NCBI GenBank assembly: GCA_964360585.1
Contig: CAYHXC010000001.1
Span: 21,907-85,906, forward strand
DNA from: an uncultured Candidatus Saccharibacteria bacterium
GTDB taxonomy: Bacteria; Patescibacteriota; Minisyncoccia; UBA6257; 2-01-FULL-56-20
DNA length: 64,000 nucleotides
Direction of reading: 5' to 3'
The notes beneath the pieces are model-generated. The model ran no database searches, had not been told where the DNA came from, and saw nothing but the letters and a program-made list of their open reading frames with translations. The position numbers were made by a program, and so were the translations under genes. Shown in pieces: positions 1 through 64,000 of the stretch. Positions within the stretch are counted from its first letter, which is position 1, and each line of letters starts with the position of its first letter.

Positions 1-467
1 CTACTTCCGCCACTTCCTTCGTCGCCATCACTTTCGCCATAGCGCAGACCCAATGTTTTTATGTTCCCTAAAACCGATTGGATCAGAACATCATCCTTGA
101 TCTTAAAATTTACGAAAGGACCGATGGCTTCAGCTGGTTGCCTCGAAGAACTCGTGTCTTTATTTAAAATATCGACAACTCGATTAACCAACGTCTTCAG
201 ATTTTTTTCACCGACGACGTTCCCAAGTTTAAAAACAGAAAAAGCGAGATCAAATGAAACATGTCCCGGCGGCAATTCGAGTTGAATCGCACTTTCCACT
301 TCATTCTTATTTCCAAATTCACCGAGAAGCGTCTCGACAATTTCTTTTTTAATGCGATAGAGAGTATATCCTTCGAGCGTCGCGCGAGTACTCGCTGGCT
401 CCATTAGTTTTTCCTCCACAGCCCGAAGTTCAATCTCGTTATTCTTTTTATACTCTTCAAAGTCCAT
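1..467 (-). CDS. argS: Arginyl-tRNA synthetase, N-terminal fragment (gene continues beyond the window edge)
   Basis: Hand-translated minus strand from 467 gives MDFEEYKK...ELPPGHVSFDLAFSVFKLG...AIGPFVNFKIKDDVL. This resembles the ArgRS N-terminal domain (PxxGDxA...AGPGFINF pattern). The catalytic core is not in the window. Confidence 0.4.
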   Translation of the reverse strand, partial: MDFEEYKKNNEIELRAVEEKLMEPASTRATLEGYTLYRIKKEIVETLLGEFGNKNEVESAIQLELPPGHVSFDLAFSVFKLGNVVGEKNLKTLVNRVVDILNKDTSSSRQPAEAIGPFVNFKIKDDVLIQSVLGNIKTLGLRYGESDGDEGSGGS

Positions 468-1259
468 TTACGGTGTTGCAACAATCGCCCGAATAACTTT
501 TTTAGTTTCCTCGGGACCAGACACCTGGATGTACTCCACCCCGGCCTCTACCGCCGCGTAATCATTCCCGCCAGGATAGATAGCGTCGCCGATAAAAAGC
601 ATTTCCGGAATCTGTATTTTCAACTCCTCTCCGATCTTCTTAATGCCGTAGGCCTTATCAATGCCTTTTCTCGTCACATCAATCGTCGTAATCCCTCCCA
701 GCCGCACCTCAAAGTCAGGTAGATATTTTGCTACACGATTACACATATCAATTCGAAGTGGATTGTGGGCCGCCTTCCACTTCTCTTTTTCCGGCGGCGG
801 TGCTTTTTGTCCAAGCGGCGAAAAGGAAACTTGGGTAAGCCGATCTTCAAGGTCGATACCATACATGGTTTCTGGACGTTGATAGTTAATATCCGCGAAA
901 ACCTTCTTAAACGCCTCTATGATTTTCTTTCTCTCCTCTTCACTCAATGCTTCCTCATAAACCTTCATCCACAAACCATCTTGCGAACGATAAAAAACAG
1001 TGGAGCATGTTGGAAATAAATAGAGATGCTCAATCGTTTTCGCCGGATAACGGGCAATTGCGAGAAACTGGGTTTCGAACTGACCAAAGTGACCGCCGGA
1101 GATAATCGCGACCATTTTTGTCTCCAGCAGTTTTCCAAGAAGATCCATCATCTCCTGATCCATTGGCGACTTACTGACCGTCAACGTCCCGTCCAAATCA
1201 AAAATAATAAGCTTTTTATCGGCGTAGCGCGCCCCAAGATCAGCCATAGAAGTATTCAT
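468..1259 (-). CDS. HAD-superfamily hydrolase, subfamily IIB (phosphomannomutase/Cof-like)
   Basis: 263-aa ORF. Motif I LIIFDLDGTLT near the N-terminus and a C-terminal FIGDAIYPGGNDYAA motif, typical of eukaryotic-type PMM / HAD-IIB. Confidence 0.6.
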   Translation of the reverse strand: MNTSMADLGARYADKKLIIFDLDGTLTVSKSPMDQEMMDLLGKLLETKMVAIISGGHFGQFETQFLAIARYPAKTIEHLYLFPTCSTVFYRSQDGLWMKVYEEALSEEERKKIIEAFKKVFADINYQRPETMYGIDLEDRLTQVSFSPLGQKAPPPEKEKWKAAHNPLRIDMCNRVAKYLPDFEVRLGGITTIDVTRKGIDKAYGIKKIGEELKIQIPEMLFIGDAIYPGGNDYAAVEAGVEYIQVSGPEETKKVIRAIVATP

Positions 1260-1284
1260 GAATCATACCAGCCGGAACCCCACT

Positions 1285-1360
1285 AATCAATCTTTCGACT
1301 ACGCTCAAGATAAATCCCTTCGACAGGTTCGACAAGCTCACCGCAAACAAGCTCAGGGTA
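1285..1360. repeat. Two tandem copies of a ~25-nt dispersed motif (minus-strand form GUUUAYCCUGAGC..GUCGAAGG)
   Basis: Plus strand reads ttcgactacgctcaagataaatccc and ttcgacaagctcaccgcaaacaagctcagggtaaac. These match three copies inside the rnpB locus (17418-17455, 17708-17745, 17851-17880). Confidence 0.4.
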
Positions 1361-1554
1361 AACAAAAAACCCCGCTCAACGAGGTTTTCTGGCATCCCGA
1401 GAAGACAACCCAGCCCATAGCTAGGTGGGTGGGCTCAACCTCTTGTACCCCGGACGAACCAGCGGTAGCGAAGCACTTTGCCCTCCCTAAATGTAAAAGA
1501 TCTGGATCTTCTACGGGATAACCTCATTATACCAAATCAACTTATGAAGAAAAG

Positions 1555-2139
1555 ATGATTGCGCTGATTGAGACGTGTACGCTGTGGTATTATGGAGAAA
1601 TGACCAAGTTATCCATCCTATCCTTAGTTATTCTTATTGCCGCCCTTATGGTTGGCTACTCCTTTATAACCCAGGTATCCTCACCACCTAAGCCGATTGC
1701 CTGCACCGAAGAAGCAATGCTCTGTCCGGATGGTTCGTCTGTTGGTCGAACTGGTCCACGGTGCGAGTTCGCCGAATGCCCCGCCGTTTCCTCTTCGACG
1801 ACACCAACTTCCACTTCCACCGGACAAAGCGGCATTCGCGGTATGGTCCTCCTCGGACCAATCTGTCCGGTCGAACGTATCCCGCCGGATCCAAAATGCG
1901 CCGCTAAGCCCTACGGAACAACCCTCGTCCTCACCTCTCCCGATCAGGCCCGCGTGATTAAAACGTTCAGCTCTGATCAGAACGGAAAGTTCGTGATTCA
2001 AATCGCGCCAGGCGACTACGCCATCCGATCGGCCGCGGCGGCCAATATTCTGCCCTACTGCGCCAGCAACGACACAATTCACGTCAGCCCCGGCATCCTC
2101 ACTGAAGTAAACGTAAGCTGCGATACGGGAATTAGATAA
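1555..2139 (+). CDS. Hypothetical secreted/membrane-anchored protein with N-terminal hydrophobic segment and cysteine pairs
   Basis: 194-aa ORF with an N-terminal TM/signal segment. No family recognised. Confidence 0.4.
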   Translation: MIALIETCTLWYYGEMTKLSILSLVILIAALMVGYSFITQVSSPPKPIACTEEAMLCPDGSSVGRTGPRCEFAECPAVSSSTTPTSTSTGQSGIRGMVLLGPICPVERIPPDPKCAAKPYGTTLVLTSPDQARVIKTFSSDQNGKFVIQIAPGDYAIRSAAAANILPYCASNDTIHVSPGILTEVNVSCDTGIR

Positions 2140-2165
2140 CCCCCTTCCCCTCCACAGTGGGCAAA

Positions 2166-2192
2166 GCTAATAAAAATGACCCGGAGAGGGTC
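2166..2192. terminator. Rho-independent terminator hairpin (tgacccggagagggtca + T-run)
   Basis: Perfect 6-bp stem followed by ttttatttct, immediately after the 1555..2139 ORF. Confidence 0.5.
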
Positions 2193-2352
2193 ATTTTTAT
2201 TTCTAACGCTTGGCCCACTGTGGAGTCGCTACGCTCCTTAGAAACCCTCGGTTTCTAAACGTCCTCGCTTTTTGCTCGGACTATTTCCTACACGGGGAGA
2301 GGCTCATTTCCCGCCCCTCCCCGGCCCCCTCCCTCTCCGCAATAGGCCAAAT

Positions 2353-2380
2353 CAAAAACCGCCCAGAGGCGGTTTTTGAT
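2353..2380. terminator. Bidirectional terminator hairpin (aaaaccgcc cagag gcggtttt)
   Basis: 9-bp stem with A/T runs on both sides, directly downstream of rpsI on the minus strand. Confidence 0.55.
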
Positions 2381-2384
2381 TACT

Positions 2385-2810
2385 CTATCGCTTGGCCCAT
2401 TGCGGAGCACGGCGGGCTTTCTTCAAGCCATACTTCTTGCGCTCTACCATACGAGGATCGCGCGTAGTGAATCCTAGGGCTCGCAAACGAGGCTTCAGGG
2501 CCTCATCGGAAACAATCAAAGCGCGAGCGACGCCATGACGAACCGCCTCCGCCTGAGCGGCAATACCTCCGCCGGAAACATGCGCATCAACGCCATACTT
2601 TCCCAAAAGCTGAAGATCGTTCAACGAAGATTCGGCCACAGTCTGCAATTTCTTGAGCGGGAAATAGTCGGCTACTTTTTTGTCATTAATAGAAAACTTC
2701 GTCCCCTCTTTGGTAATGCGAACCCGAGCGACGGCAGTTTTTCTCCGGCCAATGCCTTCAAAATACTTGTGGCTGACTTTGGCTGATTTTTTTGTTTCTT
2801 GTTTAACCAT
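2385..2810 (-). CDS. rpsI: 30S ribosomal protein S9
   Basis: 141 aa, ends ...KKARRAPQWAKR, the classic S9 C-terminus. Confidence 0.9.
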   Translation of the reverse strand: MVKQETKKSAKVSHKYFEGIGRRKTAVARVRITKEGTKFSINDKKVADYFPLKKLQTVAESSLNDLQLLGKYGVDAHVSGGGIAAQAEAVRHGVARALIVSDEALKPRLRALGFTTRDPRMVERKKYGLKKARRAPQWAKR

Positions 2811-2811
2811 A

Positions 2812-3201
2812 TTACTTTGCAGATTTTATTTCCTCACGGTCGACAAAAACCAGATTCTTGAGCCGTGGCTGATTGATAAAATTCTTCGGCAGCATGTGAC
2901 GGACGGTTTCTCGGATAACTTTCTTCGGATCGCGCGTGAAAGCTTCCTCAAACGTCAGACTCTTCAGGTGTCCCATATAGCCAGTGTGACGGTAATAGAC
3001 CTTATCTTTGAATTTCTTGCCGCCGATGGTGACTTTGTCCCAGTTTTTTAAAATAACCCGATCAACGCTCACTTTATGCGGTGCATAGTCCGCGCTTTTT
3101 TTACCCTGAAGAATCACGGCGATCTCCGAGGCCAGGCGTCCAAATCTTTTGTTTTCCGCATCAATATGGTGATCTGCCATTTTTCTCTTAATTTTTAGCA
3201 A
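2812..3201 (-). CDS. rplM: 50S ribosomal protein L13
   Basis: 129 aa, L13-like sequence directly upstream of rpsI. The rplM-rpsI pairing is conserved. Confidence 0.9.
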   Translation of the reverse strand: MLKIKRKMADHHIDAENKRFGRLASEIAVILQGKKSADYAPHKVSVDRVILKNWDKVTIGGKKFKDKVYYRHTGYMGHLKSLTFEEAFTRDPKKVIRETVRHMLPKNFINQPRLKNLVFVDREEIKSAK

Positions 3202-3391
3202 AAAAATTAGCTAGAAAACTGAGCATCCCGCTCCAGTTCTCGGGAACATTTTGGGTAGTAAAAGGGTTGGCGCGGAATGCCGGCTTCGCCTTTGATTGTG
3301 TGGGTATGAGATTCGTCATAGGAACTGGGGCGGGATAAAGGTTTGGTGATGCAAAATAGTACACTATTCGTTTATATTTTTCAACCAAGCC

Positions 3392-3745
3392 CTATACAAA
3401 CTCTATCGTCACCAGCACGGAGGCATCGCGGCGACGAACTTTGGCTGACTTTTTAATCCGCAGATACCCGCCTTTCCGGTCGGCATACCGAGGAGACAGA
3501 ACCTCAAACACCTTGTGGGCCATCCGTTCGTTGTGCAGGCGCTGAATTAAGAGCCGTCGAGCGGCGAGCGTTTGCTTCTTCCCCATGGTAACCAACTTCT
3601 CAACCTGCGGACGAATTTCCTTAGCGCGGGCTTCGGTCGTCTCGATGCTCTCATGACGCACCAAATTATTCACCAGGTTTCTCAAAAATGGCGCTCGCTT
3701 CGAGGCAATGCGATGAAATTTTCTGCCGCGCTTTCGGTGCTGCAT
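3392..3745 (-). CDS. rplQ: 50S ribosomal protein L17
   Basis: 117 aa, MQHRKRGRKF...GYLRIKK, L17 family. Follows rpoA as in the alpha operon. Confidence 0.9.
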   Translation of the reverse strand: MQHRKRGRKFHRIASKRAPFLRNLVNNLVRHESIETTEARAKEIRPQVEKLVTMGKKQTLAARRLLIQRLHNERMAHKVFEVLSPRYADRKGGYLRIKKSAKVRRRDASVLVTIEFV

Positions 3746-3748
3746 GTT

Positions 3749-4510
3749 TTAAGCTGATTTCTTTTTAGTAGTTTTCTTTTTAGCCTCCTTCACCACTGCG
3801 GTGATCTCAAATGACTGCTCCGGAACCTGGGCTACCTTCTCGAAGTGATCCCGCAAAACATTCGAAGCTTTGTGGAGCGCTGAAGAAGGGCTCAAAGTGC
3901 CGTCAGTTTCCACTTCTAAATGGAGTTTGTTGTAATCAGTCCGTTCGCCAACACGCATGTCCTGAATGACATAGTTCACTTTCGTGACTGGCGAGAAGAA
4001 AGCATCCAGGGCGATCACCCCAATACCCAACTTTTCTCGCTTTCGTGATTCAACAGCGGAGTAACCCAAACCGCGCTCAACAGTCACTTCAAGTTCGAGA
4101 ACGCTCGATTTTCCGGTCAAAGTGGCAATCGGCGCATCCGGATTAATGATCTCCACTTCGGCGTTGGTTTCAAAGTCGCGGGCGGTAATCGCCGTCTCTC
4201 CTTTGGCGCTCAAGAGCAATACTTGCGGCTCGTCCGTGTGGACGCGGAACCGGAGTTGTTTCAAATTCAGACTCATTTCAATCACATCCTCCTTCACGCC
4301 CGGCAGGGTTGAAAACTCATGGGACACGCCTTTCACCTTAAACTGCGTCACGGCGGCGCCTGGCAAAGAAGAAAGCAAAGCCCGACGGAGAGCGTTTCCG
4401 ACCGTTAAGCCATAACCCGAATACAATCCTTCGACTTCAAAGACACCTTGGCGCGCGTCCTCGGAGATAACCTTGATTGAAACTGCTTCGCTTAAATGAG
4501 TAATTTTCAT
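3749..4510 (-). CDS. rpoA: DNA-directed RNA polymerase alpha subunit, N-terminal domain only (no recognisable alpha-CTD)
   Basis: 253 aa. The alpha-NTD dimerisation/assembly region is recognisable. The C-terminus is a Lys-rich tail (KEAKKKTTKKKSA) in place of the ~80-aa CTD. Confidence 0.8.
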   Translation of the reverse strand: MKITHLSEAVSIKVISEDARQGVFEVEGLYSGYGLTVGNALRRALLSSLPGAAVTQFKVKGVSHEFSTLPGVKEDVIEMSLNLKQLRFRVHTDEPQVLLLSAKGETAITARDFETNAEVEIINPDAPIATLTGKSSVLELEVTVERGLGYSAVESRKREKLGIGVIALDAFFSPVTKVNYVIQDMRVGERTDYNKLHLEVETDGTLSPSSALHKASNVLRDHFEKVAQVPEQSFEITAVVKEAKKKTTKKKSA

Positions 4511-4526
4511 AGGTATAAATTCGACG

Positions 4527-5150
4527 CTATTTTGTAAATGACTGCACGAGCAAACTCACATCAAAACGCTGTTCCAAATCGGCCGGCGCGTTTAACACTT
4601 CGCCAGTAATTTTATTGGTATTGAACGACAACCAGGTCGGTCGGTCTTTTTTCTCGAGCGCCTCTTTGCCGTCCTTAATTAATCTGGCCATCGCTTTCGA
4701 TCCTTGGCGGAAACCAATCACATCGCCCTTCTCGACCAGAACACTCGGTGTTCTTGTATTCTTGCCGTTAATCGTAATATGTCCCTGGCTGACCATCTGT
4801 CGGGCGGCGGCGCGCGACGGCGCAAAACCGAGACGGAAAATAGTGTTGTCCAAACGACGTTCCAAAAGCTCCAAAAGCTTGTGGGCGGTTGGGGCTTTGT
4901 CCTGGTGAGCAATCTCAAAAAGACGGCGAAGGGCTTTGTCGGTTAAACCATAACTCACTTTAAATTTCTGTTTCTCGCGAATCTGGCGGCCAAAGTCAGA
5001 CACTTTTCGCGGGCGTGAAGGATTCGGACCGTGCGCTCCCGGCGGATAGGGTTTTCGCAAAGCCGCGCATTTCGGCGACAAACACCGATCCCCTTTCAAG
5101 TGGAGACTTTCGCCCAAAAACCGTTCTCTTTTTTCTTTAGCTTTAATCAT
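4527..5150 (-). CDS. rpsD: 30S ribosomal protein S4
   Basis: 207 aa, S4 N-terminal Cys motif (CLSPKCAALRKP) and S4 RNA-binding domain. Confidence 0.9.
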   Translation of the reverse strand: MIKAKEKRERFLGESLHLKGDRCLSPKCAALRKPYPPGAHGPNPSRPRKVSDFGRQIREKQKFKVSYGLTDKALRRLFEIAHQDKAPTAHKLLELLERRLDNTIFRLGFAPSRAAARQMVSQGHITINGKNTRTPSVLVEKGDVIGFRQGSKAMARLIKDGKEALEKKDRPTWLSFNTNKITGEVLNAPADLEQRFDVSLLVQSFTK

Positions 5151-5263
5151 GAGAGTAATCGCTAATAATGCGAATGGATGTAAATAATGCTAATTCTTGG
5201 TGCTTAGTTCTTGGCATTTTATTCGCGTTATTTGTAGAAATTGGCATTATTCGTGATACCTTG

Positions 5264-5707
5264 TTAAACGCGGCGCACTTTTCGCGGACGCGGACCGTTG
5301 TGGGCAACCGGCGTGGCATCGCGAATGGAAACAATATTGAAACCGTGGTTCGGAAGCGATCGAACAGCCGAATCGCGTCCACTGCCGATGCCTTTCACGA
5401 TAACCTGGACATCAACCGGACCGGTGTTCTTCAGACGCTCGGCTAAGGCGGCGATAATCTTCGAAGAGGCAAATGGCGTGGCTTTCTTCGGGCCGGAAAA
5501 ACCAAGCGCGCCGGATGAGGCCCAGGCTAAGACCTCACCCTTCGAGTCGGTCACGGTAATCATGGTGTTGTTGTAGGATGCGTTGATATAAACGCGGCCC
5601 TCCTGGACTTTACGGGCTTTCCCCTTGCCCGAAGCGCCGCTTCGAACAGCCGCATCTTTCACGGCTGGATCGTCTCCTGATTTTGAAATGACTTTTTTCT
5701 TTCCCAT
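5264..5707 (-). CDS. rpsK: 30S ribosomal protein S11
   Basis: 147 aa, ...GRVYINASYNNTMITVTD...GSGRDSAVRSL..., S11 signature. Confidence 0.9.
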   Translation of the reverse strand: MGKKKVISKSGDDPAVKDAAVRSGASGKGKARKVQEGRVYINASYNNTMITVTDSKGEVLAWASSGALGFSGPKKATPFASSKIIAALAERLKNTGPVDVQVIVKGIGSGRDSAVRSLPNHGFNIVSIRDATPVAHNGPRPRKVRRV

Positions 5708-5947
5708 GTGCCAAATTTATATAAATTTACGAGCTGGTACAGCGAAGTCAAATGTATTGCTAAATTTGAGCATCCCCCCACCAACCTTTATGACGACTAA
5801 GTGTATCAGAAATCGGAGGCGTAAGCCGACACTGTGTGTCAGTCTATGGGTATACCAAAGACTAGTCACGAGGTTGGTAGGGGGATAACGGTTTTCTAGA
5901 TAAATTTTATTCATAATTATAAGGTAGGAAAATGTATAGAAAACTCG

Positions 5948-6331
5948 TTATTTCAGATCAACTTTTCTCTTACCACTGCCGGCGGTCTTACGGACGTTAC
6001 CGCGAACCGTTCGGGAATTGGTTTTGGTGCGCTGGCCATGGACCGGCAAACGACGGGCGTGTCGAGAACCGCGATAACTGCCAATTTCTTTCAAAATCTG
6101 GATGTTGCGGCGAACCTGCTGGCGAAGATTACCTTCGACCGGAACATGCTTTTCGATATAGCTGATAATTTTGTTGGTTTCCTCGGCGGTCAGTTCTTTG
6201 GCTTTCTTGGTTGGCTTAATGCCGGAGTTCTTCAAAATATTTCCGCTCACAACCGGGCCGACGCCATAAATATACGTTAGGGCAACGTTTACAGATTTAT
6301 TGTCGGGGATGGTGACTCCAAGAATTCGCAT
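5948..6331 (-). CDS. rpsM: 30S ribosomal protein S13
   Basis: 127 aa, MRILGVTIP...GVGP...RGxRH pattern of S13. Confidence 0.9.
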   Translation of the reverse strand: MRILGVTIPDNKSVNVALTYIYGVGPVVSGNILKNSGIKPTKKAKELTAEETNKIISYIEKHVPVEGNLRQQVRRNIQILKEIGSYRGSRHARRLPVHGQRTKTNSRTVRGNVRKTAGSGKRKVDLK

Positions 6332-6430
6332 AATTTAAAATTAAAAATGTAAAGTTAAAAATTGAATGTATCCTGGCAAAATACCAGAGAAATCAGAATT
6401 TTTCATTTTGACTTTTGCCTTTTGCATTTT

Positions 6431-6544
6431 TTAGCCTTGTCGTTGTTTATGTTTCGGATTTTTGCAAACAACATACAACCGTCCGCCGCGACGGACAATT
6501 TTGCAATTTAAACACCGCTTCTTGATGGAAGAATGAACCTGCAT
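6431..6544 (-). CDS. rpmJ: 50S ribosomal protein L36
   Basis: Not in the ORF track because it is under 60 aa. Hand translation of the minus strand gives [37 protein letters not shown], a canonical L36 with its zinc-ribbon CxxC...C...H. Confidence 0.8.
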
Positions 6545-6557
6545 GTCGTTGGTCAGC

Positions 6558-6779
6558 TTATAAACGTCTCACGATTCTCCCCCGATGACCATCAGGAGAT
6601 AATTCCAAGAGAACCTCATCGCCGGGTAAAACTTTGATGTGGTGGAGTTTCAGCTTACCGGCAAGATAAGCCAAGACTTCTCGGTCGTGATCAATAAGCT
6701 TAACTCGGAAAGAGAGTCCCGGAAGGGACTCTTCTACCTTGCCACGCTCACGACCAGCCTCTCTAGAGTTAGAAACCAT
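6558..6779 (-). CDS. infA: Translation initiation factor IF-1
   Basis: 73 aa, S1-like OB fold ending ...GRIVRRL. Sits between the upstream block and rpmJ as in the conserved infA-rpmJ-rpsM order. Confidence 0.75.
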
Positions 6780-6964
6780 CTATAAACAGTTCAAGGATTA
6801 TAACCGCAACTTTATATGTTTGTCAATCAGGTCGTGAAAGTTCGAACTATGCGAATAAGAACTGGTCACTTTGAAAGCAATGTATTCTAGTAATTTGTCT
6901 TATATTGCCCAGGAAAACGGATTCCCTCCTTCGAACTTCTACTTCCTGACAATCGGATTGGAGG

Positions 6965-8605
6965 CTAGTTCACAATGAGGGTAATATGGGCCGAATTTCC
7001 CGGAACCCGCCAGAGCCACGGCGGCCAGATGCCAATTTTAGCTTGCTCGAGGCCGGGAAGATTCGAGAGGATAGCCTGGGCTTCACTTAATGATTTTCCG
7101 GCCAACTGACCCCCCAAGGTCTTCTCATCCAACGGACTGACGAGGACTGCTTCGCTCTTCACACCCACACTCATCTTTCCGTTTACAAAATCCGGCTGGG
7201 CGTTGGAATAGGTTAAGGTAACGGTCTTAAAAACCTGATCGGCATTTGTTTCCTTCATCATACTCTCGAAAACTCGCTTCACATCTTCTTCTTTAAAGGC
7301 GATCACGGATAACTGGCCATCGCCCTGCACATTGAAATTCCCCTGCTCGTCAACGGCTTTATCTACGGCCAGCTTGGAAATCTGGACGGTTGAGGCCTCT
7401 TTTAAAATTTTCAACTCCTCTGGCACGCGGCGTCGGATATCAATGTCGAGCGAGGACTGAAGAATGCTTTTTGTTTTTTCTTCCGCTTTCGCGATGTCCT
7501 CGTCGGTCGGGTACGGCGCTTCGCCGATCACACCGCCTTTGGCTTTTTCTTTCATAACCGCATAAAAACCGTCGTAGCGCGGCGTTCCTTTGAACCCAAC
7601 GACGGTCATTTTGTCGAACGGACCAACATTATAATCGCTTCCTGCCTGATCGGCCGTAACCGTGGTATCGATGCCGACCGGCGTGATCTTTCCATTATCA
7701 AGCTTGGCTCCGGGAATGGTGATCTTGTTGTCAAGACGAAATATTTTGCCGTCAGGCGTGGCCAATCGCGTGGTGGCAACGAGGGTCTGCGGCGACGAGT
7801 CATAGGCATTATAGAGCGTCACTTTGGCCGTGGCCTTTTGGGTGGTTTGCTTCTTACCGGATGCTTTAAAGAACTGGACGGTGTTTTTCTTTTCCGTGAA
7901 AAGCGAGGCGGGCACAATCACACCCCCCGCGCGAGCGGCTGCCGGCGATTTATCGGCCACAATAACCACACTCGACTGCCACGGTGTTTTTTTCTGGGTA
8001 ATTGAAATATCGGCTCGTCCCAAAGCGCGGCTGCCGCCCCAAAGACCGACACCGAAAACGATCAGTCCGAGAACAATAATCCAGGTATATCGCCGGCGTT
8101 TTGGTTCCGGTTCAAACGAAATTGATTCTTCGCTCTCTTCCACTTCCTCATCCTCTCCTTCACCTATCGCGATCTCTTCTTTTTTCTTGGAGTGAAACCG
8201 GGCGCGCAACTTCATGAATCGCCGCCGCGGTTTTTCGGCAACTTTTTCCTCTCGTTCTTCCTCCACCTCTCCCTCAACTTCCTCCTCGGCTTCTTCCGCC
8301 TTTTTTACGTGGTGGCGCGGACGAATATCAGAAAGCATCTCACGCTTTTTCGCTCCCTCAAAAAGCGGATGGATCCGCTCCAGTCCCTGTTTTTCAGCCA
8401 GTCCCAAAATATGCTCATCAATTGATTCGATGATGAGTGTTTTTCCGGCCTCTTCGGCGTGCTTTTTTAAAAGATGAAGATGATTCCCCTCGCCCAACTT
8501 CGAGCCGCGAGGCACGACGAGCGTGATGACATCATAGGGTGCGTCCGCTACTTTTTCCGCGAGAATGGTGACGGTTTCTTTCTTATCAACAAATATTTTG
8601 AACAT
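6965..8605 (-). CDS. Hypothetical single-pass membrane protein with acidic Glu-rich linker and large extracytoplasmic domain
   Basis: 546 aa. N-terminal cytoplasmic domain, EEEVEGEVEEE low-complexity stretch, TM segment (WIIVLGLIVFGVGLWGG), then ~350 aa outside. No family recognised. Confidence 0.4.
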   Translation of the reverse strand: MFKIFVDKKETVTILAEKVADAPYDVITLVVPRGSKLGEGNHLHLLKKHAEEAGKTLIIESIDEHILGLAEKQGLERIHPLFEGAKKREMLSDIRPRHHVKKAEEAEEEVEGEVEEEREEKVAEKPRRRFMKLRARFHSKKKEEIAIGEGEDEEVEESEESISFEPEPKRRRYTWIIVLGLIVFGVGLWGGSRALGRADISITQKKTPWQSSVVIVADKSPAAARAGGVIVPASLFTEKKNTVQFFKASGKKQTTQKATAKVTLYNAYDSSPQTLVATTRLATPDGKIFRLDNKITIPGAKLDNGKITPVGIDTTVTADQAGSDYNVGPFDKMTVVGFKGTPRYDGFYAVMKEKAKGGVIGEAPYPTDEDIAKAEEKTKSILQSSLDIDIRRRVPEELKILKEASTVQISKLAVDKAVDEQGNFNVQGDGQLSVIAFKEEDVKRVFESMMKETNADQVFKTVTLTYSNAQPDFVNGKMSVGVKSEAVLVSPLDEKTLGGQLAGKSLSEAQAILSNLPGLEQAKIGIWPPWLWRVPGNSAHITLIVN

Positions 8606-8607
8606 GC

Positions 8608-8730
8608 CAGGTAGTGAAAATTCGACTAGGAATTGCGAGACTCTTTATCATGAAAATAGATACTGGTTTGGATCACAGCTTTGAATTATAAACTAAAAAA
8701 GGCATGCCCGTCGAATTTCTACTCCCTGGT
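8608..8730. mobile_element. MITE-like element, family C (TIR CCAGGTAGTGAAAATTCGAC / GTCGAATTTCTACTCCCTGG)
   Basis: ~20-bp imperfect terminal inverted repeats flank ~80 bp of AT-rich sequence. The same TIRs occur at 27694-27828 and 42378-42475. One TIR abuts the ATG of the 6965..8605 gene. Confidence 0.5.
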
Positions 8731-9857
8731 TAATTATAGTTCATTGAACCCAACCAGTGAAGTCGCCGGCGCAACCAGCGATTAATCTCTGGACTGCCCT
8801 GGTCGGAAAAGAAATCGAGAAGCGGCGCGCAATAGGAAAATTGTTCATACGAAGGCATTGGCCAGGCCTCGCCGGGTACAGAAAACCCCATCTTTTCAAG
8901 CAGTGTCTGGATAGAAATAGGCTCGAAGGAAAAACGCCGCGAAGCAAGGTGGACATCTTCCTGGCTGGTTATCAAAATCTTGGTCGGGGCGCCGATTTTT
9001 TTCAAAGATTCTTCGAGATGTTCGGAAACATCTTTAAACTTTTTCTGCAGCTGCTCTTCAATTGCCGTAGGTAGCTGCTTTTTTTGATACAGTCCGTAGA
9101 GATCGCGGGCGATCTCCTCATTCACTCCCCAGGTCTCGATAAATACCTCAAGATACTCCTTGGCCGACCAGGGAATATCCCGCCGCTCGTCCATTCGTCC
9201 CGTCTCCGAATCAGCCGCTCGAAAAACCGATGACTGCGGCGACTCAAAAACCGCCAGCGCGAAGGGCGGTTTATACGCTTTCCGCAAAGCGGTCAGTTTC
9301 GCTTCGGCTAAACTAGTGAAGAAAAAATTTGGTCGGCGGATAAGATTGCGGAGAGATTCGTAGAGCTTCCGCTGGACAAATGTAATCTCAATCGCCGTTT
9401 GCAACTCTTGGGGTGTAAAACCGATTGGATTGTGAACACGATGACCGTCAATTCTAAAATCAATCACCCGACTGTCGGCTAAGACAACATCAAGATCGGG
9501 TACGCCGAGCGCCTGACTGGCGATTTTTCGGTATTTAATAAACTCCTGATTCACACCGCGATTCAAAAGATTTTCCAGTTCGGGAAAAGACAGTTCGGTT
9601 TTTTCCTCGCGATGAACCCGAAAAGAGACATCGGCGGTGTAGGCCAAACTTGGCGAAGCGGCAACAATGACTGTCCAGTAGGGCATAATCTTCGGCCACC
9701 ACCGTCCCGGCCGCGCAATATGAAACTCCGGCCAGAACTTTTCGCAGGTGATGGAACGATCGCGCGTTACCGCAAATAAAACCGCGCTCACCTTTTCGGG
9801 CGCGATTAAAAGTACGAAAAATTTTTCTCTTCGATCAAACGGATTAAACCAAATCAC
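8730..9857 (-). CDS. Hypothetical protein
   Basis: 375-aa ORF with uniform coding character. No family recognised; a weak actin-like/FtsA-like N-terminal pattern only. Confidence 0.35.
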   Translation of the reverse strand: MIWFNPFDRREKFFVLLIAPEKVSAVLFAVTRDRSITCEKFWPEFHIARPGRWWPKIMPYWTVIVAASPSLAYTADVSFRVHREEKTELSFPELENLLNRGVNQEFIKYRKIASQALGVPDLDVVLADSRVIDFRIDGHRVHNPIGFTPQELQTAIEITFVQRKLYESLRNLIRRPNFFFTSLAEAKLTALRKAYKPPFALAVFESPQSSVFRAADSETGRMDERRDIPWSAKEYLEVFIETWGVNEEIARDLYGLYQKKQLPTAIEEQLQKKFKDVSEHLEESLKKIGAPTKILITSQEDVHLASRRFSFEPISIQTLLEKMGFSVPGEAWPMPSYEQFSYCAPLLDFFSDQGSPEINRWLRRRLHWLGSMNYN

Positions 9858-9886
9858 CGAATTCTATTGTACCATAGGCCCTACTG

Positions 9887-10948
9887 CTATAAATTCAAGG
9901 TTTTGGCGATCTGGCTAATGAGACCAAGTGCCACTGCCGAAGGCATTAAGCTATATGAATCAACGCCATTATCATCCTTGACCACCCAAGGCTTTTCAAT
10001 GGCGTCAACTTTTTTAGTCTCATTGTTATACACGTACTCATACATCGGCGTGAGCTCGTAATCATCCACTATATCTTTTTGATCTATGGGCACTGAGTTT
10101 CGGAGATAGAGTTTTGGGATTCCAGAAAGTTCCAAGAGTTGTTTCGAAATCTGATCATCAACTTCCAAGCGGGAGCGAATCGGTTCGATTCCTAGCTCAT
10201 CACCTTCTTTGGGCACCATCCGCTCGTGACAGTCGTCGCAAATAAGATAGAAAGATTTCTGAGTCTCGTCATAACCGACTTCTTTTGTTAAGGCAAGCTT
10301 CAAACTCCGCGGCGTATTACATTTGGGACATATCACGCGCGACTTGATGCGCTCATCAATAACCCGCTCCGGCACATCGATAAAAACCATGAAGTCAGGA
10401 TCATCTCGATATCCGATCAGCTCTTTCAAGAAAAGTGAATACCCTATTTGATCCATAGCTCGAGGGAAACCGTCGATGAAAATTGCCTTTTTGGGCCGGC
10501 GACTGATTTCGTACTTGATTAAAGCCACAATGAGCTCCGAAGACATGAGCGAACTTGTCCCTCGTCCCAGAATTAAGTCTTCCAATTCTTCAACAGAATG
10601 GAATCCGCGGAAATTCTTCTCCATAAACTCCAAAAGAGTTTTTTTATCATCTTCGGAAGATAAACTTTTATGAATGTCTCGAACGATGTCGCCAATAGAG
10701 ACATGGCCAACATGCTCCTTCCCCACTGCCTCCATGAACAGTTTTGAGTAGGTTCCTTTGCCAGAGTTCTTCTTCCCCATCAAGAAACCGACGAATGTTT
10801 TCGTTTCTAAATATTTTTTTAACTTCTCAATATCCGTCCCAGCCTTTGCCGCAAAATACTTCTTCCGATCTTCCGGATCGTTTAAATTAAACTTCTGAGT
10901 GACTCCTTCGGTTTTTGTTTTGAACACAGGGAAATTAACACCTTTCAT
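9887..10948 (-). CDS. adk: Adenylate kinase family protein with N- and C-terminal extensions (353 aa)
   Basis: P-loop GKKNSGKGT, IDGFPR NMP-binding motif, and a Cys4 zinc LID (CPKC...CDDC). It occupies the position where adk normally sits upstream of infA in the conserved cluster. Confidence 0.65.
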   Translation of the reverse strand: MKGVNFPVFKTKTEGVTQKFNLNDPEDRKKYFAAKAGTDIEKLKKYLETKTFVGFLMGKKNSGKGTYSKLFMEAVGKEHVGHVSIGDIVRDIHKSLSSEDDKKTLLEFMEKNFRGFHSVEELEDLILGRGTSSLMSSELIVALIKYEISRRPKKAIFIDGFPRAMDQIGYSLFLKELIGYRDDPDFMVFIDVPERVIDERIKSRVICPKCNTPRSLKLALTKEVGYDETQKSFYLICDDCHERMVPKEGDELGIEPIRSRLEVDDQISKQLLELSGIPKLYLRNSVPIDQKDIVDDYELTPMYEYVYNNETKKVDAIEKPWVVKDDNGVDSYSLMPSAVALGLISQIAKTLNL

Positions 10949-11076
10949 GTTGTACTCTTTATTTTTTATTATTAATTTCCAATCCTAATCGATTAGTGTA
11001 TTTATGGCAACTGCGAATTAGATAGTTGACCGTTCTTTTTGATTCACTTACTATCCCAAGTAGCAAGGAGTGTCTC

Positions 11077-11463
11077 ATGTCAAAAGCACGACTCGAGGTA
11101 TGTACTCTCTGCGGAAAACATGGGCGCATCATTCTGGCCGATGGATTTATCGGCCCAGAGTTCTGTTTCCAGCATAACGGATTCCAGATTGTCGAAGAAG
11201 GTCTCAGGTTCGAGCGATTTTCTACTACGGAAGCATCTTCTTTTATGACAGAGATAGCGCAATCTACCATTCCACCGAGTCACAGAGAAGTATCGCTGGA
11301 CTTTATATGGAGGGTGGAGAGGTGCAATCAAGTACGCCATGAAACCGGAAACTATCGAGTTTTCGATGCCTCGCAAATCCACGCTTTCCTCCAGAGACCG
11401 CCTGACGTGCCAATGCCCTCTGATCTTCTCTCAGTTCTCGATATGAATTTTTCTACTCACTAA
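11077..11463 (+). CDS. Hypothetical protein with N-terminal CxxC pair
   Basis: 128 aa from the ATG at 11077. It is preceded by aaggag 8 nt upstream, one of the few clear SD sites here. No family recognised. Confidence 0.3.
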   Translation: MSKARLEVCTLCGKHGRIILADGFIGPEFCFQHNGFQIVEEGLRFERFSTTEASSFMTEIAQSTIPPSHREVSLDFIWRVERCNQVRHETGNYRVFDASQIHAFLQRPPDVPMPSDLLSVLDMNFSTH

Positions 11464-11492
11464 GTGCCAAACGGCACTTTTTTTAAATCAAT

Positions 11493-11930
11493 TTAATCCG
11501 AAACAAGAATGACCTTGCCTTCAGGCCGTGTCCAATCAGTAAAACGCCACCATGTGGGTTCGAAAACAAACGAAATAAATTTCGGATCGGCTGCTTTTTC
11601 TTTTTTATTTGGGAACTTGCCTAAATAGACTTTTTCAAACAGTATTTTTTCTTCTGCTGTAATCAATCTAGCATCTCCATCAAGTTGCAAGGTTTTCAAA
11701 TCGTTCTCATTTACGCCAACTACGAAGGAGGCTCTGGTAGCATTTCTTTTCGTAATCGGTTCAGCCTTTCGATATTCGCTACGCGTTTCAAAGAAAAACT
11801 GATTCGAATTCTCGTCATATGCAAAATGCACAGTGGCGGCATGCGGTGAGCCATCGAGCATCTCGACCGCCAAAACACCAATTCGCTGAGTCTTCAAATA
11901 GTCAACAATACTGGGATCAAAAGCTTTCAT
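11493..11930 (-). CDS. Pyridoxamine 5'-phosphate oxidase-like FMN-binding split-barrel protein
   Basis: 145 aa, ...IGVLAV...GSPHAATVHFAYD... pattern of the PNPOx-like / general stress protein 26 family. Confidence 0.55.
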   Translation of the reverse strand: MKAFDPSIVDYLKTQRIGVLAVEMLDGSPHAATVHFAYDENSNQFFFETRSEYRKAEPITKRNATRASFVVGVNENDLKTLQLDGDARLITAEEKILFEKVYLGKFPNKKEKAADPKFISFVFEPTWWRFTDWTRPEGKVILVSD

Positions 11931-12077
11931 AATATTTTTCTCGGTTATAACAAATAATACGATGCTGAAGATTTGTGCTCATTTCAAGGCGTAGCTGAGG
12001 AGCGAAGTAAAGCGTACTCAAATGTACGTTGTCGAGCACCGCAAGCTACAACACAGAAATGAGCCAAATATTCTGCA

Positions 12078-13430
12078 TCACGGCTCCAGTCTTTTGACGC
12101 CACGGTAAAGGAACATCGCCTCTCGCACATTATCAATGCCTAAAAGTTTCATCATCACCCGATTCGGCCCCATGCCAAATCCTCCGTGGGGCGGACAACC
12201 ATACTTAAAAAAGTTTAAGTAGAACTGAATACTCTCCACATTCATTCCCTTTTCTTTGGCTTGGGAAACAAGTACGTCATACCGATGTTCGCGCTGGGCG
12301 CCAGTCGTCACTTCCAAACCGCCCCATAAAAGATCGAAGCTCTTCGTGAGCGTCGGATCATTCTCATGACGCATATGATAAAAGGGACGAACGCTGGCTG
12401 GATAGTCGGTGATAAATACAAACTCATGTCCTTTTTCTTTCAAGACATACTCGGAAATTTTCCGTTCCTCTTCGGGCGAAAGATCCCCTTCTTTCTCACT
12501 GGCTACGCCCATGCCTTTCAATATCTCTTTCGCTTCTTTCATAGAAACTCTTGGGAACGGGACTGTGGGAACAGTTACCTCTCGATCAAATTCTTTTTTT
12601 ATCGCCTCGCCATGCTTTTCCTTTACTGCGCGAATCGCTTCAGCGATCGCTTCTTCTTCAGCTTTCATCACATCTTCGTGTGAATCAATGTACGAGAGTT
12701 CGGCATCATAACCGGTAAACTCCGTAGCGTGGCGAGAGGTGAATGATGGCTCGGCTCGAAAAACTGGGCCAACTTCAAACACCTTCTCAAATCCCGCCGC
12801 CATGGCCATCTGCTTATAAAACTGGGGAGACTGCGCTAGGTACGCCGTCTTTTCAAAATACTTTACTTCAAATACTTCTGCCCCTGACTCGCTCGGCGCT
12901 CCAATCAGCTTCGGGGTATGAATTTCCACATATCCATTCTTCAGCCAGTAGTTGCGGAAAGCAGCTTCGAGCGTTGTCCAAACTTGAAAAGTGAGGAGGC
13001 TGTGGGGTTTTCGCAAATCCAACCAGCGCCAGTCGAGGCGAATGGATTGATCGGCTTCTTCCTGGCTTCCTTTTTCCAAAATCGGAATCGGTAATTCCGG
13101 ATTGGCTAAGGACAAAATCTCCAGTTCTTTGGCCAACACTTCGAAGCCGCCCGGCGCCTGATCCTCTTTTTTGGCCAAACCCTTAACCGCGATGACCGAC
13201 TCCATGGTGACCGTCTGGGCTTTCTGCATCGTCTCCAAAAATTCTTTGGTAAACACAACCTGAACCAGACCGGTGGCATCCCGAACCAAAATGAAAACGA
13301 TCTTCCCTTGATCGCGAATTGTTTGCGCGAAACCTTTTATCTCAACTTCCTGGCCATCTTTTTTGGCAATCTCCGAGATCAGTGTTCTCATTTGTGTTAC
13401 ACTATACTGGAACTCCTTTGAAAAATCCAC
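12078..13430 (-). CDS. aspS: Class II aminoacyl-tRNA synthetase, archaeal/eukaryotic-type AspRS/AsnRS (probably aspartate--tRNA ligase)
   Basis: 450 aa. N-terminal OB anticodon-binding domain, FRAEPSFTSRHATEFTGYDAE, and GGFGMGPNRVMM...RLEP C-terminus typical of type-2 AspRS/AsnRS. Confidence 0.7.
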   Translation of the reverse strand: MDFSKEFQYSVTQMRTLISEIAKKDGQEVEIKGFAQTIRDQGKIVFILVRDATGLVQVVFTKEFLETMQKAQTVTMESVIAVKGLAKKEDQAPGGFEVLAKELEILSLANPELPIPILEKGSQEEADQSIRLDWRWLDLRKPHSLLTFQVWTTLEAAFRNYWLKNGYVEIHTPKLIGAPSESGAEVFEVKYFEKTAYLAQSPQFYKQMAMAAGFEKVFEVGPVFRAEPSFTSRHATEFTGYDAELSYIDSHEDVMKAEEEAIAEAIRAVKEKHGEAIKKEFDREVTVPTVPFPRVSMKEAKEILKGMGVASEKEGDLSPEEERKISEYVLKEKGHEFVFITDYPASVRPFYHMRHENDPTLTKSFDLLWGGLEVTTGAQREHRYDVLVSQAKEKGMNVESIQFYLNFFKYGCPPHGGFGMGPNRVMMKLLGIDNVREAMFLYRGVKRLEP

Positions 13431-13573
13431 TTCTACTGCAACAACTGCTTTTCAGCTACGAAACATTCATTCCTCCTCGACATAGCGCAAACTATGCCTT
13501 GTCGGACTTCGTGCTTCTCGCAAGAAAATCATTTGTTTCGTAACGAAGGCGATTTCTCAAAGCAATTCCAACA

Positions 13574-14044
13574 ATGATGGATTTTTCTCAAATTATGGGT
13601 CGGCTCGTCGTGGCTATGGTTTGCGGCGCGCTCATGGGCCTTGAACGCGAACTTGCCGGCAAAGAGGCGGGCGTCCGGACAGAGATGCTCGTCTCGGGCG
13701 GCGCTTCCCTCTTTACATTAATCGCCTTGAATCTTCCTTACATCTTGAGCGACACTCCGGAGACATCCTCGGCAATTTTTATCCATAATGCCGGTGTTCT
13801 TTCAATCATTGCCAATATCGTGGTTGGCATCGGATTTCTTGGCGCCGGCATTATTATCAAGAATCAGTCACATGTGTTTGGACTCACCACCGCCGCCCTT
13901 GTCTGGACAACGGGAGCCATCGGCGTCCTCGTTGGCCTCGGCATGTTTGAAATCGCGATCGCCTCAAGCATACTCTTTTCCGGCGTTCTCTACCTCTTAC
14001 GCCGCATGAATATCGCCGAAGTTGTGGAAGCTGTTCGGGATTGA
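13574..14044 (+). CDS. mgtC: MgtC/SapB family membrane protein
   Basis: 156 aa, GLERELAGKEAGVRTEMLVSGGASLF... is the MgtC signature. Multiple TM helices. Confidence 0.7.
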   Translation: MMDFSQIMGRLVVAMVCGALMGLERELAGKEAGVRTEMLVSGGASLFTLIALNLPYILSDTPETSSAIFIHNAGVLSIIANIVVGIGFLGAGIIIKNQSHVFGLTTAALVWTTGAIGVLVGLGMFEIAIASSILFSGVLYLLRRMNIAEVVEAVRD

Positions 14045-14077
14045 ATAACTCACTCTGAAAATAATGCGTAGAAAACA

Positions 14078-14108
14078 ACCTCGTGAAGAGGTTGTTTTCT
14101 ATATTCTA
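14078..14108 (+). terminator. Rho-independent terminator (aaaacaacctc gtgaa gaggttgtttt)
   Basis: 11-bp perfect stem plus T-run immediately after mgtC. Confidence 0.6.
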
Positions 14109-14236
14109 TCCGTCTCCTCTCTTATCTCTGCCCTGCCGCCAGTCTCTGTACCGGAAGGTGGAGTGGCCGCAGGGAGTTATGCCTGGAGAGATTTGAGCAG
14201 TGGTTCAAACTCAGCTCGGGCTATTATGGTGCTTTT

Positions 14237-15472
14237 TTAAAACTCTCTTCTTACAAGTACAGCTTCGGCTGGAGAAAGAACTCGGCGGTAGATGCGAAAT
14301 TCGTCTAAGGCTCCACCTAGAGCTAAATTCAACCCTGAATTATTTCCAAGAAATACTGAAAAGGGATTATCATCAAGTCGAGTACCACTTCCATCAACAC
14401 TCACCACATAGCTCCCCTCTACGCCATTGTGATATAAACGCACATTATCGGCATTAGAAGATCCGTCCCACGTTATGAGTCCATGATTCCACGCACCACT
14501 AACCCACGGCACATTAGCAAGTCTGACTAAATTACTCGTTGAGTAACCAACATTAAAGATAAGCTGCGAACCGACGGGAGGTAACATAACTGTCCCGCCC
14601 CATCCTCCCCCTTTTGCAAAGGAAGATGTGAGGCCAGACCCATCAGGTCTTAACCAGTAACTTAGTGTAAAAGCTGGCATGTTATCGAAAGAAGTACCGC
14701 TTCCGACATTAATGACTCTATTATTAGATCCTCCACTGAACTGTACTGCTCGAGCGAATTTCCCAGATGTCCACACTGGGCTATTTATAAGTGTTCCAGT
14801 ATTGGTATAACCAGATACATCATTGGCAACAATTCCCCCTCCCTCATTTAGATTCCAGTATCCAATCATGCCATTTGCAAAAGGACTGATAGAGAGATCA
14901 GTGCCAAACTCGTACATAGTTGGATCAAAGCCGCTATCCTTTATCATCAGATCTCCGTACTTAGATGACTCAAGAGTAGCCGTTAACTCCCACTTTCCAC
15001 TCCTTGTCGCGTAGGTGTAGTATCTTCGTCCCGTAGAAGTAGCGTTCAAAGCATCAATTGGTAACGTTGGAAGTACTGGTTCGGTGCCAAGCAACTTGAA
15101 GTCAATGGGCATCCAGCCCTGACCATGCGGATCACGCATGGTTGAAGACGCCGCGCAGTGATAACTCCAGCCTGTAGGTAACGGTATCAGCCCTAGGGTG
15201 CCACAGTCAGTTCCGGCTGTCGTAGTAGCATTCGCATCAATAAGTGATAGATAGAGGACATTACTCTGACCAAGGTTGATGCTGTTTGCCTGACCAAGAG
15301 TAAAAGCCTTATTGATATTATTGAGATCGGACAATCTTCTCGAGTCGCGAGCAGCTCTCAACAGTTCTGCTGGTTGAAGAACTAAAACTACGATTACGCT
15401 GAGTGTCGCGATAATCGCGATAACGACTAAGAGCTCAATCAAGGTGAACCCTTTCCCCCAATCTCTGTGCAT
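14237..15472 (-). CDS. Prepilin-type N-terminal cleavage/methylation domain protein fused to a LamG/concanavalin-like jelly-roll domain
   Basis: N-terminus KGFTLIELLVVIAIIATL is the type IV pilin motif. The C-terminus LGGALDEFRIYRRVLSPAEAV matches the LamG-domain signature. Confidence 0.6.
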   Translation of the reverse strand: MHRDWGKGFTLIELLVVIAIIATLSVIVVLVLQPAELLRAARDSRRLSDLNNINKAFTLGQANSINLGQSNVLYLSLIDANATTTAGTDCGTLGLIPLPTGWSYHCAASSTMRDPHGQGWMPIDFKLLGTEPVLPTLPIDALNATSTGRRYYTYATRSGKWELTATLESSKYGDLMIKDSGFDPTMYEFGTDLSISPFANGMIGYWNLNEGGGIVANDVSGYTNTGTLINSPVWTSGKFARAVQFSGGSNNRVINVGSGTSFDNMPAFTLSYWLRPDGSGLTSSFAKGGGWGGTVMLPPVGSQLIFNVGYSTSNLVRLANVPWVSGAWNHGLITWDGSSNADNVRLYHNGVEGSYVVSVDGSGTRLDDNPFSVFLGNNSGLNLALGGALDEFRIYRRVLSPAEAVLVRREF

Positions 15473-15533
15473 TACCGACTAGTATACCACCTTCACTGTA
15501 GCAATGATCCTCCCAAGCTGAATATAAGGATAC

Positions 15534-16061
15534 CTAGGACGACTTCATGACAAATCGCCATTTTCTTTTTATCCAGTAGGGTCCGGCATAGATAATACCA
15601 ACTCGTCCGGTCTTTTTTATTTTATTTTTGGGAATCTTGATTCCCCTGTCTTCAATCCATAGTCCGCTCTTTTTTGAAGCTGGTGCGCCATTTAAATTCT
15701 TATCAATTTGCAATTCTTTTGTAAGACGGGCGGGACCGTTTAGACCCTCAACGCCACGAATCAAAACTGCCGCCGGATACTCCTTCTCGCGCGTCACAAT
15801 GTTCAACATCCAGTGCATGCCGTAGGTGAAATAGACATACCAAAATCCAGCGTGACCAAACATGATCGTATTGCGATTCGTTTTTCCCCGTGACGCATGC
15901 GAGGCTTTATCATGAAAACCATCATAGGCCTCCGTTTCCAAAATCATCCGTGCCATAATTTCCCCGCTCGGCAATCGCCGCATCAAAAACTTCCCTAAAA
16001 GTTCTTCGGCCACTTGCGGCGTTGGTCGATTAAAAAAATCTACACTTAAAACTTTTTTCAC
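15534..16061 (-). CDS. mpg: DNA-3-methyladenine glycosylase (Mpg/AAG family)
   Basis: 175 aa, ETEAYDGFHDKASHASRGKTNRNTIMFGHAGFWYVYFTYGMHWMLNIV is the MPG family core. Confidence 0.75.
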   Translation of the reverse strand: MKKVLSVDFFNRPTPQVAEELLGKFLMRRLPSGEIMARMILETEAYDGFHDKASHASRGKTNRNTIMFGHAGFWYVYFTYGMHWMLNIVTREKEYPAAVLIRGVEGLNGPARLTKELQIDKNLNGAPASKKSGLWIEDRGIKIPKNKIKKTGRVGIIYAGPYWIKRKWRFVMKSS

Positions 16062-16161
16062 TTTATTTTTGTACCACGTATCAACCGGCCTGCCAAAATT
16101 TGCAAATACTAATTTATTTCACTATAGTTCTTCCAGCAAAAAAAATCGAAAGGAATTCACC

Positions 16162-17184
16162 ATGCGTTTACCAGCAGAATGGGAATCTCACGAATGTACG
16201 TGGATGGGCTGGCCTCACCAGAAGAAGGGTTGGCCAGGACGATTTCAGGAAATGAAGTACGTCTTCGGACTCATGGCCTTTATTCTCACGAGACAGTGCG
16301 GAGAAAAAATTAGAATTCTGGTTCTCGATTCGGACCATAAAACAGAAGCTGAACGGATACTGAAAAGCATGGATGCTGATCTTGACATGATCTCCTTCCA
16401 TGCGATCGAAACCGATCGTTCCTGGCTGCGAGATACAGCACCAATCTTCGTCGAAGATCAGGAAAGGAAACTCGTTGGTCTTGACTTCCTCTTCAACGGT
16501 TGGAATAGGTATTCCAATTTCCAACTGGATAATGCCGCCAAAATCCAGATAGCGAAGATTGCCCAAGCGATCCACCGCGAACCACGACTTGGAAGCCAGC
16601 GGGTTATCCTCGAAGGCGGCGCGATTGATGTCAATGAAAGAAGCGCCCTCCTCACCACCGAAGAATGCCTCTTGGCGGGAAAAACGGCGCGACATCCCGA
16701 CTGGACGAAAGATCAGTGGGAAGTAGTCTTCGAAACCTACTTTGGCACAACGGAAACCATCTGGCTGAAGTTCGGCATTCGAGGCGACGATACTGGAGGA
16801 CACATTGATGATCTGGCGCGTTTTACCAGCGCTGATCAGATCGTTACACTCGATCCGAAGTCAGCTAAACATGAGCAGGATTTCCACGCTCTCACAGCTA
16901 ATCTGGAAGTCCTATCCAATACCGTGTACAACATCGTGAAGCTTCCAATGCCTGATCCGGTGATCTACCAAGGACAACAACTGCCTGCGAGCTACTGCAA
17001 TTTCTACATCGGTAATGAGGCGGTGATTGTTCCGGTCTTCAACGACCCGAATGATTACATTGCTCTGGGAATCCTGACGGAAATCTTCGATGAGCGCCGG
17101 GTAATTCCGTTCGATTGTCGAGCGCTCGTATGGGGCTACGGCGCAGTCCACTGCGCCTTGATGCAGCAACCGAAAATTATCTGA
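16162..17184 (+). CDS. aguA: Agmatine deiminase / Porphyromonas-type peptidyl-arginine deiminase family
   Basis: Start taken at MRLPAEWESHECTWMGWPH, preceded by aaagga. C-terminal GAVHCALMQQ is the catalytic Cys motif of AguA. Confidence 0.7.
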   Translation: MRLPAEWESHECTWMGWPHQKKGWPGRFQEMKYVFGLMAFILTRQCGEKIRILVLDSDHKTEAERILKSMDADLDMISFHAIETDRSWLRDTAPIFVEDQERKLVGLDFLFNGWNRYSNFQLDNAAKIQIAKIAQAIHREPRLGSQRVILEGGAIDVNERSALLTTEECLLAGKTARHPDWTKDQWEVVFETYFGTTETIWLKFGIRGDDTGGHIDDLARFTSADQIVTLDPKSAKHEQDFHALTANLEVLSNTVYNIVKLPMPDPVIYQGQQLPASYCNFYIGNEAVIVPVFNDPNDYIALGILTEIFDERRVIPFDCRALVWGYGAVHCALMQQPKII

Positions 17185-17191
17185 CGTTCCA

Positions 17192-17222
17192 AGCGACTTT
17201 AATACGGTCGCTTTTTTATTTT
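17192..17222 (+). terminator. Terminator hairpin (agcgac tttaatacg gtcgct + T-run)
   Basis: Directly after the aguA stop. Confidence 0.5.
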
Positions 17223-17242
17223 CTCTATATTACCAAAACAAA

Positions 17243-17268
17243 ACACCGGCTTTCGCCGGTGTTTTGCA
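17243..17268. terminator. Bidirectional terminator (aaaacaccggc tttc gccggtgtttt)
   Basis: 11-bp perfect stem. It lies just 3' of the rnpB P1 3' strand on the minus strand. Confidence 0.6.
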
Positions 17269-17292
17269 GTCATTCTATAAGCGGGATTCTGT

Positions 17293-17389
17293 CCCCCTGT
17301 CCTTAATCGTGAATCAGAGATTTCCTTCCTATGACCAATCAACTTAATTTTATTGACTGGCTCTCCATTCAAGACTAAGGACAGGGGGG
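17293..17389. mobile_element. Internally deleted derivative of the GIY-YIG element (14-bp TIR CCCCCTGTCCTTAA / TTAAGGACAGGGGG), inserted between the P2 and P4 3' strands of rnpB
   Basis: Same TIR as the pair flanking the GIY-YIG ORF at 17998-18282. The ends are similar (CCUUAGUC... / ...CGAUUAAGG). Only a ~9-codon ORF remains. Confidence 0.45.
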
Positions 17390-17530
17390 ACGATCATTTA
17401 TCTGGGCCGGCGATTACTCGCCGGCTCAAGTCCTTCGACTTCGCTCAGGATAAACCCAACTGAAATCGATGAGACTATGCGGCACAAACCAATGCTCCGC
17501 ATTGGAAATACAAAAGAAATCATAAACTCG

Positions 17531-17638
17531 AAGCACGAAACTCGAAACAATACTGAATGTCCAAAGTTCAAAGGTTTGAAACATTGGGAATTTGTTCGCC
17601 AGTTGGCGAATTGTTTCGGATTTCGATATTCGGATTTC
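17531..17638. repeat. IVS-like stem-loop inside rnpB, homologous to the stem flanking the four-helix-bundle cassette at 19720-20175
   Basis: Arms cgaagcacgaaactcgaaaca and tgtttcggatttcgatattcgg pair with each other. Both arms match the flanks at 19720-19750 and 20145-20172. Confidence 0.4.
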
Positions 17639-17997
17639 AAATTTCATCTTGTGCTTCCCAGTGCGAAGCACTGGAGTACGACCTTGCACTCAAGTAAGGA
17701 TTTAGCCGTTTCACCCTTCGACTTCGCTCAGGGTAAACCCTTCGATTTTACTCGAAAGCCCCAAGTTTATATGAAGGATCACCCCACTTCGCATAAAGCT
17801 CCGCGGGGCGGTTATATCCTTGCGGATATAACCGTCTCTGCTCGCACCTCTATCCTTCCCTTCAACTACGTTCAGGACTAGTAATCCTGAGTTACATCGA
17901 AGGATTGCGGACGGTGGCCGTTAACCACTACCGACTACGAAACTCTTTTAAGGATTAATCAGTCTTAAAAGAATCCCGTGAGTGTCCCGACTTTCCT

Positions 17998-18282
17998 CCC
18001 CCTGCCCTTAATCTTCGTTACTCGCCACAATACGTTTCTTTAATTCGCCGTAAGCTGTACTGAATTTTTTGAGCTGTCTTTCTCGTTTCTGAGCATCAGA
18101 CTTTTCGAGATAAGCTTCGTAATAAATCAGTACCCAGGGTTCTCGATATCTTGTTGCCGGAGATAAACCATTCTGATGCTCAGTAAATCTCCTTCGCAAA
18201 TTATCCGTACAACCAATGTACAGCTTACGATCTTTTTTACTTTTCAAAACGTACGTGTAGAACATCGACTAAGGGCGGGGGG
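17998..18282. mobile_element. GIY-YIG endonuclease element bounded by 14-bp inverted repeats, occupying the P3 position of rnpB
   Basis: TIR tccccctgcccttaa (17998-18011) and ctaagggcgggggg (18269-18282). The ORF start lies 3 nt inside one repeat and the stop codon lies within the other. Confidence 0.5.
18008..18265 (-). CDS. GIY-YIG nuclease family protein (small standalone, YhbQ/UPF0213-like)
   Basis: 85 aa, MFYTYVLKSKKDRKLYIGCTDNLRRRFTEHQNG...KSDAQKRERQLKK. Contains the GIY...YIG motif, the conserved Arg, and the Glu of the catalytic core. Confidence 0.75.
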   Translation of the reverse strand: MFYTYVLKSKKDRKLYIGCTDNLRRRFTEHQNGLSPATRYREPWVLIYYEAYLEKSDAQKRERQLKKFSTAYGELKKRIVASNED

Positions 18283-18344
18283 CGATCGTCCGAATGACCA
18301 TTTAATAGTCTAACATTTTCACACTTTTGTCAATCCAAGAGAAA

Positions 18345-18370
18345 TAAAAAAGCCAGGAGATGTCTCCTGG
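18345..18370 (-). terminator. Terminator hairpin (agccaggagacatctcctggct) downstream of the 18377..19057 gene
   Basis: 10-bp perfect stem flanked by A/T runs. Confidence 0.55.
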
Positions 18371-18376
18371 CTTGAG

Positions 18377-19057
18377 CTACTGAAAAGTCTTCTGAATTGC
18401 GAGGTTGCCCCCATATCCCATGGGGAAGCTGATATAGGCTTCCGGGAGTAGTGAAAATCCTTTGCCAAGTGGAACTTGCAAACCACCGCTCACTTTCCCT
18501 CCGGGTAAGGCTTGATGGAAATCTTTACTCATTGGCTGACTCGTACCAGCGGCTCCGCCTTCACCCACCGAGACATCGCCACTGAAACCACCTTCAACAT
18601 CAAATCCACCTACACCGATCCGAAAAACGAAGGCTAACTGTCGCCACAGTCTCAAGGTCACTTCAGGACCAATAGTCCCTCCGATCATCCGAGCTTTTGT
18701 TCTTCCTTCGGCTTTTCCGTCGGGAAAAGGAGAGTACTTGGCCGCTGTTTCCCTATCCTTCCACGCCCCATCCCCCGAGACACTGCCGTAGGAAGCTTCA
18801 ACAACTCCGGCTAGGGCCCACCAGTTTCCCTGGAGCACGTAGGCTTTCACTCGAACCGAAGCCGAGTACCCCGACATCGTCGGATACTCATCAATCTTTG
18901 CGATGTCGAAGAACCAGTTAGGGATTTGATTCCACGAGGCATCGATCCCAACACTGAATCTCCCTCCGGCAATCCGTTCCACAACTTGGTTACTGTCCGC
19001 GTGAGCTTGCGAGGAGAGCAAGGCAACCATCAGCCCAACCACCAACCATTGCTTCAT
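18377..19057 (-). CDS. Hypothetical secreted Gly-rich protein with signal peptide (possible beta-barrel/porin-like), GC-rich
   Basis: 226 aa. Signal peptide MKQWLVVGLMVALLSSQAHA, alternating Gly/aromatic pattern, C-terminal aromatic residue. GC content is clearly above the window average. Confidence 0.4.
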   Translation of the reverse strand: MKQWLVVGLMVALLSSQAHADSNQVVERIAGGRFSVGIDASWNQIPNWFFDIAKIDEYPTMSGYSASVRVKAYVLQGNWWALAGVVEASYGSVSGDGAWKDRETAAKYSPFPDGKAEGRTKARMIGGTIGPEVTLRLWRQLAFVFRIGVGGFDVEGGFSGDVSVGEGGAAGTSQPMSKDFHQALPGGKVSGGLQVPLGKGFSLLPEAYISFPMGYGGNLAIQKTFQ

Positions 19058-19132
19058 AGAAGCCTCCCTATCTACTCAATTTAGACAACGTTCTGAGAAA
19101 GGAGTCTATAGAAGCCCCGGGGAAAAGTAAAC

Positions 19133-19258
19133 CCCTACACCTAATGAGAAAAATAAAGCAACGTAGCTTTGAGTACAGGAACTATTTACCAATGAGAAAG
19201 TCGCCAATTCTACCAAGTTTTGTCGTTTTAGAACGACTATTTCTTATTAGGTGTGGGG
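19133..19258. mobile_element. MITE-like element, family A (TIR CCCCTACACCTAATGAGAAA / TTCTTATTAGGTGTGGGG)
   Basis: ~19-bp inverted repeats flank ~90 bp with an internal hairpin. A second copy with a perfect TIR lies at 46184-46316. Confidence 0.5.
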
Positions 19259-19278
19259 TAAAGTCGAAAATGAAGCAC

Positions 19279-19707
19279 CTAACGCTGCGCATCCAATGCC
19301 TGGTTCACCATCTTATCGGCTACTTTATTAAGCTCGCGCGGAATGTGTTTGAACGTTACCTTCTTAAAATCCAAACGTAAATTCCAGATCTCCATAAAAT
19401 ACAGTTGGAGTTTTTCGTCTTCGATCTTATAGATCGCATTCATCTGTTTCACGATCAACTCCGAGTCCATGCGCACCTCGACTTCCGTCTGCTTCGCTTT
19501 CGTTTTCCCGAGAAGTTGTTTGGCTTTTTTAAGCGCAAAAACTAAAGCCAAGTATTCTGCTTGATTATTAGTCATCACCCCCAAATACTCGCCGTATTCT
19601 TTTCCGCCTACCACCGCGCCCAAAGCCGCCGGCCCGGGATTACCTCTACTGCCACCGTCTGTGTAAATTATGAGCTTCGATTCAGTATTAAATAGTTGAG
19701 AGTTCAT
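19279..19707 (-). CDS. rnhA: Ribonuclease HI
   Basis: 142 aa, IYTDGGSRGNPGPAALGAV...NNQAEYLALVFAL...; RNase H type 1 catalytic DEDD residues present. Confidence 0.85.
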   Translation of the reverse strand: MNSQLFNTESKLIIYTDGGSRGNPGPAALGAVVGGKEYGEYLGVMTNNQAEYLALVFALKKAKQLLGKTKAKQTEVEVRMDSELIVKQMNAIYKIEDEKLQLYFMEIWNLRLDFKKVTFKHIPRELNKVADKMVNQALDAQR

Positions 19708-19719
19708 AATTTATAAATT

Positions 19720-20175
19720 CGAAATACTAATATCGAAATCCGAAACAATGTTTAAATTCATAAATTCAAATATCATTTTGATTTCTGCAAGATAGCTCCA
19801 AAAATCATCATTAATTCAGTTGATTCTTGGACTAAATCATTCCACTCTTTGACAAGAATAGTATCTATCTGAGTTTCTAACAAATTCAGCCAATATCTGC
19901 TTTCTTTTGCTTCTTTTCGAGAAATTTTAATACGCATCAAAAAATCTTTCTTGCTTAAAGCCTCATTCGCCTCTATATAGTTTGCACCAACAGATCCCGA
20001 AGAACGAACTAATTGCTTAATATCATCAATACTGGCAATACCTTTCGGCAGCTTCTTAACAAAACTTCTTACTTGTTTTGCAAAATCAAATGTTCTTTTC
20101 TCAAGATCATATTGTTTTGTATTTCGTACTTCGCTCATTTGAATTTGTTTCGATTTTCGTGCTTCGAATTTCGTA
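19720..20175. mobile_element. IVS-like stem-loop cassette carrying a four-helix-bundle gene
   Basis: Flanks cgaaatactaatatcgaaatccgaaacaatg (19720-19750) and tgtttcgattttcgtgcttcgaatttcg (20145-20172) are mutually complementary. Both are homologous to the stem inside rnpB (17531-17638). Confidence 0.4.
19773..20138 (-). CDS. Four-helix-bundle protein (23S rRNA intervening-sequence protein family, TIGR02436-like)
   Basis: 121 aa, ...GSVGANYIEANEALSKKDFLMRIKISRKEAKESRYWL... is the family signature. Confidence 0.75.
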   Translation of the reverse strand: MSEVRNTKQYDLEKRTFDFAKQVRSFVKKLPKGIASIDDIKQLVRSSGSVGANYIEANEALSKKDFLMRIKISRKEAKESRYWLNLLETQIDTILVKEWNDLVQESTELMMIFGAILQKSK

Positions 20176-20176
20176 T

Positions 20177-20788
20177 TTATCTTCCTAAAAGCTTTAGGAA
20201 GATCTGGTAGGTTGTTCTCGCATCATCAATCGCTCGATGCGCTCGTCCGCGATCAACTCCGAAATAATCAGCCATCTCCCGCAAAGAATAACGAGTGATT
20301 GCTGGTTCGTCCCTCAACATAAACCATCCCAAGGTAAATGTATCCAGTGGTTTATAAAAATAGTTGCTCTTCAAACCGTGCTCAAAAAGTGCTTTTTCGA
20401 GATGCAAGATATCTTTAGAAACATTCTGCCCGACCAAAATGACATCCTTGGTATAGCGCAAAAATTCCTGAAGCCCAGCTTTCATTTCCACTCCTTCCTT
20501 GGCCCACTCCTCGGGATCGTAGCCGCTAATCTCCAACCCATGCGGGTCGGCATTTTCAATGTGCTCCGGCTTCAGCTTAATATCTCGCTCGTGCAAAACA
20601 TCAAATGTTCCGGCTTTAACCTTCATCAAGCCTATCTCGGTTAATTCATGATCAAATCGGAGACCGGTAAACTCGCAATCAAAAAAAACGAGATCCCTCT
20701 CTTGCATTAATGGCTCTATTTCTGGAGTTGTGTTGTTTTCACTTAAATCAATATCGGACATGTGCTCATTCTCCCTCTTTTCCTTCAT
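20177..20788 (-). CDS. DEDDh 3'-5' exonuclease (DnaQ/epsilon-like)
   Basis: 203 aa, Exo I FFDCEFTGL and Exo III HRAIDDARTT motifs. Confidence 0.7.
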   Translation of the reverse strand: MKEKRENEHMSDIDLSENNTTPEIEPLMQERDLVFFDCEFTGLRFDHELTEIGLMKVKAGTFDVLHERDIKLKPEHIENADPHGLEISGYDPEEWAKEGVEMKAGLQEFLRYTKDVILVGQNVSKDILHLEKALFEHGLKSNYFYKPLDTFTLGWFMLRDEPAITRYSLREMADYFGVDRGRAHRAIDDARTTYQIFLKLLGR

Positions 20789-20853
20789 TTAGACAACTTC
20801 TGCGTTATAACACTGTTCGCCCTTCGATATACTCAGGACTTCGGCCTGTTTTT

Positions 20854-22620
20854 TTAGATAACTTCAGCATTGTAACAGGCCTCGCAATACACAATTTCTG
20901 GACGATCTGGGGCGTAAGAGGTTTCAAATGTGTTCGGACAAGAATCGGTTCCGTGAAAATGCGCCGCGGTATTTTTGTACACTTCATTTTTGGAAGTTGG
21001 CCCACCGCAAAGACATTCGCGCGACCAAAGCTGAAACGGATTGCGTAGTAGTGTTCGAGATTTATGACGGCAGAAGAAGCAGCGACGTGGCAAAGGAATC
21101 TGCATCCGTTTATAAAATTGCAGTTCCTGCGGCACAATCCGATAGTTCCGACCACAATCCTTACATGCCAAGATTTCTTTGAGAATATCTTCGTTCACAT
21201 CTCGAATAGCATCCGGAAGATCTTCCGACTGAATCGTTTCCTTTCCAGTCGTGACCGATACTTCCTTTCTCCAGTTAAAGTTTTTCTTCTGGGCCTCATC
21301 CTGAGTCAAGGGGAAATGATCGGTTGCCACGCTTTCGTTATACCCAAAATAAGACAGCTCCGATGGGAAAAATTCTCCGAACTTGTAACTCACGCCATTC
21401 TTGTCAACATACGGCATCTCATCCATGTGCGCTTTAATCTTCGGGAGAAGAGTCTCGTACTCTTCCTTGGAATACTCTTTATTCAAAATACAGTACTTCG
21501 CTTTTTTCAAACCGACACAGCCAAAAACGTTTTCTGACGAATGACAACCGTCCACATAATAGTAATCGCGATTTTTCCAGGAAAAGATCGCAAAGCGGCC
21601 AAGGTAGGTGTTATCTGGAGTGATCCCCTCGTAAGCAAGTTCTAGCTCCCCTCCGACATACAGGTCATAGCAATTCCTGGGAGTATCCGAACTCTCTACA
21701 TATCGAGAGTCTTCGGCTCGCTGAGCCAGGAAACAGTCTTTAGTATTTTTAGCATTTGATAAGTAATCGCCCGTTGAGTTCACCGTGTTTCGAAAGATGG
21801 CAAACTTTCTTGGCATTGTCTGTAGCATTGGAGCAAATTCTTCCTTGGCCCGCTCCATGCCCGAGTATGTATCAAGTGCATATTCCTTTAGAATCTTTTC
21901 GTACTCCTCTTTCGAGTACTGCTTATTTTTGAAACAGTATCGCTTATGCCGCAACCCAACACACATAAAACTGTCCGAACAGTCACGACAGTCGTACATG
22001 AAAGCAGAATCTGAAACTGCTACCGAATAATACACATACTTCGACTGATAGCAGTTCTCAATGAAAATTCCTTCGTACACAAAACTATTTGCATCAACGA
22101 CGTTTAGACAGTCAACTAAATTTTCTCCGCTCACCAGATAGTAACTATACATACAGTCCTCCAACTTCCAGGCGATAAATACCATGTAGCAGTTCTTGGA
22201 TCGGGCAAAATCCTGGTTGTACTCACAGTTCACACTTCCACCTAGTAAGCCGTTATCATTCGCGAGCGCAATGATCGGTACTTGTTGTTGCAACTCTCGG
22301 AACTGGGTAAAAAAAGGTTTCGAGAAATCGTACTCCCGAGCGTAGTCCTTAGGGTCCCATTTATCCGACCACCAACATTTTACACAGTAAACAGTAAGCC
22401 CCGATTCGGGAGAGTAGATGGAAACAGTGCTTTTCTTGCACAAATCACACGGCCGAGAATACAGATTCATATCGTTCCGCCAGGTTAGGCGGCGTTGCTT
22501 ACGACATGCCGGACAAAATGTCGGTGAAGGAACCGCCATCTTTTTGTAGAAATCGAAGTCTTGAGCCTCGATTACAAAAGGGTTCTGACAGTTCTGACAT
22601 TGTTTAGTTTCTAGGGTCAT
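20854..22620 (-). CDS. Large cysteine-rich protein, paralog A (tandem zinc-ribbon-like CxxC pairs at both termini, Cys-containing repeat core); family not recognised
   Basis: 588 aa, about 31 Cys. N-terminus CQNC..(x17)..CPAC..(x15)..CDLC..(x14)..CVKC. C-terminus CKDC...CFFC...CLC...CEAC. The internal YSKEEYE linker occurs twice. About 45% identical to the 23407..25188 product. Confidence 0.6.
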   Translation of the reverse strand: MTLETKQCQNCQNPFVIEAQDFDFYKKMAVPSPTFCPACRKQRRLTWRNDMNLYSRPCDLCKKSTVSIYSPESGLTVYCVKCWWSDKWDPKDYAREYDFSKPFFTQFRELQQQVPIIALANDNGLLGGSVNCEYNQDFARSKNCYMVFIAWKLEDCMYSYYLVSGENLVDCLNVVDANSFVYEGIFIENCYQSKYVYYSVAVSDSAFMYDCRDCSDSFMCVGLRHKRYCFKNKQYSKEEYEKILKEYALDTYSGMERAKEEFAPMLQTMPRKFAIFRNTVNSTGDYLSNAKNTKDCFLAQRAEDSRYVESSDTPRNCYDLYVGGELELAYEGITPDNTYLGRFAIFSWKNRDYYYVDGCHSSENVFGCVGLKKAKYCILNKEYSKEEYETLLPKIKAHMDEMPYVDKNGVSYKFGEFFPSELSYFGYNESVATDHFPLTQDEAQKKNFNWRKEVSVTTGKETIQSEDLPDAIRDVNEDILKEILACKDCGRNYRIVPQELQFYKRMQIPLPRRCFFCRHKSRTLLRNPFQLWSRECLCGGPTSKNEVYKNTAAHFHGTDSCPNTFETSYAPDRPEIVYCEACYNAEVI

Positions 22621-22827
22621 GGTTTTTGTCCCGACGTTATATTTATAAAAAGAGTGTCGAAGTCGGGATCCTCTATTGTATCTCCTGCGAAACAGGATCT
22701 ATACAATCGGGACAATTCTGGCACTGACGAGCTTGCCCTGAGCTTGCTCGCAGTGAGGAGTTCGGCTGAGGCTCACTCGAAGTCCTTGTCAAACCTGTCG
22801 AATGGGTTTCTGAGTTCATGTTCTCTT

Positions 22828-22849
22828 ATTCGCGCGAATTAGAGTATAG
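22828..22849. promoter_or_regulatory. Near-perfect ~22-bp palindrome CTCTTATTCGCGCGAATTAGAG (ArsR-operator-like), just 3' of arsR-A and 5' of Cys-rich gene A
   Basis: Core TTCGCGCGAA is a perfect palindrome; the arms are ctcttat/attagag. Related sites at 23124-23145, 25191-25212 and 26041-26062. Confidence 0.5.
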
Positions 22850-23099
22850 AGATAATTTGTTTTCCTACTGGGTGGGCGGATCCACTAAGCTGGTAAAACA
22901 CCTGCAAACTTTTCTGTTCTCGTTCGACCAGATCACAGGCGGCCAAAATCGTAAGATGTTTGGAGGTCGCTTTGAAAGAAAGATTGATTTCTCCAGCGAT
23001 CTCTCCGACCGTGCCTTGCTTATTATTTTTCAGATATTTCAGCATAGCTAATCGCCGACGGTTGGCTAAAGCTTTTAAAACCTTCTCTAAGTCTTTCAT
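22839..23099 (-). CDS. arsR: ArsR/SmtB-family winged-helix transcriptional regulator
   Basis: 86 aa, LKALANRRRLAMLKYL...GTVGEIAGEINLSFKATSKHLTILAACDLV is the ArsR HTH core. Confidence 0.7.
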   Translation of the reverse strand: MKDLEKVLKALANRRRLAMLKYLKNNKQGTVGEIAGEINLSFKATSKHLTILAACDLVEREQKSLQVFYQLSGSAHPVGKQIISIL

Positions 23100-23123
23100 G
23101 GTTTGCCCCAGTATACCATATTC

Positions 23124-23145
23124 TTTAATTCGCTCGAATTAGAGA
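23124..23145. promoter_or_regulatory. Palindromic site CTTTAATTCGCTCGAATTAGAG ~25 bp upstream of arsR-A start
   Basis: Imperfect copy of the TTCGCGCGAA-centred palindrome. Confidence 0.45.
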
Positions 23146-23405
23146 ATATGAAAGTCTTTAAAGTGTTGCAACTCACCTCTTTCTTCAATGACATTTTCCA
23201 CGCGAGCATGCCACGGTCCCCGCCTGGCCCACTTAATTAGTTTTTGAATGGCTTCTTCTTCCCCTTCCGCTTCGATTTTTACCGATCCATCGTTAAGATT
23301 CATCGCGTAACCATGCAAGCCTAGCTCTCTCGCAACTCTCCTCGTCGACTGTCGGAAAGACACACCCTGCACTTTCCCTGAAACAATTAATGTAACGTGC
23401 TCCAT
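23139..23405 (-). CDS. acyP: Acylphosphatase
   Basis: 88 aa, VSGKVQGVSFRQSTRRVARELGLHGYAMNLNDGSV is the acylphosphatase signature. Confidence 0.8.
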   Translation of the reverse strand: MEHVTLIVSGKVQGVSFRQSTRRVARELGLHGYAMNLNDGSVKIEAEGEEEAIQKLIKWARRGPWHARVENVIEERGELQHFKDFHIL

Positions 23406-23406
23406 A

Positions 23407-25188
23407 CTAGACTACTTCAGCGTTGTAACACTGCTCGCAGTAGATAATCTCCGGTCGATCAGGCGCATGGGAAGTTTCGAACTGATTAGGGCAGGAGTCG
23501 TTTCCATGAAAGTGTTGGACGGTATTGGTATATTTTTTCGAACCTACCCCTTCACACATGCACTTTCTTGACCAGGTTCGGAATGGATTCCTCATCAACA
23601 ACCTCTCATCGAAACGGCAGTTCGGACACAATCTGGGAAGCGGAATGCGAAGTCTGCGATAAAATTCTAATTCAGTCGCTGTAATTCGATAAGCTCCGGG
23701 ACACTGTCCTTGGCACTTTCCTTCATGAGCGCAACCTAATACTTCTTCCGTGACAGAATCAGGAACTTCTTCGATAGTATCCGGTAGATCGTTAAACGTT
23801 TTCGTAATTTGATACTCATACTTCTCTGGCTCTTTATAGAGATAGCCCTTCTTTTCCACTTCTGAGACATTGAGTGGAAATGACTCCTGAGCAGTCGTTA
23901 CGTTATAGCCAAACGGGGAAAGTTCTATCGGGAAAAATTCGCCAAATCGATATGAAGCACCGTTTTTATCGATATAAGGCACACTGTTCATTTGCTCAAT
24001 AATTTCTTGGCGAAGTTTTTTATACTCTTCTTCCGAATACTGTTTATTGAGAATGCAAAACTTTCGCTTCTTAAGACTCACGGTTCCAAAACAATCTTGA
24101 TCTCCGATCGCAAAGATACTGTAATCAACGTTATGAGAATTTGTTAGCGCAAACCAGCTGAAGCGAATACGGGAAGATTGGTTTCCACACTGGAGAGTTT
24201 CATACATGAGGTCGGCAGCAATTCCATAATGAGTAAAATCATAAACGTTTGTCGTTTTCCCAGGAGTGACTAAGGAACAATAGCGGCTATCCTCCATATC
24301 GTTAGCTACGAAACTATTTTTTGTATTTTTACAGTTGTAGATATAGTCCCCTGAAACATTGGATCCATGACGTTCGTGAATAAACTTTTGAGGGAATTTC
24401 TGCCAAGCCTCATGCACTTGGTTTTTTATCTTACTAACGTTGTCGTGCGCATTAAGTCCAAATTCCCTTATTTTGTTTTCATACTCTTCTTTGGAATATG
24501 GTTGGTTAAAAATATGGTAATTCTGATTTCTCAAATTGACACATCCAAAACAATTACTGCAACCAACACAATTCTTAGAAAACCAGACGTCGGTGCATCC
24601 CTCACAATCGAGAGAAAAGTTCGTTCTGTAACATTTTTGACAATTAACATTTTCATAACATAACTCACAGTTATTAATCATGAGATTATCAACGCAATCT
24701 TTACTGCCAGAGTTCATACTGCCATAGAGGCAATTTTCACTTTCATCACTGTGGAAAAGCATATAGCAATTTTTCAGATACGAGGCCATATTCACATAAT
24801 CAGAATTCTCGAGGGTGTGATAGACGCCAAAAAGAGACATCACTGGTGTCTTTTCTAGCAGTTGGCGAAGCTGAATAAAAAATGGTTTTGATGGATCGAA
24901 ATCCGTCCCATAATCAAGACCGTCCCAATCGTCACTCCACCAGCAAGGCCGACAATACACGGTGAGTTTCGAATCCGCGGCAAAAACAGAAATCATAGAT
25001 TTCCCACACTTGTCACACTTCCTTTTATAAAGACCGCGTTCATTTCTCCAAGCAAGACGCCGTTGTAAACGGCACTCCGGACACCAGGTCGGCGGTGGAA
25101 CTTCTATTTTTTTATAAAAATCAAAATCTTCCGGTTCGATCGTGAACTGTTGTTTACAGTTTTGGCAGTTTTTTGTTTCCTGAGTCAT
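23407..25188 (-). CDS. Large cysteine-rich protein, paralog B (same architecture as 20854..22620)
   Basis: 593 aa, about 36 Cys. N-terminus CQNC...CPEC...CDKC...CRPC. Dense NC..C/GC repeats in the middle. C-terminus ...CPNC...CMC...CEQCYNAEVV, co-linear with paralog A. Confidence 0.6.
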   Translation of the reverse strand: MTQETKNCQNCKQQFTIEPEDFDFYKKIEVPPPTWCPECRLQRRLAWRNERGLYKRKCDKCGKSMISVFAADSKLTVYCRPCWWSDDWDGLDYGTDFDPSKPFFIQLRQLLEKTPVMSLFGVYHTLENSDYVNMASYLKNCYMLFHSDESENCLYGSMNSGSKDCVDNLMINNCELCYENVNCQKCYRTNFSLDCEGCTDVWFSKNCVGCSNCFGCVNLRNQNYHIFNQPYSKEEYENKIREFGLNAHDNVSKIKNQVHEAWQKFPQKFIHERHGSNVSGDYIYNCKNTKNSFVANDMEDSRYCSLVTPGKTTNVYDFTHYGIAADLMYETLQCGNQSSRIRFSWFALTNSHNVDYSIFAIGDQDCFGTVSLKKRKFCILNKQYSEEEYKKLRQEIIEQMNSVPYIDKNGASYRFGEFFPIELSPFGYNVTTAQESFPLNVSEVEKKGYLYKEPEKYEYQITKTFNDLPDTIEEVPDSVTEEVLGCAHEGKCQGQCPGAYRITATELEFYRRLRIPLPRLCPNCRFDERLLMRNPFRTWSRKCMCEGVGSKKYTNTVQHFHGNDSCPNQFETSHAPDRPEIIYCEQCYNAEVV

Positions 25189-25190
25189 AT

Positions 25191-25212
25191 TCGTTTATTC
25201 GCACGAATTAGA
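25191..25212. promoter_or_regulatory. Palindromic site GTTTATTCGCACGAATTAGAGA between disrupted arsR-B and Cys-rich gene B
   Basis: Imperfect copy of the same palindrome. Confidence 0.45.
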
Positions 25213-25405
25213 GAAAAGTAAGGATCTGTTTTGCGGCAGGATGGAAATGAGAGCCTAATCGATAAAACACTTGAAGACTTTTTTGTTCTCGCTCCAAAAT
25301 ATCACAAACGGAAAGGATTCCCAAGTGTTTAGACGTGGCTTTGAAAGAAAGTCCGATCTCCCCCGCAATCTCTCCCACAGTTCCTTGTTTATTCTCGCTA
25401 ATACC

Positions 25406-25941
25406 TCGGCGGCTTGCCGCGAGGTTACCATATAAAAACTTATGATAGAATGGCCGCATGGGCGTAACCCGGAGTCATCACTGTGTCTACGACACGCACT
25501 ATCATGTCGTCTTTCCCGTTAAGTATCGCAAAGCTTTGCTATCAGGACCTCTCACTCAAGCGATTCTGGAAATCGCCCAGGACATAGAAGAACGGTATGA
25601 AGTCACGTTTGAGAAGATTGGCACCGATGGCAACCACATTCATATCCTGTGGGCTTTCCACCCCAAGTACAGCGCCACCGACATGGTGCGTCGGTTCAAG
25701 AGCATCACCGCTCGCGAACTCTTCCGGCGATTTCCGGAATTGCGTCGTGACTTGTGGGGAGGCGAGTTCTGGACTGATGGCTACTCCATCGCTACAGTCG
25801 GTACCGGCGGCGATTGGAAAACCGTCGAACGATATGTGGCCAACCAGGGAAAGACGACAGGGCATAACCTCCAGCTCAGACTCTGGCAGTGAGCCCAGGT
25901 GGCCATTCCGCTTCATACCCCGTCGGCTTGCCGCGGGGTGG
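25406..25941 (+). mobile_element. IS200/IS605-family insertion sequence (TnpA only) with subterminal imperfect palindromes
   Basis: Subterminal hairpins cctcggcggcttgccgcgagg (25407-25427) and cccgtcggcttgccgcggggtgg (25919-25941) bracket a single Y1-HUH transposase gene. The element interrupts arsR-B without an obvious target duplication, as expected for IS200/IS605. Confidence 0.7.
25458..25892 (+). CDS. tnpA: IS200/IS605 family transposase TnpA (Y1 HUH)
   Basis: 144 aa, HYHVVFPVKYRK...GNHIHILWAFHPKYS...ITARELFRRFPELRRDLWGGEFWTDGYSIATVG. The HUH motif (HIH) and catalytic Tyr region are present. Confidence 0.8.
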   Translation: MGVTRSHHCVYDTHYHVVFPVKYRKALLSGPLTQAILEIAQDIEERYEVTFEKIGTDGNHIHILWAFHPKYSATDMVRRFKSITARELFRRFPELRRDLWGGEFWTDGYSIATVGTGGDWKTVERYVANQGKTTGHNLQLRLWQ

Positions 25942-26040
25942 TTGATTGCCTTTCAGATATTTCAAAATGTCCAGGCGCCGGCGATTGGCTAAGGCCTTCA
26001 ACACTTTTTCCAGATCTCTCATTTTTTCAGCATACCATGT

Positions 26041-26062
26041 TCTCTAATTCGCGCGAATATGC
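26041..26062. promoter_or_regulatory. Half-palindromic site TCTCTAATTCGCGCGAATATGC ~30 bp upstream of arsR-B start
   Basis: Contains perfect TTCGCGCGAA, with a degenerate right arm. Confidence 0.4.
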
Positions 26063-26112
26063 CCTATAAGAACCTCGGTGACAAACGCGAATGTCTGATT
26101 CAGAACTTAGAT

Positions 26113-27246
26113 TTATTTTCGTTTCAGGGCTTCGATGCCGGGCAGTTTTTTGCCGCTCAAAAACTCGAGCATGGCGCCACCACCGGTTGAGATGAAGCTA
26201 AATGCTTTTTCCATTTTGTGTTTTTTGATAAACATGACCGTCTCTCCTCCGCCTATTAAGCGAAATGCCTTTTTATTCCGTCCAATTGATTTGGTGAGCG
26301 CGAGCGATCCATGAGAAAACTTTTTTTCTTCAATCAAGCCCAGCGGACCATTCCAGATAATCGTCCGAGCTTTTTTTATTTCACGCGCAAAGAGCTCTTC
26401 AGTTTTTACGCCAATGTCCAGTATCCTCCGGTTACTCATCTTGAAATCTATAGGGAGAAGTAAGTTGCGATATCCGGCAATCGTATGCACAAGCGGTCCG
26501 GGATTTTCATCAACTTTGGAACTATCAATATCCACCCCCCGCTCTTTTAAAAGAGTGTTCGCTACCGAGCCACCCAGGATAAACATATCCGCTTTCTTCC
26601 GAAAATAGCGAATAACGGGAATTTTTTCATGCGCTTTGCCGCCGCCGAAAATGACTACCAGTGGTTTTTTCGGTTTTCCCATAACGTGCGCCAGATGTTT
26701 CATCTCTGACTCCAGTTCCAACCCAGCATAACTCGGCAAGAATTTCGTTATTGCTTCGGTCGAAGTGTTGGCACGATGAGAAACCGGAAAAGCATCATTC
26801 ACATAATAATCCGCGAGTGAAGCCAAACTCTTGGCCAATTTCGTATCGTTCTTCTCCTCACCCGGCAAGAAACGGAGGTTTTCAAGAAGAAAAATACTTC
26901 CTTTTGGCGCCGCTTCAACCGTCTTCTGTATCTCCCTAAACCGGAAGTGTGGAATGAAGACAACCTTCCGCTTTAAAAACTTCCCCAAATTTTCACCATC
27001 TTTCTTTAAACTGAGTTTTGATACGTCTTTTCCTATGGGCTTGCCCGCCGTAGTTTTAACCGAGGTGGGACGACCGCGATGACTGACGATCACGATTTTT
27101 TCACACTGCTTCAGCAAAAATCGTATGGTTGGCAAGGTCGCTTCCATCCGCCACTCATCTTCGGTATTAAAATCTAAACGAAGCAGAACGGTGCCTTTGA
27201 GTTTGTTTTTTGCGGTTTTACTTAAGTAGTTGATCATCGTGGACAT
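26113..27246 (-). CDS. pgk: Phosphoglycerate kinase
   Basis: PGK N- and C-domains (LLRLDFN..., GGGKAHEKIP..., GGGAMLEFL). The ORF extends to 27312, but the start is placed at internal MSTMINYL by alignment with typical PGK N-termini. The start is uncertain. Confidence 0.8.
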   Translation of the reverse strand: MSTMINYLSKTAKNKLKGTVLLRLDFNTEDEWRMEATLPTIRFLLKQCEKIVIVSHRGRPTSVKTTAGKPIGKDVSKLSLKKDGENLGKFLKRKVVFIPHFRFREIQKTVEAAPKGSIFLLENLRFLPGEEKNDTKLAKSLASLADYYVNDAFPVSHRANTSTEAITKFLPSYAGLELESEMKHLAHVMGKPKKPLVVIFGGGKAHEKIPVIRYFRKKADMFILGGSVANTLLKERGVDIDSSKVDENPGPLVHTIAGYRNLLLPIDFKMSNRRILDIGVKTEELFAREIKKARTIIWNGPLGLIEEKKFSHGSLALTKSIGRNKKAFRLIGGGETVMFIKKHKMEKAFSFISTGGGAMLEFLSGKKLPGIEALKRK

Positions 27247-27638
27247 CCCATGTATGTGTAAACCCCACCTCGAAAGTGTCCGCAGGACTGTATCAATTGA
27301 GAAATCGAACATCTACCTGAGCTATCAGAAATCGACACTCCTGACTCTAAGTGTCTCGGAAGATTATCTGGAACGCAAAAACCGTTACACTGATTATCGT
27401 CATTACACTGCTTTCCAGCATCACTCAGGGGAAAATAACATTGCGGGTTTGAGATTCTCCATCCTACTGCTTCAATCCCCCAAACACCTCCCCAAACACG
27501 ACACCATATTTCACTCACACGTTGAGGCTGAGTGGTGCTATGTACGACGATAGAAAAACCGGAAGGATTAAAAAGATAAAGAAAAACGAGTATAAGGATA
27601 CTTCCCAAAACCACTCCTCCAGCCACTCGCTTTATCAT
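27234..27638 (-). CDS. Hypothetical small secreted cysteine-rich protein
   Basis: 134 aa, N-terminal TM/signal segment, 8 Cys in the mature part. Confidence 0.35.
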   Translation of the reverse strand: MIKRVAGGVVLGSILILVFLYLFNPSGFSIVVHSTTQPQRVSEIWCRVWGGVWGIEAVGWRISNPQCYFPLSDAGKQCNDDNQCNGFCVPDNLPRHLESGVSISDSSGRCSISQLIQSCGHFRGGVYTYMGCPR

Positions 27639-27693
27639 TGTATTTCATTATACTCGAGTATTTCTATATAATGAAAAGACCTGGGCTAGCTTA

Positions 27694-27828
27694 TGCCAGG
27701 TGGTAGAAATTCGATAGGCACGCTTTCTACTCTTTGTTTTAGAAAATCTAGACGAACTTCTTACATGCTCAGTGATTTCCATCTTAATTCACTTCCTAAA
27801 TAATAATCGAATTTTCACTACCTGGTAT
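27694..27828. mobile_element. MITE-like element, family C copy (TIR CCAGGTGGTAGAAATTCGATA / ATCGAATTTTCACTACCTGG)
   Basis: Inverted repeats flank ~90 bp. The right TIR ends 1 nt before the ndh ATG. Confidence 0.5.
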
Positions 27829-29104
27829 GGATAAAAAGAAAATACTGATTCTCGGCGCGGGCTTCGGCGGTCTCAAAACCGCTTTCCGACTGGCCGATGG
27901 ACTGAAACACAACAATCTCCTCGAAAAATATGAGGTTATTCTTATCGATCGGTATGAGCACCACACCTTTACTCCTCTCCTCTACGAGACCGCGACAACC
28001 TCTAAAGAAACGATTGACCTTGTCCGCCTCCATAGTCTCGTCACGCATAATGTGCGGAACCTGATCAATGGCTATCCGATTACATGTATCGAGGATATGA
28101 TTCGTGAGATTCGTCCGGGATCGGGCGAAGTCGTATTAGAAAAATCAGGCGCCGTCAAAGCAGAATATATCGTTCTCGCGCTCGGTTCGGAAGCCAACTA
28201 TTTTGACATGCCCGGCCTTAAGGAACACTCACTCACCCTCAAAACATTTACTGACGCTATTCGCATTCGGGATACAGTTCTTGATCTTACTGAAAATAAA
28301 GAATCGGGTATTCGCATTGTCGTCGGCGGCGCTGGACCAACGGGCGTCGAACTCGCCGCAGAACTCTCAAACTGGCGGCGTCGCGAGTCGGAAAAGTTAA
28401 GCTCGAAACTGAAAGTCACACTCGTTGAAGCCCAGCCCACCGTCCTTTTTGGCTTTCTGCCCTCCATCATTGCGGCAGCCGAGAAACGCCTTGCCGCTCT
28501 CGGTGTCGAAATGAAAACAAACACAAAGATTTCCGAACTGACAAAAGATACGGTCAAGTTCGAAAATGGCGAAGAGATGCCGGTTGATCTTTTTATCTGG
28601 ACTGGTGGGATTAAAACCCCGGAACTCCTCCAGCATTTGCCGCTCAAAAAAGAGGAGCGCGGCAAGATTGAAACCACTTCTTCGATGGACTGCTTACCCG
28701 AAACATCGGACTTATCGTTTGGCGCAAAAGTATACGGCCTTGGCGACAGTGTCTGTTTTCATGATCCGATTACGAAAAAACCAGTGCCGGCTGTTGCCCC
28801 GGCGGCGCTCGCCCAAGCTTCGGTTGTGGCCTACAACATCTTGGAAGATATCCGCGGCAAGGAGGGAATGGGTCCGATCGGCCACCGAATATACATACCA
28901 GTGAACTATCCTTACGTCATTCCCGTTGGTGGCAAATTTGCGATCGCAAGAATCGGTCCGCTTGTTCTCGGAGGATTCTTAGGTTGGCTCGTAAAAGGTG
29001 TGGTCGAACTCCACTACCTTTTCTCGATCATGCCTACATGGCAAGCGCTCCGCGTTTGGGCCCGAGGCCTGCGTGTCTTCTCAACCAACGACCAGCTGGG
29101 GTAA
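27827..29104 (+). CDS. ndh: Type II NADH dehydrogenase / FAD-dependent pyridine nucleotide-disulfide oxidoreductase
   Basis: 425 aa, two Rossmann dinucleotide motifs (ILILGAGFGG and VVGGAGPTGVELAAEL). Confidence 0.7.
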   Translation: MDKKKILILGAGFGGLKTAFRLADGLKHNNLLEKYEVILIDRYEHHTFTPLLYETATTSKETIDLVRLHSLVTHNVRNLINGYPITCIEDMIREIRPGSGEVVLEKSGAVKAEYIVLALGSEANYFDMPGLKEHSLTLKTFTDAIRIRDTVLDLTENKESGIRIVVGGAGPTGVELAAELSNWRRRESEKLSSKLKVTLVEAQPTVLFGFLPSIIAAAEKRLAALGVEMKTNTKISELTKDTVKFENGEEMPVDLFIWTGGIKTPELLQHLPLKKEERGKIETTSSMDCLPETSDLSFGAKVYGLGDSVCFHDPITKKPVPAVAPAALAQASVVAYNILEDIRGKEGMGPIGHRIYIPVNYPYVIPVGGKFAIARIGPLVLGGFLGWLVKGVVELHYLFSIMPTWQALRVWARGLRVFSTNDQLG

Positions 29105-29212
29105 TAAATTTAAAATTCAAAAATCAAAATTAAAAATGACAGTGCGAAACTCAAAATGAGCATCAACGAGAATTAAAAAAAGTCTCGAGCGAATTTCGCC
29201 GAGACTGTTTCC

Positions 29213-29677
29213 TTATGCTGCTTTTGCCTTCTTTCCGACAAGCGGTAAAGGCTTCCCAGAATACGACTTCCTGTCGATCTGTACAGAGGGAATGATCGCC
29301 GACAACTCTCCCCCGATAACCAAAGCCTTAATCGAGGCGGGAGCCATCGGACCCCATCGTGGATCTCTGACTCGCTCGAGCCTGCATTCAACATGATCGG
29401 GGTCCAACATCATGGCGAAGTACAGGCCATCACTTCCTTCTGCCTCCGCGCCATATACTGGCGTAACGACCATGCTCCCACTTTGATGACTGAAGTGTCG
29501 GAAGCCTGTCACGCGGCGAGCTCCAAACACACTCACACTTTCGTGTCTGGGATCAACTCGCATGATGATGTCTCGCCCTATGCTCAAGGGAACCCTTAAG
29601 ACTACCTCGTCTGCCATATGCCCTCCTAACGATTTTGTGGCTTCCCCAAGAATAACGAGGAAAATAAAAGACTGCAA
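29213..29677 (-). CDS. Hypothetical protein (GC-rich)
   Basis: 154-aa ORF. The true start is probably the internal MADEVV. No family recognised. Confidence 0.3.
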   Translation of the reverse strand: MQSFIFLVILGEATKSLGGHMADEVVLRVPLSIGRDIIMRVDPRHESVSVFGARRVTGFRHFSHQSGSMVVTPVYGAEAEGSDGLYFAMMLDPDHVECRLERVRDPRWGPMAPASIKALVIGGELSAIIPSVQIDRKSYSGKPLPLVGKKAKAA

Positions 29678-29679
29678 AT

Positions 29680-32052
29680 TTATGTTCGCAAGCGCTGGTG
29701 GATGTCGGCCTCAACAACTTCGCGGTTTTGGCCGTACTTGGTGCGCGAGTACTCTTTCATTTTTTCTCCAAGCGCTTGATCGCCGCCCGTCCATGATGCG
29801 GTGGAAATGCGCATATTAAACGGTTTGGCTGTCTGGCCATTCACCAGCAATTTTACATAGGCATTCAGATTATCAATATTGATCAAATCTTTTTCGCTAA
29901 AGATGGGCGCGAACTGCTTTACGAGAAACTCGGCATCCTGGACACCAACGCGCATGACCACCTGCGAACCAACGTTACCAAAAATCGAATCCCTAATCTT
30001 TTCTTCAAGCTGAGCAATAAACTGATGCGCCACCACAAGATTCAAGCGGTACTTTCTGGCTTCCGAAAATATGGTAGAAATTGAATCGGTCGTGAAGTTT
30101 TGGAATTCATCGATATAGAGATAAAAATCGCGACGTTTGTTTACGTCCGAGATGTCTCCTCGGGAAAGCGCGGCCATGAGAAGTTTTCCAGTAAAGAGCA
30201 TTCCGAGGAGTCCGGCATTGATATCGCCAATCCTGCCCTTAGAAAGGTTGATGATTAATATTTTTCCGGAATCCATAACTTCGCGGAAGTTAAAGGCGGA
30301 CTTCGGCTGACCAATAATCGGCCGCATGTAGTCGTTGGCGATGAAGTTGTTGAACTTCGATGTAATGTACGGCGTCATATTGGCGAGCGATGCCTCCCCG
30401 CCAGCTTTAGCCGCTTCCTTCTCCCAGAAATCGATCACCACCGGATTCTTGATTCGCTGGAGTTTGCGTTTGCGAAATTCCGTGTCGGTAAAGATGCGCG
30501 GCACTTCGATTAACGTCGCCGGTTCGTTCGGCATATCTTCCATTAAAAGTAATAAAGCGTTTCGCATGTACTGCTCGAACATCGGCCCCATGGTCTCGGC
30601 CACGAAGAGCTTGTTAAAAATGCTTTGCATCTCGTTGACGATAAATGTTTTTTCTTCCGGCCGATCGAAGTTGTAGTCAATCATGTTCAAACCCATCGGG
30701 CGCATAATGTCTCCCGGGTTGAAATAGATAAGATCATCCAGTCGCTCTTTTGGAATGTGATTCAGAACGCTTTCCGCCACATCGCCATGAGGATCAACGA
30801 TGGCCACCCCTCGGCCATTTTTGATATCTTCAATCAACATACTCGAAAGGAGTGTGGTTTTACCGGTACCCGTCTGGCCAACGACATACATGTGTCGCCG
30901 GCGGTCCTCTTCGTCAATAAAAACTGGCTGTTCTCCCCCGCGGAAAAGGGCGGTGCCAATTCGTAAGCCGGCTTTGGGCAGATCGACTGGCGGCGGCGCT
31001 TCTTTTGACTTCAACCACTTCACGCGCGGCGTTTCCGTGGTCGAGGTTGGAAGATGGTAGACACTCGCCAACTCTTCAGCATTCAGAATCATGGCCTTCG
31101 AGGCATCAAATTTCCGGAAAATATAGAGATGGAGAAGATTTTGCACGTTGCGCGGCTTTACGATCCGGAACTCATTTCGTTGTGGGCTGGTAAACTGGCC
31201 GAACGGCGTCGCAATACCATCAATAATCTCATCGGCCACGCGCGGATTTGGTCCGGAAGCAACGATTCGAATATTGACTGCGAAAAGCGGCTTAGATGCT
31301 TTTCGTTCTAAAAGTTTCATCCCTTCGTTATCAACTACTCGCTCCGCCTTGCGCTTTTCTTCTCCTTTAATATCCAAGGCATGTTTTACCTCTTTCACAT
31401 TCCAGGGCATCTTGTGCATAAACACCTGCTCCAAAGACTCACCGCGCCGCATATCGGCCATAGACGATTCCATCTTCTTTCGGTAATCGCGCGAAGCCGG
31501 CGTGGCCACAATCTGCAAAGCTGCTCCTTCGCCAAGCTCACTGATCTTCGCAAAACCGTTCAAGATACCGTTAAACGCGTCAGCGCCAATTTCTTCGTAG
31601 GTTCGGATTGGTAGAGCAAAGTTTTCTTTTTGTTCAAAAAAAGCGGCAGTCGTTGTTCCCTGGGCGTTAAAAACAGTGTAGTCGTCCGGCAGTGGCACCA
31701 CACTCGCGTCCGGCCAAATGCCCTGCACCTGTTTTACCGCCGCGTTACTCAACTCGCGCGGCACCGCCATGTGGAAATGAATCTCCTCGCCGATATGCGG
31801 CACCGCTACTTCAAACACGAACGGCGCGTGGAACGAGGCAAGCGAAGCAAAAAGTTGCTCGCTCTGATTAATCTCCTTCTTAAACTCATCCCCAGAACCA
31901 TTTTCTTTTTTGTGAACCTGGGGAATGCGGATCAAAAATACCTCGAGCGATAAAGCAGAAAGCAACGCCTGTTTTTTTACATGCCAAAAAATAAAGTAAG
32001 CTCCGCCGGTTATTAAAATGCCGATACAAACAATAAGGATGAGCTCGATCAT
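29680..32052 (-). CDS. Membrane-anchored P-loop ATPase of the VirD4/TraD/TraG type IV secretion coupling-protein type
   Basis: 790 aa, N-terminal TM helix. Walker A is MYVVGQTGTGKTTLL; Walker B is FYLYIDEFQNF. The overall size and order match T4SS coupling / DNA-binding-domain ATPases. Confidence 0.5.
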   Translation of the reverse strand: MIELILIVCIGILITGGAYFIFWHVKKQALLSALSLEVFLIRIPQVHKKENGSGDEFKKEINQSEQLFASLASFHAPFVFEVAVPHIGEEIHFHMAVPRELSNAAVKQVQGIWPDASVVPLPDDYTVFNAQGTTTAAFFEQKENFALPIRTYEEIGADAFNGILNGFAKISELGEGAALQIVATPASRDYRKKMESSMADMRRGESLEQVFMHKMPWNVKEVKHALDIKGEEKRKAERVVDNEGMKLLERKASKPLFAVNIRIVASGPNPRVADEIIDGIATPFGQFTSPQRNEFRIVKPRNVQNLLHLYIFRKFDASKAMILNAEELASVYHLPTSTTETPRVKWLKSKEAPPPVDLPKAGLRIGTALFRGGEQPVFIDEEDRRRHMYVVGQTGTGKTTLLSSMLIEDIKNGRGVAIVDPHGDVAESVLNHIPKERLDDLIYFNPGDIMRPMGLNMIDYNFDRPEEKTFIVNEMQSIFNKLFVAETMGPMFEQYMRNALLLLMEDMPNEPATLIEVPRIFTDTEFRKRKLQRIKNPVVIDFWEKEAAKAGGEASLANMTPYITSKFNNFIANDYMRPIIGQPKSAFNFREVMDSGKILIINLSKGRIGDINAGLLGMLFTGKLLMAALSRGDISDVNKRRDFYLYIDEFQNFTTDSISTIFSEARKYRLNLVVAHQFIAQLEEKIRDSIFGNVGSQVVMRVGVQDAEFLVKQFAPIFSEKDLINIDNLNAYVKLLVNGQTAKPFNMRISTASWTGGDQALGEKMKEYSRTKYGQNREVVEADIHQRLRT

Positions 32053-32058
32053 TACAGG

Positions 32059-32457
32059 TTAAGAGACAAGGCCCTTTTCTTTCATGGTGGGGTAGAGTTT
32101 TTTAACCAAAGCATCGTGAAAAGCGTCGAGAACAAACGGTGTCGTCTTTCGCGCCTCCCGATCAGCCGAGAGAATCCCTTTGTGGAAAGCAATATCCAAG
32201 AGATACTCGACTTCGAGCTTCATTTCGGGTGGCGCGTTTTCCACATACTGCGGTAACGGGTTCTGAAGGTTGGTTGGCGGGTCAATCGGACCGTTCCCGG
32301 CCGTCGCAAATGACTGGATCGAGCGCTTTAAAAGGGCTTCGCCGCCTAAATGTCTTGTCTCCAGTGCCTCTCGATGTTTCCCCACCTCCTCGGCCAGCCG
32401 CTTCATGTCGTTCTCGAGAGCCTGGTGTTCAAATTCTGGTAGCAATTGTTCAGTCAT
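32059..32457 (-). CDS. Hypothetical coiled-coil protein
   Basis: 132 aa, directly upstream of the ATPase gene on the same strand. Confidence 0.35.
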   Translation of the reverse strand: MTEQLLPEFEHQALENDMKRLAEEVGKHREALETRHLGGEALLKRSIQSFATAGNGPIDPPTNLQNPLPQYVENAPPEMKLEVEYLLDIAFHKGILSADREARKTTPFVLDAFHDALVKKLYPTMKEKGLVS

Positions 32458-32460
32458 AAA

Positions 32461-32500
32461 GGGTAGGGGGTAGGGTTGAGGGTATAGGGGTTAGGGTCGG
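32461..32500. repeat. G-rich telomere-like heptamer repeats (GGGTAGGGGGTAGGGTTGAGGGTATAGGGTTAGGGTCGGG) abutting the start codon of the 32059..32457 gene
   Basis: TAGGG(G/T) units. On the coding (minus) strand they form a C-rich CCCUA-repeat leader that ends at the AUG. Confidence 0.5.
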
Positions 32501-32676
32501 GATAGGAAGGAATCTAGAATTTAGGAGTTAGAATCTAGTTATGAAGTAGTAGTGGCAGGATTAGTCCAGAAGCCGCCCCTCTAACTCCTAGATTCTAAAT
32601 TCTAATTCCCTCGAGTGCTGGTCCTCTCTCCTATCCCCTAGTCACTCATCACTAGTTCCTGTTACTATAGTATACA

Positions 32677-34302
32677 ATGGCTCGATACATATTTGTAACC
32701 GGCGGAGTGATGTCAGGAATTGGAAAGGGAGTATCGACCGCTTCAATCGCCCGCATCCTTCAAGAAAAAGGCTTCCGCGTGACTGCCGTAAAAATTGATC
32801 CGTATGTGAATGTCGACGCCGGAACTATGAACCCTCTCGAACACGGAGAGGTTTTTGTGACCGAAGACGGCTTGGAGTGCGACCAGGATATTGGAAACTA
32901 CGAACGTTTCCTCGGCACAAACATCTATCGCGACAACTATATGACAACCGGCCTCGTCTATCAGACCGTAATCAGCCGCGAACGCAGCCTGGGCTATGAT
33001 GGCCGTTGTGTTCAAGTTGTCCCGGCCATTCCCGACGAAGTTATCCGCCGCCTGAAAATCGTCGGCCAGAAAACGAAGGCTGATTTTATTTTAATTGAGA
33101 TCGGTGGCACCGTTGGCGAGTACGAAAATCTTCTCTTCCTTGAAGCGGCGCGCATGCTGAAACTGCAAAGTCCCGAGTCAGTCATGTTTGTGCTCGTGAG
33201 CTACCTGCCGATTCCCTCGAAGATTGGGGAGATGAAAACCAAGCCGACCCAGCACGCCGTCCGCAACTTAAATGGCGCCGGTATCCAGCCGGATATCATT
33301 CTCGCCCGCTCGCCAGAACCACTCGATGGCCCACGGAAACAAAAAATCGCTATTTTCTGTAACGTCACACCGGAAGACATCATCTCCGCGCCGGACGTTG
33401 ATTACATCTACGAAATTCCGATCAACTTTGAAAAAGAAGGGATTAGTAATCGTATTTTGAAAAAGTTTGGTTTGAAGCCAAAAAAGAGTGATGGACGTGA
33501 GTGGCGCTCACTGGTTCGCTCAATTCACACCGCTAAAAAACCAGTCAGGATTGCGATCGCCGGAAAATATTTCACGACCGGTAACTTCACCCTCGGCGAT
33601 TCATATCTTTCCGTAATTGAAGCGATCAAACACGCCTCGTGGAAGTTGGGGCGGAAACCGGTGATCGACTGGATCGATACTAGCGCTTATGAGAAATCAA
33701 AAACGAACCTGAAAAGCCTTTCGAAATACGACGGCTTGATCGTGCCGGGCGGTTTCGGCTCACGCGGCATTGAAGGGAAGATTTTGGCCATCCAGTATGC
33801 TCGCGAGAAAAAAATCCCCTTCTTGGGATTGTGCTATGGCCTTCAGCTGGCAGTAATCGAGTATGCCCGCAACATGGCTGGATTAAAGCAGGCGCATACA
33901 ACCGAGGTAAATCCTAAAACCCCTGACCCCGTCATCCATATTCTCCCCGAGCAGTTGGAGAATCTCCACAAAGGGAATCTCGGCGGTTCAATGCGTCTCG
34001 GCGCTTATCCTTGCGAACTGAAACCAGGAACTAAAGCGGCAAAGGCCTATAGCCAAAAGATGATTACCGAACGCCATCGCCATCGCTACGAGGTAAACAA
34101 CCAGTATCGAGACCTCTTAGAGAAGAAAGGTTTAACCGTTTCCGGCGTAAACCCAGAAAAAAATCTGGTCGAGGTCATCGAACTCAAGAACCATCCGTTC
34201 TTTGTGGCCAGCCAGTTCCATCCGGAGCTGAAGTCACGACCACTTTCGCCCCATCCCCTGTTTTTGGAGTTCGTGAAAGCCGCCAGCAAGAACAGGGGCT
34301 AG
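32677..34302 (+). CDS. pyrG: CTP synthase
   Basis: 541 aa, MARYIFVTGGVMSGIGKG N-terminus and glutamine amidotransferase C-domain (GLCYGLQ). Confidence 0.9.
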   Translation: MARYIFVTGGVMSGIGKGVSTASIARILQEKGFRVTAVKIDPYVNVDAGTMNPLEHGEVFVTEDGLECDQDIGNYERFLGTNIYRDNYMTTGLVYQTVISRERSLGYDGRCVQVVPAIPDEVIRRLKIVGQKTKADFILIEIGGTVGEYENLLFLEAARMLKLQSPESVMFVLVSYLPIPSKIGEMKTKPTQHAVRNLNGAGIQPDIILARSPEPLDGPRKQKIAIFCNVTPEDIISAPDVDYIYEIPINFEKEGISNRILKKFGLKPKKSDGREWRSLVRSIHTAKKPVRIAIAGKYFTTGNFTLGDSYLSVIEAIKHASWKLGRKPVIDWIDTSAYEKSKTNLKSLSKYDGLIVPGGFGSRGIEGKILAIQYAREKKIPFLGLCYGLQLAVIEYARNMAGLKQAHTTEVNPKTPDPVIHILPEQLENLHKGNLGGSMRLGAYPCELKPGTKAAKAYSQKMITERHRHRYEVNNQYRDLLEKKGLTVSGVNPEKNLVEVIELKNHPFFVASQFHPELKSRPLSPHPLFLEFVKAASKNRG

Positions 34303-34351
34303 TGATTAGTGGATAGTGATTGGTGATTACACTACCGAACTCAGCGAATAA

Positions 34352-34585
34352 ATGATCAAAAACATAAGAAAGTTATCCGGGATTCAATTTGGAATATTGG
34401 CCGTTCTCCTAATTGTTTTTTCTGCCTATGTCGGCGCGACACAGGTTTATGTTGCATGGAGATGTGGCTATCAACCATTTCTAGAAGGAGAGGCTCCAAA
34501 TCCATTCATAATATATAGATTTCTGATTAAAAACAACGCAAGCATTCATCCGTTATGCGAATCCTTGTTGTTTAATAAGAATTAA
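34352..34585 (+). CDS. Hypothetical small membrane protein
   Basis: 77-aa ORF with one TM segment; weak support. Confidence 0.2.
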   Translation: MIKNIRKLSGIQFGILAVLLIVFSAYVGATQVYVAWRCGYQPFLEGEAPNPFIIYRFLIKNNASIHPLCESLLFNKN

Positions 34586-34656
34586 ATTACTGTCATTGCG
34601 AGCAAAACGAAGCAATCTCTTATCTAAAAAGATTGCCACGTCACTCTGTTCCTCGC
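34582..34656. repeat. Compound hairpin (12-bp stem tgtcattgcgag/ctcgcaatgaca enclosing a second gcaatct/agattgc stem)
   Basis: Nested inverted repeats. Shares the GATTGCCACG core with the structured element at 47105-47240. Confidence 0.35.
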
Positions 34657-34679
34657 AATGACAATCACCCTTGCGCTAC

Positions 34680-34710
34680 TAAAACTCCCGAGGTTAACTC
34701 GGGAGTTTTG
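34680..34710. terminator. Bidirectional terminator (aaaactcccgag gttaa ctcgggagtttt)
   Basis: 12-bp perfect stem between the convergent + region and rplU. Confidence 0.6.
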
Positions 34711-35011
34711 TGATTTCTACTTCAGTGAATGGCTGGCGGTGGCCTTTGCGGCGACGCAAGCGAGTTTTGGAATGGTACTTGAAGATTAACTTCTTTTCGC
34801 CTCGTCCTTGCATGAGAACCTTGGCGGCAACTTTCTCCGAGGCTACATAAGGCTGACCAACTTTAACAGTGTCACCATTAACGTTCAGAAGCACACGATC
34901 AAAAGAAATATCGCTTCCGGAAGCGGCTTCTAATTTTTCGATTTTCAGTTTGTCGCCAGCGGAAACCTTGTACTGCTTCCCGCCGGTTTCGATGATTGCG
35001 AAATTTGGCAT
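34694..35011 (-). CDS. rplU: 50S ribosomal protein L21
   Basis: 105 aa, MPNFAIIETGGKQYKV...GHRQPFTEVEI, L21 family. Confidence 0.85.
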   Translation of the reverse strand: MPNFAIIETGGKQYKVSAGDKLKIEKLEAASGSDISFDRVLLNVNGDTVKVGQPYVASEKVAAKVLMQGRGEKKLIFKYHSKTRLRRRKGHRQPFTEVEITKLPS

Positions 35012-35045
35012 AGGGGTTAGGGGTTAGGGGTTAGGGGTTAGGGTT
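35012..35045. repeat. Four tandem GGGGTTA heptamers (telomere-like) immediately upstream of the rplU start codon
   Basis: aggggttaggggttaggggttaggggttagggttg, followed at 35060-35087 by the C-rich complement-like acccttgaccctacaccctaatccc. Confidence 0.55.
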
Positions 35046-35088
35046 GAATTTTCACTATACCCTTGACCCTACACCCTAATCCCTGTAG

Positions 35089-35454
35089 TTAGTTGACCGT
35101 GATAATAGCTTGAAACACGGTAAAAAGCAAGATAGATAAGCCGAGTGTGACAGCGGCAACAAACTTTCCCCAAAACCAATCCCGATATTCGAGCTCAAGC
35201 GCAATGGCATAGTTTATACCGACGACTACCCAACCAATAACGCCATAGCCAAGAACCTGGGCCAAAGTACCAAACTGATCTATGCCATCACGGGTGTAGT
35301 GAATAACAAGCGGTCCACTATGATCACGGAAAGTAGAAAAAAGAAGCGCCTGCCCGATAAGAATAATCAGAAACGCCAGGCCCGATACAATACTCACGAG
35401 TTGGCGCGCCTTAGCTCGGTCCCATATTTTTTTAAGTTGGATGCGCGCGTTCAT
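35089..35454 (-). CDS. Hypothetical membrane protein (3-4 TM helices)
   Basis: 121 aa, hydrophobic. Confidence 0.35.
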   Translation of the reverse strand: MNARIQLKKIWDRAKARQLVSIVSGLAFLIILIGQALLFSTFRDHSGPLVIHYTRDGIDQFGTLAQVLGYGVIGWVVVGINYAIALELEYRDWFWGKFVAAVTLGLSILLFTVFQAIITVN

Positions 35455-36443
35455 TTTGGACGGAGAAACGAAGCCACATAATCAGGGTCGATGGTATTGA
35501 TATCTACCCCAGTCGAAAGTTCAAATCCGGCCAAGATGGTGATCTTGGGAATGATTTCAATGTGCCAATGATAGTAGGGATAGCGATCTTGATGTTTCAG
35601 GGGGGCGGTATGAATGAAAAAGTTCAGATCCGGATCTCCTAAGCGTTTTGTAATTAATCCCAAGGTTTTCTGAAGCAGATGACTCACTTCACGCATCACC
35701 CCGCCCGGTGTTTTTTCAAAAAACGGCAGATGCTTCTTCGGGAAAAGACGGAGCTCGTAGGAAGTACGTGAAACATAAGGCGCGATAATAATCACATCCC
35801 GGGTTTCTAAAACGACCCGTTTTTTCACCTTCCGCTCGTAGGCCAGCATATCGCAGTGCACACATTTTTTATTTTTTCGATAGTACCGCTCCGAACCGTT
35901 CAAGGAGTGCTGAACATCCGGGGGCACAATCGGCAGGGCCAGGATCTGGTAGTGGGGATGATAGAGCGAGGCTCCGGCCTTGGCTCCCCAGTTATAAAAA
36001 GTGGAAGCGTAGGTAATGCAAGGATCGGCGGCCAGTTCTTCGTATCGTTTTTTCATGACGGCCAAAACCTCGGTGGCATGCTCGGGAGAAAGTTCAGCGA
36101 AGTTTTTGAAGTGATCGCGGGTAATGACGAGATCGTGATGGCCAACACCGGTGCGCGAAAGGTATGGACCGCTGGCGATCGCTTCCGAACACCGCTCGAT
36201 ATGGGTTAGGGCGGGAAAACGATTCGGCACGATAACCACCCGCCAGTTTTCCTGACTCGGATAGCTCAAAAGCGGCGGCCAGTTTGGCGCGGCGATTAAG
36301 AGTTTTGGCTCAAAGGGACAGTTCGTTTTGGGAACACGTTTCCGCTTCTCTATCGCTTTTTTAAAACTTGATGGCCGAGATGATCGCTCCGGCGCCATCA
36401 CAATCCAGTCGCCAGAAACGGGATCTTGTCGAAATTCAGACAT
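35451..36443 (-). CDS. galT: Galactose-1-phosphate uridylyltransferase-like HIT-superfamily nucleotidyltransferase
   Basis: 330 aa, CPFEP, HPHYQILALP (HxHxQ HIT-like motif), and CVHCDM zinc motif resemble GalT / ADP-glucose phosphorylase. Confidence 0.6.
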   Translation of the reverse strand: MSEFRQDPVSGDWIVMAPERSSRPSSFKKAIEKRKRVPKTNCPFEPKLLIAAPNWPPLLSYPSQENWRVVIVPNRFPALTHIERCSEAIASGPYLSRTGVGHHDLVITRDHFKNFAELSPEHATEVLAVMKKRYEELAADPCITYASTFYNWGAKAGASLYHPHYQILALPIVPPDVQHSLNGSERYYRKNKKCVHCDMLAYERKVKKRVVLETRDVIIIAPYVSRTSYELRLFPKKHLPFFEKTPGGVMREVSHLLQKTLGLITKRLGDPDLNFFIHTAPLKHQDRYPYYHWHIEIIPKITILAGFELSTGVDINTIDPDYVASFLRPK

Positions 36444-36445
36444 AC

Positions 36446-36478
36446 AAATAGTGTATAGGGTTTAGGGCTTAGGGGCTA
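36446..36478. repeat. G-rich TAGGG(T/C/G) repeats abutting the galT-like start codon
   Basis: tagggtttagggcttaggggctagggc begins 3 nt from the ATG at 36443. Confidence 0.5.
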
Positions 36479-36520
36479 GGGCAGTAGCTAGTAGTTAGGA
36501 TCTAGGAGCTATATAATCAA

Positions 36521-36802
36521 GTGGTGGCTCTAAAAATTATTATTAAGGATATCGGAATAGCCATACTTATTTTCGTTATTGTCGGTGGTATTGTTTTGCG
36601 GAAGCTCGATCTTCTGCATTATTCTTCGAATTGGTGCGACTATGAACATCCTGTCGAACGTGAGGTTCCGTGCGGACAAGCCATCTTTATTGGCAGTCTT
36701 CTAGTAGAGAAACCGATCGTTTTTATTCCCACTTATGCGAAACCAGAATATATTGATGAGATGGGGCCTCCCCCAGTAATTTGCTCCGATGATAGCTGCT
36801 GA
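36521..36802 (+). CDS. Hypothetical small membrane/secreted protein
   Basis: 93 aa, one TM helix, 4 Cys. Confidence 0.3.
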   Translation: MVALKIIIKDIGIAILIFVIVGGIVLRKLDLLHYSSNWCDYEHPVEREVPCGQAIFIGSLLVEKPIVFIPTYAKPEYIDEMGPPPVICSDDSC

Positions 36803-36870
36803 CCGTCAACGAATGTGCGGCCCTTATTTTTTTTCGTTGAGCTCGCCGTGTCCTTGCCTTCATCCTCCTA

Positions 36871-37032
36871 GAACCCATCTCAAAAATAGAATCACGCAGT
36901 CTTCCGGCTAGATTCGGCTATAAACCCACCCGACCCTCCTTGAAATACCATAGGGTATTCCTGTCTCGGGTCGGATGGTTCTCGCTCGAATCTATCACGG
37001 AATACCCCTGTGCCTATTTTTGAGATGGGTTC
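36871..37032. mobile_element. MITE-like element, family B (162 bp; TIR GAACCCATCTCAAAAATA / TATTTTTGAGATGGGTTC)
   Basis: 18-bp perfect terminal inverted repeats. A second, inverted copy at 58429-58589 is about 95% identical over its full length. Confidence 0.55.
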
Positions 37033-38921
37033 TAACTTTTTTTAGAAAGTTGGGAAGATAAACGGTGCAAGTAGTACCACTCGAAAATATCTTTAGCGAT
37101 CGGGACGGCGTTCAAGCTCCCCTGTTTGGCGTTTTCAACTAAAACCAAAATTGCTAATTCAGGCTTGTCCGTTGGCGCATAGCCAACGAAGAAAGCATTT
37201 TCCACAGTGTTATTTTGCGTCTGGGCCGTTCCCGTCTTGGCCGCAATCGTCATCGGTAAACCGGAAAGCAGATGGCTTGTTCCCAAAGTAGATTGTACAC
37301 CCAACTCCATCCCTTTTTGTGCATACCGAATCTCCGGGGCTAGATGGGTGAGATCACGAGTTACTTCTGGTTTTTGGAGGTCAGCAGCAAGATAGGGCTG
37401 ATAGAGCGTCCCGCCATTCGCGATAACCGAAATATAGTTCAAAATCTGAAGTGGTGTCACCTGCAAGTCTCCTTGACCGATACTCACGTTGTACGTATCT
37501 CCCAAGAGCCACGGCCGCTTTCTTCGTTTCTCGGCTTCTTCAAGATTTGGAAGGCGTCCTGTCCCCTCGCCGGCAATATCAATCCCGCTCTCCCGACCCA
37601 TCCCGAACATGTCCCACCAGGCGAGAAGACGGGTAATGCCAAGTCCTTGAATGTCGCCGAAGCCGCCGCCGACTTCGTAAAAATAAACGTTACTCGACTG
37701 GGCAATGGCGGACATGACATTCACGTAGCCCTGCGGCCGCCAGTCTAAAAACCGGGTTGGTTTTGATGGGTCGAATCGGTTCGGCACATCGAGATAGCCG
37801 GGAGAGTAGATGGAACGGTCGGGCGTGATTACTTTTTCTTTCAAGGCAGCCACCGCGACCAAAGGTTTGATCGTCGAACCGGGACTATAAAAACCGGAAA
37901 CAATGCGGTTAAAAAACGGATGGAGCGGCGCGGTTAAAATTTTTTGTTTCTCCTCATTTTTCCCCGGCGAAGAAAGAATAGTGTTGTCGTAGCTGGGAAG
38001 ACTGATCATGGCCAGTATTTCGCCGGTCTGTGGATTCATGGCCAAACCAGCGCCCGACTCTCTCCCTAAGGAAGCGAGGCCTTGCGTCAGGCGGTTATAA
38101 AAATACTTCTGCAGTCCGCTATCAATCGTGAGGCGGAGCGCATTCCCGGAAACTGGTTCGACAGACTCGGCCTGGTTCAAGGCCACACCCTTGGCGTTCC
38201 GACGCTCGGCCGTGTAACCATTTATTCCGCGAAGCGCGTCATCATAGTAGGCCTCGATACCCGCCTTTCCGACAATAAGCTCGTTTTTGAGCTTCGGATT
38301 TCTCGCGAGACTGGCCGCATCAATTCGTCCGGTGTATCCAAGGACGGTGGCGAACTGGGGACCGTCTTTATAGTCACGCGTAAATCCTGGTCGAACAGTC
38401 ACTGGGAGATCGGTCTGCGATTGGAAGGCCACAATTTGCGCCTCATCCAGTCCTTCGCTGATCAAAATCTCATCTTTTTCTCGCGCCACACCTTCCAGAA
38501 TTTCTTCTTCTAAAGTATCCGGGGTAACTTTCAAAATATCAGAAACTCGCCTCATGATCGTTATGCGGTTGGTTGATGAAGCGATAAATTCCTTGAGGCG
38601 CAGGAAGGCCAGGAAACTTGGTTGATTGTCGGCCAAGACCACGCCGTTCCGATCAGTAATCACACCGCGCGGCGCCGGATCAATCTTTCGCGCTTCAAGG
38701 TTGGCAATGGCTCTCGTTCTATATTCAGCATACGAAAATGGCCCTAAAATCAGCATCCGCACGAAGATAATAGAGACCAAGAGGCTGGCCGAAAGACCGA
38801 CAATCTGGAAAACGTGGCTCTTGATCGGCATTTCGGCAATCTCCAAACTGTTCACCAATTCGTCCGCGGATAATCCTTCAAAGGAAAAATCGAATTCTTT
38901 TTCCTGGGAATGATTCTTCAT
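37032..38921 (-). CDS. mrdA: Penicillin-binding protein 2 / peptidoglycan D,D-transpeptidase
   Basis: 629 aa, N-terminal TM, dimerisation domain, transpeptidase motifs STIKP and KTGTA. Lies immediately downstream of mreBCD. Confidence 0.8.
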   Translation of the reverse strand: MKNHSQEKEFDFSFEGLSADELVNSLEIAEMPIKSHVFQIVGLSASLLVSIIFVRMLILGPFSYAEYRTRAIANLEARKIDPAPRGVITDRNGVVLADNQPSFLAFLRLKEFIASSTNRITIMRRVSDILKVTPDTLEEEILEGVAREKDEILISEGLDEAQIVAFQSQTDLPVTVRPGFTRDYKDGPQFATVLGYTGRIDAASLARNPKLKNELIVGKAGIEAYYDDALRGINGYTAERRNAKGVALNQAESVEPVSGNALRLTIDSGLQKYFYNRLTQGLASLGRESGAGLAMNPQTGEILAMISLPSYDNTILSSPGKNEEKQKILTAPLHPFFNRIVSGFYSPGSTIKPLVAVAALKEKVITPDRSIYSPGYLDVPNRFDPSKPTRFLDWRPQGYVNVMSAIAQSSNVYFYEVGGGFGDIQGLGITRLLAWWDMFGMGRESGIDIAGEGTGRLPNLEEAEKRRKRPWLLGDTYNVSIGQGDLQVTPLQILNYISVIANGGTLYQPYLAADLQKPEVTRDLTHLAPEIRYAQKGMELGVQSTLGTSHLLSGLPMTIAAKTGTAQTQNNTVENAFFVGYAPTDKPELAILVLVENAKQGSLNAVPIAKDIFEWYYLHRLSSQLSKKS

Positions 38922-39367
38922 AGGCGGGATGATTCAAGATACGACAAAATAAGTGTTGGCAAAAAGCTGATGAGACAGCTCATGAGAATAATCTCAAATA
39001 AAAACAGGGGTTGGAAAAGAAAAATCGAACCAACGGTTTCAAGATAGAAAATGATGATTCCCAAAGCACTAAAAACCGGCGCCAAAACTGGCGAAGGACC
39101 GAAAACGAATAATCGCAAGAAATGGGCAAAAACGATGATAACCAAAGCGACCAATAACTCTTGGGACGCGACCGGTCCTGCCAGAAATAAAAACCCAAGC
39201 AAGGTATAGAAAATGAGCTCTAGTCCCGGGATGACTGCTCCCAAACCGATCAATCCGGGAATAAGGAGGTTGGGCGTGTTTCCTGACCAAAGTCGAGTCT
39301 TGGACTCGAGAACGGCCAGAAGAATTATAAAAAGCGAGAGGGTGATCTCTTTCCGTATCGTGAGCAT
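38918..39367 (-). CDS. mreD: Rod shape-determining protein MreD-like membrane protein
   Basis: 149-aa polytopic membrane protein in the mreB-mreC-(mreD)-pbp2 position. Confidence 0.5.
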   Translation of the reverse strand: MLTIRKEITLSLFIILLAVLESKTRLWSGNTPNLLIPGLIGLGAVIPGLELIFYTLLGFLFLAGPVASQELLVALVIIVFAHFLRLFVFGPSPVLAPVFSALGIIIFYLETVGSIFLFQPLFLFEIILMSCLISFLPTLILSYLESSRL

Positions 39368-39385
39368 GCGAATAGTCGAATTATT

Positions 39386-40069
39386 CTAGTTGACTTCCAC
39401 GGCCACTGCAACCAGCCTGCTTACGTCGTAGGGCAACTCCAGTCCCGCTTCTTTAAAAAGTTTATCCGAAGACGGCCGGATATCCTTCACGCGGCCAAGC
39501 ATGATGCCATAGGGAAAATCCGAAGCGGTACCCAAAACGACATCGCCCGGCGAGAGTTTTGCGTCTTTAGGAATGAGCGTGATTGTAGGGTTCAACCCGC
39601 CAACAATAAGACCGGAGATCTTTCCGCTGCCCATCTGAACGGCGCTTTTGAAACGATAGTCAAACAGTGTGTGGACGGAACTTTTCGTGAGGAAGGTGCT
39701 TGAAACACTGCCGACAAAAAATAATTTTTGCCCGCCGTCTTCGCCGCGAATGGGGACAACAACAACACTGCCTTCCCGCACGTGGTCGCGGATGCCTTTG
39801 TCGATGATCAGCTCGTGTTTGAAGTTAATGGGATAGCGAGAATAGACATTCGCGAGAACAGTGTTGAAGGGAGTCGCGGGAAGCGAAAAGATCGCGCTCT
39901 TTTTAACCAGTTCGGCGCGGAGATAGCTATTTTCGGCGCGAAGCAACTCGAGATCACTTGGCTCAGCAGTGCTTTGTCGAGACAAACGCCACAAAAAATC
40001 AGGCGACCAAAGAATACTAACAATGAAGATTAGAAGTAGCGTCGGGAGCACCCAGCCGGACCGCCTCAT
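39386..40069 (-). CDS. mreC: Rod shape-determining protein MreC
   Basis: 227 aa, N-terminal TM, coiled coil (LELLRAENSYLRAEL), beta-rich C-domain. Confidence 0.7.
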   Translation of the reverse strand: MRRSGWVLPTLLLIFIVSILWSPDFLWRLSRQSTAEPSDLELLRAENSYLRAELVKKSAIFSLPATPFNTVLANVYSRYPINFKHELIIDKGIRDHVREGSVVVVPIRGEDGGQKLFFVGSVSSTFLTKSSVHTLFDYRFKSAVQMGSGKISGLIVGGLNPTITLIPKDAKLSPGDVVLGTASDFPYGIMLGRVKDIRPSSDKLFKEAGLELPYDVSRLVAVAVEVN

Positions 40070-41130
40070 GAGATGCGAATTTCTAAGGCTTTTAAGGGGT
40101 TGTCGAAGAAGGGACGATTGCGATCAATGTCTTCAATCAGCTGGCCAAGACCGCGGGCAACGCAGAGAAGCGGATCCTCGACGACCGTGGTTTTGACAGA
40201 TGTTTCTTTTTCGATCAACTGATCGAGACCCCAGAGGAGAGCGCCGCCGCCGCAGAGATGGATCCCCCGTTCTAGAAGATCGCCCGCTAGTTCCGGCGGG
40301 GTGGACTCAACGACATCCTGCGTCGCATCAACAATTATTTTTAAAGAACGCTGGAGAGCAGTTCTGATCTGCGAACTTTTAATTATCACCTCTTTCGGGA
40401 GACCGCTTGCCGCATCCCGACCCTTGATGGCGATCTCGCCCGGTCCGCCGGGACGGTGTTCGCCGGGAATGGCCGAGCCGACCATAATCTTGGCCAGTTC
40501 CGCCGTTGGTTCGCCGATAATCAGTTTAAATTCCTCTCGAACATACCGGATAATATCCTCATTGAATTTATCGCCAGCGGTTTTGAGCGTTCGTGAAATA
40601 ACCGGACTCCCCATCGAAATAACGGCAATATCGGTCGTTCCTCCGCCAATATCGATAATCAAGCTGGCTGCTGGCGAGTGGATCGGCAGGTTGGCGCCAA
40701 GCGCGGCCGCAACCGGCGATTCAACGAGATAGACACGGGAACAACCGGCATTTAAGGCCGCATCCTCAACAGATTTTCGCTCAACTTCCGTTAAACCGTC
40801 GGGAATAGCGAGAACGGCGCGACGAAAACCGAATAGCGAGCTGGAACCAAGATGTTTGAAAAAATGGCGAAGCAGTTCCTGGGTCATCTCAAAGTCGGCG
40901 ATCACGCCGCTCACGAGCGGCCGAATGACTTCGATATGCGCCGGCGTTCGCGCCAGCATTTTTTTTGCTTCGTCTCCCACCGCCATCATGCGATTTGTTT
41001 TTCGGTTGATTGCCGTGACTGACGGTTCGTTCACCACCACTCCCTTTTGCTTGCCGTAAATAACAACATTGGCTGTGCCAAGATCAATGCCAATATCCGT
41101 AAAAAAGTAATTAAGAAAATTCCAAGGCAT
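40066..41130 (-). CDS. mreB: Rod shape-determining protein MreB (actin homolog)
   Basis: 354 aa, GIDLGTANVVIY phosphate-1 motif and the rest of the actin fold. Confidence 0.9.
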   Translation of the reverse strand: MPWNFLNYFFTDIGIDLGTANVVIYGKQKGVVVNEPSVTAINRKTNRMMAVGDEAKKMLARTPAHIEVIRPLVSGVIADFEMTQELLRHFFKHLGSSSLFGFRRAVLAIPDGLTEVERKSVEDAALNAGCSRVYLVESPVAAALGANLPIHSPAASLIIDIGGGTTDIAVISMGSPVISRTLKTAGDKFNEDIIRYVREEFKLIIGEPTAELAKIMVGSAIPGEHRPGGPGEIAIKGRDAASGLPKEVIIKSSQIRTALQRSLKIIVDATQDVVESTPPELAGDLLERGIHLCGGGALLWGLDQLIEKETSVKTTVVEDPLLCVARGLGQLIEDIDRNRPFFDNPLKALEIRIS

Positions 41131-41154
41131 AAAAATAGAAATGGGAGAAACCGC

Positions 41155-42378
41155 TTACTCGGCTATCATATTCCGAGCATCTTCCAAAGACAAAACGTGA
41201 ACCTCTTCTTCTCCGCGCCGCTTCAGCTCAACCTGCGATCCCAATTTTGGGCTGACCACCATTCGCCAGGGAATACCGATCAGATCCGCATCGGCAAATT
41301 TTTCTCCGGCGCCAACCGCTCTGTCGTCATAGAGTACTCGAATGCCGGCCGCTTGTAAATTCTCATAGATCTCGTCCCCCGAGGCCTCGCCCAGAGAAAG
41401 CAGATGCACCTGGAATGGCGCTACGGCCTTCGGCCAGGTCAGGCCCTTTTCATCATGAAATACCTCGGCCAGGACGCCCATAAGGCGGGAGATGCCAATG
41501 CCATAACAGCCCATGATCACCTCCCGCTCCGTGCCATCCTTATCTTTATACAATAGCTCAAATGGCGACGAGTACTTGGTTTTGAGCTTGAAGATGTTTC
41601 CCACCTCGGCGCCAACTGACTCTTTAAGATCGCTCGAACCACAGTTTGGACAGGTTGACTGTTCCTCAATAATTTCCTTATTAATGGCGACCCGGCAGTT
41701 GTTACATATATAGATCGTGTCCTCACCGGACTCGGTCAGTGTCTGAAATTCGTGCGAGTATTTGGCAAAGGTACCGCCGGAAGCAAAAGTAAAATATGTT
41801 TTCTCGCCAATTCCTAAACGATCATAAATGCGAACATAGGCCTCGCGAACGGTTTCGTAATAACGATCGAGATCCGCCTCGTCAGCGTGAAAGGAGTAGA
41901 GATCCTTCATTAAAAATTCCCGACCGCGCAACAAACCGGACTTGGCTCGTTTTTCATCACGGAATTTTGTCTGAATTTGAAAAACGCATTTCGGCAGATC
42001 CTGGTACGAAAGAATACTCCGCTTCGCGAGCGGCGAGACAATCTCTTCGTGCGTTGGACCAAGGGCGTACTCATTTTGGGAGTAGTGGCTCATAAAACGG
42101 AAAAGCGTGTCGTATGTTTTCCAACGATCAGTTGTTTCCCAGTTCTCTTTCGGCTGAAGAGCTGGCATCAGAATTTCTTCTCCGCCAATTTTCTGCATCT
42201 CTTCGCGAACTATGTTTTCGATATTTTTCAGCACGCGCAAACCGAGCGGTAAATAGGAATAGACACCGGCCATTAGCTTATCTACAAAACCAGCGCGGAT
42301 TAAAAGCTGAGCATTAACTGCCGCTTCATCCTTCGGAGCATTGCGTAATGTTTTTGAAAAAAGTTCAGATTGCCGCAT
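41155..42378 (-). CDS. proS: Prolyl-tRNA synthetase, short form lacking the editing insertion
   Basis: 407 aa, class II motifs (FRDE..R..GLLRGREFLMKD.YSF), a CxxC...CxxC zinc insertion, no INS domain. Confidence 0.75.
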   Translation of the reverse strand: MRQSELFSKTLRNAPKDEAAVNAQLLIRAGFVDKLMAGVYSYLPLGLRVLKNIENIVREEMQKIGGEEILMPALQPKENWETTDRWKTYDTLFRFMSHYSQNEYALGPTHEEIVSPLAKRSILSYQDLPKCVFQIQTKFRDEKRAKSGLLRGREFLMKDLYSFHADEADLDRYYETVREAYVRIYDRLGIGEKTYFTFASGGTFAKYSHEFQTLTESGEDTIYICNNCRVAINKEIIEEQSTCPNCGSSDLKESVGAEVGNIFKLKTKYSSPFELLYKDKDGTEREVIMGCYGIGISRLMGVLAEVFHDEKGLTWPKAVAPFQVHLLSLGEASGDEIYENLQAAGIRVLYDDRAVGAGEKFADADLIGIPWRMVVSPKLGSQVELKRRGEEEVHVLSLEDARNMIAE

Positions 42379-42475
42379 ACCGGGTAGTCGAAATTCGAAT
42401 AATTAATAAAATAGTTTTCACGCCATTCCAGGCAGGTTCTGGGATGAAAACCCTTTCGAATTTTCACTACCCGGC
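42378..42475. mobile_element. MITE-like element, family C copy (TIR CCGGGTAGTCGAAATTCGAA / TTCGAATTTTCACTACCCGG)
   Basis: 20-bp inverted repeats flank ~55 bp. One TIR abuts the proS start codon. Confidence 0.45.
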
Positions 42476-42605
42476 ATGCCTGTATTGGTACAAGCGTATC
42501 ACGCGTCCCATCGCTTGGCAAAATAGAAATATCCTCCTTCGCTCATAAGCTACGAAAGGATTATTTTTCTCGAAAAGAAGGGATAAAAAAAGTCGTCTAG
42601 TAAAA

Positions 42606-43403
42606 CTAGGCGACTCGAGAAGCGTATCCCCTGTAACCGGGGTGATCTTCTAAATACCTGAAATGTTCGAGCTGCTGACGGAGACTGTCTGTGACTCGTC
42701 CGCCGTTCACCCGCCGCTCCTTCCGCACTTTCTGACGAATGAATCGCCAGGTCAGATTTTTCAAGGTTTCTTGGGAATCGACGTCAACGATATCAACGTA
42801 CGGTTTCCCTACCGGATCATTCGGTCGGGCCACCTGAATGATCCCACTCAAGGCCCCTTCTGTCTGGACACTTCTCTTGTCACCACCAGCCTCAAGCCCG
42901 ACCCCAAGAAATGTGAGTATTCTCTCGGGGAATGGAAAATCTGACGTGGAAAGAAAGATTGCCCGAGCCGCTTCGAAAACGGCTGGACGGAGAAGATTTC
43001 CCTGCATTGCGTAATGAACGTTTCCATCCACTCCGGAGAGATCATTCTTCTCCCCAAAGCAACGGCTCCCGGTAAAGGTTTTTTTCAAGACCTCCCCGGA
43101 ACGCATCCGCTTTACGAAACCGAACTGACACACTTCGTGTCCTTTCGTGATACTCAAAAAGCGCTGATAGTTCACGGTTCGGAGAACTTCGATCATGGTT
43201 GCGGGAGTGAGTAGCTCTCCCATCATTTTCTGAGCTTGATCGAAAAGCCGGAGATCGAGCAACGCACTTGCTTGGACCGCCCCGGCACCAATCCCGGGAA
43301 CAACGAAGCAGGTTTTTCTGAGGTCAAACCCACCCACACAACTAACCAATCCCACACCCGCCTCTTTCGTCACTTCATCAAATACGCAAACAGATAACGT
43401 CAT
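42606..43403 (-). CDS. DUF1028-family (Ntn-hydrolase-fold) protein
   Basis: 265 aa. The N-terminus MTLSVCVFDEVTKEAGVGLVS resembles the MTFSIVARD...G.GVAV start of DUF1028 proteins. Confidence 0.45.
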   Translation of the reverse strand: MTLSVCVFDEVTKEAGVGLVSCVGGFDLRKTCFVVPGIGAGAVQASALLDLRLFDQAQKMMGELLTPATMIEVLRTVNYQRFLSITKGHEVCQFGFVKRMRSGEVLKKTFTGSRCFGEKNDLSGVDGNVHYAMQGNLLRPAVFEAARAIFLSTSDFPFPERILTFLGVGLEAGGDKRSVQTEGALSGIIQVARPNDPVGKPYVDIVDVDSQETLKNLTWRFIRQKVRKERRVNGGRVTDSLRQQLEHFRYLEDHPGYRGYASRVA

Positions 43404-43493
43404 TGAAATTCCTCCATATTCGGGATGTGAAACCTAGCGCTAGGCTATTTATAACGAAAAATCGTTACTACGTCAAACTGTAAAATTCACAAT

Positions 43494-44588
43494 CTAAAGA
43501 AGCAAAAACTTGTCCAAAAAGAAGATAACCAGGCCAAGCCCGCAAGCCAACGCCGAAATGATCCAAAACCGCATGGTGATCTGGGACTCCGGCCAGTCTA
43601 ATGCTTCAAAATGATGGTGGAGCGGCGCGGACTTGAATATCTTTCGGCCAAAAACCTTTTTACTCGTCATTTGCGCGAGTACCGAGAGCGATTCAAGAAC
43701 CGGAATAAACATAAAGAGCGGCAGGAGAAGCGTGGTGTCGGTCAACAGAGCAATAACGCCAAGCGTAATGCCGAGAGCCATGGAGCCGGTGTCGCCCATA
43801 AAAAATTTCGCCGGAAAAATATTGTGCCAGAGAAACGCCAAGAGACTGCCCATCATCACGCCGCCAAAAGCGGCCAAATGATACCGCCCAAGGACAAAAG
43901 CCACTGTGGTTAAAGCGCCGAAAGCAAAGAGTGAAACACCGCCGAGCAGTCCATCCAAACCGTCGGTTTCATTCGCGGAAAAAGCGGAAGCAATGATCAC
44001 AAAAATAAAGAGCGGAATGTACCACGGCCCGATCTCAAAACTGCCCATGAGCGGCACGGTAATCTGACTAATCTCTAAACGAACGTAAAACCACCAGGCG
44101 CCGATCAAAGCGATAAACATATACAGAACTAACTTATACCTGATCTTCACTCCCCCGCCGTTCGTACCGATATGAAGAACGCCTAAAATATCATCAACGA
44201 GACCCAAGAGGGCAGCGATGAGGAGCGTGGCCAAAGGCAAGTATGTTTCTCCACGATCGATAAAGTTAATGAATCCAAACTGGCGCGAGATGCCGCCGAA
44301 GAGAGCATCGAGAAGGGCGAAGAGAAGGGCGAGACCGATCACCGTGCCCCAGATAATCACACCACCCGCGGTCGGCGTACCGGTTTTTTTCTCATGGAAC
44401 TTGTGGAAAACAGGCGCGTTTTCCGCCGGACGGATCTGTTTTCCGATGTGATATTTCTGAAGTACCTGATACCAGAGTGGCGTAATAAAAAGCGTGACCA
44501 AAAAGGCGGTGGCCATAAGACCAATAATTCGAATTGACTGAAGAGGAATCAGGAGAGGCGAGATGCCGTTGAAGTTGATGGGATCCAT
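43494..44588 (-). CDS. mraY: Phospho-N-acetylmuramoyl-pentapeptide transferase
   Basis: 364 aa, polytopic, DDxxD-like and GDTGSMALG motifs of MraY. Confidence 0.85.
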   Translation of the reverse strand: MDPINFNGISPLLIPLQSIRIIGLMATAFLVTLFITPLWYQVLQKYHIGKQIRPAENAPVFHKFHEKKTGTPTAGGVIIWGTVIGLALLFALLDALFGGISRQFGFINFIDRGETYLPLATLLIAALLGLVDDILGVLHIGTNGGGVKIRYKLVLYMFIALIGAWWFYVRLEISQITVPLMGSFEIGPWYIPLFIFVIIASAFSANETDGLDGLLGGVSLFAFGALTTVAFVLGRYHLAAFGGVMMGSLLAFLWHNIFPAKFFMGDTGSMALGITLGVIALLTDTTLLLPLFMFIPVLESLSVLAQMTSKKVFGRKIFKSAPLHHHFEALDWPESQITMRFWIISALACGLGLVIFFLDKFLLL

Positions 44589-44599
44589 GGATCTAATGT

Positions 44600-45640
44600 T
44601 TACTCATAATTATCTTTAAACCAAGCGAGGAGTGTTGTGGTGTCGTCAAACCGAGCCGAACTATTCAAGACAACGATCAAAATCGGCCGTCCCTTCACCC
44701 GGAAGATTGAAAATAAATTTCCGCCGGCTTCGTCGATGAATCCAGTCTTACCGCCCAAAAAATCGCTCCGCCCGGCATACATATTTATTGGCAAAACACG
44801 ATACTGCCTTTTCGCAGACAGTTCCGTAACCGTAACTCCCGCCTCACGACTCAACGACAAAACGTCCCCCTTCCGATTGAAGATCCGGAAAGCCAGCTTC
44901 TCGAGATCAGCTCCGGAAGATTGATTGACGGGCGAAAGGCCGCTTGGATCATAATAGTATGTTTGACTCATTCCCCATTGTTTGGCCTGTTCATTCATTT
45001 TTTTCATAAAATTCTCCCGACCGTAGGCATATGCCAGAGCCTCGGCCGCCACATTATCAGAAGCAGTGAGCATGATGCGGATGAGATCTAAGGCGCGATA
45101 CGATTCATCCACTTTTACGTATAGGGAGCCAGCTCCAGGATCTTTTAAAAAACTTTCTTTCGTGACCGATATTGCTGTGCTTGAAGCAAAGACTTCGCTG
45201 GCTATCGTCGCCGTCATAAGTTTGGTAATCGAAGCAATTGGCCAGTGACGATTTACCCCTCGCTCAAGGTAGTGCGTGCCGCTCTCTAAATCGGCGACCA
45301 GCATAATACTCGCTCCGATCTGCGGCGCGAAAACATTGGCCCGCTTAATAAACGGCGCTTCGAAAGAAGTGAGTGGGGCGATGAAGGCGCCGTCTTCTGT
45401 CAGCGCATGGGTATTTCCGAGGGCGGTCTCCGGTCCGATTTTCACTTCCGTTTCCAGGGATTCACTTTTCGGATGAAGCGCCGCCTGACTTTCCAAAGAG
45501 ACAAGCGCCAGTGTTTCGCGTCCAGACTGAATACTGTCCTTCGCGGTAATCACCCGGCCGTTTCGCGGCACGATATTGACGCCAAAGGCAATAATGACGA
45601 TGAGGACTAAGAAGATACTATTTTTCTGATAACTTGGCAT
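44600..45640 (-). CDS. dacA: Serine-type D-Ala-D-Ala carboxypeptidase (S11, PBP5/6-like)
   Basis: 346 aa. SxxK is ASITKLMTA, SxN is SDNVAA, KTG-like is GKTG. Confidence 0.7.
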   Translation of the reverse strand: MPSYQKNSIFLVLIVIIAFGVNIVPRNGRVITAKDSIQSGRETLALVSLESQAALHPKSESLETEVKIGPETALGNTHALTEDGAFIAPLTSFEAPFIKRANVFAPQIGASIMLVADLESGTHYLERGVNRHWPIASITKLMTATIASEVFASSTAISVTKESFLKDPGAGSLYVKVDESYRALDLIRIMLTASDNVAAEALAYAYGRENFMKKMNEQAKQWGMSQTYYYDPSGLSPVNQSSGADLEKLAFRIFNRKGDVLSLSREAGVTVTELSAKRQYRVLPINMYAGRSDFLGGKTGFIDEAGGNLFSIFRVKGRPILIVVLNSSARFDDTTTLLAWFKDNYE

Positions 45641-45646
45641 GGGAAA

Positions 45647-46189
45647 TTATCGCGTAAAGGATTCGAGGATAGTGCGGAACTTTTCATACTGGGGAAGCTG
45701 ATCCTGTTTTTGCAATCCCAAATGTTTCAGGGTTTCAAAACTGACTTTATACAAGAATGAATTGGTGCGCTCGGGATCCGGCGATCGCTCAACAAGACCG
45801 CGAATGAGGAGCGAACGCAACGTAAACAGCGAATTCACCCCGCGCAGATATTCGATGCGACTGCGGGAGATGGGACCAAGATACAAGATAACCGACAGCA
45901 CCTCAAGACTGGCCGGCGTGAGATCTTCACTCAACTCTTTTTTCATGAAACTTTCGAGCAGGGCATGAAACTGCGGCTTCGTGACCAACTGCACCTTGTC
46001 CTCGTGCCGGACCAGCCGTAATCCCCGCTCGCCCCGTTCCAGCTCCTTCTCCAGGACATCGAGCAGTGCTTCGCACTCCGTTTTATCCAACTTCAAAACC
46101 TCCCCCATTTTTTTGAGCGTCAAAGGCTCTCCGTGAAGAAAGAGGAGGGCTTCGCACTCGGCTAGTTGGTGATTTTTGTTCATCCCCAC
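45647..46189 (-). CDS. scpB: Segregation and condensation protein B
   Basis: 180 aa, winged-helix pair typical of ScpB, immediately downstream of scpA. Confidence 0.7.
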   Translation of the reverse strand: MGMNKNHQLAECEALLFLHGEPLTLKKMGEVLKLDKTECEALLDVLEKELERGERGLRLVRHEDKVQLVTKPQFHALLESFMKKELSEDLTPASLEVLSVILYLGPISRSRIEYLRGVNSLFTLRSLLIRGLVERSPDPERTNSFLYKVSFETLKHLGLQKQDQLPQYEKFRTILESFTR

Positions 46190-46316
46190 ACCTAATGAGA
46201 AACTGTGCTCTTAAGCAGCACAATCTCAATATAATAAACGACTCTTTTATGCATTTTATAATTGCTCATATGCGACATAGTATTTGGAAAATCAATATTT
46301 CTCATTAGGTGTGGGG
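46184..46316. mobile_element. MITE-like element, family A copy (perfect 19-bp TIR CCCCACACCTAATGAGAAA)
   Basis: Fills the scpA-scpB spacer. The left TIR overlaps the scpB start codon. Confidence 0.55.
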
Positions 46317-46318
46317 AT

Positions 46319-47065
46319 TCATGCAGTAGATTCGTTCGGTTTAATAATTATATCAGAGAAATGCTCGGCCTGTTCGATGATGATGGTTTGTTCGCGAGCG
46401 AGATGGAGAATCGCCAAAAAAGCGACGATAACGTCCGATCGGTCTCCTGATTTTGATAATTTGGAAAAGGTTGTCTCCTCAATGCGGTGCAACCGCTCAA
46501 GAATATGCTGCATTTTTTCCTCAAGCGTCACGATCACACTCCGCATAACCTCTTCCTCCAGAATGATCTTCTGAAGCGATTGGGTCAGTCGTTCCATGTG
46601 AGGAATGAGATTTTCAAGTGCGAGCGTCTCCCCGGGATAAAAAGTATTGTGCGATACATCCTGCGGCAGGTTTCTCGAGATAGAAAGAAAATAAGGACGA
46701 CTGGATTCCTTTTCCTCCGAACGCCAGAGTTGGGCGACCAACCTTCCCGCCTCCTTGAACTCCCGATAGGCCTTCAACCGCTCTTCAAGTTCAACCAGAT
46801 TTTCTTCGTCTTCCATTGTCATCGGAAGATCGGGCAAAAGAGATTTCGATTTTAAAAGGATCAGCTGGCTCGCGATCACAATAAAATCAGCCAGCAAGGC
46901 CGGCGGCGCTTCGCCAAGCGTTTCCACGTGTTTCAAAAAGTCATCGGTCACTTTGGCCATGCTCAAACGGCTCACATCCATCTTCTCCGATTCGATGAGT
47001 TCAAGAAGTTTGTCTAACGGCCCGGAGAACTCTCCGAGACGCAGTTCATAAGAGACAATGATCAT
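46319..47065 (-). CDS. scpA: Segregation and condensation protein A (kleisin)
   Basis: 248 aa, ScpA family. Confidence 0.7.
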   Translation of the reverse strand: MIIVSYELRLGEFSGPLDKLLELIESEKMDVSRLSMAKVTDDFLKHVETLGEAPPALLADFIVIASQLILLKSKSLLPDLPMTMEDEENLVELEERLKAYREFKEAGRLVAQLWRSEEKESSRPYFLSISRNLPQDVSHNTFYPGETLALENLIPHMERLTQSLQKIILEEEVMRSVIVTLEEKMQHILERLHRIEETTFSKLSKSGDRSDVIVAFLAILHLAREQTIIIEQAEHFSDIIIKPNESTA

Positions 47066-47066
47066 A

Positions 47067-47100
47067 GGGTGTAGGGGTTAGGGTATAGGGTATAGGGTAG
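47067..47100. repeat. G-rich TAGGG(T/G) repeats abutting the scpA start codon
   Basis: gggtgtaggggttagggtatagggtatagggtag begins 1 nt from the ATG at 47065. Confidence 0.5.
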
Positions 47101-47104
47101 CGAA

Positions 47105-47240
47105 CAGTGGATTGTCATTACGCCTTGTCCGGCCAGGGAGGAGCGGAGCGACTCGCCTCGCTGACAGCCTCGCCGAGTCTAGGCAGGGAACTTTGGCGAA
47201 GCGGGCGTGGCAATCTCGTGAAAGTGGATAGCGAATAGAG
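47105..47240. other. GC-rich structured non-coding element (possible small ncRNA; identity unresolved)
   Basis: ~135 nt at ~60% GC in a ~45% GC background. Outer inverted repeat ggattgtcattacgcc / ggcgtggcaatc and internal GC helices. Shares GATTGCCACG and TGTCATT motifs with 34582-34656. Confidence 0.25.
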
Positions 47241-47292
47241 AATTGTATGTATGACCATTAGTTATCAGTTATTAGTTGTTGGTCAGCGTCAG

Positions 47293-48672
47293 CTAGTAGT
47301 TGCTTTTGACCCAGGCCAATAAACTTTTCGCCTCTTCTTCGTAGTTCGGAGAGTTTAAAAGAATAATCACGAACGGCCGTTTTGCTCCATTCAAAGTCAG
47401 ATCGAAAACAGAAAGAATCGTGCCGCCGGCCGCGGTAGAAAGTCCCACTTTACCGCCAACAAATCCGGTCGTTCCGGTAAAGACATTATAGTTCTCAAGA
47501 TTAGTGAAGGCCGATGGACCATAAGCCCGATTATCCACCACGCCGCGCGAGAGCGAAAGAATAAACTGGCGGTTGTTATAAAGGTAGCGAGCCAGCACAA
47601 ACAAATCGCGGGGACTGCTGACATTTTCGGCGGCAACGCCAGCTGTATCGGCAAAAACCGTATCCCGCATACCAATCGCTTTTGCTTTTTGATTCATCTG
47701 CACAATGAATTGTTTCTCTCCTCCGTAGTATCCTTTGGCGAGCGCCGTCGCCGCTTCATTGGATGATTCCGTAAGAAGCAAACTTAAGAGATCGAGGACT
47801 CGCACCTGGCTTCCAACTGTAAGACGAGGACGCGACGTAGCAATAATCATATCGGTCCGAATGGTAATTTCTTTTTCGATGTTAATGTACTCGGTAGCGA
47901 TTAAAGCCGTCATGAGTTTGGTTAAAGAAGCGATTGGCAAAACAACATCTTTCTCTTTTTCTGTCAGCACAAAATCGCTCTTCAAATCGGCGGCCAGATA
48001 GCTTTTTGATTTTAAAAGCGGAGCGCGAATTTCATAGGCGAACGAATCGGCTTGAAAATCCTTTTTGAAAACTAAGACCGGCGTACCCACTTTCACCTGA
48101 TCATAGATCCATTTGGCATCTTCCGTCGAAAGACGGATACAGCCGCCAGAGTATCCCGGCGGAACAACGCGGCCATCGGGATAGGTTGGCCAACCGTGAA
48201 TGAAAAAATTTCCCTGGAACGGCAAACTCCAGGGCATCGAGACATGACCGAGCGATGAAAAATGCGTTGGCTCCTTAGCTTCAATTCTATATAACCCCGC
48301 CGGCGTTTCCCACCATGATCCTTCCTTTCCTTTTGATAAAACAGGAATTTCCTTAACTACCCGACCAGCTTTATAGAGACGAATGAGGTCGCTTGAAAGA
48401 TCGGCTTCGATAAAATCAGCGCCTTGGGTAATAAAATCAGACTTCACTTTTCCGAAAAACTGGACATCTTGAAGCGCCGGCCAGCTACCATACGTCAGTT
48501 CAACCGCATTGGTTCCGGTGGGCAGGAAAAAAGTGTACTTCAACGTTTTCCGATAAATGAAAAAAACAATGGTGACGATAATGATAGTGGCGCCAAAAAT
48601 GGAAGCCACGATCCAGTTCGGAACATGACGATGCAGAATATGAATATCTAAAACGTTATTCTCCTCTTCCAT
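47293..48672 (-). CDS. Fusion protein: L,D-transpeptidase (YkuD) domain + serine D-Ala-D-Ala carboxypeptidase (S11) domain
   Basis: 459 aa, N-terminal TM. YkuD catalytic motif is HGWPTYPDGRVVPPGYSGGCIRL. Then SLTKLMTA (SxxK), SSNEAA (SxN), GGKVG. Confidence 0.6.
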   Translation of the reverse strand: MEEENNVLDIHILHRHVPNWIVASIFGATIIIVTIVFFIYRKTLKYTFFLPTGTNAVELTYGSWPALQDVQFFGKVKSDFITQGADFIEADLSSDLIRLYKAGRVVKEIPVLSKGKEGSWWETPAGLYRIEAKEPTHFSSLGHVSMPWSLPFQGNFFIHGWPTYPDGRVVPPGYSGGCIRLSTEDAKWIYDQVKVGTPVLVFKKDFQADSFAYEIRAPLLKSKSYLAADLKSDFVLTEKEKDVVLPIASLTKLMTALIATEYINIEKEITIRTDMIIATSRPRLTVGSQVRVLDLLSLLLTESSNEAATALAKGYYGGEKQFIVQMNQKAKAIGMRDTVFADTAGVAAENVSSPRDLFVLARYLYNNRQFILSLSRGVVDNRAYGPSAFTNLENYNVFTGTTGFVGGKVGLSTAAGGTILSVFDLTLNGAKRPFVIILLNSPNYEEEAKSLLAWVKSNY

Positions 48673-48675
48673 AAA

Positions 48676-49920
48676 TTATTGTTCTTTAAGATACGCGCCG
48701 ACACGATAGTTATTTGAGGGACTCCAGATCATCCAACCATCAACGAGAGAAGGTGTGCCGGACGCCACGTCATTCAAAGCATTGATCTGTTTGCGAATCA
48801 TAGTCGAGTCGTAGGTGGCACCAAGATCAAAATCCTGGAACCAGGGACGAAGTTTACCAAGTGGTCGATCAAGAACAACCGTGCTCGAAGGTTCCATACT
48901 CGCCGCTTTTAATGCCTTCAGCTTACCAACGGCTTTCTCTACGGAATAGTAGACGACTTCATAGGGATACTCCGCGGGATTTTTGAAGCCGAGAAAACCT
49001 TGAGCGTAGTGCGAAGGATAGACCATCGGCGAGACATAATCAAAATAGCGGTAGGCGTCTTCAATTATTTGGCCGATTCCCAGATCGTCGTTATTGACGG
49101 TGGCCAATCCGAAAAGATCGGCGGACAATCGAGCCTGCGGCATCTGGCTCCGAACGTACCGGAAAAATTCTTTGATAACCGTATGTCGGGCAGTTTTCTG
49201 ATCCCAGTAAGGATACCCGATCAGCTTCAGATTTCCGTCCGAAGGAAAACGAACGTAGTCAAAATTGATCTCATCAAAGCCGCGCGCCAAAGCATCCTTG
49301 GCAATGGCAACATTGTAATCCCACACTGGTTTGGCTGATGCGTCCATCCAAGTCAGTCCTTTCCGATCTTTCCAGGTGGCCGTCGTTGATCCCTGTTTCA
49401 GAGCCCACTCGGGATGCGCTTTCGCCAACACCACATCCTGAAAAACAGAGACTCGTCCGATGACATAGATTCCAGCGTCATGCAGTTCTTTAATCGTCCG
49501 GTTGGGATATTTTATTTTTGGACTAACCCCGGCTTTACTATCCACCACTTCAGGGATCTCTGCAGTATACGACAACTCCCCTGAGTAGTCTTTGATATCA
49601 ATTACCACGGCACTGATCTCAGTCTCAGACGCGATTTTCTTCACATACTCAATTTTTTTACTAAGGCCGGCCGACCATCCTGTAAGATAGATAGCTTTGA
49701 TGGAAGCGGGTGGATTGGCGAGCGGCGAAGTATTCGGAATATCACCGTTTGAAAGAGTTGAAGTTTGACTCGTTGTTCCCTGGCCGGTCGTTATCGTTGA
49801 ACTTCCTTTCTCTTGCAACCCCACAATGGGCTTTCCCACTGCCACTTCACGCGGTCCAGCGAAAGAGAAAAGGCCAGCTCCAATAACTAACGCCCCCATG
49901 ATGCCAGCCGCGAATTTCAT
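48676..49920 (-). CDS. Putative TIM-barrel glycoside-hydrolase-like protein (COG1306/DUF4015-like), secreted, with Thr/Ser-rich linker
   Basis: 414 aa. Signal/TM, TTGQGTTSQTSTLSNG linker, then ...IKAIYLTGWSAG...VVIDIKDY... core. Confidence 0.4.
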   Translation of the reverse strand: MKFAAGIMGALVIGAGLFSFAGPREVAVGKPIVGLQEKGSSTITTGQGTTSQTSTLSNGDIPNTSPLANPPASIKAIYLTGWSAGLSKKIEYVKKIASETEISAVVIDIKDYSGELSYTAEIPEVVDSKAGVSPKIKYPNRTIKELHDAGIYVIGRVSVFQDVVLAKAHPEWALKQGSTTATWKDRKGLTWMDASAKPVWDYNVAIAKDALARGFDEINFDYVRFPSDGNLKLIGYPYWDQKTARHTVIKEFFRYVRSQMPQARLSADLFGLATVNNDDLGIGQIIEDAYRYFDYVSPMVYPSHYAQGFLGFKNPAEYPYEVVYYSVEKAVGKLKALKAASMEPSSTVVLDRPLGKLRPWFQDFDLGATYDSTMIRKQINALNDVASGTPSLVDGWMIWSPSNNYRVGAYLKEQ

Positions 49921-50050
49921 CCCTCACCCAACGAGGAACAACTCGCCATTGGGGCGAGGTCCTCACATGTTCCCGACTTTGTTAGATTGCTAGTTAAATT
50001 TTTCATTAGAGAAGCACCTACCTGCCCATTTCCTCGTTGGGTGAGGGATG
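49920..50050. mobile_element. MITE-like element, family D (18-bp perfect TIR TCCCTCACCCAACGAGGAA / TTCCTCGTTGGGTGAGGGA)
   Basis: Inverted repeats flank ~95 bp. The TIR abuts or overlaps the start codon of the 48676..49920 gene. Confidence 0.45.
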
Positions 50051-50158
50051 AATCCCTTTCATTGTATTCAAAAATGCCGCTTAAATCAAAGAAATTTTTA
50101 ATAGAAAAACGGCGACCGCTGTTATGCGAATCGCCGTATTGTTAAGCTTCTGCAGATA

Positions 50159-51469
50159 TTAGACAACTGCAAGTTCCTCTGCCATAACGCGCTTCACTTC
50201 TGCCACGGGATCTTTGGCTCCGAGAATCTGACGGCCCATGACGAGATAGTCGGCGCCGTTATCCTTGGCTCCACGAGGCGTGGCGATCCGTGCTTGATCG
50301 TCTTTTGGAGTGGCTTCGGAACGGATGCCTGGCGTGACGATTGTCTTGTCCGGATAGAGAGCCTTCAGTTTTCTAGCTTCTTCTGGCGAACAAACAAAGC
50401 CATGCGCCCCTCCTCCGGCTCCAATCTGGGCGAGAACTTTCACTTGTTCCAGCGGTCTACGTTGGTAAACTTCTTTACTGGTTGCGGGATTGATTGAGGT
50501 CAGTACCGTGATGGCAAGTACTTTGGTTGGCGTTCCAGCAAGCGCTTCGACAGCCGCCTTGACCATCTCGCCGCTTCCCGATGCGTGAACGGTAACTGCC
50601 CACGGCGGATTCTTGCGGAGCCGTTCGCAGGTGTTCTTCACCGTGTTTGGAATGTCGTGGCACTTGAGATCTGCCATGACGCGGCCGTACACATGAAGAT
50701 CGGGAATGAGGTCCGCGATCCCTCGATCAAAGAGAAGATCATTCACCTTGAGAATACACCCGGAGGGTCGCAGCGGATCGATGATTGCGAGTGTCTCTTC
50801 CCAGCTCTTACCATCGAGCGCCACGATGATGCAGTTCTTCTCTTCGGTTTCGGAGTTGCATCGTTGCATTACTCCGAAATCAGACACGAGAAGCTTGCGC
50901 ACATCGTGCAGTGTCGTACCCGGCCAGACTGAAAGATCGACTCCCTGCTCGACGAACTTTCTCTTCCACCCCTGTTGCCGATCGACGAGAACAACGAGAT
51001 CCTGCACCTGAAGACCCATCGCCCTCGCCTCGAAGAACGGAATGATCTTTGACTCGCCGTCGGTTACCACATCATCGAAAATTACCGCTGTGCTCCCGAA
51101 TGGAGCCGAGCCGATGGAAGTTGCCTTGGCGACGCGTCCTTCTTTTGGTCGCTCACGGATCGTGATGTACGGAATACCCGTAGCGAGCGACAATGGCCCT
51201 GCGAAACAACTCACGGCATCCGGCACCTCGATAAACCGACTGGGATTGAGGCGACGAATAGGATTCTCGAATGCTCGAGCAATCGTTCTGATCGCGTCGG
51301 GACTATTGCGAGCATCCCGTAGATTGATGTAGACATCGGTCTTACCACCGCTCTTTAGGGGCAGATCTCTCCCGTTCGAGAACCTGATGAGCTGGTGTTC
51401 GAGTAGACGGGCGACCAGATTCCTTTGTTCGGACGGATCAAGCCAAGAAAGTTGCATCCTAACCTCCAC
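50159..51469 (-). CDS. pyrEF: Bifunctional orotate phosphoribosyltransferase / orotidine-5'-phosphate decarboxylase (PyrE-PyrF fusion)
   Basis: 436 aa. N-terminal half has the PRTase motif (VIFDDVVTDGES). C-terminal half has OMPdecase motifs (IIVALDG, KVNDLLF, ADLKCHDIPNTV). GC content is higher than neighbouring genes. Confidence 0.75.
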   Translation of the reverse strand: MEVRMQLSWLDPSEQRNLVARLLEHQLIRFSNGRDLPLKSGGKTDVYINLRDARNSPDAIRTIARAFENPIRRLNPSRFIEVPDAVSCFAGPLSLATGIPYITIRERPKEGRVAKATSIGSAPFGSTAVIFDDVVTDGESKIIPFFEARAMGLQVQDLVVLVDRQQGWKRKFVEQGVDLSVWPGTTLHDVRKLLVSDFGVMQRCNSETEEKNCIIVALDGKSWEETLAIIDPLRPSGCILKVNDLLFDRGIADLIPDLHVYGRVMADLKCHDIPNTVKNTCERLRKNPPWAVTVHASGSGEMVKAAVEALAGTPTKVLAITVLTSINPATSKEVYQRRPLEQVKVLAQIGAGGGAHGFVCSPEEARKLKALYPDKTIVTPGIRSEATPKDDQARIATPRGAKDNGADYLVMGRQILGAKDPVAEVKRVMAEELAVV

Positions 51470-51596
51470 TTCTGGGCATCACCTTGTGATGCACGTTGAT
51501 TTTTCTGCTACTAGACTTATACCGTTAGAAAGCTGAAAGATCAAGAAGAATGTTAACCTATGCATTTTTCGAGATTCACCCTATAATCCTTCCCAT

Positions 51597-52733
51597 ATGG
51601 CTTTAGCTTTTCACCGCAAGTACCGCCCCAAAAAACTCGACGAGTTAGTTGGCCAGGAGGAGAATATCGACATCCTCCGAAATGCCGCGGCCACCAACCG
51701 TCTCGGCCAGGCCTATCTTTTCTACGGATCGCGAGGCACGGGCAAAACCACGACCGCTCGACTCGTCGCCAAACTTTTGAACTGCGAAAAACGCGCCGAA
51801 GATCCGGCATTTATGAAACTCGGTGAACCCTGCGGCGAGTGTCGGTCATGTAAAGAAATCGATACGGCAAGCGCCATTGATCTCATTGAAATCGACGCCG
51901 CCTCAAACCGCGGCATTGATGAGATGCGAAACTTAAAAGAGAACATTCGCGTTGCCCCGACATCCAGCAAGTACAAGGTTTATATTATAGATGAAGCGCA
52001 CATGCTCACCCGCGAGGCGGCGAACGCGCTTTTAAAAACTCTCGAGGAACCGCCCCAGCACACGACAATTATTCTGGCTACCACCGAGTATGAGAAACTG
52101 CCGCCGACGATTACCTCACGAACCCAACGTTTTCTTTTTAAAAGACTCCCGAAGCCGCGCATTATTGAAAAACTGAACCGGATCGTCGCAGAAGAAAAAA
52201 TCTCCATCGAACCCGAAGCGTTGGAGTTGATTGCCGCCCTTGGCGAAGGCAGTCTCCGCGATGCCGAATCCCTGCTTGATCAGATGAGCTCATTTTCTTC
52301 CGTGCTTGAAAACAAAAAGAAAACTGGCATCACCCTCCAGCTTGTCGAAGAAACAACGGGCCGCGTGGGCATGAAAAAGATACACCAACTGTGCACTCTT
52401 ATTTTGGAAAACGATCGCGAAGGCATGACCAAGTACCTAGAGCAAATTAACGAGGAGGGCCATGACCTTGTCCGCTTCACGAAAGATCTTATTCACTACT
52501 TGCGCAAAATTGTCGCCCTGAAGGCCAGTCCCGACCTAGAGAAGGATTTCCAATCGGAGATGACCGACGAGGAGATTAAAAAATTAAAAGCCCTCGCCGC
52601 AAAAGCGAATCTCGAAAAACATATTCCCCTAATCCGAAACTTGATTCGAGCGTACGCCGATATGCGCTATTCTCCCTTTGCGTTAATTCCATTGGAAATA
52701 ACGCTTCTCGAATTTCTAGGTAGTAGAGAGTAA
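51597..52733 (+). CDS. dnaX: DNA polymerase III subunit gamma/tau (short form)
   Basis: 378 aa, Walker A GSRGTGKTT, zinc module CGECRSC, SRC motif. Confidence 0.8.
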   Translation: MALAFHRKYRPKKLDELVGQEENIDILRNAAATNRLGQAYLFYGSRGTGKTTTARLVAKLLNCEKRAEDPAFMKLGEPCGECRSCKEIDTASAIDLIEIDAASNRGIDEMRNLKENIRVAPTSSKYKVYIIDEAHMLTREAANALLKTLEEPPQHTTIILATTEYEKLPPTITSRTQRFLFKRLPKPRIIEKLNRIVAEEKISIEPEALELIAALGEGSLRDAESLLDQMSSFSSVLENKKKTGITLQLVEETTGRVGMKKIHQLCTLILENDREGMTKYLEQINEEGHDLVRFTKDLIHYLRKIVALKASPDLEKDFQSEMTDEEIKKLKALAAKANLEKHIPLIRNLIRAYADMRYSPFALIPLEITLLEFLGSRE

Positions 52734-52799
52734 TTGGCAATGAGTAGTCGGGAGATAATCCTCGCTCCTCGCTAATTACTGCCTACTATTTACTAACTA

Positions 52800-53255
52800 C
52801 TATCTGGTAACCGAGATAGTCTGGCCCAACTGGGCAGACGGAGCGGACAAGGTGATCACCCCCGTGGAACTGGTTTTCAAAATATAGTACCCAGAATCGT
52901 AATCCGTAACCGACGTGTAGTACGCGCCCGACGCCGAAGGATCATAGGGCATCGCTGGTAAATACGGCACTATGCATGGAGCGATGTCATACGTACTCGT
53001 CCCGCTCGAGGCCATTTTTTTCGATGAGGTTGGGATGTCCCCCGCCGCGCACGGAAAAACACCGGTTCTATTTTCGGCAGTCAATTCACGTACCCATAGG
53101 CCAATTGCGTTCAAATCAGATGTTCGCTGATTATTTCGCGCCTTGGCCAACTGCCCCGCCGGATTTATAGAGCGAATGACGAGCGCGCCAACGATAACCA
53201 TTAATCCAACTGAAAGAATTATTTCCACTAACGTAAAAGCGTTTCGTGTTTTCAT
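52800..53255 (-). CDS. Type IV pilin-like protein
   Basis: 151 aa. N-terminal AFTLVEIILSVG is the prepilin cleavage/methylation motif. Confidence 0.6.
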   Translation of the reverse strand: MKTRNAFTLVEIILSVGLMVIVGALVIRSINPAGQLAKARNNQRTSDLNAIGLWVRELTAENRTGVFPCAAGDIPTSSKKMASSGTSTYDIAPCIVPYLPAMPYDPSASGAYYTSVTDYDSGYYILKTSSTGVITLSAPSAQLGQTISVTR

Positions 53256-53275
53256 AATTTCATTTTAGCACATAC

Positions 53276-54709
53276 CTATTTAACCTCATCCCAGGAAAGA
53301 ATCGCATACTGATCGGTCGTCAAAGGAAAATCAGGAGGCGGACCGTAGAGAAGATTGGTGTCATAGATATAGTCACGATTCTGATAGCCATTTGTTCCAC
53401 TATAATAGACACCCGATCTTTGCGCCGAAGCAATCATGCCATAGGTTGTCAGTTGTGTTCTTGATCGAGAGGAACCGCAGCCTGATGAGCTGTAGGAATA
53501 GCGGCCAAACCGTCCATTCTGAGCAATCAACGCTCCGTCAATTCTCAAATCGTCCTCACTTGATAATCCAATATTGATATTATTCTGGGCAATTAAACCG
53601 ATCGCGTCCGAGCCATCATAATTAGTGTAGCGAAGATCATTATTGATAGTCGCATTGGCGCGCGTCGCTTGATTGTCAGGGAAACGACCGGCGCCAATGG
53701 TCACTCGACGATTACTAATCTGCCCTCGAACCCAGATATTATCCTCAAAGAAGATTGAACCGCTGGTTGGAATTGTCCTCGTCGCCACTAATGTTTCTGA
53801 CTGAATACTCCAGGTTCCCCATCCAGCCGTCGAAGCGCTACAGCCAGACCCAGGAGTAGTGGTCGCTGTAACACGATAGACACTCATGATGCCGCTGGTT
53901 GCGAAAACGACATCGTACCCTCGAGCCGTTGAGCTGGGAAAATAGTACCCAGTCGAAGAAGCAATATCTTTAATAGCCGCTAGATCTTGGGTAATTTGAG
54001 CAAAGTCTAATGTAGGCACACCTGTTTCCCGACCGACCATAAAAACATCTGAGCGACTGGGAAGAGCTGTCGGGGGCAAGGGATCGGTTGAACTTCGATG
54101 CGTGTGGACTGCCCATTCATCACTCCCGGTGTGATCAGGATCGTTATACGAAGTAAGGGCTGAAGAAACAAGATTATATGCTATACCATCAAAATGAATA
54201 CCGGCATTCGAGTGTATTGCTCCGAAAACTTCTGCCGCGCTTCCAAAGGTGACATCACTATCCAAAGCCCAGGCATATTTTGCAAAAGAAGGAATCCCTA
54301 ACCGCACCTCGATAATCTTTTCAATACTGGCATCCGCCGCCACCTTCCCCGTACTCCGAACAGTCACAATCGTCGAGCCATTAGGGGGAGGCGTGATCTC
54401 CAGAATAAATGTGCCAATGAGGTCGCCGTTTTTACTATAGTAGTTATGTATATACGGTCCTGGCTGACCGGTACCATCCTCATAGTCTGTTGAGGCGTGA
54501 GCTAGATGCCAACGATAGTACTCGATCCCCGCCTCGGCCATGGAAAAAGCCAGATTTTTATTAAAATCCCGAACCGAGAGATTCAAGAATGACCCTGCCC
54601 AGAGAACGAAACCGCCCATAAGAATAACAGTAACGGCTGAAAAGATCAGGAGCTCCAGAGACAACTGACCATTTACCCGCTTAACTTTTTCTAAAAATAA
54701 TCGAATCAT
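53276..54709 (-). CDS. Putative pilus-associated protein (PilX-like), N-terminally anchored
   Basis: 477 aa, single N-terminal TM helix, Ser/Thr-rich. Located inside the pilin cluster. Confidence 0.4.
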   Translation of the reverse strand: MIRLFLEKVKRVNGQLSLELLIFSAVTVILMGGFVLWAGSFLNLSVRDFNKNLAFSMAEAGIEYYRWHLAHASTDYEDGTGQPGPYIHNYYSKNGDLIGTFILEITPPPNGSTIVTVRSTGKVAADASIEKIIEVRLGIPSFAKYAWALDSDVTFGSAAEVFGAIHSNAGIHFDGIAYNLVSSALTSYNDPDHTGSDEWAVHTHRSSTDPLPPTALPSRSDVFMVGRETGVPTLDFAQITQDLAAIKDIASSTGYYFPSSTARGYDVVFATSGIMSVYRVTATTTPGSGCSASTAGWGTWSIQSETLVATRTIPTSGSIFFEDNIWVRGQISNRRVTIGAGRFPDNQATRANATINNDLRYTNYDGSDAIGLIAQNNINIGLSSEDDLRIDGALIAQNGRFGRYSYSSSGCGSSRSRTQLTTYGMIASAQRSGVYYSGTNGYQNRDYIYDTNLLYGPPPDFPLTTDQYAILSWDEVK

Positions 54710-54726
54710 TATAAAAGTTAGGCGGG

Positions 54727-55350
54727 TTAATTTGAACGTAAGTTACGAATGGTGACTGTATTCGTGAAAGTTATGGGTTTGGGAGCAGAGCTCGTACTAA
54801 CATCGGCCGTCACTGATATTCTCATAAATCGAACTGCTTCAATTTCGATGGGAGAGGCAAGCGGTGTGAATGTGGAAGTGGCGGTGTCTCCAAAATACTC
54901 GAAACTACTACTACTAATTTTTACATTAGGGACTACAATTTTCACTCCTTCGGTGCTGGTCACATAGGTTGGCGGCGTACTCGTGGTCGGCTCAGTTACT
55001 CCTTTTTGGAGTGTGCTCGTGCCAAAGAAATACCGAACTCGTTCCATTGTGCCGTCGCGATCGACATCGCTATAAAAAACAAACGAGCTACTGGCAGCGC
55101 TTTCTATGGCATAGCTCCCATAGGCCGAAGGACCAGCTGAACGAATATCGGTTACCATGATCTGTAACCCTTGCTCTAAATCTCCTTGCACCTGTAAACG
55201 CTGATTAATGACCGTGCCGATGCTCGTCACTGTGCCGGAAAATTTACTAAGCACGAGCACAATAATGGCTGTAACGCCCATTGAAAGAATAATCTCGAGA
55301 AAGCTAATCCCTGCCCGTTTTTCTGATTGAAAAAAATTTCGAATAATCAT
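54727..55350 (-). CDS. Prepilin-type N-terminal domain protein (minor pilin/pseudopilin)
   Basis: 207 aa. N-terminal GISFLEIILSMG motif. Confidence 0.55.
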   Translation of the reverse strand: MIIRNFFQSEKRAGISFLEIILSMGVTAIIVLVLSKFSGTVTSIGTVINQRLQVQGDLEQGLQIMVTDIRSAGPSAYGSYAIESAASSSFVFYSDVDRDGTMERVRYFFGTSTLQKGVTEPTTSTPPTYVTSTEGVKIVVPNVKISSSSFEYFGDTATSTFTPLASPIEIEAVRFMRISVTADVSTSSAPKPITFTNTVTIRNLRSN

Positions 55351-57125
55351 GGCATGAGTAAAACTGTTATGTCATTTGAGCCACTGCCCACAGAAACGGA
55401 GGTAGACGTCGCAGAGTACCCAGGAGCAGAAACATCGAGTGTATAACTTCCGGTGCCAAGATCCTGGAAAAGGGCCTGCGCCGAAGGGACACAGATACCA
55501 TAAAATTCTAGGGAAACATCACTCAAAACTGGCGTTACTGTTTCATCGGTGGTCGACATAAATACTTTATACCTCAGATAGCGATGCCCGCTGTGCAAAG
55601 GAGAAATCGTTTCCCCGGAGTTTGTGTAGAATGTATTCACCGTGCCATCTGGGCCAGTAAAATCCCAAGTCGCGTTGTCATTATTTGAAGCAATCTGAAA
55701 ACCCAAGCTTGCACCAGAAGATTGTGACTCCGGATTCCAGTTCACGGTATAGAAATTTCCCGTACTCGATCCAATGTCCAACGACTGAGAAATAAGCCAA
55801 CTGGTCGTCGTAGTCGAATATCCCGTTCCTCCATTTACCAAACGCACAGTTCCCGGAACACTCGTCGCATCGATACCGCCATCCTGAGAATCAAACGTAC
55901 CGCTCGACCAATCAGTTTCCGTTATAAACGAGCGGGCTGTTTTCTTTGTTTCAGAAAATCCTGATTGCGAAAGAATAATGGTCGAACTCGCTATTCCCTG
56001 ACCGCTCTGGCCATCACGCACCTCCACCAAAAGCGAGTTTGGATCAGTGCTCGTGAGAATGAATGAAATATTTTCTGCCTCATCAGGATCAAGCGTAAAC
56101 TGAGAAGCGGGCATAATTCCGGCAATATCATATCCTGAACCAGTCAACGTGGCCGTATAGATATCCCACTCCAAATTTCCCCAGATTTTTTCTCCATTGA
56201 GGTCGGTACCAGAACTTGAAGAAAATTTAATAGTATCCGTGCCAATCGTCTTACTCCCTGCCAAAGTAAAAGCCTGGCTGGCCACGGGACGACAGACCGT
56301 ATCCATCGTTTTGAACGTGGCGCTACTTAAACGATCAATAGAAAATGTTTTCGAAGACAAGGTTTGAGCCGCCACACTGGCATGGGTGTACTGTGAAAGC
56401 GGAGTAGGATTTTCGGGATCGCCAATCGCGTACGTCTGTTCAGAAGAATATCCTTCTTTACTCACTCTAATTTCGTATCCTTGCGTACTCGTCGGTGCAC
56501 CAATCAACTGCAGTACGCCACTGCCATTCGTAATATCAGTTAAATTGATTGAAGGAACCACGCTCGCATTTATAATCTGAACAGTGGCCGTGGCCACAGG
56601 AAGACCGCTCGCGTCAATGACCGTCACGAAAAGAGAACCATCACTAGCCGCGCTTTCCAAATTTTTCGGAGCGACCGTCGTGGTCATAATAAGCGGCACA
56701 CTGCGCGCGCAACTCGTACAACGGATAGAAAGCTCAACCAACTTATAATCGCTGGGCGAGGTATCATTCGGCGTCCCGCCAAGGGTGCTGTCGAAGGAGT
56801 CGTCGATGTTCCGAACATACGTTTCAAGGGCAAAAGCCAGACCATTGGTAGAGGCGACCGCTTTCGTTGGCAACAAAACACCGCTCGGAATACCTCCTAC
56901 TATTCCTACTTGATCGTATGGTAAGTTGCGAATGATTTCGATTTCATTTGCGGCAATGGTTGCTGCTTCAGTTCGAACACCCGAATTAGTCACCACATCA
57001 ATAATAGAAACATAGGAAGCGTAAATAGCCCCGAACAGTAAGCTGATAAGACCGATCGCAATGATGACTTCGATCAGACTCAATCCTCTTCTCTTTTTTT
57101 GATACGTAAATATAATCTCTGCCAT
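55347..57125 (-). CDS. Large pilin-like protein (prepilin N-terminus + extended Ser/Thr-rich beta domains)
   Basis: Start placed at MAEIIFTYQKKRRGLSLIEVIIAIG (prepilin motif), 39 codons inside the longer ORF. Confidence 0.5.
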   Translation of the reverse strand: MAEIIFTYQKKRRGLSLIEVIIAIGLISLLFGAIYASYVSIIDVVTNSGVRTEAATIAANEIEIIRNLPYDQVGIVGGIPSGVLLPTKAVASTNGLAFALETYVRNIDDSFDSTLGGTPNDTSPSDYKLVELSIRCTSCARSVPLIMTTTVAPKNLESAASDGSLFVTVIDASGLPVATATVQIINASVVPSINLTDITNGSGVLQLIGAPTSTQGYEIRVSKEGYSSEQTYAIGDPENPTPLSQYTHASVAAQTLSSKTFSIDRLSSATFKTMDTVCRPVASQAFTLAGSKTIGTDTIKFSSSSGTDLNGEKIWGNLEWDIYTATLTGSGYDIAGIMPASQFTLDPDEAENISFILTSTDPNSLLVEVRDGQSGQGIASSTIILSQSGFSETKKTARSFITETDWSSGTFDSQDGGIDATSVPGTVRLVNGGTGYSTTTTSWLISQSLDIGSSTGNFYTVNWNPESQSSGASLGFQIASNNDNATWDFTGPDGTVNTFYTNSGETISPLHSGHRYLRYKVFMSTTDETVTPVLSDVSLEFYGICVPSAQALFQDLGTGSYTLDVSAPGYSATSTSVSVGSGSNDITVLLMP

Positions 57126-57126
57126 T

Positions 57127-58224
57127 TTACTGTGAAAGGCCTTGGCTAATGGTGTATATCGGCGTGATGATCGAAAGCGCCACGAAACCAACCACGATAC
57201 CCATGACAAGCAGAATAAGCGGCTCAAGCAACACGGTGACATTTTTTAATGATGTCTCGACTTCTTCCGAATAGTAATTAGCTAAATAGGACAAGTTCTC
57301 TTCGAGATTTCCGGTATTCTCCCCTACCTCAACCATAGCCGAGAGAATGGGTGGAAATATTTTTTTCTTCTTCATGAGATACTCGGAGAAAGCGCTGCCT
57401 TTTTTAATTTCTTCAGCCGCTTCTTTCAAGGCCACCTCATATACTTTATTTTCAAAGGTGTTGCTGACAATAAGAATCGATTCGACAATTTTGATGCCGC
57501 TCCGTAAAAGGATGGCGAGAATGCGACTCATATTCGTAACGTTCACATAAATGGCGAGCGAAGAAATAACCGGAAGCATCAGTATAAAATGATCGAAGAC
57601 CAACTTGACGGGCGGAAGGCGAAGAAGTGCTCGCCAAGCAACTACGATCATAATGACGAGTCCGATGACCAACCACCAGTAGCTACTAATGAATCCGAGA
57701 ACGGCGATCAGTATGCGGGTAGCAAGCGGTAACTCAACATCAAAGTTAGTAAATGTAGGCAGGAGTTTTGGAAAAACAAAGAAGGCCAAGAAACCGCTCA
57801 CGCCCATCGTCATCACGAAAAGAATGGCGGGATAGACCATGGCCGAGCGGACCTTGTTTCGCAGATCCTTGGACTTCTTCAGTTCTTCGGCGAGATAGAG
57901 CAGATTCGGCCCCAATGTTCCGCTCCGCTCACCAACCTCAACGACGCTGATAAAAAAGTCGCCGAAGATTCTGTGAAAACGGCGCAAACTGCCGGCCATC
58001 GTCTGGCCGTTATTCACATCTAAAATCAGCTGATCAATAATGATCTGAAATTTCTTGGTGGTCGTCTGACGACGCAAAATTTTCAAACTTTCAAAGAGCG
58101 GCAAACCGGCTTTAACCATAATCGCCAGATGTCGCGCGAAGTTGATCTTTTCCTGAATTGGAACACGCCCCCGAACGATCGGCGTGTGTCCGAGTTTCAC
58201 CGGATCTTTTTTAAAAAGAATCAT
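57127..58224 (-). CDS. pilC: Type IV pilus assembly platform protein PilC (GspF family)
   Basis: 365 aa, two GspF repeats, 3 TM helices. Confidence 0.8.
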   Translation of the reverse strand: MILFKKDPVKLGHTPIVRGRVPIQEKINFARHLAIMVKAGLPLFESLKILRRQTTTKKFQIIIDQLILDVNNGQTMAGSLRRFHRIFGDFFISVVEVGERSGTLGPNLLYLAEELKKSKDLRNKVRSAMVYPAILFVMTMGVSGFLAFFVFPKLLPTFTNFDVELPLATRILIAVLGFISSYWWLVIGLVIMIVVAWRALLRLPPVKLVFDHFILMLPVISSLAIYVNVTNMSRILAILLRSGIKIVESILIVSNTFENKVYEVALKEAAEEIKKGSAFSEYLMKKKKIFPPILSAMVEVGENTGNLEENLSYLANYYSEEVETSLKNVTVLLEPLILLVMGIVVGFVALSIITPIYTISQGLSQ

Positions 58225-58450
58225 TTATCCTCCAAACTTTTTGTAATTTTTTAATACACGTAGCAAATAATTTTTCCCCCCAACCAGATTTCAAAAATTT
58301 CTCTCTTAAAGCGGCGTCGTGCTTATTTAAATACGACTCAATATAAATCAATTTAAAAGGACGTCTAGACTGGGTGGAAAAAACTTTTCCAGAATTATGC
58401 ATAATAAGTCGTCGCTTTAAATTATTAGAACCCATCTTAAAAATAGGCAC
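58211..58450 (-). pseudogene. GIY-YIG nuclease remnant (N-terminal motif region replaced by MITE-B sequence)
   Basis: Residues ...NNLKRRLIMHNSGK...RRPFKLIYIESYLNKHDAALREKFLKSGW align with the middle and C-terminal parts of YhbQ-like GIY-YIG proteins. The first 8 codons are encoded by the MITE TIR. Confidence 0.4.
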
Positions 58451-58589
58451 AGGGGTATTCCGTGATAGATTCGAGCGAGAACCATCCGACCCGAGACAGG
58501 AATACCCTATGGTATTTCAAGGAGGGTCGGGTGGGTTTATAGCCGAATCTAGCCGGAAGACTGCGTGATTCTATTTTTGAGATGGGTTC
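58429..58589. mobile_element. MITE-like element, family B copy (inverted orientation relative to 36871-37032)
   Basis: Reverse complement of copy 1 with the same 18-bp TIRs. Sits between pilB and pilC and overlaps the GIY-YIG remnant. Confidence 0.55.
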
Positions 58590-58680
58590 TAGTAATACCG
58601 ACATATTTGTCTCTATCAATTGTACTTTCTCATACATAAACGTGCCACCACATATCTTTACAAAAAGTGAGGAGGACAAG

Positions 58681-59916
58681 CTACTCCTGCATGATATGGA
58701 GGAGTTCCTCGATGCTGATCATTCCCTCGTCCACCTTCTGGAGGCCATGATGAAACATCGTGAGCATGCCGTTTTTGATCGCCGCCTCCTTTATTTCGGT
58801 GGCAGTGGCCCGCTTAATGATGAGCGCCCGGATGGTTTCGTCAACTTCTAAAACTTCACGAATGGCGGTTCGACCGACATAGCCGGTTCCCTGGCAGGCC
58901 TCACAACCTTTCCCTTTGAAAAACTGACTCGGCACGATCGCATCTGGCGGCAAAATTTCTTTAACGCTTTTAATTTCGTCTTCGGTCATTTCCCGCGGAA
59001 TACGGCACTTCTGACAAATCATCCGAACTAGACGTTGGCCGATTGCTACATTGATGGTCGAACCAATTAAAAATGGCGGAATCCCCATATCCATCAAACG
59101 CGGAAAGGTTGTCGCTGAATCGTTGGTATGAAGCGTGGAAAAAAGTAAGTGTCCGGTTAACGCGGCATTCACGGCAATGCGCGCTGTTTCTTCATCTCGA
59201 ATTTCGCCGACCATAACAATATTCGGATCCTGACGTAAAACAGCGCGAAGACCATTCGCAAAAGTGAGTCCAACCTGGTTATTCACCTGAATCTGGCTGG
59301 CGCCCTCAAACGAATACTCGATCGGATCCTCAATCGTCACAATCGAAACCTCCGGCCGATTCACTTCGCGAAGCATGGTGTAAAGAGTCGAAGTTTTTCC
59401 CGATCCGGTCGGACCATTGGCCAGGATCATGCCGTAGGGTTTATTGATTGCCTTTTTTACTTTCACCAGATCTTCTTTTGCAAAACCAAGATTATCAAGA
59501 TTAAAAGCATGCGTTGGAACCAAAACGCGCATAACCACATTTTCACCATGATAAGTCGGCACGATTGAAACACGCACATCGACACTTCCCACATCTTCAA
59601 TACTTGATTTAAATCGTCCATCCTGTGCTTGGCTATGCTCATCAGTTCGTAATCCCGATAAGACTCGGACGCGAGTAATCAACTCTGATTGTAATTCTTT
59701 AGAAACCGCAATGTTTTCAAAGATATCCTGGAGCTGACCATCGATTCGAAAACGCACCCGCACCTTCGTTGTCCCTGGTTCGATGTGAATATCCGAGGCA
59801 TGCGAGGTGTACGCGTACTCCACAAAGTAGTCGATCAGCTTGATAATCGAAATTTCCTCGAGCGGTTTCAATAACTGCTCTTCGACTGCTTTTTTAAGAT
59901 CAGGAAGCTTCCTCAT
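58681..59916 (-). CDS. pilB: Type IV pilus assembly ATPase PilB (GspE family, short form)
   Basis: 411 aa, Walker A GPTGSGKT, Asp box, His box, and tetracysteine motif CQKC...CEAC. Confidence 0.85.
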   Translation of the reverse strand: MRKLPDLKKAVEEQLLKPLEEISIIKLIDYFVEYAYTSHASDIHIEPGTTKVRVRFRIDGQLQDIFENIAVSKELQSELITRVRVLSGLRTDEHSQAQDGRFKSSIEDVGSVDVRVSIVPTYHGENVVMRVLVPTHAFNLDNLGFAKEDLVKVKKAINKPYGMILANGPTGSGKTSTLYTMLREVNRPEVSIVTIEDPIEYSFEGASQIQVNNQVGLTFANGLRAVLRQDPNIVMVGEIRDEETARIAVNAALTGHLLFSTLHTNDSATTFPRLMDMGIPPFLIGSTINVAIGQRLVRMICQKCRIPREMTEDEIKSVKEILPPDAIVPSQFFKGKGCEACQGTGYVGRTAIREVLEVDETIRALIIKRATATEIKEAAIKNGMLTMFHHGLQKVDEGMISIEELLHIMQE

Positions 59917-60025
59917 TTGAAAATATTTGAATTTATTATACCACAGGAAGAGTTAACACTTATATAATGGTAATCCACTTTCTCTCAATCTAATGGTAGG
60001 AAAATATTTATTTTTCTGGTAAAAT

Positions 60026-60706
60026 ATGGATATGGAAATATCTTCAGATCGAGCCCTAAAGATTTCTCTTACTATGAAACAAAAAAAGTTGGATAACTTC
60101 TTGGTTTGGAGAGAGAAAATGAAATCTGAAGGAAAAATTAAGAGCAATTACCCCCCGTTCCCTCATACCTCTGATCTAGCAGAGCTCATCGGTGTCGTTT
60201 TGGGAGATGGCCATATCGAAAAATTCCCTCGCACAGAACGCCTTATCATTGCCGCTAACTCAAATAACGAAGGTTTTGTAAAGAGATATGTTGAAATCAT
60301 CGAAAAATTATTCCATAAAAAACCCTTGTGTACGAAAGTAAAAAAAGCTAATTGTATTCGAATAAGCATCTATGAAAAATTCATCAGCAAACGGCTAGGT
60401 ATACCTACCGGCAATAGGAAAAACTTTCAATTTAAATCGCCCATCTGGATTTTGAAAAATAGAATTTTTCTTATCTCATTTCTGCGAGGTCTGTATGAAG
60501 CTGAAGGAAGTTTCTGTATTCACAAACCCACATCTACCTATAAACTTTTATTCAAGAATACAAACTCTTATCTCTTAGATAGCGCTTTTGAAGGACTTGA
60601 AATGCTTGGATTCCATCCACACCGAAGCACAAATCAAATACAACTATCTCGTAAAAAGGAGGTTTACGACTGCAAAGATTTGATTGAGTTCAGAAAATAT
60701 GGTTAA
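60026..60706 (+). CDS. LAGLIDADG-family homing endonuclease (two-motif, monomeric type)
   Basis: 226 aa. Two LAGLIDADG motifs: AELIGVVLGDGH and FLRGLYEAEGSF. Very AT-rich coding sequence. Confidence 0.7.
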   Translation: MDMEISSDRALKISLTMKQKKLDNFLVWREKMKSEGKIKSNYPPFPHTSDLAELIGVVLGDGHIEKFPRTERLIIAANSNNEGFVKRYVEIIEKLFHKKPLCTKVKKANCIRISIYEKFISKRLGIPTGNRKNFQFKSPIWILKNRIFLISFLRGLYEAEGSFCIHKPTSTYKLLFKNTNSYLLDSAFEGLEMLGFHPHRSTNQIQLSRKKEVYDCKDLIEFRKYG

Positions 60707-60717
60707 AATGTAGTAAT

Positions 60718-60788
60718 TGCCGGATCGTCTAATGGTAGGACACAGCTCTCTGAAAGCTGTTATCTTGGTTCGAATCCAAGTCCGGCAG
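60718..60788 (+). tRNA. tRNA-Gln (anticodon CUG)
   Basis: Hand-folded cloverleaf. Acceptor stem TGCCGGA/TCCGGCA has U1-A72, typical of tRNA-Gln. D-arm GTCT-AATGGTA-GGAC. Anticodon stem CAGCT/AGCTG with loop CTCTGAA. T-arm CTTGG-TTCGAAT-CCAAG. Discriminator G. Confidence 0.8.
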
Positions 60789-60811
60789 CATCAGTCAGCG
60801 CAGTATCGTGG

Positions 60812-61201
60812 ATGACCGCGACGCATAAGTTTTATCGAAGTATGGAACCATTTAAGAAAGTAACGACGGAGGTCAGAAAACATAATATAAGTTTATTGTG
60901 GTCTATTTCAGATCGCTGGTTTAGAATTTTGGAATTTTCACTCATTATGGGGATATTGAATTACTTTAAAGATCAAACGAGCAGTATTGTTATAGAGATC
61001 ATCTACTGGATATCTTGGACCTTCATGTTTTGGCTGATTTTAGAAGTAATCGAATTTATTGCACAAACATTTTCTAAAAACAAAACCTTAAAAATACGGT
61101 GGTTGATATGGGCTGTTTCATTTAGTGCATTTTTCATGTTGTTTCTTACAATTACTTCCGCAGCAAATTTCATAACCGAAGGACAGTTTGGTATAAAGTA
61201 A
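60812..61201 (+). CDS. Hypothetical membrane protein (AT-rich)
   Basis: 129 aa, 3-4 TM helices. Confidence 0.3.
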   Translation: MTATHKFYRSMEPFKKVTTEVRKHNISLLWSISDRWFRILEFSLIMGILNYFKDQTSSIVIEIIYWISWTFMFWLILEVIEFIAQTFSKNKTLKIRWLIWAVSFSAFFMLFLTITSAANFITEGQFGIK

Positions 61202-61324
61202 AGCTCCGATCAAGACGGACCAATAATTCCAGCCTCGTCGCACAATTATATGTTGGGCGGCGGACTCGCAAACAAAAAGCACCCTCTCGAATAACGAAAG
61301 GGTGCTGTTATTCCACGGTCAATC

Positions 61325-62941
61325 CTAGAGAACTGTCTGAGGCTGATATTCTCCGAAAACTCTTCGGAACACATCGCTGATCTCGCCTAATGTCACATAC
61401 GCGCGTACCGCATAGATGGTGGGTAGCATGAGGTTATTTCCTTCTCTCGCTGCCCTTTCAACCTCTGCGATCAATCTAATCGCTTCGGCTTGATTTCTTT
61501 CGGAACGCACTCTGGCTAATCCAGCCTTTTGCTTTTCTTCTATTGTGGGATCGATTTTTAGGGTGGTAAGGGGAGTGTCTTCTCTTCCCTTAAATGCGTT
61601 GACACCAACAACAATCGTTTCTCCGGCATCCACTGCTTTTTGGTGGTAATACGATGCCTCGGCAATCTCCCGTTGCTGGTAGCCTAGTTCAATCGCCCTA
61701 ACCGCTCCGCCAAGCTGATCGATACGATCGATATATTCCTGGGCTTGGCTCTCGATAGAGTCGGTGAGCGACTCAACGAAGTACGAACCGCCAAGTGGGT
61801 CGACTGTATCAGCTACTCCGCTTTCATAAGCGATAATTTGCTGGGTGCGCAGAGCCAACTGTACCGACTCTTCGGTCGGCAAGGCTAGCGCTTCGTCCTT
61901 AGAACAGGTGTGGAGTGACTGTACTCCCCCCAGAACACACATCAAGGCTTGCAAAGTAACCCTTGCGACGTTGTTATCAGGTTGTTGAGCGGTTAAAGTA
62001 CTGCCGCCAGTATTTACCTGCATGCGCAACATCATGGATTTCGGATTCTTCGCCCCGAAACGATCTTTCATGATTCTTGCCCACAGTCGTCGAGCAGCAC
62101 GAAGTTTTGCTATCTCTTCGAAAAAGTTGCTGTGCACAGTGAAGAAGAACGATAGCTTCGGCGCAAATTGGTCGACCTCGAGGTCGGCTTTCAAGGCAGC
62201 GTCCACGTAGGCAATTCCGTGGGCTAGCGTAAATCCAAGTTCCTGGGTCGCAGTGGATCCCGCCTCACGCATGTGATAACCGGAAATCGAGATGGTGTTC
62301 CATCTTGGCACTTCCCGAGCACAGAATGAGAAGATATCGGTGATCAACCGCATTGCTCCCTGGGGCGGGTAGATGTAGGTACCACGAGCGACGTACTCTT
62401 TCAGGATGTCATTCTGGATAGTGCCCGCACAATTGGCCCATCTCACGCCTTGGCGTTCGGCAGCGACCAGATGCATGGCCAGGATGATAACGGCTGTAGC
62501 GTTGATGGTATAGGAAACTGTGACTTCGTTCAGTGGAATCCTTCGGTACAAGGTTTCCATATCGGCCACCGAACTCAGCGCTACACCAAGTCGTCCGACC
62601 TCTCCAGCAGCACGTGGGTGATCAGAGTCATAACCCATTTGCGTCGGAAGGTCCTGAGCCGAACTCAGCCCTTTTTGCCCATGATCAAGGAGAAACCTGA
62701 ATCGTTCATTAGCTTCTTCGGCAGTACCAAATCCGGCATACTCTCGAAACGTCCAGATTCTTTCTCGATACATGCTGGGATGTACTCCACGCGTGAAGGG
62801 GTACTCACCAGGCAATCCCAGCTTGCTTGAGTGGTCCCAATAATGAAGATTGTCTGGTGTGTAAACCTCTTGTACCACGCAACCAGATGATGTCCGCCTC
62901 TCTTCATTTCCCATAGCTGTTCCCTCTATTTTTTTGTTCAT
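61325..62941 (-). CDS. Methylmalonyl-CoA mutase family protein, catalytic (TIM-barrel, substrate-binding) domain only
   Basis: 538 aa, recognisable acyl-CoA mutase large-subunit barrel (...[16 protein letters not shown]...[12 protein letters not shown]...). No C-terminal B12-binding domain. GC-rich. Confidence 0.7.
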
Positions 62942-63413
62942 GTGCTACCTCCTTTGTTGTTGAGCTGGTTAGATTCTACCAGGGCAAAGTCAAAATCTGA
63001 AATATATATAATCTTATACCACAAAAAGTGACACTACCCCACCCCATTCTCGTGTCACTTTTGTCACTTTTTGGCGAACAGAGGCGCTCGAGACCCGTCG
63101 AGATGATAAGATAAAACTACTTGAAATTGCCTTACAGAGCTTGACCGCTCACGGTTCTAGCTCGAGACGGCCAGCACGAGTCAGCGCAATATCGAGGCAG
63201 ACTAGAGAGCCTCGTCGAGCTGCGGACCCGATCTCCGTCCCTTAATCGTCATACCGGCTGCTTGCCCGGCCGAAGCTTTCTTGTCCGCCATAGCTTTCTT
63301 TGACCTTCCGAAGCCTTGTGTGTAGGAGGTAGCGTCGGCGGGAGCGAAGGAGGGAGCGCCGTATTCAGAGAAGAAAAACACCAATTCGATTGGTGTTTTT
63401 CTTCGTGCGTCAT

Positions 63414-63968
63414 CTAGGCCTTGCAAATATCTGGTCGCCAACGCGGGAGATTTTTTGCCGACCATTCGGTTGCCCCGCCTTTGATACTGTAGGCAGTAAC
63501 CCCTTTTTTGCGGAACATACTTGCGATCATTCTCGTCCTTACGCCCATAGGACACAACAGAAACACTTTCTGTTTCTTCCACTTACGAACAAGCTGGGGC
63601 ATATTCTCGCTGATTTTATAAGAGTCCATCCGTTCGGATACGGGAAGGTGGAAATGGACAAACTCGCCGTAACTTCTTATATCAATGAGGATGACTTCTG
63701 GATTCTTCGATATCCTCTCCCCTTCTTGAAGTTTCTGCCACATTTCCTTTTGTGAAATCCCATAAATCAATTCATACGCCTTCTCTGGTTCTATATCAAA
63801 ACCTTCAGATTCTTTATCTGGAGTAATTGATTTCTTTACTCGCTTACCATCGGGTTTGTTGATGAGTAAGTTTTCATTCTCGATTTTCGGGAAATGAGAA
63901 GCATCCAAATACTCGAAGTACTCCTCAAGATACGGTAGTGGACTGTCGGGACAGATAAAAACCGCCAT
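63414..63968 (-). CDS. Rhodanese-domain protein
   Basis: 184 aa, ...ILIDIRSYGEFVHFHLP...VFLLCPMGVRTRMIASMF is the rhodanese active-site Cys loop. Confidence 0.6.
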   Translation of the reverse strand: MAVFICPDSPLPYLEEYFEYLDASHFPKIENENLLINKPDGKRVKKSITPDKESEGFDIEPEKAYELIYGISQKEMWQKLQEGERISKNPEVILIDIRSYGEFVHFHLPVSERMDSYKISENMPQLVRKWKKQKVFLLCPMGVRTRMIASMFRKKGVTAYSIKGGATEWSAKNLPRWRPDICKA

Positions 63969-64000
63969 AACCTCTCCTTCCTCATTGTGGAGAGACTCTA

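Follow-up and report, generated by a model that had tools for sequence, protein, structure and literature searches.

The 285-bp unit at positions 17998..18282 on the minus strand of the window (the whole 64-kb stretch of DNA that was analyzed) is probably, at odds that we put at roughly 0.75, a promoter-less selfish cassette. It is made up of a GIY-YIG gene and 16-bp C-run/G-run terminal inverted repeats, occupies helix P3 of the RNase P RNA gene (rnpB), and is co-oriented with the ribozyme. The same arrangement was found in three independent assemblies. A second hairpin (element B) is an ORF-less copy that carries the arms of the first (element A) and sits at the optional P19 site of rnpB. 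Only these two hairpins and one remnant GIY-YIG gene were found within the 64-kb window.

Host gene and its two hairpins

To judge from its motifs and relatives, the host of both hairpins is the class A rnpB of a groundwater CPR (Patescibacteria) bacterium. The earlier note did not name the host gene, in which the hairpins stand at P3 and at the P19 position. The gene lies at 17266..18299 (minus strand, as do all features given below) and was delimited by using the 3′ half of Rfam RF00010, motifs, and relatives. Because of several insertions it reaches ~1,034 nt, which is ~2.8x the length of the Rfam model (367 positions). When Rfam was run at gathering thresholds over the whole window, one tRNA was the only match and rnpB was absent; to obtain the rnpB match, the search had to be confined to a short stretch and its thresholds relaxed. 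Its RF00010 score of 18.8 bits falls below the gathering threshold of 100 bits because of the ~650 nt of insertions. That minus-strand match aligned P18, J18/2, the P2 3′ strand, and CR-V and treated hairpin B as inserted sequence. Relatives with the same layout exceed the threshold (L007, 164 bits; L153, 304.5 bits; L163, 245 bits), and the window rnpB can be aligned with relatives' rnpB scoring 164-304 bits. The ORF of L007 lies in P3 as in the window, with the rnpB match beginning immediately past the ORF stop, and the ORFs of L153 and L163 lie inside the rnpB match itself.

The P1, P2, P4, S-domain, and P18 motifs were placed by hand and by script. The P1 5′ strand GGUCAUUC (18299-18292) pairs with the P1 3′ strand GAAUGACU (17275-17268, from Rfam alignment and motif placement), and the P2 5′ strand GGACGAUCG (18291-18283) pairs with GAUCGUCC (within 17388-17430); P1/P2 closure is present as GGUCAUUC/GAAUGACU and GGACGAUC/GAUCGUCC. 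CR-I, the P4 5′ strand AGGAAAGUCGGGA (17985..17997), pairs with UCCCGCUU at 17277-17292 and has the canonical bulged U. CR-V, the P4 3′ strand ACAGAAUCCCGCUUAU (17292-17277), was located by Rfam alignment and motif placement. The P4 pseudoknot (CR-I GAGGAAAGUC... with CR-V ACAGAAnCCnGCUUA and a bulged U) was found as AAG(U)CGGGA at 17997-17985 and UCCCGCUU within 17292-17277. The P18 hairpin, J18/2, and P2 3′ strand CUUGAGCCGGCGAGUAAUCGCCGGCCCAGAUAAAUGAUCGUCC (17388..17430) were aligned by Rfam with high posterior probability.

The S-domain core (17694..17850) contains GAGGUGCGAGCAGAGACGG (17850-17832), the P12 hairpin (17833-17810), and GUGAAACGGCUAAAUCCUUAC (17713-17694). A 20-mer from this domain was common to >120 rnpB loci, mostly CPR, in a scan of genome contigs; this conserved rnpB 20-mer was used because the 16-mer arm is too short for an exact database-wide search, with hundreds of chance matches expected in 596 Gb by our own estimate. 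Two further insertions were identified. A 49-nt hairpin in the S-domain (17856..17904; alignment columns 422-470, inverted repeat I7) is not present in L004 and L005, and the P15-P17 region, expanded to ~250 nt (17431..17681, from the inverted-repeat list and the alignment), has its own 36-nt inverted repeat (17516-17551/17610-17645) that is not of the C-run type. Past rnpB lies a terminator-like hairpin, AAAACACCGGCGAAAGCCGGUGUUUUGUUUU (17235..17265; inverted repeat I14, 12/12 complementary). A putative −35 box, TTGACA, was read from the sequence at 18328..18333, followed by a weak −10 (TAGACT or GACTAT). A strict sigma-70 consensus scan for the rnpB promoter in the window gave none; TTGACA is likewise present in L007, L067, and L082, where a 17-nt spacer separates it from TAGGAT or TATAAT, and this conservation in relatives points to a promoter here.

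The arms of element A occupy exactly the two P3 strand positions, between P2 and the CR-I GGAAAGUC motif. The 5′ arm in the RNA sense, CCCCCCGCCCUUAGUC (18267..18282), stands as the P3 5′ strand, and the 3′ arm, GAUUAAGGGCAGGGGG (17998..18013), as the P3 3′ strand. The right flank, A-GGAAAGUC (P4), recurs in L004, L005, L007, L067, L142, and L144. The earlier note had described a GIY-YIG gene framed by inverted repeats, one of which holds the TAA stop, and both observations held up: the arms are 16 nt long and 88% complementary, the ATG of the 85-aa ORF (18008..18265) lies 1 nt inside the 16-nt arm (18265-18263), and the TAA (18010-18008) falls within the opposite arm. The hairpin is not perfect as had been claimed, since the RNA sense contains one C.A mismatch and one G.U pair, and the 15-letter string that had been given for the left repeat begins at 17997, not 17998. 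No Shine-Dalgarno sequence was found upstream of the ORF, whose ATG abuts the stem. In the transcript, pairing of the arms can close a P3-like stem that loops out the ORF and does not disturb the P1/P2/P4 core.

Element B (17293..17388) has arms of 22 nt (17367-17388 and 17293-17314) that are 91% complementary around a 52-nt loop. The outer 16-17 nt of this pair match pair A at 94% and 88% (families D4 and D5), and both pairs have the same asymmetric G.U position (...UUAGUC / GAUUAA...), so the copies are in the same orientation. The arm sequences are CCCCCYGYCCTTARTC and those of the CCCCCACACC type. With ≤2 mismatches, the arm 14-mer was counted five times in the window, compared with 0.51 expected, and none of 100 shuffles reached five. 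Folding, which the earlier note had left as a check, gave −53.3 kcal/mol (z = −8.0) for the RNA of hairpin B, and the minimum-free-energy fold of the P1-P4 segment closed the stem around the ORF (z = −5.45). At both P3 and the P19 position, the extended stem-loop stands in place of the terminal loop of the native helix. The ORF-less pair that had been noticed earlier is real, with near-identical arms; its reading as an internally deleted derivative was not borne out by alignment, in which the arms alone match and no internal similarity between elements A and B was found.

The GIY-YIG protein and the cassette family

The 85-aa protein is a single UPF0213/SLX1-like nuclease domain, as judged from Pfam, PDB relatives (1YWL and 1ZG2), and a structure model (pLDDT 91.5), and it carries no DNA-binding domain. 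It matches Pfam GIY-YIG PF01541 with E = 1.5e-16 (60.9 bits, cutoff 22.6), and the folds closest to the model are those of UPF0213 and of the nuclease domain of SLX1, with I-TevI and UvrC much more distant. The catalytic-type residues Y3, Y5, Y16, G18, R26, H30, and E62 were invariant across 60 sequences. With this Pfam score, the conserved Tyr/Tyr/Gly/Arg/His/Glu, and an α/β fold, the protein is a predicted nuclease of the GIY-YIG superfamily. It is under purifying selection (pN 0.15-0.35 with pS saturated; dN/dS ~0.1-0.2 where estimable). Pfam and ORF inspection of element A revealed no DDE, HUH, or serine/tyrosine transposase, and the GIY-YIG nuclease is the only ORF; we know of no transposition chemistry for GIY-YIG alone. 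A second GIY-YIG gene at 58214..58516 (tblastn 44% identity; HMM E = 4.6e-19) is a remnant without about the first 19 residues and without a framing repeat (inverted-repeat score 5). The earlier note had placed a third such gene at 58211-58450; the remnant exists, but a six-frame HMM search gives two genes in the window, not three.

Framing by inverted repeats, defined as a score of at least 10, was found for 55 of 92 distinct related ORFs, compared with 0/91 in a displaced control and 1/92 in a shuffled control. The framing repeats of relatives are of the same C-run/G-run type. Their right arm usually includes the stop codon, and the ATG is found where the left arm ends, with 0-4 nt between it and the stem. 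Within rnpB, P3 is occupied in the window and in L004, L005, L007, L067, L082, L117, L142, and L144, P15/L15 in L062, L151, L160, and L187, and the S-domain in L153 and L163. Repeat-framed relatives also occupy 16S rRNA (L170 and L212), tRNA 5′ flanks, and intra-operon spacers, and about half of them are placed where a short spacer separates two co-oriented protein genes. In intergenic spacers that are AT-rich and have no relation to rnpB, the ORF is framed by the same C-run/G-run arms. In all RNA-gene contexts, the cassettes run in the direction of the host RNA gene; elsewhere, they run in that of 48/50 neighboring genes.

Empty sites were observed as a short native P3 in L062 and an empty L15 in L067 and L082, and only 6/105 CPR rnpB loci carry such hairpins. 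On one contig (L179), two copies are 97.6% identical over 331 nt, with unrelated flanks at different gene junctions, and the ORF of L082 is frameshifted (a pseudogene). ORF-less copies with shared arms were found at approximately nine loci (the window, L007, L082, L144, two copies in L151, L160, L165, L182, and L187). Terminal inverted repeats are common to ORF-bearing and ORF-less copies, as in a TIR transposon and its MITE. At the level of sequence comparison, the cassette family has been mobile on an evolutionary scale and decays to pseudogenes. The earlier idea of a small mobile TIR element in a structured-RNA gene with a MITE-like partner was supported by the sites of relatives, the L179 copies, and the ORF-less loci, but its targeting is not exclusive to RNA genes, given the many copies in protein-gene spacers.

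The 12-nt flanks showed neither a consistent target-site duplication nor a consistent target motif. Direct repeats of 10-11 nt are confined to tRNA 5′ ends, the L179 copies are flanked by ATG(A), and rnpB and most spacer sites have none. A scan of viral contigs returned only four distant relatives and no sign of phage carriage. Mismatches in the stems comprise 6 sense-strand G.U and 10 A.C; the excess of G.U over A.C that would point to selection for the RNA helix as such is absent.

The P3 copy of the window lineage looks old, vertically inherited, and not recently moved. Its GIY-YIG protein shares 72/74/62% identity with relatives, versus 68/65/56% for the neighboring RNase H gene, and divergence in step with this neighbor argues for long vertical residence here. 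Among 120 genome loci, no rnpB with an empty P3 was close enough to serve as an empty-site allele for this lineage.

Alternative explanations, mechanism, and significance

One alternative is that the arms are nothing more than rnpB's own helices and that P3 has since ancient times housed a domesticated ORF (for example, that of an RNA/DNA-processing factor co-expressed with RNase P), with the similarity of P3 and P19 arising by intragenic gene conversion and without any mobility. The synteny of RNase H followed by rnpB (with ORF) is conserved, the GIY-YIG gene co-diverges with RNase H, purifying selection is strong, and native CPR P3 stems likewise start with CCCC and end with GGGG. This idea is nonetheless improbable and already largely refuted by the copies outside rnpB: the same arms frame the ORF in AT-rich spacers unrelated to this gene, and 97.6%-identical copies sit at two different gene junctions. 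The ORF of L062 is in P15/L15 while its P3 is a short native hairpin, the distribution is patchy (6/105 rnpB loci), and L082 is a pseudogene. A classical homing endonuclease gene within a self-splicing group I/II intron interrupting rnpB is very improbable. GIY-YIG is a family well known for intron-encoded endonucleases, the protein weakly matches TIGR01453 (23.8 bits versus a cutoff of 56), and CPR tRNA and rRNA genes commonly contain group I introns (PMC13011429, PMC11270868). Against this, nothing but a 16-bp stem makes up the flanks, the protein lacks a DNA-binding domain and is nearer in fold to SLX1/UPF0213 than to I-TevI, and related copies occur at many non-homologous sites. The group I/II intron was rejected when intron families gave no match at E ≤ 10 in 17150-18400. 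A homing endonuclease with an extended DNA-binding domain and one conserved site was likewise rejected, given an 85-aa single domain at many non-homologous sites. The short length of the repeats is all that would favor a coincidental stem around an ordinary small gene, a reading to which, as to an assembly artifact, we give practically no weight. Both are already refuted by the 14-mer count (5 versus 0.51 expected), the fold z-scores (−8.0 and −5.45), the family-wide framing (55/92 versus 0-1 in controls), and the identical arrangement in three assemblies.

A further proposal adds to the main explanation and does not exclude it. The insertions may behave as intervening sequences, in that an RNase III-like cut of the P3 and P19 stems would remove the loop and leave RNase P RNA as base-paired fragments, with the excised loop serving as a near-leaderless mRNA for the nuclease. 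We regard this as rather unlikely. The anatomy is that of the 23S rRNA intervening sequences, with an extended stem replacing the terminal loop of a stable RNA, the ATG lies 0-4 nt from the stem without a Shine-Dalgarno sequence, relatives are found within 16S rRNA, and non-intron GIY-YIG insertions have been reported in CPR rRNA genes (PMC11270868). Conversely, RNase III would have only a short stem of 16 bp, including a mismatch, to act on, and P3 extensions may be tolerated uncut.

According to the selfish-cassette explanation, expression of the ORF would depend on read-through from host promoters, here the rnpB promoter. At the DNA level, the repeats could provide a hairpin/cruciform or short homology for a structure-selective nuclease, whose action on them might lead to copying of the cassette or to mobilization of repeat-only partners. 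At the RNA level, arm pairing would make insertions into the loops of structured RNAs tolerable, and cleavage of the stem may release a near-leaderless mRNA. As a tentative extension, which we hold to be less likely than not, the family would represent an unrecognized class of bacterial mobile element, a ~290-bp cassette whose only gene encodes a single-domain SLX1/UPF0213-like GIY-YIG nuclease. Its 13-21-bp C-run/G-run repeats would double as the DNA substrate (hairpin, cruciform, or microhomology) for copying the cassette and its repeat-only partners and as an RNA helix that renders insertion in ribozyme, rRNA, and tRNA loops harmless, and the cassette would ride the strongest promoters, perhaps as a leaderless mRNA.

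An essential ribozyme gene here contains a protein-coding selfish gene, by the favored explanation, inside one of its helices and within the same transcription unit, for which the searchable literature holds no bacterial rnpB report. Such insertions offer a concrete reason for the "missing" or sub-threshold RNase P RNA of many CPR genomes (Lui et al. 2021, PMC8172020). They also explain two annotation errors, namely a lone "GIY-YIG protein" and a spurious antisense ORF called where rnpB is. The combination of repeats, a single-domain nuclease, and repeat-only partners suggests a mobility mechanism undescribed for GIY-YIG enzymes, and the orphan UPF0213 family gains a testable role. The occupied sites (P3, just past the P4 5′ strand, P9/P12, L15, and P19) form a natural map of insertion tolerance in RNase P RNA.

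Comparison with known systems

No report of a GIY-YIG cassette in rnpB, of the C-run/G-run repeat architecture, or of ORF-less partners was found in the searchable literature, and searches on RNase P with GIY-YIG, GIY-YIG with TIR, GIY-YIG with intervening sequence or hairpin, and UPF0213/YhbQ returned nothing relevant. The closest published precedent is the set of non-intron GIY-YIG insertion sequences in CPR rRNA genes (Tsurumaki et al. 2024, PMC11270868; the observation is credited there to its reference 2). These share with the cassette a CPR host, a GIY-YIG ORF in a structural RNA gene, a non-intron nature, and scattered, non-conserved sites at the tops or bases of stem-loops. Inverted repeats, hairpins, and RNase P have no occurrences in that paper, which mentions no ORF-less partners or copies in protein-gene spacers. 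The cassette relatives L170 and L212 likewise lie within 16S rRNA, whereas the host gene in the window is rnpB and not 16S/23S rRNA.

The intervening sequences of 23S rRNA, some of which carry an ORF (PF05635, "23S_rRNA_IVP"), are removed by RNase III without religation. As in the cassette, a helix of the stable RNA has an extended stem-loop where its own loop would be, an ORF is sometimes in the loop, and the host RNA remains functional; the host RNA and the encoded protein, however, are different. To our knowledge, they do not recur as repeat-bounded cassettes at non-RNA sites. The free-standing and intron-encoded homing endonucleases (I-TevI and the T4 Seg proteins) share the PF01541 superfamily, a selfish lifestyle, and a cycle of gain, decay, and loss (compare the L082 pseudogene). 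Their DNA-binding domain is large, they home to one cognate site, and they lack terminal inverted repeats, whereas the cassette protein is a single domain of 85 aa found at many unrelated sites, with a fold nearer to SLX1/UPF0213.

The best sequence and fold matches of the cassette protein are SLX1 and bacterial UPF0213 (YhbQ-like; PDB 6SEH, 7CQ2, 1ZG2, and 1YWL). Cutting of branched or structured DNA by SLX1 is in keeping with a nuclease that has hairpin-forming repeats as its partners, but unlike the cassette protein SLX1 needs SLX4 and carries a RING domain. For UPF0213/YhbQ, the searchable literature reports no assigned function or mobility. REP/RAYT, Correia elements, and Rickettsia palindromic elements are short palindromes that form structures at the RNA level and that genes tolerate within them, and the RAYT gene can be flanked by repeats on which RAYT is thought to act. 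As in the cassette family, their ORF-less copies share ends only; the partner enzyme of such repeats is an HUH/Y1 or DDE transposase, or unknown, whereas that of the cassette is a GIY-YIG nuclease.

Inverted repeats and the RNase P RNA gene that contains them

In the window, the GIY-YIG open reading frame (ORF; 18008-18265, minus strand; 85 aa; PF01541, E = 1.5e-16) is framed by inverted-repeat arms of 16 nt at 17998-18013 and 18267-18282 (pair A). The earlier note was right about this framing and about the TAA stop, which lies within one arm; the ATG is 1 nt inside the stem at the opposite arm. The arms are 88% complementary; contrary to the earlier note, the hairpin is not perfect, and the left repeat string said to start at 17998 begins at 17997. 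The second, ORF-less pair that had been described (pair B) was also found, with 22-nt arms at 17293-17314 and 17367-17388 that are 91% complementary and enclose 52 nt. Its outer 16-17 nt match pair A at 94% and 88%, and the same asymmetric G.U position in both pairs identifies them as same-orientation copies. The 14-mer (≤ 2 mismatches) occurred 5 times in the window (0.51 expected), a count reached in 0 of 100 shuffles. RNA folding, which had been suggested as a check, predicted a stable hairpin B (-53.3 kcal/mol, z = -8.0) and a stem closed around the ORF in the segment between helices P1 and P4 of the host RNA (z = -5.45). The window derives from a Patescibacteria MAG from Hainich groundwater, and the arrangement was identical at this locus in three independent assemblies.

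At curated Rfam thresholds, the sole match in the window was one tRNA. With permissive thresholds, the 1.2 kb of "intergenic" sequence matched RNase P class A weakly on the minus strand (18.8 bits); P18, J18/2, the P2 3' strand, and CR-V (ACAGAAUCCCGCUUAU) aligned cleanly, and hairpin B was an insertion between the P2 3' strand and CR-V. On the same strand, the P1 5' strand (GGUCAUUC) pairs with GAAUGACU at 17275-17268, and the P2 5' strand (GGACGAUCG) pairs with GAUCGUCC. P2 is followed by the pair A 5' arm, the ORF, the 3' arm, a single A, and then CR-I (GGAAAGUCGGGA), which forms P4 with UCCCGCUU, the canonical U remaining as a bulge. The S-domain lies 3' of CR-I and comprises GAGGUGCGAGCAGAGACGG, then a P12 hairpin, then GUGAAACGGCUAAAUCCUUAC, the last being a 20-mer common to more than 120 loci of the RNase P RNA gene (rnpB), mostly from CPR. 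Because the P1, P2, P4, and S-domain strands were located in addition to the weak RF00010-type match, the stretch from 18299 to ~17266 is an rnpB gene of roughly 1,034 nt. Pair A occupies the position of helix P3 and pair B is at J2/4, the site of the optional helix P19 in RNase P nomenclature. The terminator of the upstream gene (18373-18350) and a TTGACA box (18333-18328) are located upstream of rnpB, and a perfect 12-bp terminator-like hairpin (17266-17239) is located 3' of it. Threshold-based annotation would miss this gene, which at 18.8 bits is far short of the 100 bits that Rfam sets for gathering. A 134-aa ORF at 17477-17881 (plus strand), without a Pfam hit and annotated as a gene in the public assembly (3385-3789 in that copy, L001), is antisense to the S-domain and therefore almost certainly a spurious gene call.

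Other repeats were observed inside this rnpB. The 26-nt motif CCTTCGACTTCGCTCAGGRTAAACCC (GGGUUUAYCCUGAGCGAAGUCGAAGG on the RNA strand) recurs in the S-domain as well as the P15 region, at 17432-17457, 17715-17740, and 17859-17884, with an inverted copy at 17884-17904; it is also present in L15 of L102, an unrelated rnpB from CPR, and looks like another small repeat family colonising rnpB. The P15-P17 region (17431-17681) is enlarged by ~250 nt and has its own 36-nt inverted repeat of the non-C-run type (17516-17551 / 17610-17645, 72%), possibly a different hairpin insertion. A PF05635 (23S_rRNA_IVP) gene at 19773-20138 (minus strand) is 1.5 kb from rnpB; this family has also been reported inside CPR rRNA insertions (PMC11270868).

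Only two GIY-YIG genes were detectable in the window, not the three counted previously. The second (58214-58516, minus strand) is indeed a remnant that lacks its first ~19 residues and is not framed by repeats. Where its 5' end would be, at ~58478-58537, there is instead a different hairpin (AACCCACCCGACCC...GGGUCGGAUGGUU).

Distribution and age of the cassette

The closest GIY-YIG proteins were 72%, 74%, and 62-63% identical to the window ORF. In these relatives, the locus runs from an RNase H gene through the promoter, P1-P2, the C-rich arm, ATG to stop, the G-rich arm, and A-GGAAAGUCC into the remaining rnpB, and the RF00010 match starts directly after the ORF stop (L007, 164 bits and above the gathering score; L005, 43.6; L004, 33.9). 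The neighbouring RNase H proteins of the same three loci were 68, 65, and 56% identical. Cassette and host gene thus diverged in step, and by this comparison the P3 copy appears to be old and vertically inherited in the window lineage. The GIY-YIG protein is evidently under purifying selection, judged from pN of 0.15-0.35 with saturated synonymous sites and dN/dS of ~0.1-0.2 where estimable; Y3, Y5, Y16, G18, R26, H30, and E62 were invariant in 60 sequences.

The unit of repeat, ORF, and repeat is a discrete, mobile cassette and more than helix P3. Its presence in rnpB is patchy: of 120 loci recovered through the S-domain 20-mer, just 4 contained the GIY-YIG ORF. At locus L062, P3 is a short native hairpin and the ORF is instead in the P15/L15 region, bounded by arms (CCCCCACCACUUUUAC / GUAAAAGUGGUGGGGG) that are those of both the P3 cassette and the ORF-less L15 hairpin of L007; L15 is empty in L067 and L082. 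Using an alignment of the rnpB-associated proteins, a metagenome scan yielded 80 more loci. Inverted repeats (score ≥ 10) framed 55 of 92 distinct ORFs, compared with 0/91 in a displaced control and 1/92 in a shuffled control. The outer consensus of the arms is (A/T)CCCCCAC(A)CC... / ...GG(T)GTGGGGG(T/A), with the ATG at the end of the left arm or just past it; the right arm typically opens with the stop codon. Cassettes were found in rnpB at P3 (nine lineages), at P15/L15 (L062, L151, L160, L187), and in the S-domain (L153 and L163, where RF00010 matches of 304 and 245 bits span the ORF), as well as in 16S rRNA (L170, L212), immediately 5' of tRNA-Ala and tRNA-Val genes, and in short spacers between co-oriented protein genes. 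The earlier proposal of a small mobile GIY-YIG element in structured RNA genes is supported, with the qualification that copies are also present between protein genes. At L179, two ORF-bearing cassettes (67-397 and 1024-1354) are 97.6% identical over 331 nt within unrelated flanks, which points to a recent duplication. Each of them sits exactly at the junction of consecutive genes, between TATG and ATGA, with the upstream stop and downstream start both kept. Decay was seen in L082, where the ORF is frameshifted, and such hairpins are rare (6/105 CPR rnpB loci).

Hairpins that lack an ORF but have the arms of the resident ORF copy were found at P19 in the window, at L15 in L007 and L144, and just 3' of the P4 5' strand in L082, and also in L151, L160, L165, L182, and L187. 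The rnpB of L151 (1426-2078) holds three copies of the cassette. Two are ORF-less hairpins ~92% alike over 39 nt, of which one (97 nt) takes the place of P3 and the other (99 nt) directly follows the P4 5' strand; the third bears the ORF and lies in P15/L15. Aligning ORF-less hairpins with the ORF copy, as had been advised, matched the arms alone, with no internal similarity. The "MITE-like derivative" of the earlier note is therefore apt insofar as these hairpins seem to behave like MITEs with only terminal repeats common to an autonomous partner, but their origin by internal deletion is unproven.

Two more distant GIY-YIG relatives are associated with GC-rich hairpins in other ways. In L131 (~1880-2420), a tRNA 5' fragment split by a GC hairpin is found on either side of the gene, shortly before the intact tRNA; in L135 (~700-1080), the gene has direct copies of a GC-rich palindrome on both sides and is preceded by a 23S_rRNA_IVP gene.

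Enzyme, mobility, and expression

The GIY-YIG protein was predicted to fold with a pLDDT of 91.5, and the nearest folds were UPF0213 proteins and the SLX1 nuclease domain (TM 0.58-0.66, 22-33% identity), with I-TevI and UvrC far behind. SLX1 is a structure-selective nuclease for branched DNA, so the inverted repeats could provide the substrate by extruding a hairpin or cruciform, or a hairpin consisting of the repeats alone could be the acceptor site. The cassette might then be copied by host repair. This nuclease-on-hairpin mechanism, and any RNA processing, are put forward as hypotheses.

A consistent target-site duplication was not found at cassette flanks, the exceptions being the tRNA sites (10-11-nt repeats of tRNA nucleotides 1-10) and L179 (ATG(A)). 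At the tRNA-Ala/tRNA-Val sites of L147, L159, L181, L183, and L191 (~1780-2090 in each), the cassette lies between such direct repeats, e.g., GGGCCTATAG, and the right arm runs into the tRNA 5' end through its G-run; tRNA 5' sites are the only context with a clear duplication similar to a target-site duplication.

Cassette orientation was that of the host in all RNA-gene contexts and that of 48/50 flanking genes elsewhere. No promoter of its own was detectable in the cassette, and expression may come by read-through from host promoters. The ORF has no Shine-Dalgarno sequence and its ATG is at the stem; IVS-like stem cleavage might release a near-leaderless mRNA. In rnpB, the arms are exactly at the place of a terminal helix, so their pairing would restore a helix and leave P1, P2, and P4 intact. 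Because the arms would pair once transcribed, loops of structured RNAs with high transcription may be the sites where insertions preferentially survive. Arm complementarity is essentially Watson-Crick (27 mismatches in 874 positions) and sense-strand G.U did not exceed A.C among arm mismatches (6 vs 10), which argues for maintenance of the repeats as DNA, the RNA helix being a by-product of which selection on insertion sites makes use. Overall, we give a probability of roughly three in four to the reading that P3 of this rnpB houses a selfish GIY-YIG cassette, bounded by repeats and transcribed together with its host, and that the P19 hairpin is its ORF-less partner.

Comparison with known insertions

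CPR RNase P RNAs often score under Rfam thresholds and have large helix extensions, with ORFs not mentioned (Lui et al. 2021, PMC8172020). Tsurumaki et al. (2024, PMC11270868) reported that the insertions encoding GIY-YIG proteins in rRNA genes of CPR belong to neither the group I nor the group II introns; inverted repeats, hairpins, and RNase P are not mentioned in that paper. In the open-access literature, RNase P RNA and GIY-YIG co-occurred only for fungal and algal organelle genomes, and nothing relevant was found on GIY-YIG in combination with either terminal inverted repeats or an intervening sequence/hairpin, nor on UPF0213/YhbQ. The window cassette is therefore like the GIY-YIG-bearing, non-intron insertions already known from structural RNA genes of CPR (PMC11270868). 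Relative to the open-access literature, and with prior description elsewhere possible, what is new is the occupation of several rnpB helices, the conserved repeat/hairpin architecture, the repeat-only partners, and copies outside RNA genes.

Follow-up and report, generated by a model that had tools for sequence, protein, structure and literature searches.

Results

Loaded cassette between the exonuclease gene and rnhA

The window, by which we mean the whole stretch of 64,000 nucleotides that was analysed, originates from a Hainich groundwater metagenome (well H51, 0.1 µm fraction). Between the genes of a 3'-5' exonuclease and of RNase H it holds a gene for a four-helix-bundle (4HB) protein, enclosed by two inverted arrays of heptanucleotides (the loaded cassette), and the arrays recur without this gene inside the RNase P RNA gene. 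A sequence-only reading of the window had named the two neighbours as rnhA and a DnaQ-like exonuclease gene, and the protein family matches listed here support both names.

20177-20788, minus strand: DEDDh 3'-5' exonuclease gene, upstream host (PF00929, RNase_T family, E 2e-19)
19713-20180, minus strand: loaded cassette of 468 bp, two inverted heptad arms and the 4HB ORF (inverted repeat, folds, empty junction in relatives)
20145-20180, minus strand: arm upstream of the 4HB ORF (inverted repeat; fits the family consensus AAAtnCgAAannCgAAatnCgAAATnCGAAACAAATtCAAATG)
19773-20138, minus strand: 4HB protein gene, 121 aa (PF05635 / TIGR02436)
19713-19749, minus strand: arm downstream of the 4HB ORF, which holds the cross-phylum 21-mer (repeat search)
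19279-19707, minus strand: RNase H gene (rnhA), downstream host (PF00075 and PF13456)

On the minus strand the upstream arm reads ATAAATACG AAATTCG AAGCACG AAAATCG AAACAA, followed by ATTCAA and then by the ATG, while the downstream arm reads ATTGTTTCGG ATTTCGA TATTAGT ATTTCGA ATTTAT. Positions 19713-19748 and 20145-20180 form an inverted repeat of 36 nt that is 78% complementary, and the arms are paired in the minimum-energy folds of either strand, in keeping with the earlier proposal of an IVS-like stem that carries the ORF in its loop. Folds of the whole 491 nt around the loaded copy reached a z of only about -2.6.

The exonuclease and rnhA genes of three other contigs (L213, L214 and L215) share 4 nt (ATGA) and have nothing between them. 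Because these overlapping genes lack the element, the loaded copy is a lineage-specific insertion at the exonuclease/rnhA junction. The exonuclease homologues on the empty-junction contigs are 80%, 78% and 66% identical to that of the window. In the stop codon TAA of the exonuclease (20179-20177) a T precedes the two A's with which the element begins, and the codon overlaps the start of the upstream arm; the ATG of rnhA is intact after the insertion, and the two genes are now 468 bp apart in the window. No clear target-site duplication was seen at this site; one of 2 bp, AT or TA, is possible, the relatives compared being distant. Among family copies, ends of the form T/AAAT...ATTT/A (slashes mark the element boundaries) are frequent and not constant.

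Six contigs, assembled independently of one another from replicate samples, carry the order exonuclease-4HB-rnhA and encode the exact 4HB protein, and both P4 motifs of the RNase P RNA gene are also present on two of the six (L001 and L002). An assembly artefact is excluded, since the same arrangement recurs in six independent assemblies of replicate samples.

The four-helix-bundle protein

The assignment of the ORF to the rRNA-IVS type of 4HB genes, made earlier from the sequence alone, was borne out by matches to PF05635 (E 7.7e-15, 55.5 bits, cut-off 33.8) and to TIGR02436, 'four helix bundle protein' (E 1e-19, 70.7 bits, cut-off 24), both scores lying above the curated cut-offs, and to the pentameric structure PDB 2rld (E 5e-12). 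The family HMM found no second 4HB gene in the 64-kb window. No Shine-Dalgarno sequence precedes the ORF, and its start codon lies within the stem region. Homologues with 63-76% identity occur in many phyla. The dN/dS ratio of the gene is ~0.13, with dS saturated in most pairs, and the protein is under purifying selection. Speaking against a mobile cassette, no transposase or recombinase accompanies it, and catalysis is not what one would readily expect of a helical bundle of 121 aa.

Carriage of the cassette by phages or plasmids was considered and rejected. Sequenced plasmids and phages lack the close 4HB subfamily; the relatives that they carry reach at most 45% identity over 60% or more of the query, apart from one 48-residue fragment with 54%. 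About 17 of the 24 matches to a 17-mer in IMG/VR are genuine hairpins, yet the number of matches is near the chance expectation.

An empty copy in the gene for RNase P RNA

The second locus lies in the RNase P RNA gene (rnpB), as had been suggested in the sequence-only reading. Its helices and flanking signals are as follows.

17268-18299, minus strand: RNase P RNA gene (rnpB), 1,032 nt (motifs, weak Rfam match, homology to L210, L208 and L207)
18331-18326, minus strand: TTGACA promoter-like hexamer upstream of P1
18299-18292 / 17275-17268, minus strand: P1, GGUCAUUC / GAAUGACU
minus strand: P2, GACGAUC / GAUCGUC
17997-17984 / 17292-17277, minus strand: P4, AGGAAAGUCGGGAC / ACAGAAUCCCGCUUAU
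17503-17660, minus strand: ORF-less cassette within rnpB, arms at 17610-17645 and 17516-17551 (repeats, fold)
17424-17407, minus strand: P18, CCGGCGAGUAAUCGCCGG
directly 3' of P18, minus strand: J18/2, CCCAGAUAAAUGAUCGUC
17262-17237, minus strand: terminator hairpin after the rnpB 3' end

Rfam made no rnpB call in the window at the gathering score and gave 18.8 bits (E 0.0038) in E-value mode; the S-domain searched alone in Rfam had no match. Three rnpB genes of relatives were found via the GIY-YIG protein encoded within the gene, and these score 164 (L210), 44 (L208) and 34 bits (L207) against RNaseP_bact_a. The window rnpB aligns with all three block by block, and P1, P2, P4, P18 and J18/2 can be read in it. 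Relative to the sequence of E. coli M1 RNA, the P4 pairs carry mutually compensating changes. Judged by motifs and homology, the window holds a real type A RNase P RNA gene despite the weak Rfam score; the inserts and the GIY-YIG ORF in P3 drop rnpB below the Rfam detection threshold in these genomes. The GIY-YIG gene sits in a second ORF-carrying stem, on which the earlier reading was silent, and NCBI annotation assigns its protein to a Patescibacteria MAG.

Both flanks of the 4HB gene recur in rnpB, as first noticed from the sequence alone: 17610-17644 matches 19715-19749 (35 nt, 91%) and 17512-17572 matches 20123-20183 (61 nt, 72%), each in inverted orientation. The two copies share an identical 21-mer (0.00 expected in shuffles) and a 22-mer that differs in one base (0.01 expected in shuffles). 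The arms in rnpB are separated by 58 nt without an ORF of the 4HB family, next to the earlier estimate of ~57 nt, and on the plus strand a remnant of the start region, ATGTCCAAAGTTCAAAGG, resembles the 4HB start. The hairpin 17503-17660 (158 nt) has a folding energy of -50.2 kcal/mol (z -5.7), and none of 200 shuffles was as stable; its outer heptads are degenerate and lengthen the stem. Both hosts are minus-strand genes and the copies lie opposite to each other on the DNA, so that transcripts of the rnpB copy have the reverse sense relative to those of the ORF-bearing one. Neither nhmmer nor a relaxed heptad scan found further copies of the cassette in the 64 kb, and no Rfam family matched the hairpin at E up to 1.

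The hairpin sits in the P15-P17 region, with the 5' strand of P15 (GCAAGGUCG) on one side and P18 on the other. In L208 this whole region is a 16-nt hairpin, CCCGGCGAAAGCCGGG, and the heptad hairpin is absent from the rnpB of L207, L208 and L210 (3/3), so that the empty copy is a lineage-specific insertion. That the hairpin is instead a native expansion segment of this RNA, made similar to the cassette by gene conversion or by convergence of simple repeats, has precedent in the long helix extensions of CPR RNase P RNAs, which include P15, the P15-P17 region being variable (PMC8172020); several further lineage-specific extensions are present in the window rnpB itself. We regard this origin as very improbable, since the hairpin is missing from all three relatives, its match to the 4HB arms extends to non-periodic sequence and the start-codon remnant, and the same hairpin is found in hundreds of other, unrelated contexts.

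A family of heptad hairpins in many phyla

Rather than a simple palindrome, the arms are inverted arrays of the unit CGAANNN, in which NNN is ATC, ATT, ATA, GCA, TAT, ACT or ACA. Strict arrays of at least three such units occur in the window at these two loci only, against 0.04 expected. Tandem repeats in the window most often have a period of seven, and several other period-7 arrays are present.

The 21-mer AATATCGAAATCCGAAACAAT was found as an exact match in the genomes of at least 120 GTDB species, as against ~0.3 chance matches expected in 596 Gb. Among the matches listed, and with phyla assigned by record titles, its hosts span at least nine phyla: 49 loci belong to Desulfobacterota, 29 to Patescibacteria, 13 to Planctomycetota, 11 to Verrucomicrobiota or Lentisphaerota and 5 to Omnitrophota, and WOR-3, Acidobacteriota, Binatia and Proteobacteria also hold it. 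Contamination from one organism is unlikely, because flanking genes and GC content vary between the loci. About 75 of the 120 listed loci fold as hairpins that lack an ORF and whose arms are 30-200 nt apart, and about 8 enclose a 4HB gene. Some genomes have several copies (three in CAWDJO01). An ORF-less copy in a member of the Saccharibacteria (L109) lies at the tip of helix 40 of 16S rRNA, and family copies adjoin tRNA genes in L008, L023, L046 and L135. The claim that a loaded and an empty copy together behave like a mobile intervening sequence is supported by these data, as both copies are lineage-specific insertions and many more exist elsewhere, one of them in 16S rRNA. The numerous copies in other genomes and the stable pairing predicted for the flanks are also the two points on which that claim had been staked.

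Many bacteria have an excess of heptameric repeats, for which slippage has been put forward as the cause (PMC4692102). With other period-7 arrays in the same window, one may ask whether the arrays are independent simple repeats made by slippage and the two loci not homologous at all. Slippage would have had to produce three different heptad variants in fixed order, an identical 21-mer at both loci and in at least 120 species, and a conserved junction of the array with the start codon, and we consider its probability next to negligible.

The association of gene and arrays was assessed with 80 metagenome loci that had been picked via the protein alone (63-72% identity), 75 of which had complete flanks. 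Strict heptad arrays were present on both sides of the 4HB gene in 50 of the 75, on one side in 22 and on neither in 3. At these protein-picked loci the consensus before the ORF is AAAtnCgAAannCgAAatnCgAAATnCGAAACAAATtCAA-ATG, without a Shine-Dalgarno sequence, and the start region has its complement in the sequence past the stop codon (GTTTTGAACATTTGAA...). Loaded elements cluster in length at ~460-500 bp. The sequence CAAATGACCAAAAC, with which the 4HB ORF begins, is kept in the ORF-less copies and points to their derivation from full ones by internal deletion.

Selection on the arms and expression context

Pairwise identity was 0.30, essentially random, at four-fold degenerate sites of the ORF and 0.58-0.62 (ungapped) in the upstream arm. 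Being better conserved than the four-fold degenerate sites, the arms are constrained in sequence. They are 72-78% complementary, and their mismatches are mostly transversions (719). Wobble-compatible mismatches numbered 205 on the sense and 241 on the antisense strand, without strand asymmetry, and arm complementarity was 41.9 within an element compared to 38.9 between unrelated elements (p = 0.04). RNA-level pairing on the ORF strand is not visibly under selection. We do not claim covariation, since the wobble asymmetry is absent and complementarity within elements is barely higher. Such a pattern would be expected of inverted recognition sequences kept at a family consensus and less of a compensated RNA helix; the arms are held to the consensus of the family rather than as element-specific pairs.

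Loaded elements are co-directional with a given neighbour in roughly 80-90% of cases (upstream 56 of 63, downstream 53 of 66) and with both neighbours in 43 of 56, and the upstream reading frame usually ends 0-2 nt from the first heptad. This arrangement fits expression of the 4HB ORF by read-through of the host operon and also suggests coupling to the termination of the upstream gene.

Two minor candidates were set aside. A CG-to-TA heptad subtype that would co-evolve with the protein gave a weak signal (identity 0.74 within and 0.67 between subtypes, n=6 including duplicates). The likeness of TTCGAAT to the tRNA T-loop was dropped because other heptads associated with 4HB genes are unrelated to TTCGAAT.

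Distant PF05635 genes

As distant members of the family, 14 plasmid-borne PF05635 genes from Cyanobacteriota, Bacteroidota, Chloroflexota, Bacillota and Spirochaetota, with 30-42% identity over 60% or more of the query, were added to the survey. Period-7 arrays built from other units flank 14 of the 14 genes examined, among them the following.

Nostoc flagelliforme: (AATTCAA)4 / (TTGAATT)4, 31 nt, 100% complementary
Nostoc punctiforme: (AATTCGC)4 / (GCGAATT)4
Nostoc sp. ATCC 53789: (CTTGCGA)n
Planktothrix: AATCCCC and AATCGTA
Euhalothece: (CTGGTCA)13
Gloeocapsa and Chlorohelix: TTTTAGA
Monoglobus: AATTAGG
Treponema: CCGCTCT
Bernardetia: CTAAAAT, in direct orientation

Several of these units, AATCCCC and CTGGTCA among them, resemble the classical STRR consensus of cyanobacteria. 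A 50-kb control region on one Nostoc plasmid, with 52 genes, has period-7 arrays at ~9 loci, for the most part empty pairs in inverted orientation, and from this frequency the adjacency in 14 of 14 cases is not background.

Many of the distant 4HB genes split defence operons, between cas2 and cas1 or between hsdS and hsdR, and in two phyla (Gloeocapsa and Chlorohelix) a 4HB gene separates DUF1156 from Swt1-HEPN. The presence of 4HB genes inside cas loci has been noted before (PMC3936711). The literature search, of incomplete coverage, found no link of 4HB genes to heptamer arrays and no account of ORF-less derivatives or of a CGAANNN family, and an earlier description is possible; searching with the repeat sequence returned unrelated primers only.

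Discussion

A selfish cassette or a host element

We think it likely that both sequences are copies of a widespread selfish cassette family of the IVS type with MITE-like empty derivatives. A full cassette of ~470-500 bp comprises 4-6 CGAANNN heptads, CGAAACAAATTCAA-ATG, the 121-aa 4HB gene (S23p/Avd-like) and the array in inverted form. Because the heptad array recurs inverted, the transcript of either strand can fold into a long imperfect hairpin, which would keep the ORF in the loop and bury the start codon. Internal deletion would then give rise to ORF-less hairpins of 100-200 nt that keep the start-codon region, much as MITEs arise from full transposons. In this genome a full copy entered the 4-nt overlap of the exonuclease and rnhA genes and an empty copy the peripheral P15-P17 region of rnpB. 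Such elements may persist by landing at gene junctions or at dispensable helix tips and by folding back on themselves. The 4HB ORF itself lacks a promoter signal and a Shine-Dalgarno sequence and would be read from the transcript of the host operon, and the stem would probably be cut by RNase III as in the IVS of 23S rRNA. The arms could serve as recognition sequences for a factor that moves or maintains the cassette. The 4HB pentamer itself may be this factor, since Avd, the one relative of it that has been characterised, is a barrel that binds RNA.

The observations made here establish the anatomy of the cassette, the insertion status of both copies, the spread across phyla, the purifying selection on the protein and the sequence constraint on the arms. 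The strong conservation across phyla could equally mean that the element serves the host. The hairpin would then be a site where RNA is processed or stabilised, or would couple translation at operon junctions, and the 4HB protein would be a small travelling regulator. In line with such a role, the arms are under sequence constraint, the elements are placed exactly at stop/start junctions and co-directional with the operon, and distant 4HB genes occupy equivalent positions in defence operons of different phyla (DUF1156/Swt1-HEPN in Gloeocapsa and Chlorohelix). The same sequence is found in rnpB, in 16S rRNA and beside tRNA genes as well, the host genes are unrelated between loci, and close relatives do without the element at both loci of the window, all of which makes a host function quite unlikely as the explanation, in our view, and leaves the selfish cassette as the preferred one.

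Relation to known elements

A close likeness is to the IVS of 23S rRNA with an S23p ORF, which was reportedly described by Ralph & McClelland in 1993. The IVS ORFs (Leptospira, Coxiella, Brucella and Xanthomonas-type) belong to the same PF05635 family as that of the cassette. In both, terminal inverted repeats, here seen in the repeat search and in the folds, form a stem with the ORF in its loop, the Shine-Dalgarno sequence is poor or absent, and a structural RNA carries the insert in one of its peripheral helices; the 23S IVS is likewise suspected to be selfish. In Coxiella, RNase III cleaves the IVS stem and the S23p start codon is preceded by heptamers in tandem (GACAGAT; PMC4990558), and the homologous ORF is apparently untranslated. 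ORFs of the 23S_rRNA_IVP type are also known from insertions in 16S and 23S rRNA genes of CPR bacteria (PMC11270868). Unlike the 23S IVS, which occupies helix 25 or 45, the elements of the window are hosted by an mRNA junction and by rnpB; the window holds no rRNA gene and hence no copy in an rRNA helix, yet the L109 copy has such a location. The CGAANNN unit, the many ORF-less copies and the distribution over at least nine phyla set the cassette apart further, and its cutting by RNase III is presumed from the likeness.

A second parallel is provided by the STRR of heterocystous cyanobacteria, which consist, as does the cassette, of tandem 7-nt units in intergenic DNA, often as convergent pairs in stem-loops, and which extend a helix within a functional RNase P RNA gene. 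STRR heptamers lie inside helix P12 of cyanobacterial rnpB (Vioque 1997, as cited in PMC2858038), whereas the hairpin described here is in P15-P17, has another unit and is found in other phyla. Abundant heptamer repeats, convergent pairs included, are also known from Xanthomonas and Nostoc (PMC4692102) and, likewise, from Beggiatoa (PMC4679880).

With MITEs, ERIC/IRU, Correia elements and REPINs the cassette shares its small size, terminal inverted repeats, intergenic position and co-transcription with neighbouring genes, and, as for MITEs and small palindromic repeats, several copies may occur in a genome and ORF-less copies exceed full ones. It differs from these elements in its helical-bundle cargo, its periodic arms, a sequence common to several phyla and the lack of a matching transposase or RAYT; no cognate transposase was found on the full-length element. 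A REP/RAYT model was rejected, as no heptad arrays lie near the Y1 transposase gene of the window (25458-25892).

Diversity-generating retroelements encode Avd, a homologous 4HB pentamer that binds structured RNA (10.1101/2023.10.23.563531; PMC10053308) and forms a pentameric, positively charged, RNA-binding barrel (10.1101/2023.10.23.563531). A DGR model was rejected too, since the neighbours of the 4HB gene are an exonuclease and RNase H genes, with no reverse transcriptase and no TR/VR pair.

By placing a 4HB gene in a heptad hairpin of which an empty copy lies in rnpB, and with arrays at 72 of 75 close and 14 of 14 distant genes in the survey, the window links three puzzles of ~30-35 years' standing: the 23S IVS and their S23p ORFs, the role of the 'four helix bundle protein', and the origin of heptanucleotide repeats such as STRR in cyanobacteria, GGGAATC in Xanthomonas and TAACTGA in Beggiatoa. 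One may speculate, though we hold it to be rather doubtful, that PF05635 proteins and heptanucleotide hairpins constitute one unrecognised class of mobile elements throughout the bacteria, in which the 4HB pentamer recognises its own arrays and promotes their copying or spread by means of host enzymes or, as Avd does, of a reverse transcriptase. The 23S IVS, STRR and Xanthomonas-type heptamers would then be manifestations or decayed remnants of this class. That the 4HB protein recognises its own repeats is a testable hypothesis yielded by these observations. The cargo of the cassettes was the 4HB gene only, save for single cases with a PemK toxin and with a small protein that weakly matches DUF977.

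An ORF in helix P3 of the RNase P RNA gene

The loop of helix P3 in rnpB, the RNase P RNA gene of the window, is occupied by a GIY-YIG nuclease ORF on the sense strand, the ATG of which directly follows the end of the P3 5′ strand and the stop codon of which is overlapped by the P3 3′ strand. The same arrangement was found in three related Patescibacteria (L207:2986-3285, L208:1737-2021 and L210:2984-3278), each with an RNase H gene just upstream, and the GIY-YIG proteins of these loci are 63-74% identical. No earlier report of a protein-coding ORF within a bacterial rnpB was found in the literature.

The P3 stem around the ORF, CCCCCCGCCCTTAGTC...GATTAAGGGCAGGGGG, occurs again in the window rnpB, and L210 likewise carries an empty hairpin. 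Besides the cassette, then, P3-type stems also come in a loaded and an empty form, and their sequence bears no relation to that of the heptad family. A short repeat, CCTTCGACTTCGCTCAGGRTAAACCC, is also present in four to five direct and inverted copies within the window rnpB, one pair of which builds a P9 extension; the relatives L207 and L208 are without this extension.

Features of rnpB (window coordinates unless a locus is named)
17998-18282, minus: region holding the 85-aa GIY-YIG nuclease ORF (18008-18265), loop of P3
17293-17388: ORF-less recurrence of the P3 stem sequence, P19 position
L210:3493-3527: empty hairpin repeating the P3 stem sequence of that rnpB itself, P15-P17 region
17430-17457, 17713-17740, 17737-17753, 17857-17873, 17884-17904: copies of CCTTCGACTTCGCTCAGGRTAAACCC

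Variants of the CGAANNN elements

Small genes other than that of the four-helix-bundle (4HB) protein can sit between CGAANNN heptad arms (L044:1685-2383; L041 around 2772). One case is a PemK/MazF-like toxin gene (PF02452, E 3e-15) and another a small ORF with a weak DUF977 match (E 3.5e-05). In some elements (L132, L159, L160, L172, L193 and L198) CTAA/TTAG replaces CGAA/TTCG in all heptads of both arms, a concerted CG-to-TA change by which pairing is kept; the host flanks of these elements showed no CpG depletion. GC-rich small hairpins are nested within heptad arms (L106 around 8000-7470, minus; window 17590-17606; L153; L021), and those of the window's rnpB copy, TTCGCCAACTGGCGAA, and of a Campbellbacteria copy, TTCGCCAGCCGGCGAA, occupy the same place, directly 3′ of AAACAAT.

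Other heptad arrays

The window's tandem repeats have period 7 more often than any other, and gene ends carry additional heptad arrays that belong to different families (AAAANNN, TAGGGNT). Three of these further arrays form long hairpins; in one of the three, (TAGGGGT)4.7, between two same-direction genes, pairs with ACCCTNN units (-54 kcal/mol). No heptad arrays were found near the IS200/IS605-type Y1 transposase gene, which is 5.3 kb from the cassette.

Further features of the window
6332-6430, 29106-29137, 32461-32640, 35011-35090, 36456-36511, 47064-47099: further heptad arrays
25458-25892, plus: Y1 transposase gene (PF01797)

Period-7 arrays also flank all 14 distant PF05635 genes examined, on plasmids of five phyla (L216-L223, L249-L254). 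The heptad unit differs from gene to gene, and several units resemble the STRR repeats of cyanobacteria. A defence operon is interrupted by the 4HB gene in many of these cases (cas2|cas1, hsdS|hsdR, helicase|methylase, DUF1156|Swt1-HEPN), the last being split in both Gloeocapsa and Chlorohelix.

Follow-up and report, generated by a model that had tools for sequence, protein, structure and literature searches.

A compact IS200-group insertion sequence disrupts one of two paralogous arsR-like genes in a Patescibacteria genome

Two related modules lie in the 64-kb stretch of DNA analysed here (the window), each combining a small arsR-like gene with a gene for a Cys-rich protein, but only one of the two arsR copies, arsR-A, is intact. 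What has split the other copy, arsR-B, does the responsible element still move, and what does its presence mean for the genes around it? The initial annotation attributed the split to an IS200/IS605 element encoding TnpA only, and this is borne out by family models, by the structure of the ends and by the reading frame that is restored when the insert is removed. With a probability of roughly 0.93, we conclude that a complete and probably still functional IS200-group element (tnpA only, 554 bp) is inserted in codon 26 of arsR-B (Table 1). It can be resolved cleanly as an ordinary insertion of this group, one that has broken one member of a pair of paralogous genes for small repressors.

Table 1. 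Features of the insertion and of the two arsR/Cys-rich modules, in window coordinates.
Feature	Position	Strand	Remarks
Complete IS200-group element	25394..25947	+	removal restores arsR-B; ends set where the flanks of independent sibling copies diverge
Target / left cleavage site TTTATT	25388..25393	+	adjoins left end; unduplicated
Left-end guide tetranucleotide AATA	25400..25403	+	directly 5' of hairpin foot
Left-end subterminal imperfect palindrome CCTCGGCGGCTTGCCGCGAGG	25404..25424	+	predicted DNA fold -8.2 kcal/mol
Extended -10-like element TGATAGAAT	25443..25451	+	ends 6 nt before tnpA ATG; putative promoter
tnpA, 144-aa Y1 HUH transposase	25458..25892	+	H60-I-H62, Y126, Q130; GenBank MEK7187731.1
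Right-end guide tetranucleotide CATA	25914..25917	+	C pairs with G of terminal GATT
Right-end subterminal imperfect palindrome CCCCGTCGGCTTGCCGCGGGG	25918..25938	+	folds as DNA hairpin
Right-end tail TGGTTGATT	25939..25947	+	ends in right cleavage site (TT)GATT
arsR-B 5' fragment	25948..26022	-	codons 1-25, MRDLEKVLKALANRRRLDILKYLKG
arsR-B 3' fragment	25208..25393	-	codons 26-86 and stop; no start codon of its own
Palindrome ATTCGCGCGAAT	26047..26058		upstream of arsR-B; putative ArsR operator overlapping promoter
Palindrome ATTCGCACGAAT	25197..25208		at arsR-B stop codon, 8 nt before Cys-rich gene B start
Cys-rich gene B, 593 aa	23407..25188	-	downstream of split arsR-B
arsR-A, 86 aa	22839..23099	-	intact paralogue; GenBank MEK7187728.1
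Palindrome upstream of arsR-A	23128-23139		
Palindrome at arsR-A stop codon	22828-22839		
Cys-rich gene A	20854..22620	-	45% identical to Cys-rich gene B

Taken alone, the window leaves the limits of the insert ambiguous by 3 nt, since ATT is present at both junctions. The flanks of independent sibling copies settle the matter: they diverge exactly at TTTATT/CTC... on the left and at ...TTGATT/ on the right (the slash marking the boundary). One such copy, L085, belongs to a sibling element whose TnpA is 88% identical, and it departs from the window sequence at both boundaries. The insertion first placed at 25406-25941 is real, but those limits were 12 and 6 bp too narrow. In the same way, the 25-codon length given earlier for the 5' part of arsR-B stands, whereas the positions given for its two junctions, 25942 and 25405, were off by 6 and 12 bp, and the 'NQ' that closed the arsR-B peptide quoted at the time is encoded by the right end of the element. 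Target-site duplication is absent: deletion of the 554 bp restores arsR-B with nothing gained or lost. The element is richer in GC than its flanks (54.5% versus 45%), and tnpA takes up 435 of its 554 bp, leaving no room for tnpB. Terminal inverted repeats are lacking, the ends being formed by subterminal hairpins instead. An Rfam scan of positions 24500-27000 at E<=1 gave zero matches, with no IS200 5'UTR/art200-like RNA and no ωRNA among them, and neither intrinsic terminators nor strong sigma-70 promoters were called within the element or at its edges.

The transposase itself is readily classified. TnpA matches the Pfam family Y1_Tnp (PF01797) over model positions 1-121 of 121 (E value 1.2e-33; 116.3 bits, cutoff 23) and passes the NCBIfam IS200 equivalog transpos_IS200 (NF033573) with 121.7 bits against a cutoff of 55. 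Its best matches among solved structures are the TnpA proteins of ISDra2 and IS608 (E values from 1.6e-18 to 8e-16), and alignment with these structures, run as a check on the proposed HUH motif and catalytic Tyr, located both. H60-I-H62 aligns with the HVH of ISDra2 TnpA, its HUH motif, and Y126 (in VERYVANQ) aligns with the ISDra2 catalytic Tyr, a position that is Phe in the mutant entry 2xo6; Q130 occupies the Tyr+4 position (YVANQ). The assignment to IS200/IS605 is already in GenBank, where the protein is named 'IS200/IS605 family transposase [Patescibacteria group bacterium]'. Its accession, MEK7187731.1, directly follows that of Cys-rich gene B, and arsR-B has no protein annotation there.

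Both ends of the element carry the imperfect subterminal palindromes that had been claimed for them. The two hairpins, each of 21 nt, stand in direct orientation inside 25-nt direct repeats that are 88% identical, and the one stem pair that differs between left and right does so by a compensatory change from T:A to C:G. Throughout the 64-kb window the hairpin motif occurs in two copies only, those at the element ends, against 0 expected. On the left, 10 nt separate the end of the TTTATT target from the hairpin, and AATA stands directly before that hairpin; on the right, CATA stands before the hairpin and TGGTT-GATT after it. Conservation among relatives ends right after the ATT of the right-end tail.

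This layout resembles that of IS608 from Helicobacter pylori and ISDra2 from Deinococcus radiodurans, in which the HUH motif and Tyr are likewise conserved, guides lie 5' of the hairpin feet, insertion takes place on the 3' side of a specific short target and the donor DNA is rejoined seamlessly; unlike these elements, the window element has no tnpB. The cleavage sites of IS608 are recognised through pairing with four guide bases that stand 5' of the foot of each hairpin. Its left site, TTAC, doubles as the target and is found 19 nt 5' of the left hairpin; its right site, TCAA, follows the right hairpin at a distance of 10 nt (PMC3201880). Spacing in the window element is tighter: 10 nt instead of 19 between the target and the left hairpin, and 5 nt instead of 10 between the right hairpin and the cleavage tetranucleotide.

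Does the guide rule hold in this clade? From a related set of 80 loci, drawn from GTDB genomes and metagenome contigs, we compared 50 distinct right ends. In 50 of 50, the first guide base, 4 nt ahead of the right hairpin, is a Watson-Crick partner of the base 4 nt from the tip, and the pair takes three states (C:G in 22 ends, A:T in 16 and G:C in 12); the comparison is informative at one of the four guide positions, the other three being invariant and neutral on pairing. Stem pairs 4, 6 and 7 of the right hairpin also vary among relatives by compensatory changes. The left end of the window element follows the same rule, AATA pairing with TATT so that the first A stands opposite T. The covariation matches the IS608 rule for guides and cleavage sites, and of what we infer about this element the guide/cleavage mechanism is the best supported. 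It also fixes the + strand, which is the sense strand of tnpA, as the predicted 'top' (active) strand. The ISDra2 target is reportedly TTGAT, to which both the window target TTTATT and the right tip TTGATT are similar. Among more distant relatives, those with AACTTG-type left ends, a simple NATT rule fails to describe the targets found in a Binatia genome with seven copies.

By analogy with IS608 and ISDra2, a TnpA dimer would bind both subterminal hairpins on the + (top) strand, and AATA on the left and CATA on the right would pair with the cleavage sites, namely the ..TATT of the target and the ..GATT of the right tip. The element would then travel as a single-stranded circle and integrate 3' of TTTATT with no duplication. 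Since excision is seamless in these elements, the arsR-B lesion would be reversible in principle. The circle junction predicted for such an intermediate, right end to left end, reads ..GGTTGATT/CTCGCTAATA.. (in longer form ...GGGGTGGTTGATT/CTCGCTAATACC...). We infer the transposition chemistry, as well as the tnpA promoter and the function of the operators discussed below, from sequence and from these better-known relatives.

Evidence for mobility comes from the siblings of the element. The two closest (P0001 and P0242), 88% identical to it and also 554 bp long, account for six independent insertions at TTTATT. The P0242 element, whose alignment with the window element is ungapped at 88% nucleotide identity, has at least five different left flanks, every one ending in TTTATT; counting the window, L085 and five P0242 flanks, the hexamer stands directly before the left end at seven independent insertions. 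The 549-bp P0006 element likewise has at least five flanks in which TTTATT precedes the left end, and the specificity of the element appears to be for this hexamer. Identical TnpA proteins of sibling elements recur in many different gene contexts. On this comparison, the sibling clade is clearly mobile. A preference of the clade for arsR loci would be another matter: an arsR homologue lies nearby in one of the 80 related genome loci (L016), which we judge a coincidence.

For the window element itself, the initial annotation had held that it is, or recently was, active in its host genome. This is plausible because the open reading frame, the ends and the guide/target logic are all intact and the two halves of arsR-B are undecayed, a state that is compatible with a recent insertion and gives no date. 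Set against it, the element was found in one copy, at one site and without an empty-site allele. The 64-kb window contains no second copy, and a scan of metagenome contigs with a 29-mer from inside the left end gave zero further copies. All assemblies with the exact TnpA protein have it at this one site. A search by protein, with reconstituted ArsR-B as the query, returned no intact allele, the best matches being a related organism's arsR gene (P0125, 85%), which has a frameshift, and ArsR-A (77%). The reconstructed empty-site junction is CTGAAAGGCAAT/AAACAAGGAACT, and a scan of JGI metagenome contigs with a 24-mer spanning it gave zero matches.

Two readings would deny that a mobile element came to rest in arsR-B. 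An assembler might have joined an element from another organism or locus to arsR-B; assemblers do mis-join at repeats, the P0006 element shows different left flanks on one right flank, and the GC content of the window element exceeds that of its flanks. This is very unlikely, and the least probable of the explanations that we weighed, because groundwater assemblies from different Hainich H51 samples show both junctions again. Both are present on two ENA contigs, a single one is present on one further ENA contig and on one Logan contig, and the TnpA protein is also on a 141-kb NCBI MAG contig; across the H51 assemblies from ENA and Logan, and in this MAG contig, the junctions are identical. Nor does a random mis-join resemble what is seen, for the flanks are exact halves of one gene, and the junction carries the target hexamer of the family. 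Slightly less improbable is that tnpA is a domesticated Y1 transposase, either REP-associated (RAYT-like) or otherwise immobile. RAYTs (TnpA-REP proteins) share the Y1_Tnp fold, the recognition of hairpins and the hairpin flanks, the gene is single-copy as seen here, and there is a weak match to the NCBIfam model REP_Tyr_transpos. That match reaches 28.1 bits, however, far from the cutoff of 80 (NF047646), whereas transpos_IS200 is well above its own; the window has no REP/BIME arrays and only the two hairpin motifs; tnpA lies inside a broken host gene, between boundaries that are clean and of the IS type; and the 88%-identical siblings of equal length, found in at least five unrelated contexts at the same target, behave as a discrete mobile unit.

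A third reading accepts the transposon but makes it a reversible switch, in which TnpA-mediated excision and re-insertion toggle ArsR-B and create two heritable states of the Cys-rich module. In the IS608/ISDra2 family, seamless excision leaves the target intact (PMC3201880, PMC5027513); the arsR-B halves bear no additional lesions, and TnpA and both ends are intact. Two contigs (L083 and L084) moreover break within the element hairpins, which could reflect heterogeneity at the site, although at about 2x coverage low depth is the simpler explanation. We regard a switch as unlikely, if the least unlikely of these three alternatives. No assembly holds an empty-site allele, and the occupied state alone is found in several samples; ArsR-A probably buffers the phenotype (see below); and TTTATT, with 74 occurrences in the 64-kb window, does not make the site special. 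The orientation of the element is also unfavourable. Of 37 long open reading frames, 32 lie on the - strand, and the + strand has an excess of C that persists even inside the genes encoded on it. Because of this gene strand bias and GC skew, the - strand is probably the leading strand and the top strand of the element would lie on the leading-strand template, the direction of replication being deduced from these biases. For IS608 and ISDra2, that orientation is disfavoured for both insertion and excision (PMC5027513), so that the window element seemingly runs counter to their usual pattern. An ordinary insertion of a complete IS200-group element is the reading that we carry forward.

How does this element compare with IS200 itself, the type member of the group? 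As in IS200 of Salmonella and other Enterobacteriaceae, a Y1 HUH TnpA is the only protein encoded, the hairpins are subterminal and there is no target duplication. IS200 is 707 bp long and has been described as the smallest among known IS elements that are fully autonomous, and in its left end a second stem-loop, in the 5'UTR, masks the Shine-Dalgarno sequence (PMC4513863). Unlike IS200, the window element has 554 bp, no second left-end hairpin and a -10-like box close to the ATG. More distant relatives keep a second left-end hairpin (CTGAAAACC..GGTTTTCAG); neither this hairpin nor a Shine-Dalgarno sequence ahead of tnpA is present in the window element or in its closest siblings. The TGnTAnAAT-N6-ATG layout is found in sibling elements as well, and more distant relatives have a -10-like hexamer 6-7 nt before the ATG. 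A -10-like box that ends 6 nt before the ATG, together with the lack of a Shine-Dalgarno sequence, suggests that the tnpA mRNA is leaderless. With a length of about 550 bp, an apparently leaderless tnpA mRNA and no second left-end hairpin, this clade may represent the most compact type of autonomous IS described; as a claim to novelty it is weaker than a reversible switch, but more likely. ISfinder is said to hold some IS200-group members shorter than 600 bp.

We now turn to the gene that was hit. Deletion of the 554 bp yields an arsR-B open reading frame of 86 codons that is colinear with ArsR-A from end to end. The alignment with ArsR-A across the junction, proposed earlier as a check, was run, and both arsR-B fragments align without a gap: 66 of 86 residues are identical between ArsR-A and reconstituted ArsR-B, as are 182 of 262 nt at the DNA level. 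As the gene now stands, full-length ArsR-B cannot be made, because the insertion separates 25 from 61 codons and shifts the frame. Read-through from arsR-B into the element would give a frameshifted product of 48 aa ending at a stop at 25876, since 554 = 3x184+2. The 3' fragment, with its 61 codons, holds the whole of the inferred helix-turn-helix and wing.

Both proteins belong to the ArsR/SmtB type, as they pass NF033788 (cutoff 55) with 62.5 bits for ArsR-A and 57.7 bits for reconstituted ArsR-B, and palindromic operator-like sites flank their genes; the ArsR-type winged-helix domain is matched by Pfam HTH_5 at 30.3 bits. They differ from known ArsR/SmtB repressors in being just 86 aa long, with a single Cys by inspection (..ACDL.. 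in ArsR-A and ..VCDI.. in ArsR-B) and no C-terminal extension. Neither the CXC metal site of alpha3 nor the C-terminal site of alpha5 was found when the two sequences were inspected, and no NCBIfam equivalog model reaches its cutoff. Arsenic or another metal should therefore not be assumed to be the signal of such minimal proteins. The Cys-rich proteins encoded downstream have no family or solved-structure match in Pfam, NCBIfam or the PDB, the only matches being sub-threshold ones to treble-clef zinc fingers.

It had been proposed that the insertion leaves Cys-rich gene B without its repressor while module A remains regulated, a natural contrast between a derepressed and a regulated module. 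The surrounding sequence does not support this. The palindrome ATTCGCGCGAAT, allowing 0-1 mismatch, occurs four times in the window, where roughly 0.1-0.3 copies are expected, and all four stand at module boundaries, two for each module. It extends to an imperfect inverted repeat of about 26 bp (TTCTCTAATTCGCGCGAATaAGAGAA) and is conserved in the corresponding places next to arsR homologues on other Patescibacteria contigs, distant relatives included. The stretch LSFKATSKHL, the inferred recognition helix, is identical in ArsR-A and ArsR-B. Because the palindromes are common to both modules and this stretch is identical, ArsR-A likely cross-represses module B in trans through the putative shared operators; it probably still occupies the module B operators, which would blunt the regulatory effect of losing ArsR-B. 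Module A is itself altered, with a 218-nt spacer between its operator and Cys-rich gene A that contains a 48-aa gene fragment, a remnant of the 5' end of another paralogue. A derepressed-versus-regulated contrast between the two modules is thus doubtful.

The insertion could act on gene B in other ways as well. Transcription from the arsR-B promoter may run through the element, antisense to tnpA, and polarity is hard to predict because no terminators or strong promoters were called in the element. Overall, gene B could be derepressed, subject to polarity or unaffected, and sequence does not predict which.

For annotation, these results mean that arsR-B is an IS-disrupted pseudogene and that the element is a 554-bp IS200-group member with the target TTTATT. 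The pair of modules, one with its arsR intact and the other with it disrupted, offers a possible natural comparison for the function of the Cys-rich genes; it would be useful only if the modules differ in metatranscriptomes, which the shared putative operator makes doubtful. If the switch were true after all, regulation of a Cys-rich gene module would exist in two heritable states within a small-genome Patescibacteria population. The broader interest of the locus is modest and lies in the architecture of about 550 bp, the hexamer target TTTATT and the clean covariation of guides and cleavage sites. It brings to light an IS200 clade, compact and apparently leaderless, with multiple copies in metagenomes of groundwater Patescibacteria, and the 50 right ends in three covarying states constitute a natural dataset that supports the IS608 rule beyond the model elements.

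The 12-bp palindrome ATTCGCGCGAAT, which widens into an imperfect inverted repeat of about 26 bp (TTCTCTAATTCGCGCGAATaAGAGAA), flanks the 86-aa ArsR-like gene at every copy, those of distant Patescibacteria contigs as well as those of the window, with one palindrome lying upstream of the gene and one across its stop codon. Judged from sequence, this palindrome is probably the operator of the 86-aa ArsR-like family.

Coordinates of the features described here
Feature	Location	Position	Strand
Palindrome ATTCGCGCGAAT	window	22828-22839, 23128-23139, 25197-25208, 26047-26058	
Palindrome ATTCGCGCGAAT	L086 (ANAN16-1 groundwater metagenome)	70, 732	
Palindrome ATTCGCGCGAAT	L087 (contig of a related MAG)	3463, 3761	
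Palindrome ATTCGCGCGAAT	L089 (distant Patescibacteria contig)	3452	
Palindrome ATTCGCGCGAAT	L090 (distant Patescibacteria contig)	3455, 3761, 3838	
arsR-B-like gene	L086	106-345	
IS200-group relative	L016 (Saccharibacteria MAG CAYHJR010000056.1)	1425-2400	
Cys-rich gene A	window	20854..22620	-
Module A spacer	window	22621-22838	-
48-aa ORF (MNSETHS...QCQNCPDC...)	window	22673..22819	-
Cys-rich gene B	window	23407..25188	-
tnpA start region	window	25443-25460	

The nearest arsR-B-like gene elsewhere, that of L086, is 85% identical; an additional T within a T-run shifts the frame of its C-terminus, and its downstream palindrome is degenerate. The frameshift could be either a sequencing error or the mark of another decaying arsR copy. 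A second, independent association between an IS and arsR was found at L016, where an arsR homologue (MRENNLEKFLKALANRRR...) has its ATG exactly at the end of an IS200-group relative (TnpA 59% identical), placing the element between that gene and its upstream palindrome and -10 region. Because this is the sole such case among 80 loci, the association is probably a coincidence.

The two Cys-rich paralogues of the window, each about 590 aa long and 45% identical to one another, carry treble-clef-like CxxC pairs at each end and a core of Cys-rich repeat, and had no above-threshold match in Pfam, NCBIfam or PDB. On L087, four Cys-rich genes surround one arsR. In module A, a 218-nt spacer separates the arsR-A stop codon and operator from Cys-rich gene A. 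Compared with the gene that follows arsR on L087 (start MLQETKECQNCPD), the 48-aa ORF in this spacer appears to be a 5' end orphaned from a third Cys-rich paralogue, which suggests that a tandem array of paralogues underwent an earlier deletion or recombination.

Contigs L093-L102 hold an identical 549-bp IS (the P0006 element), with one common right flank and differing left flanks. Since different left flanks meet one right flank, either assembler mis-joins over a multi-copy repeat or genuine recombination between copies could account for the pattern.

Across the window, genes are strongly biased in strand, with 32 of 37 long ORFs on the minus strand, and plus-strand GC skew is uniformly negative; the active strand of the element is opposite to that bearing most genes. 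This orientation would go against the preference for the lagging-strand template that has been reported in the IS200/IS605 family.

Both window arsR genes match tnpA in the layout ahead of their start codons, with TGGTATGCT-N6-ATG and TGGTATACT-N10-ATG. Throughout the TnpA clade of the window element (the window, L093-L109 and L001-L024), a -10-like hexamer, TAnnnT, often preceded by TG, lies 6-7 nt upstream of the tnpA ATG, and no usable Shine-Dalgarno sequence was found upstream of tnpA. The position of this hexamer and the lack of a usable Shine-Dalgarno sequence imply that the tnpA mRNAs of this clade would be leaderless.
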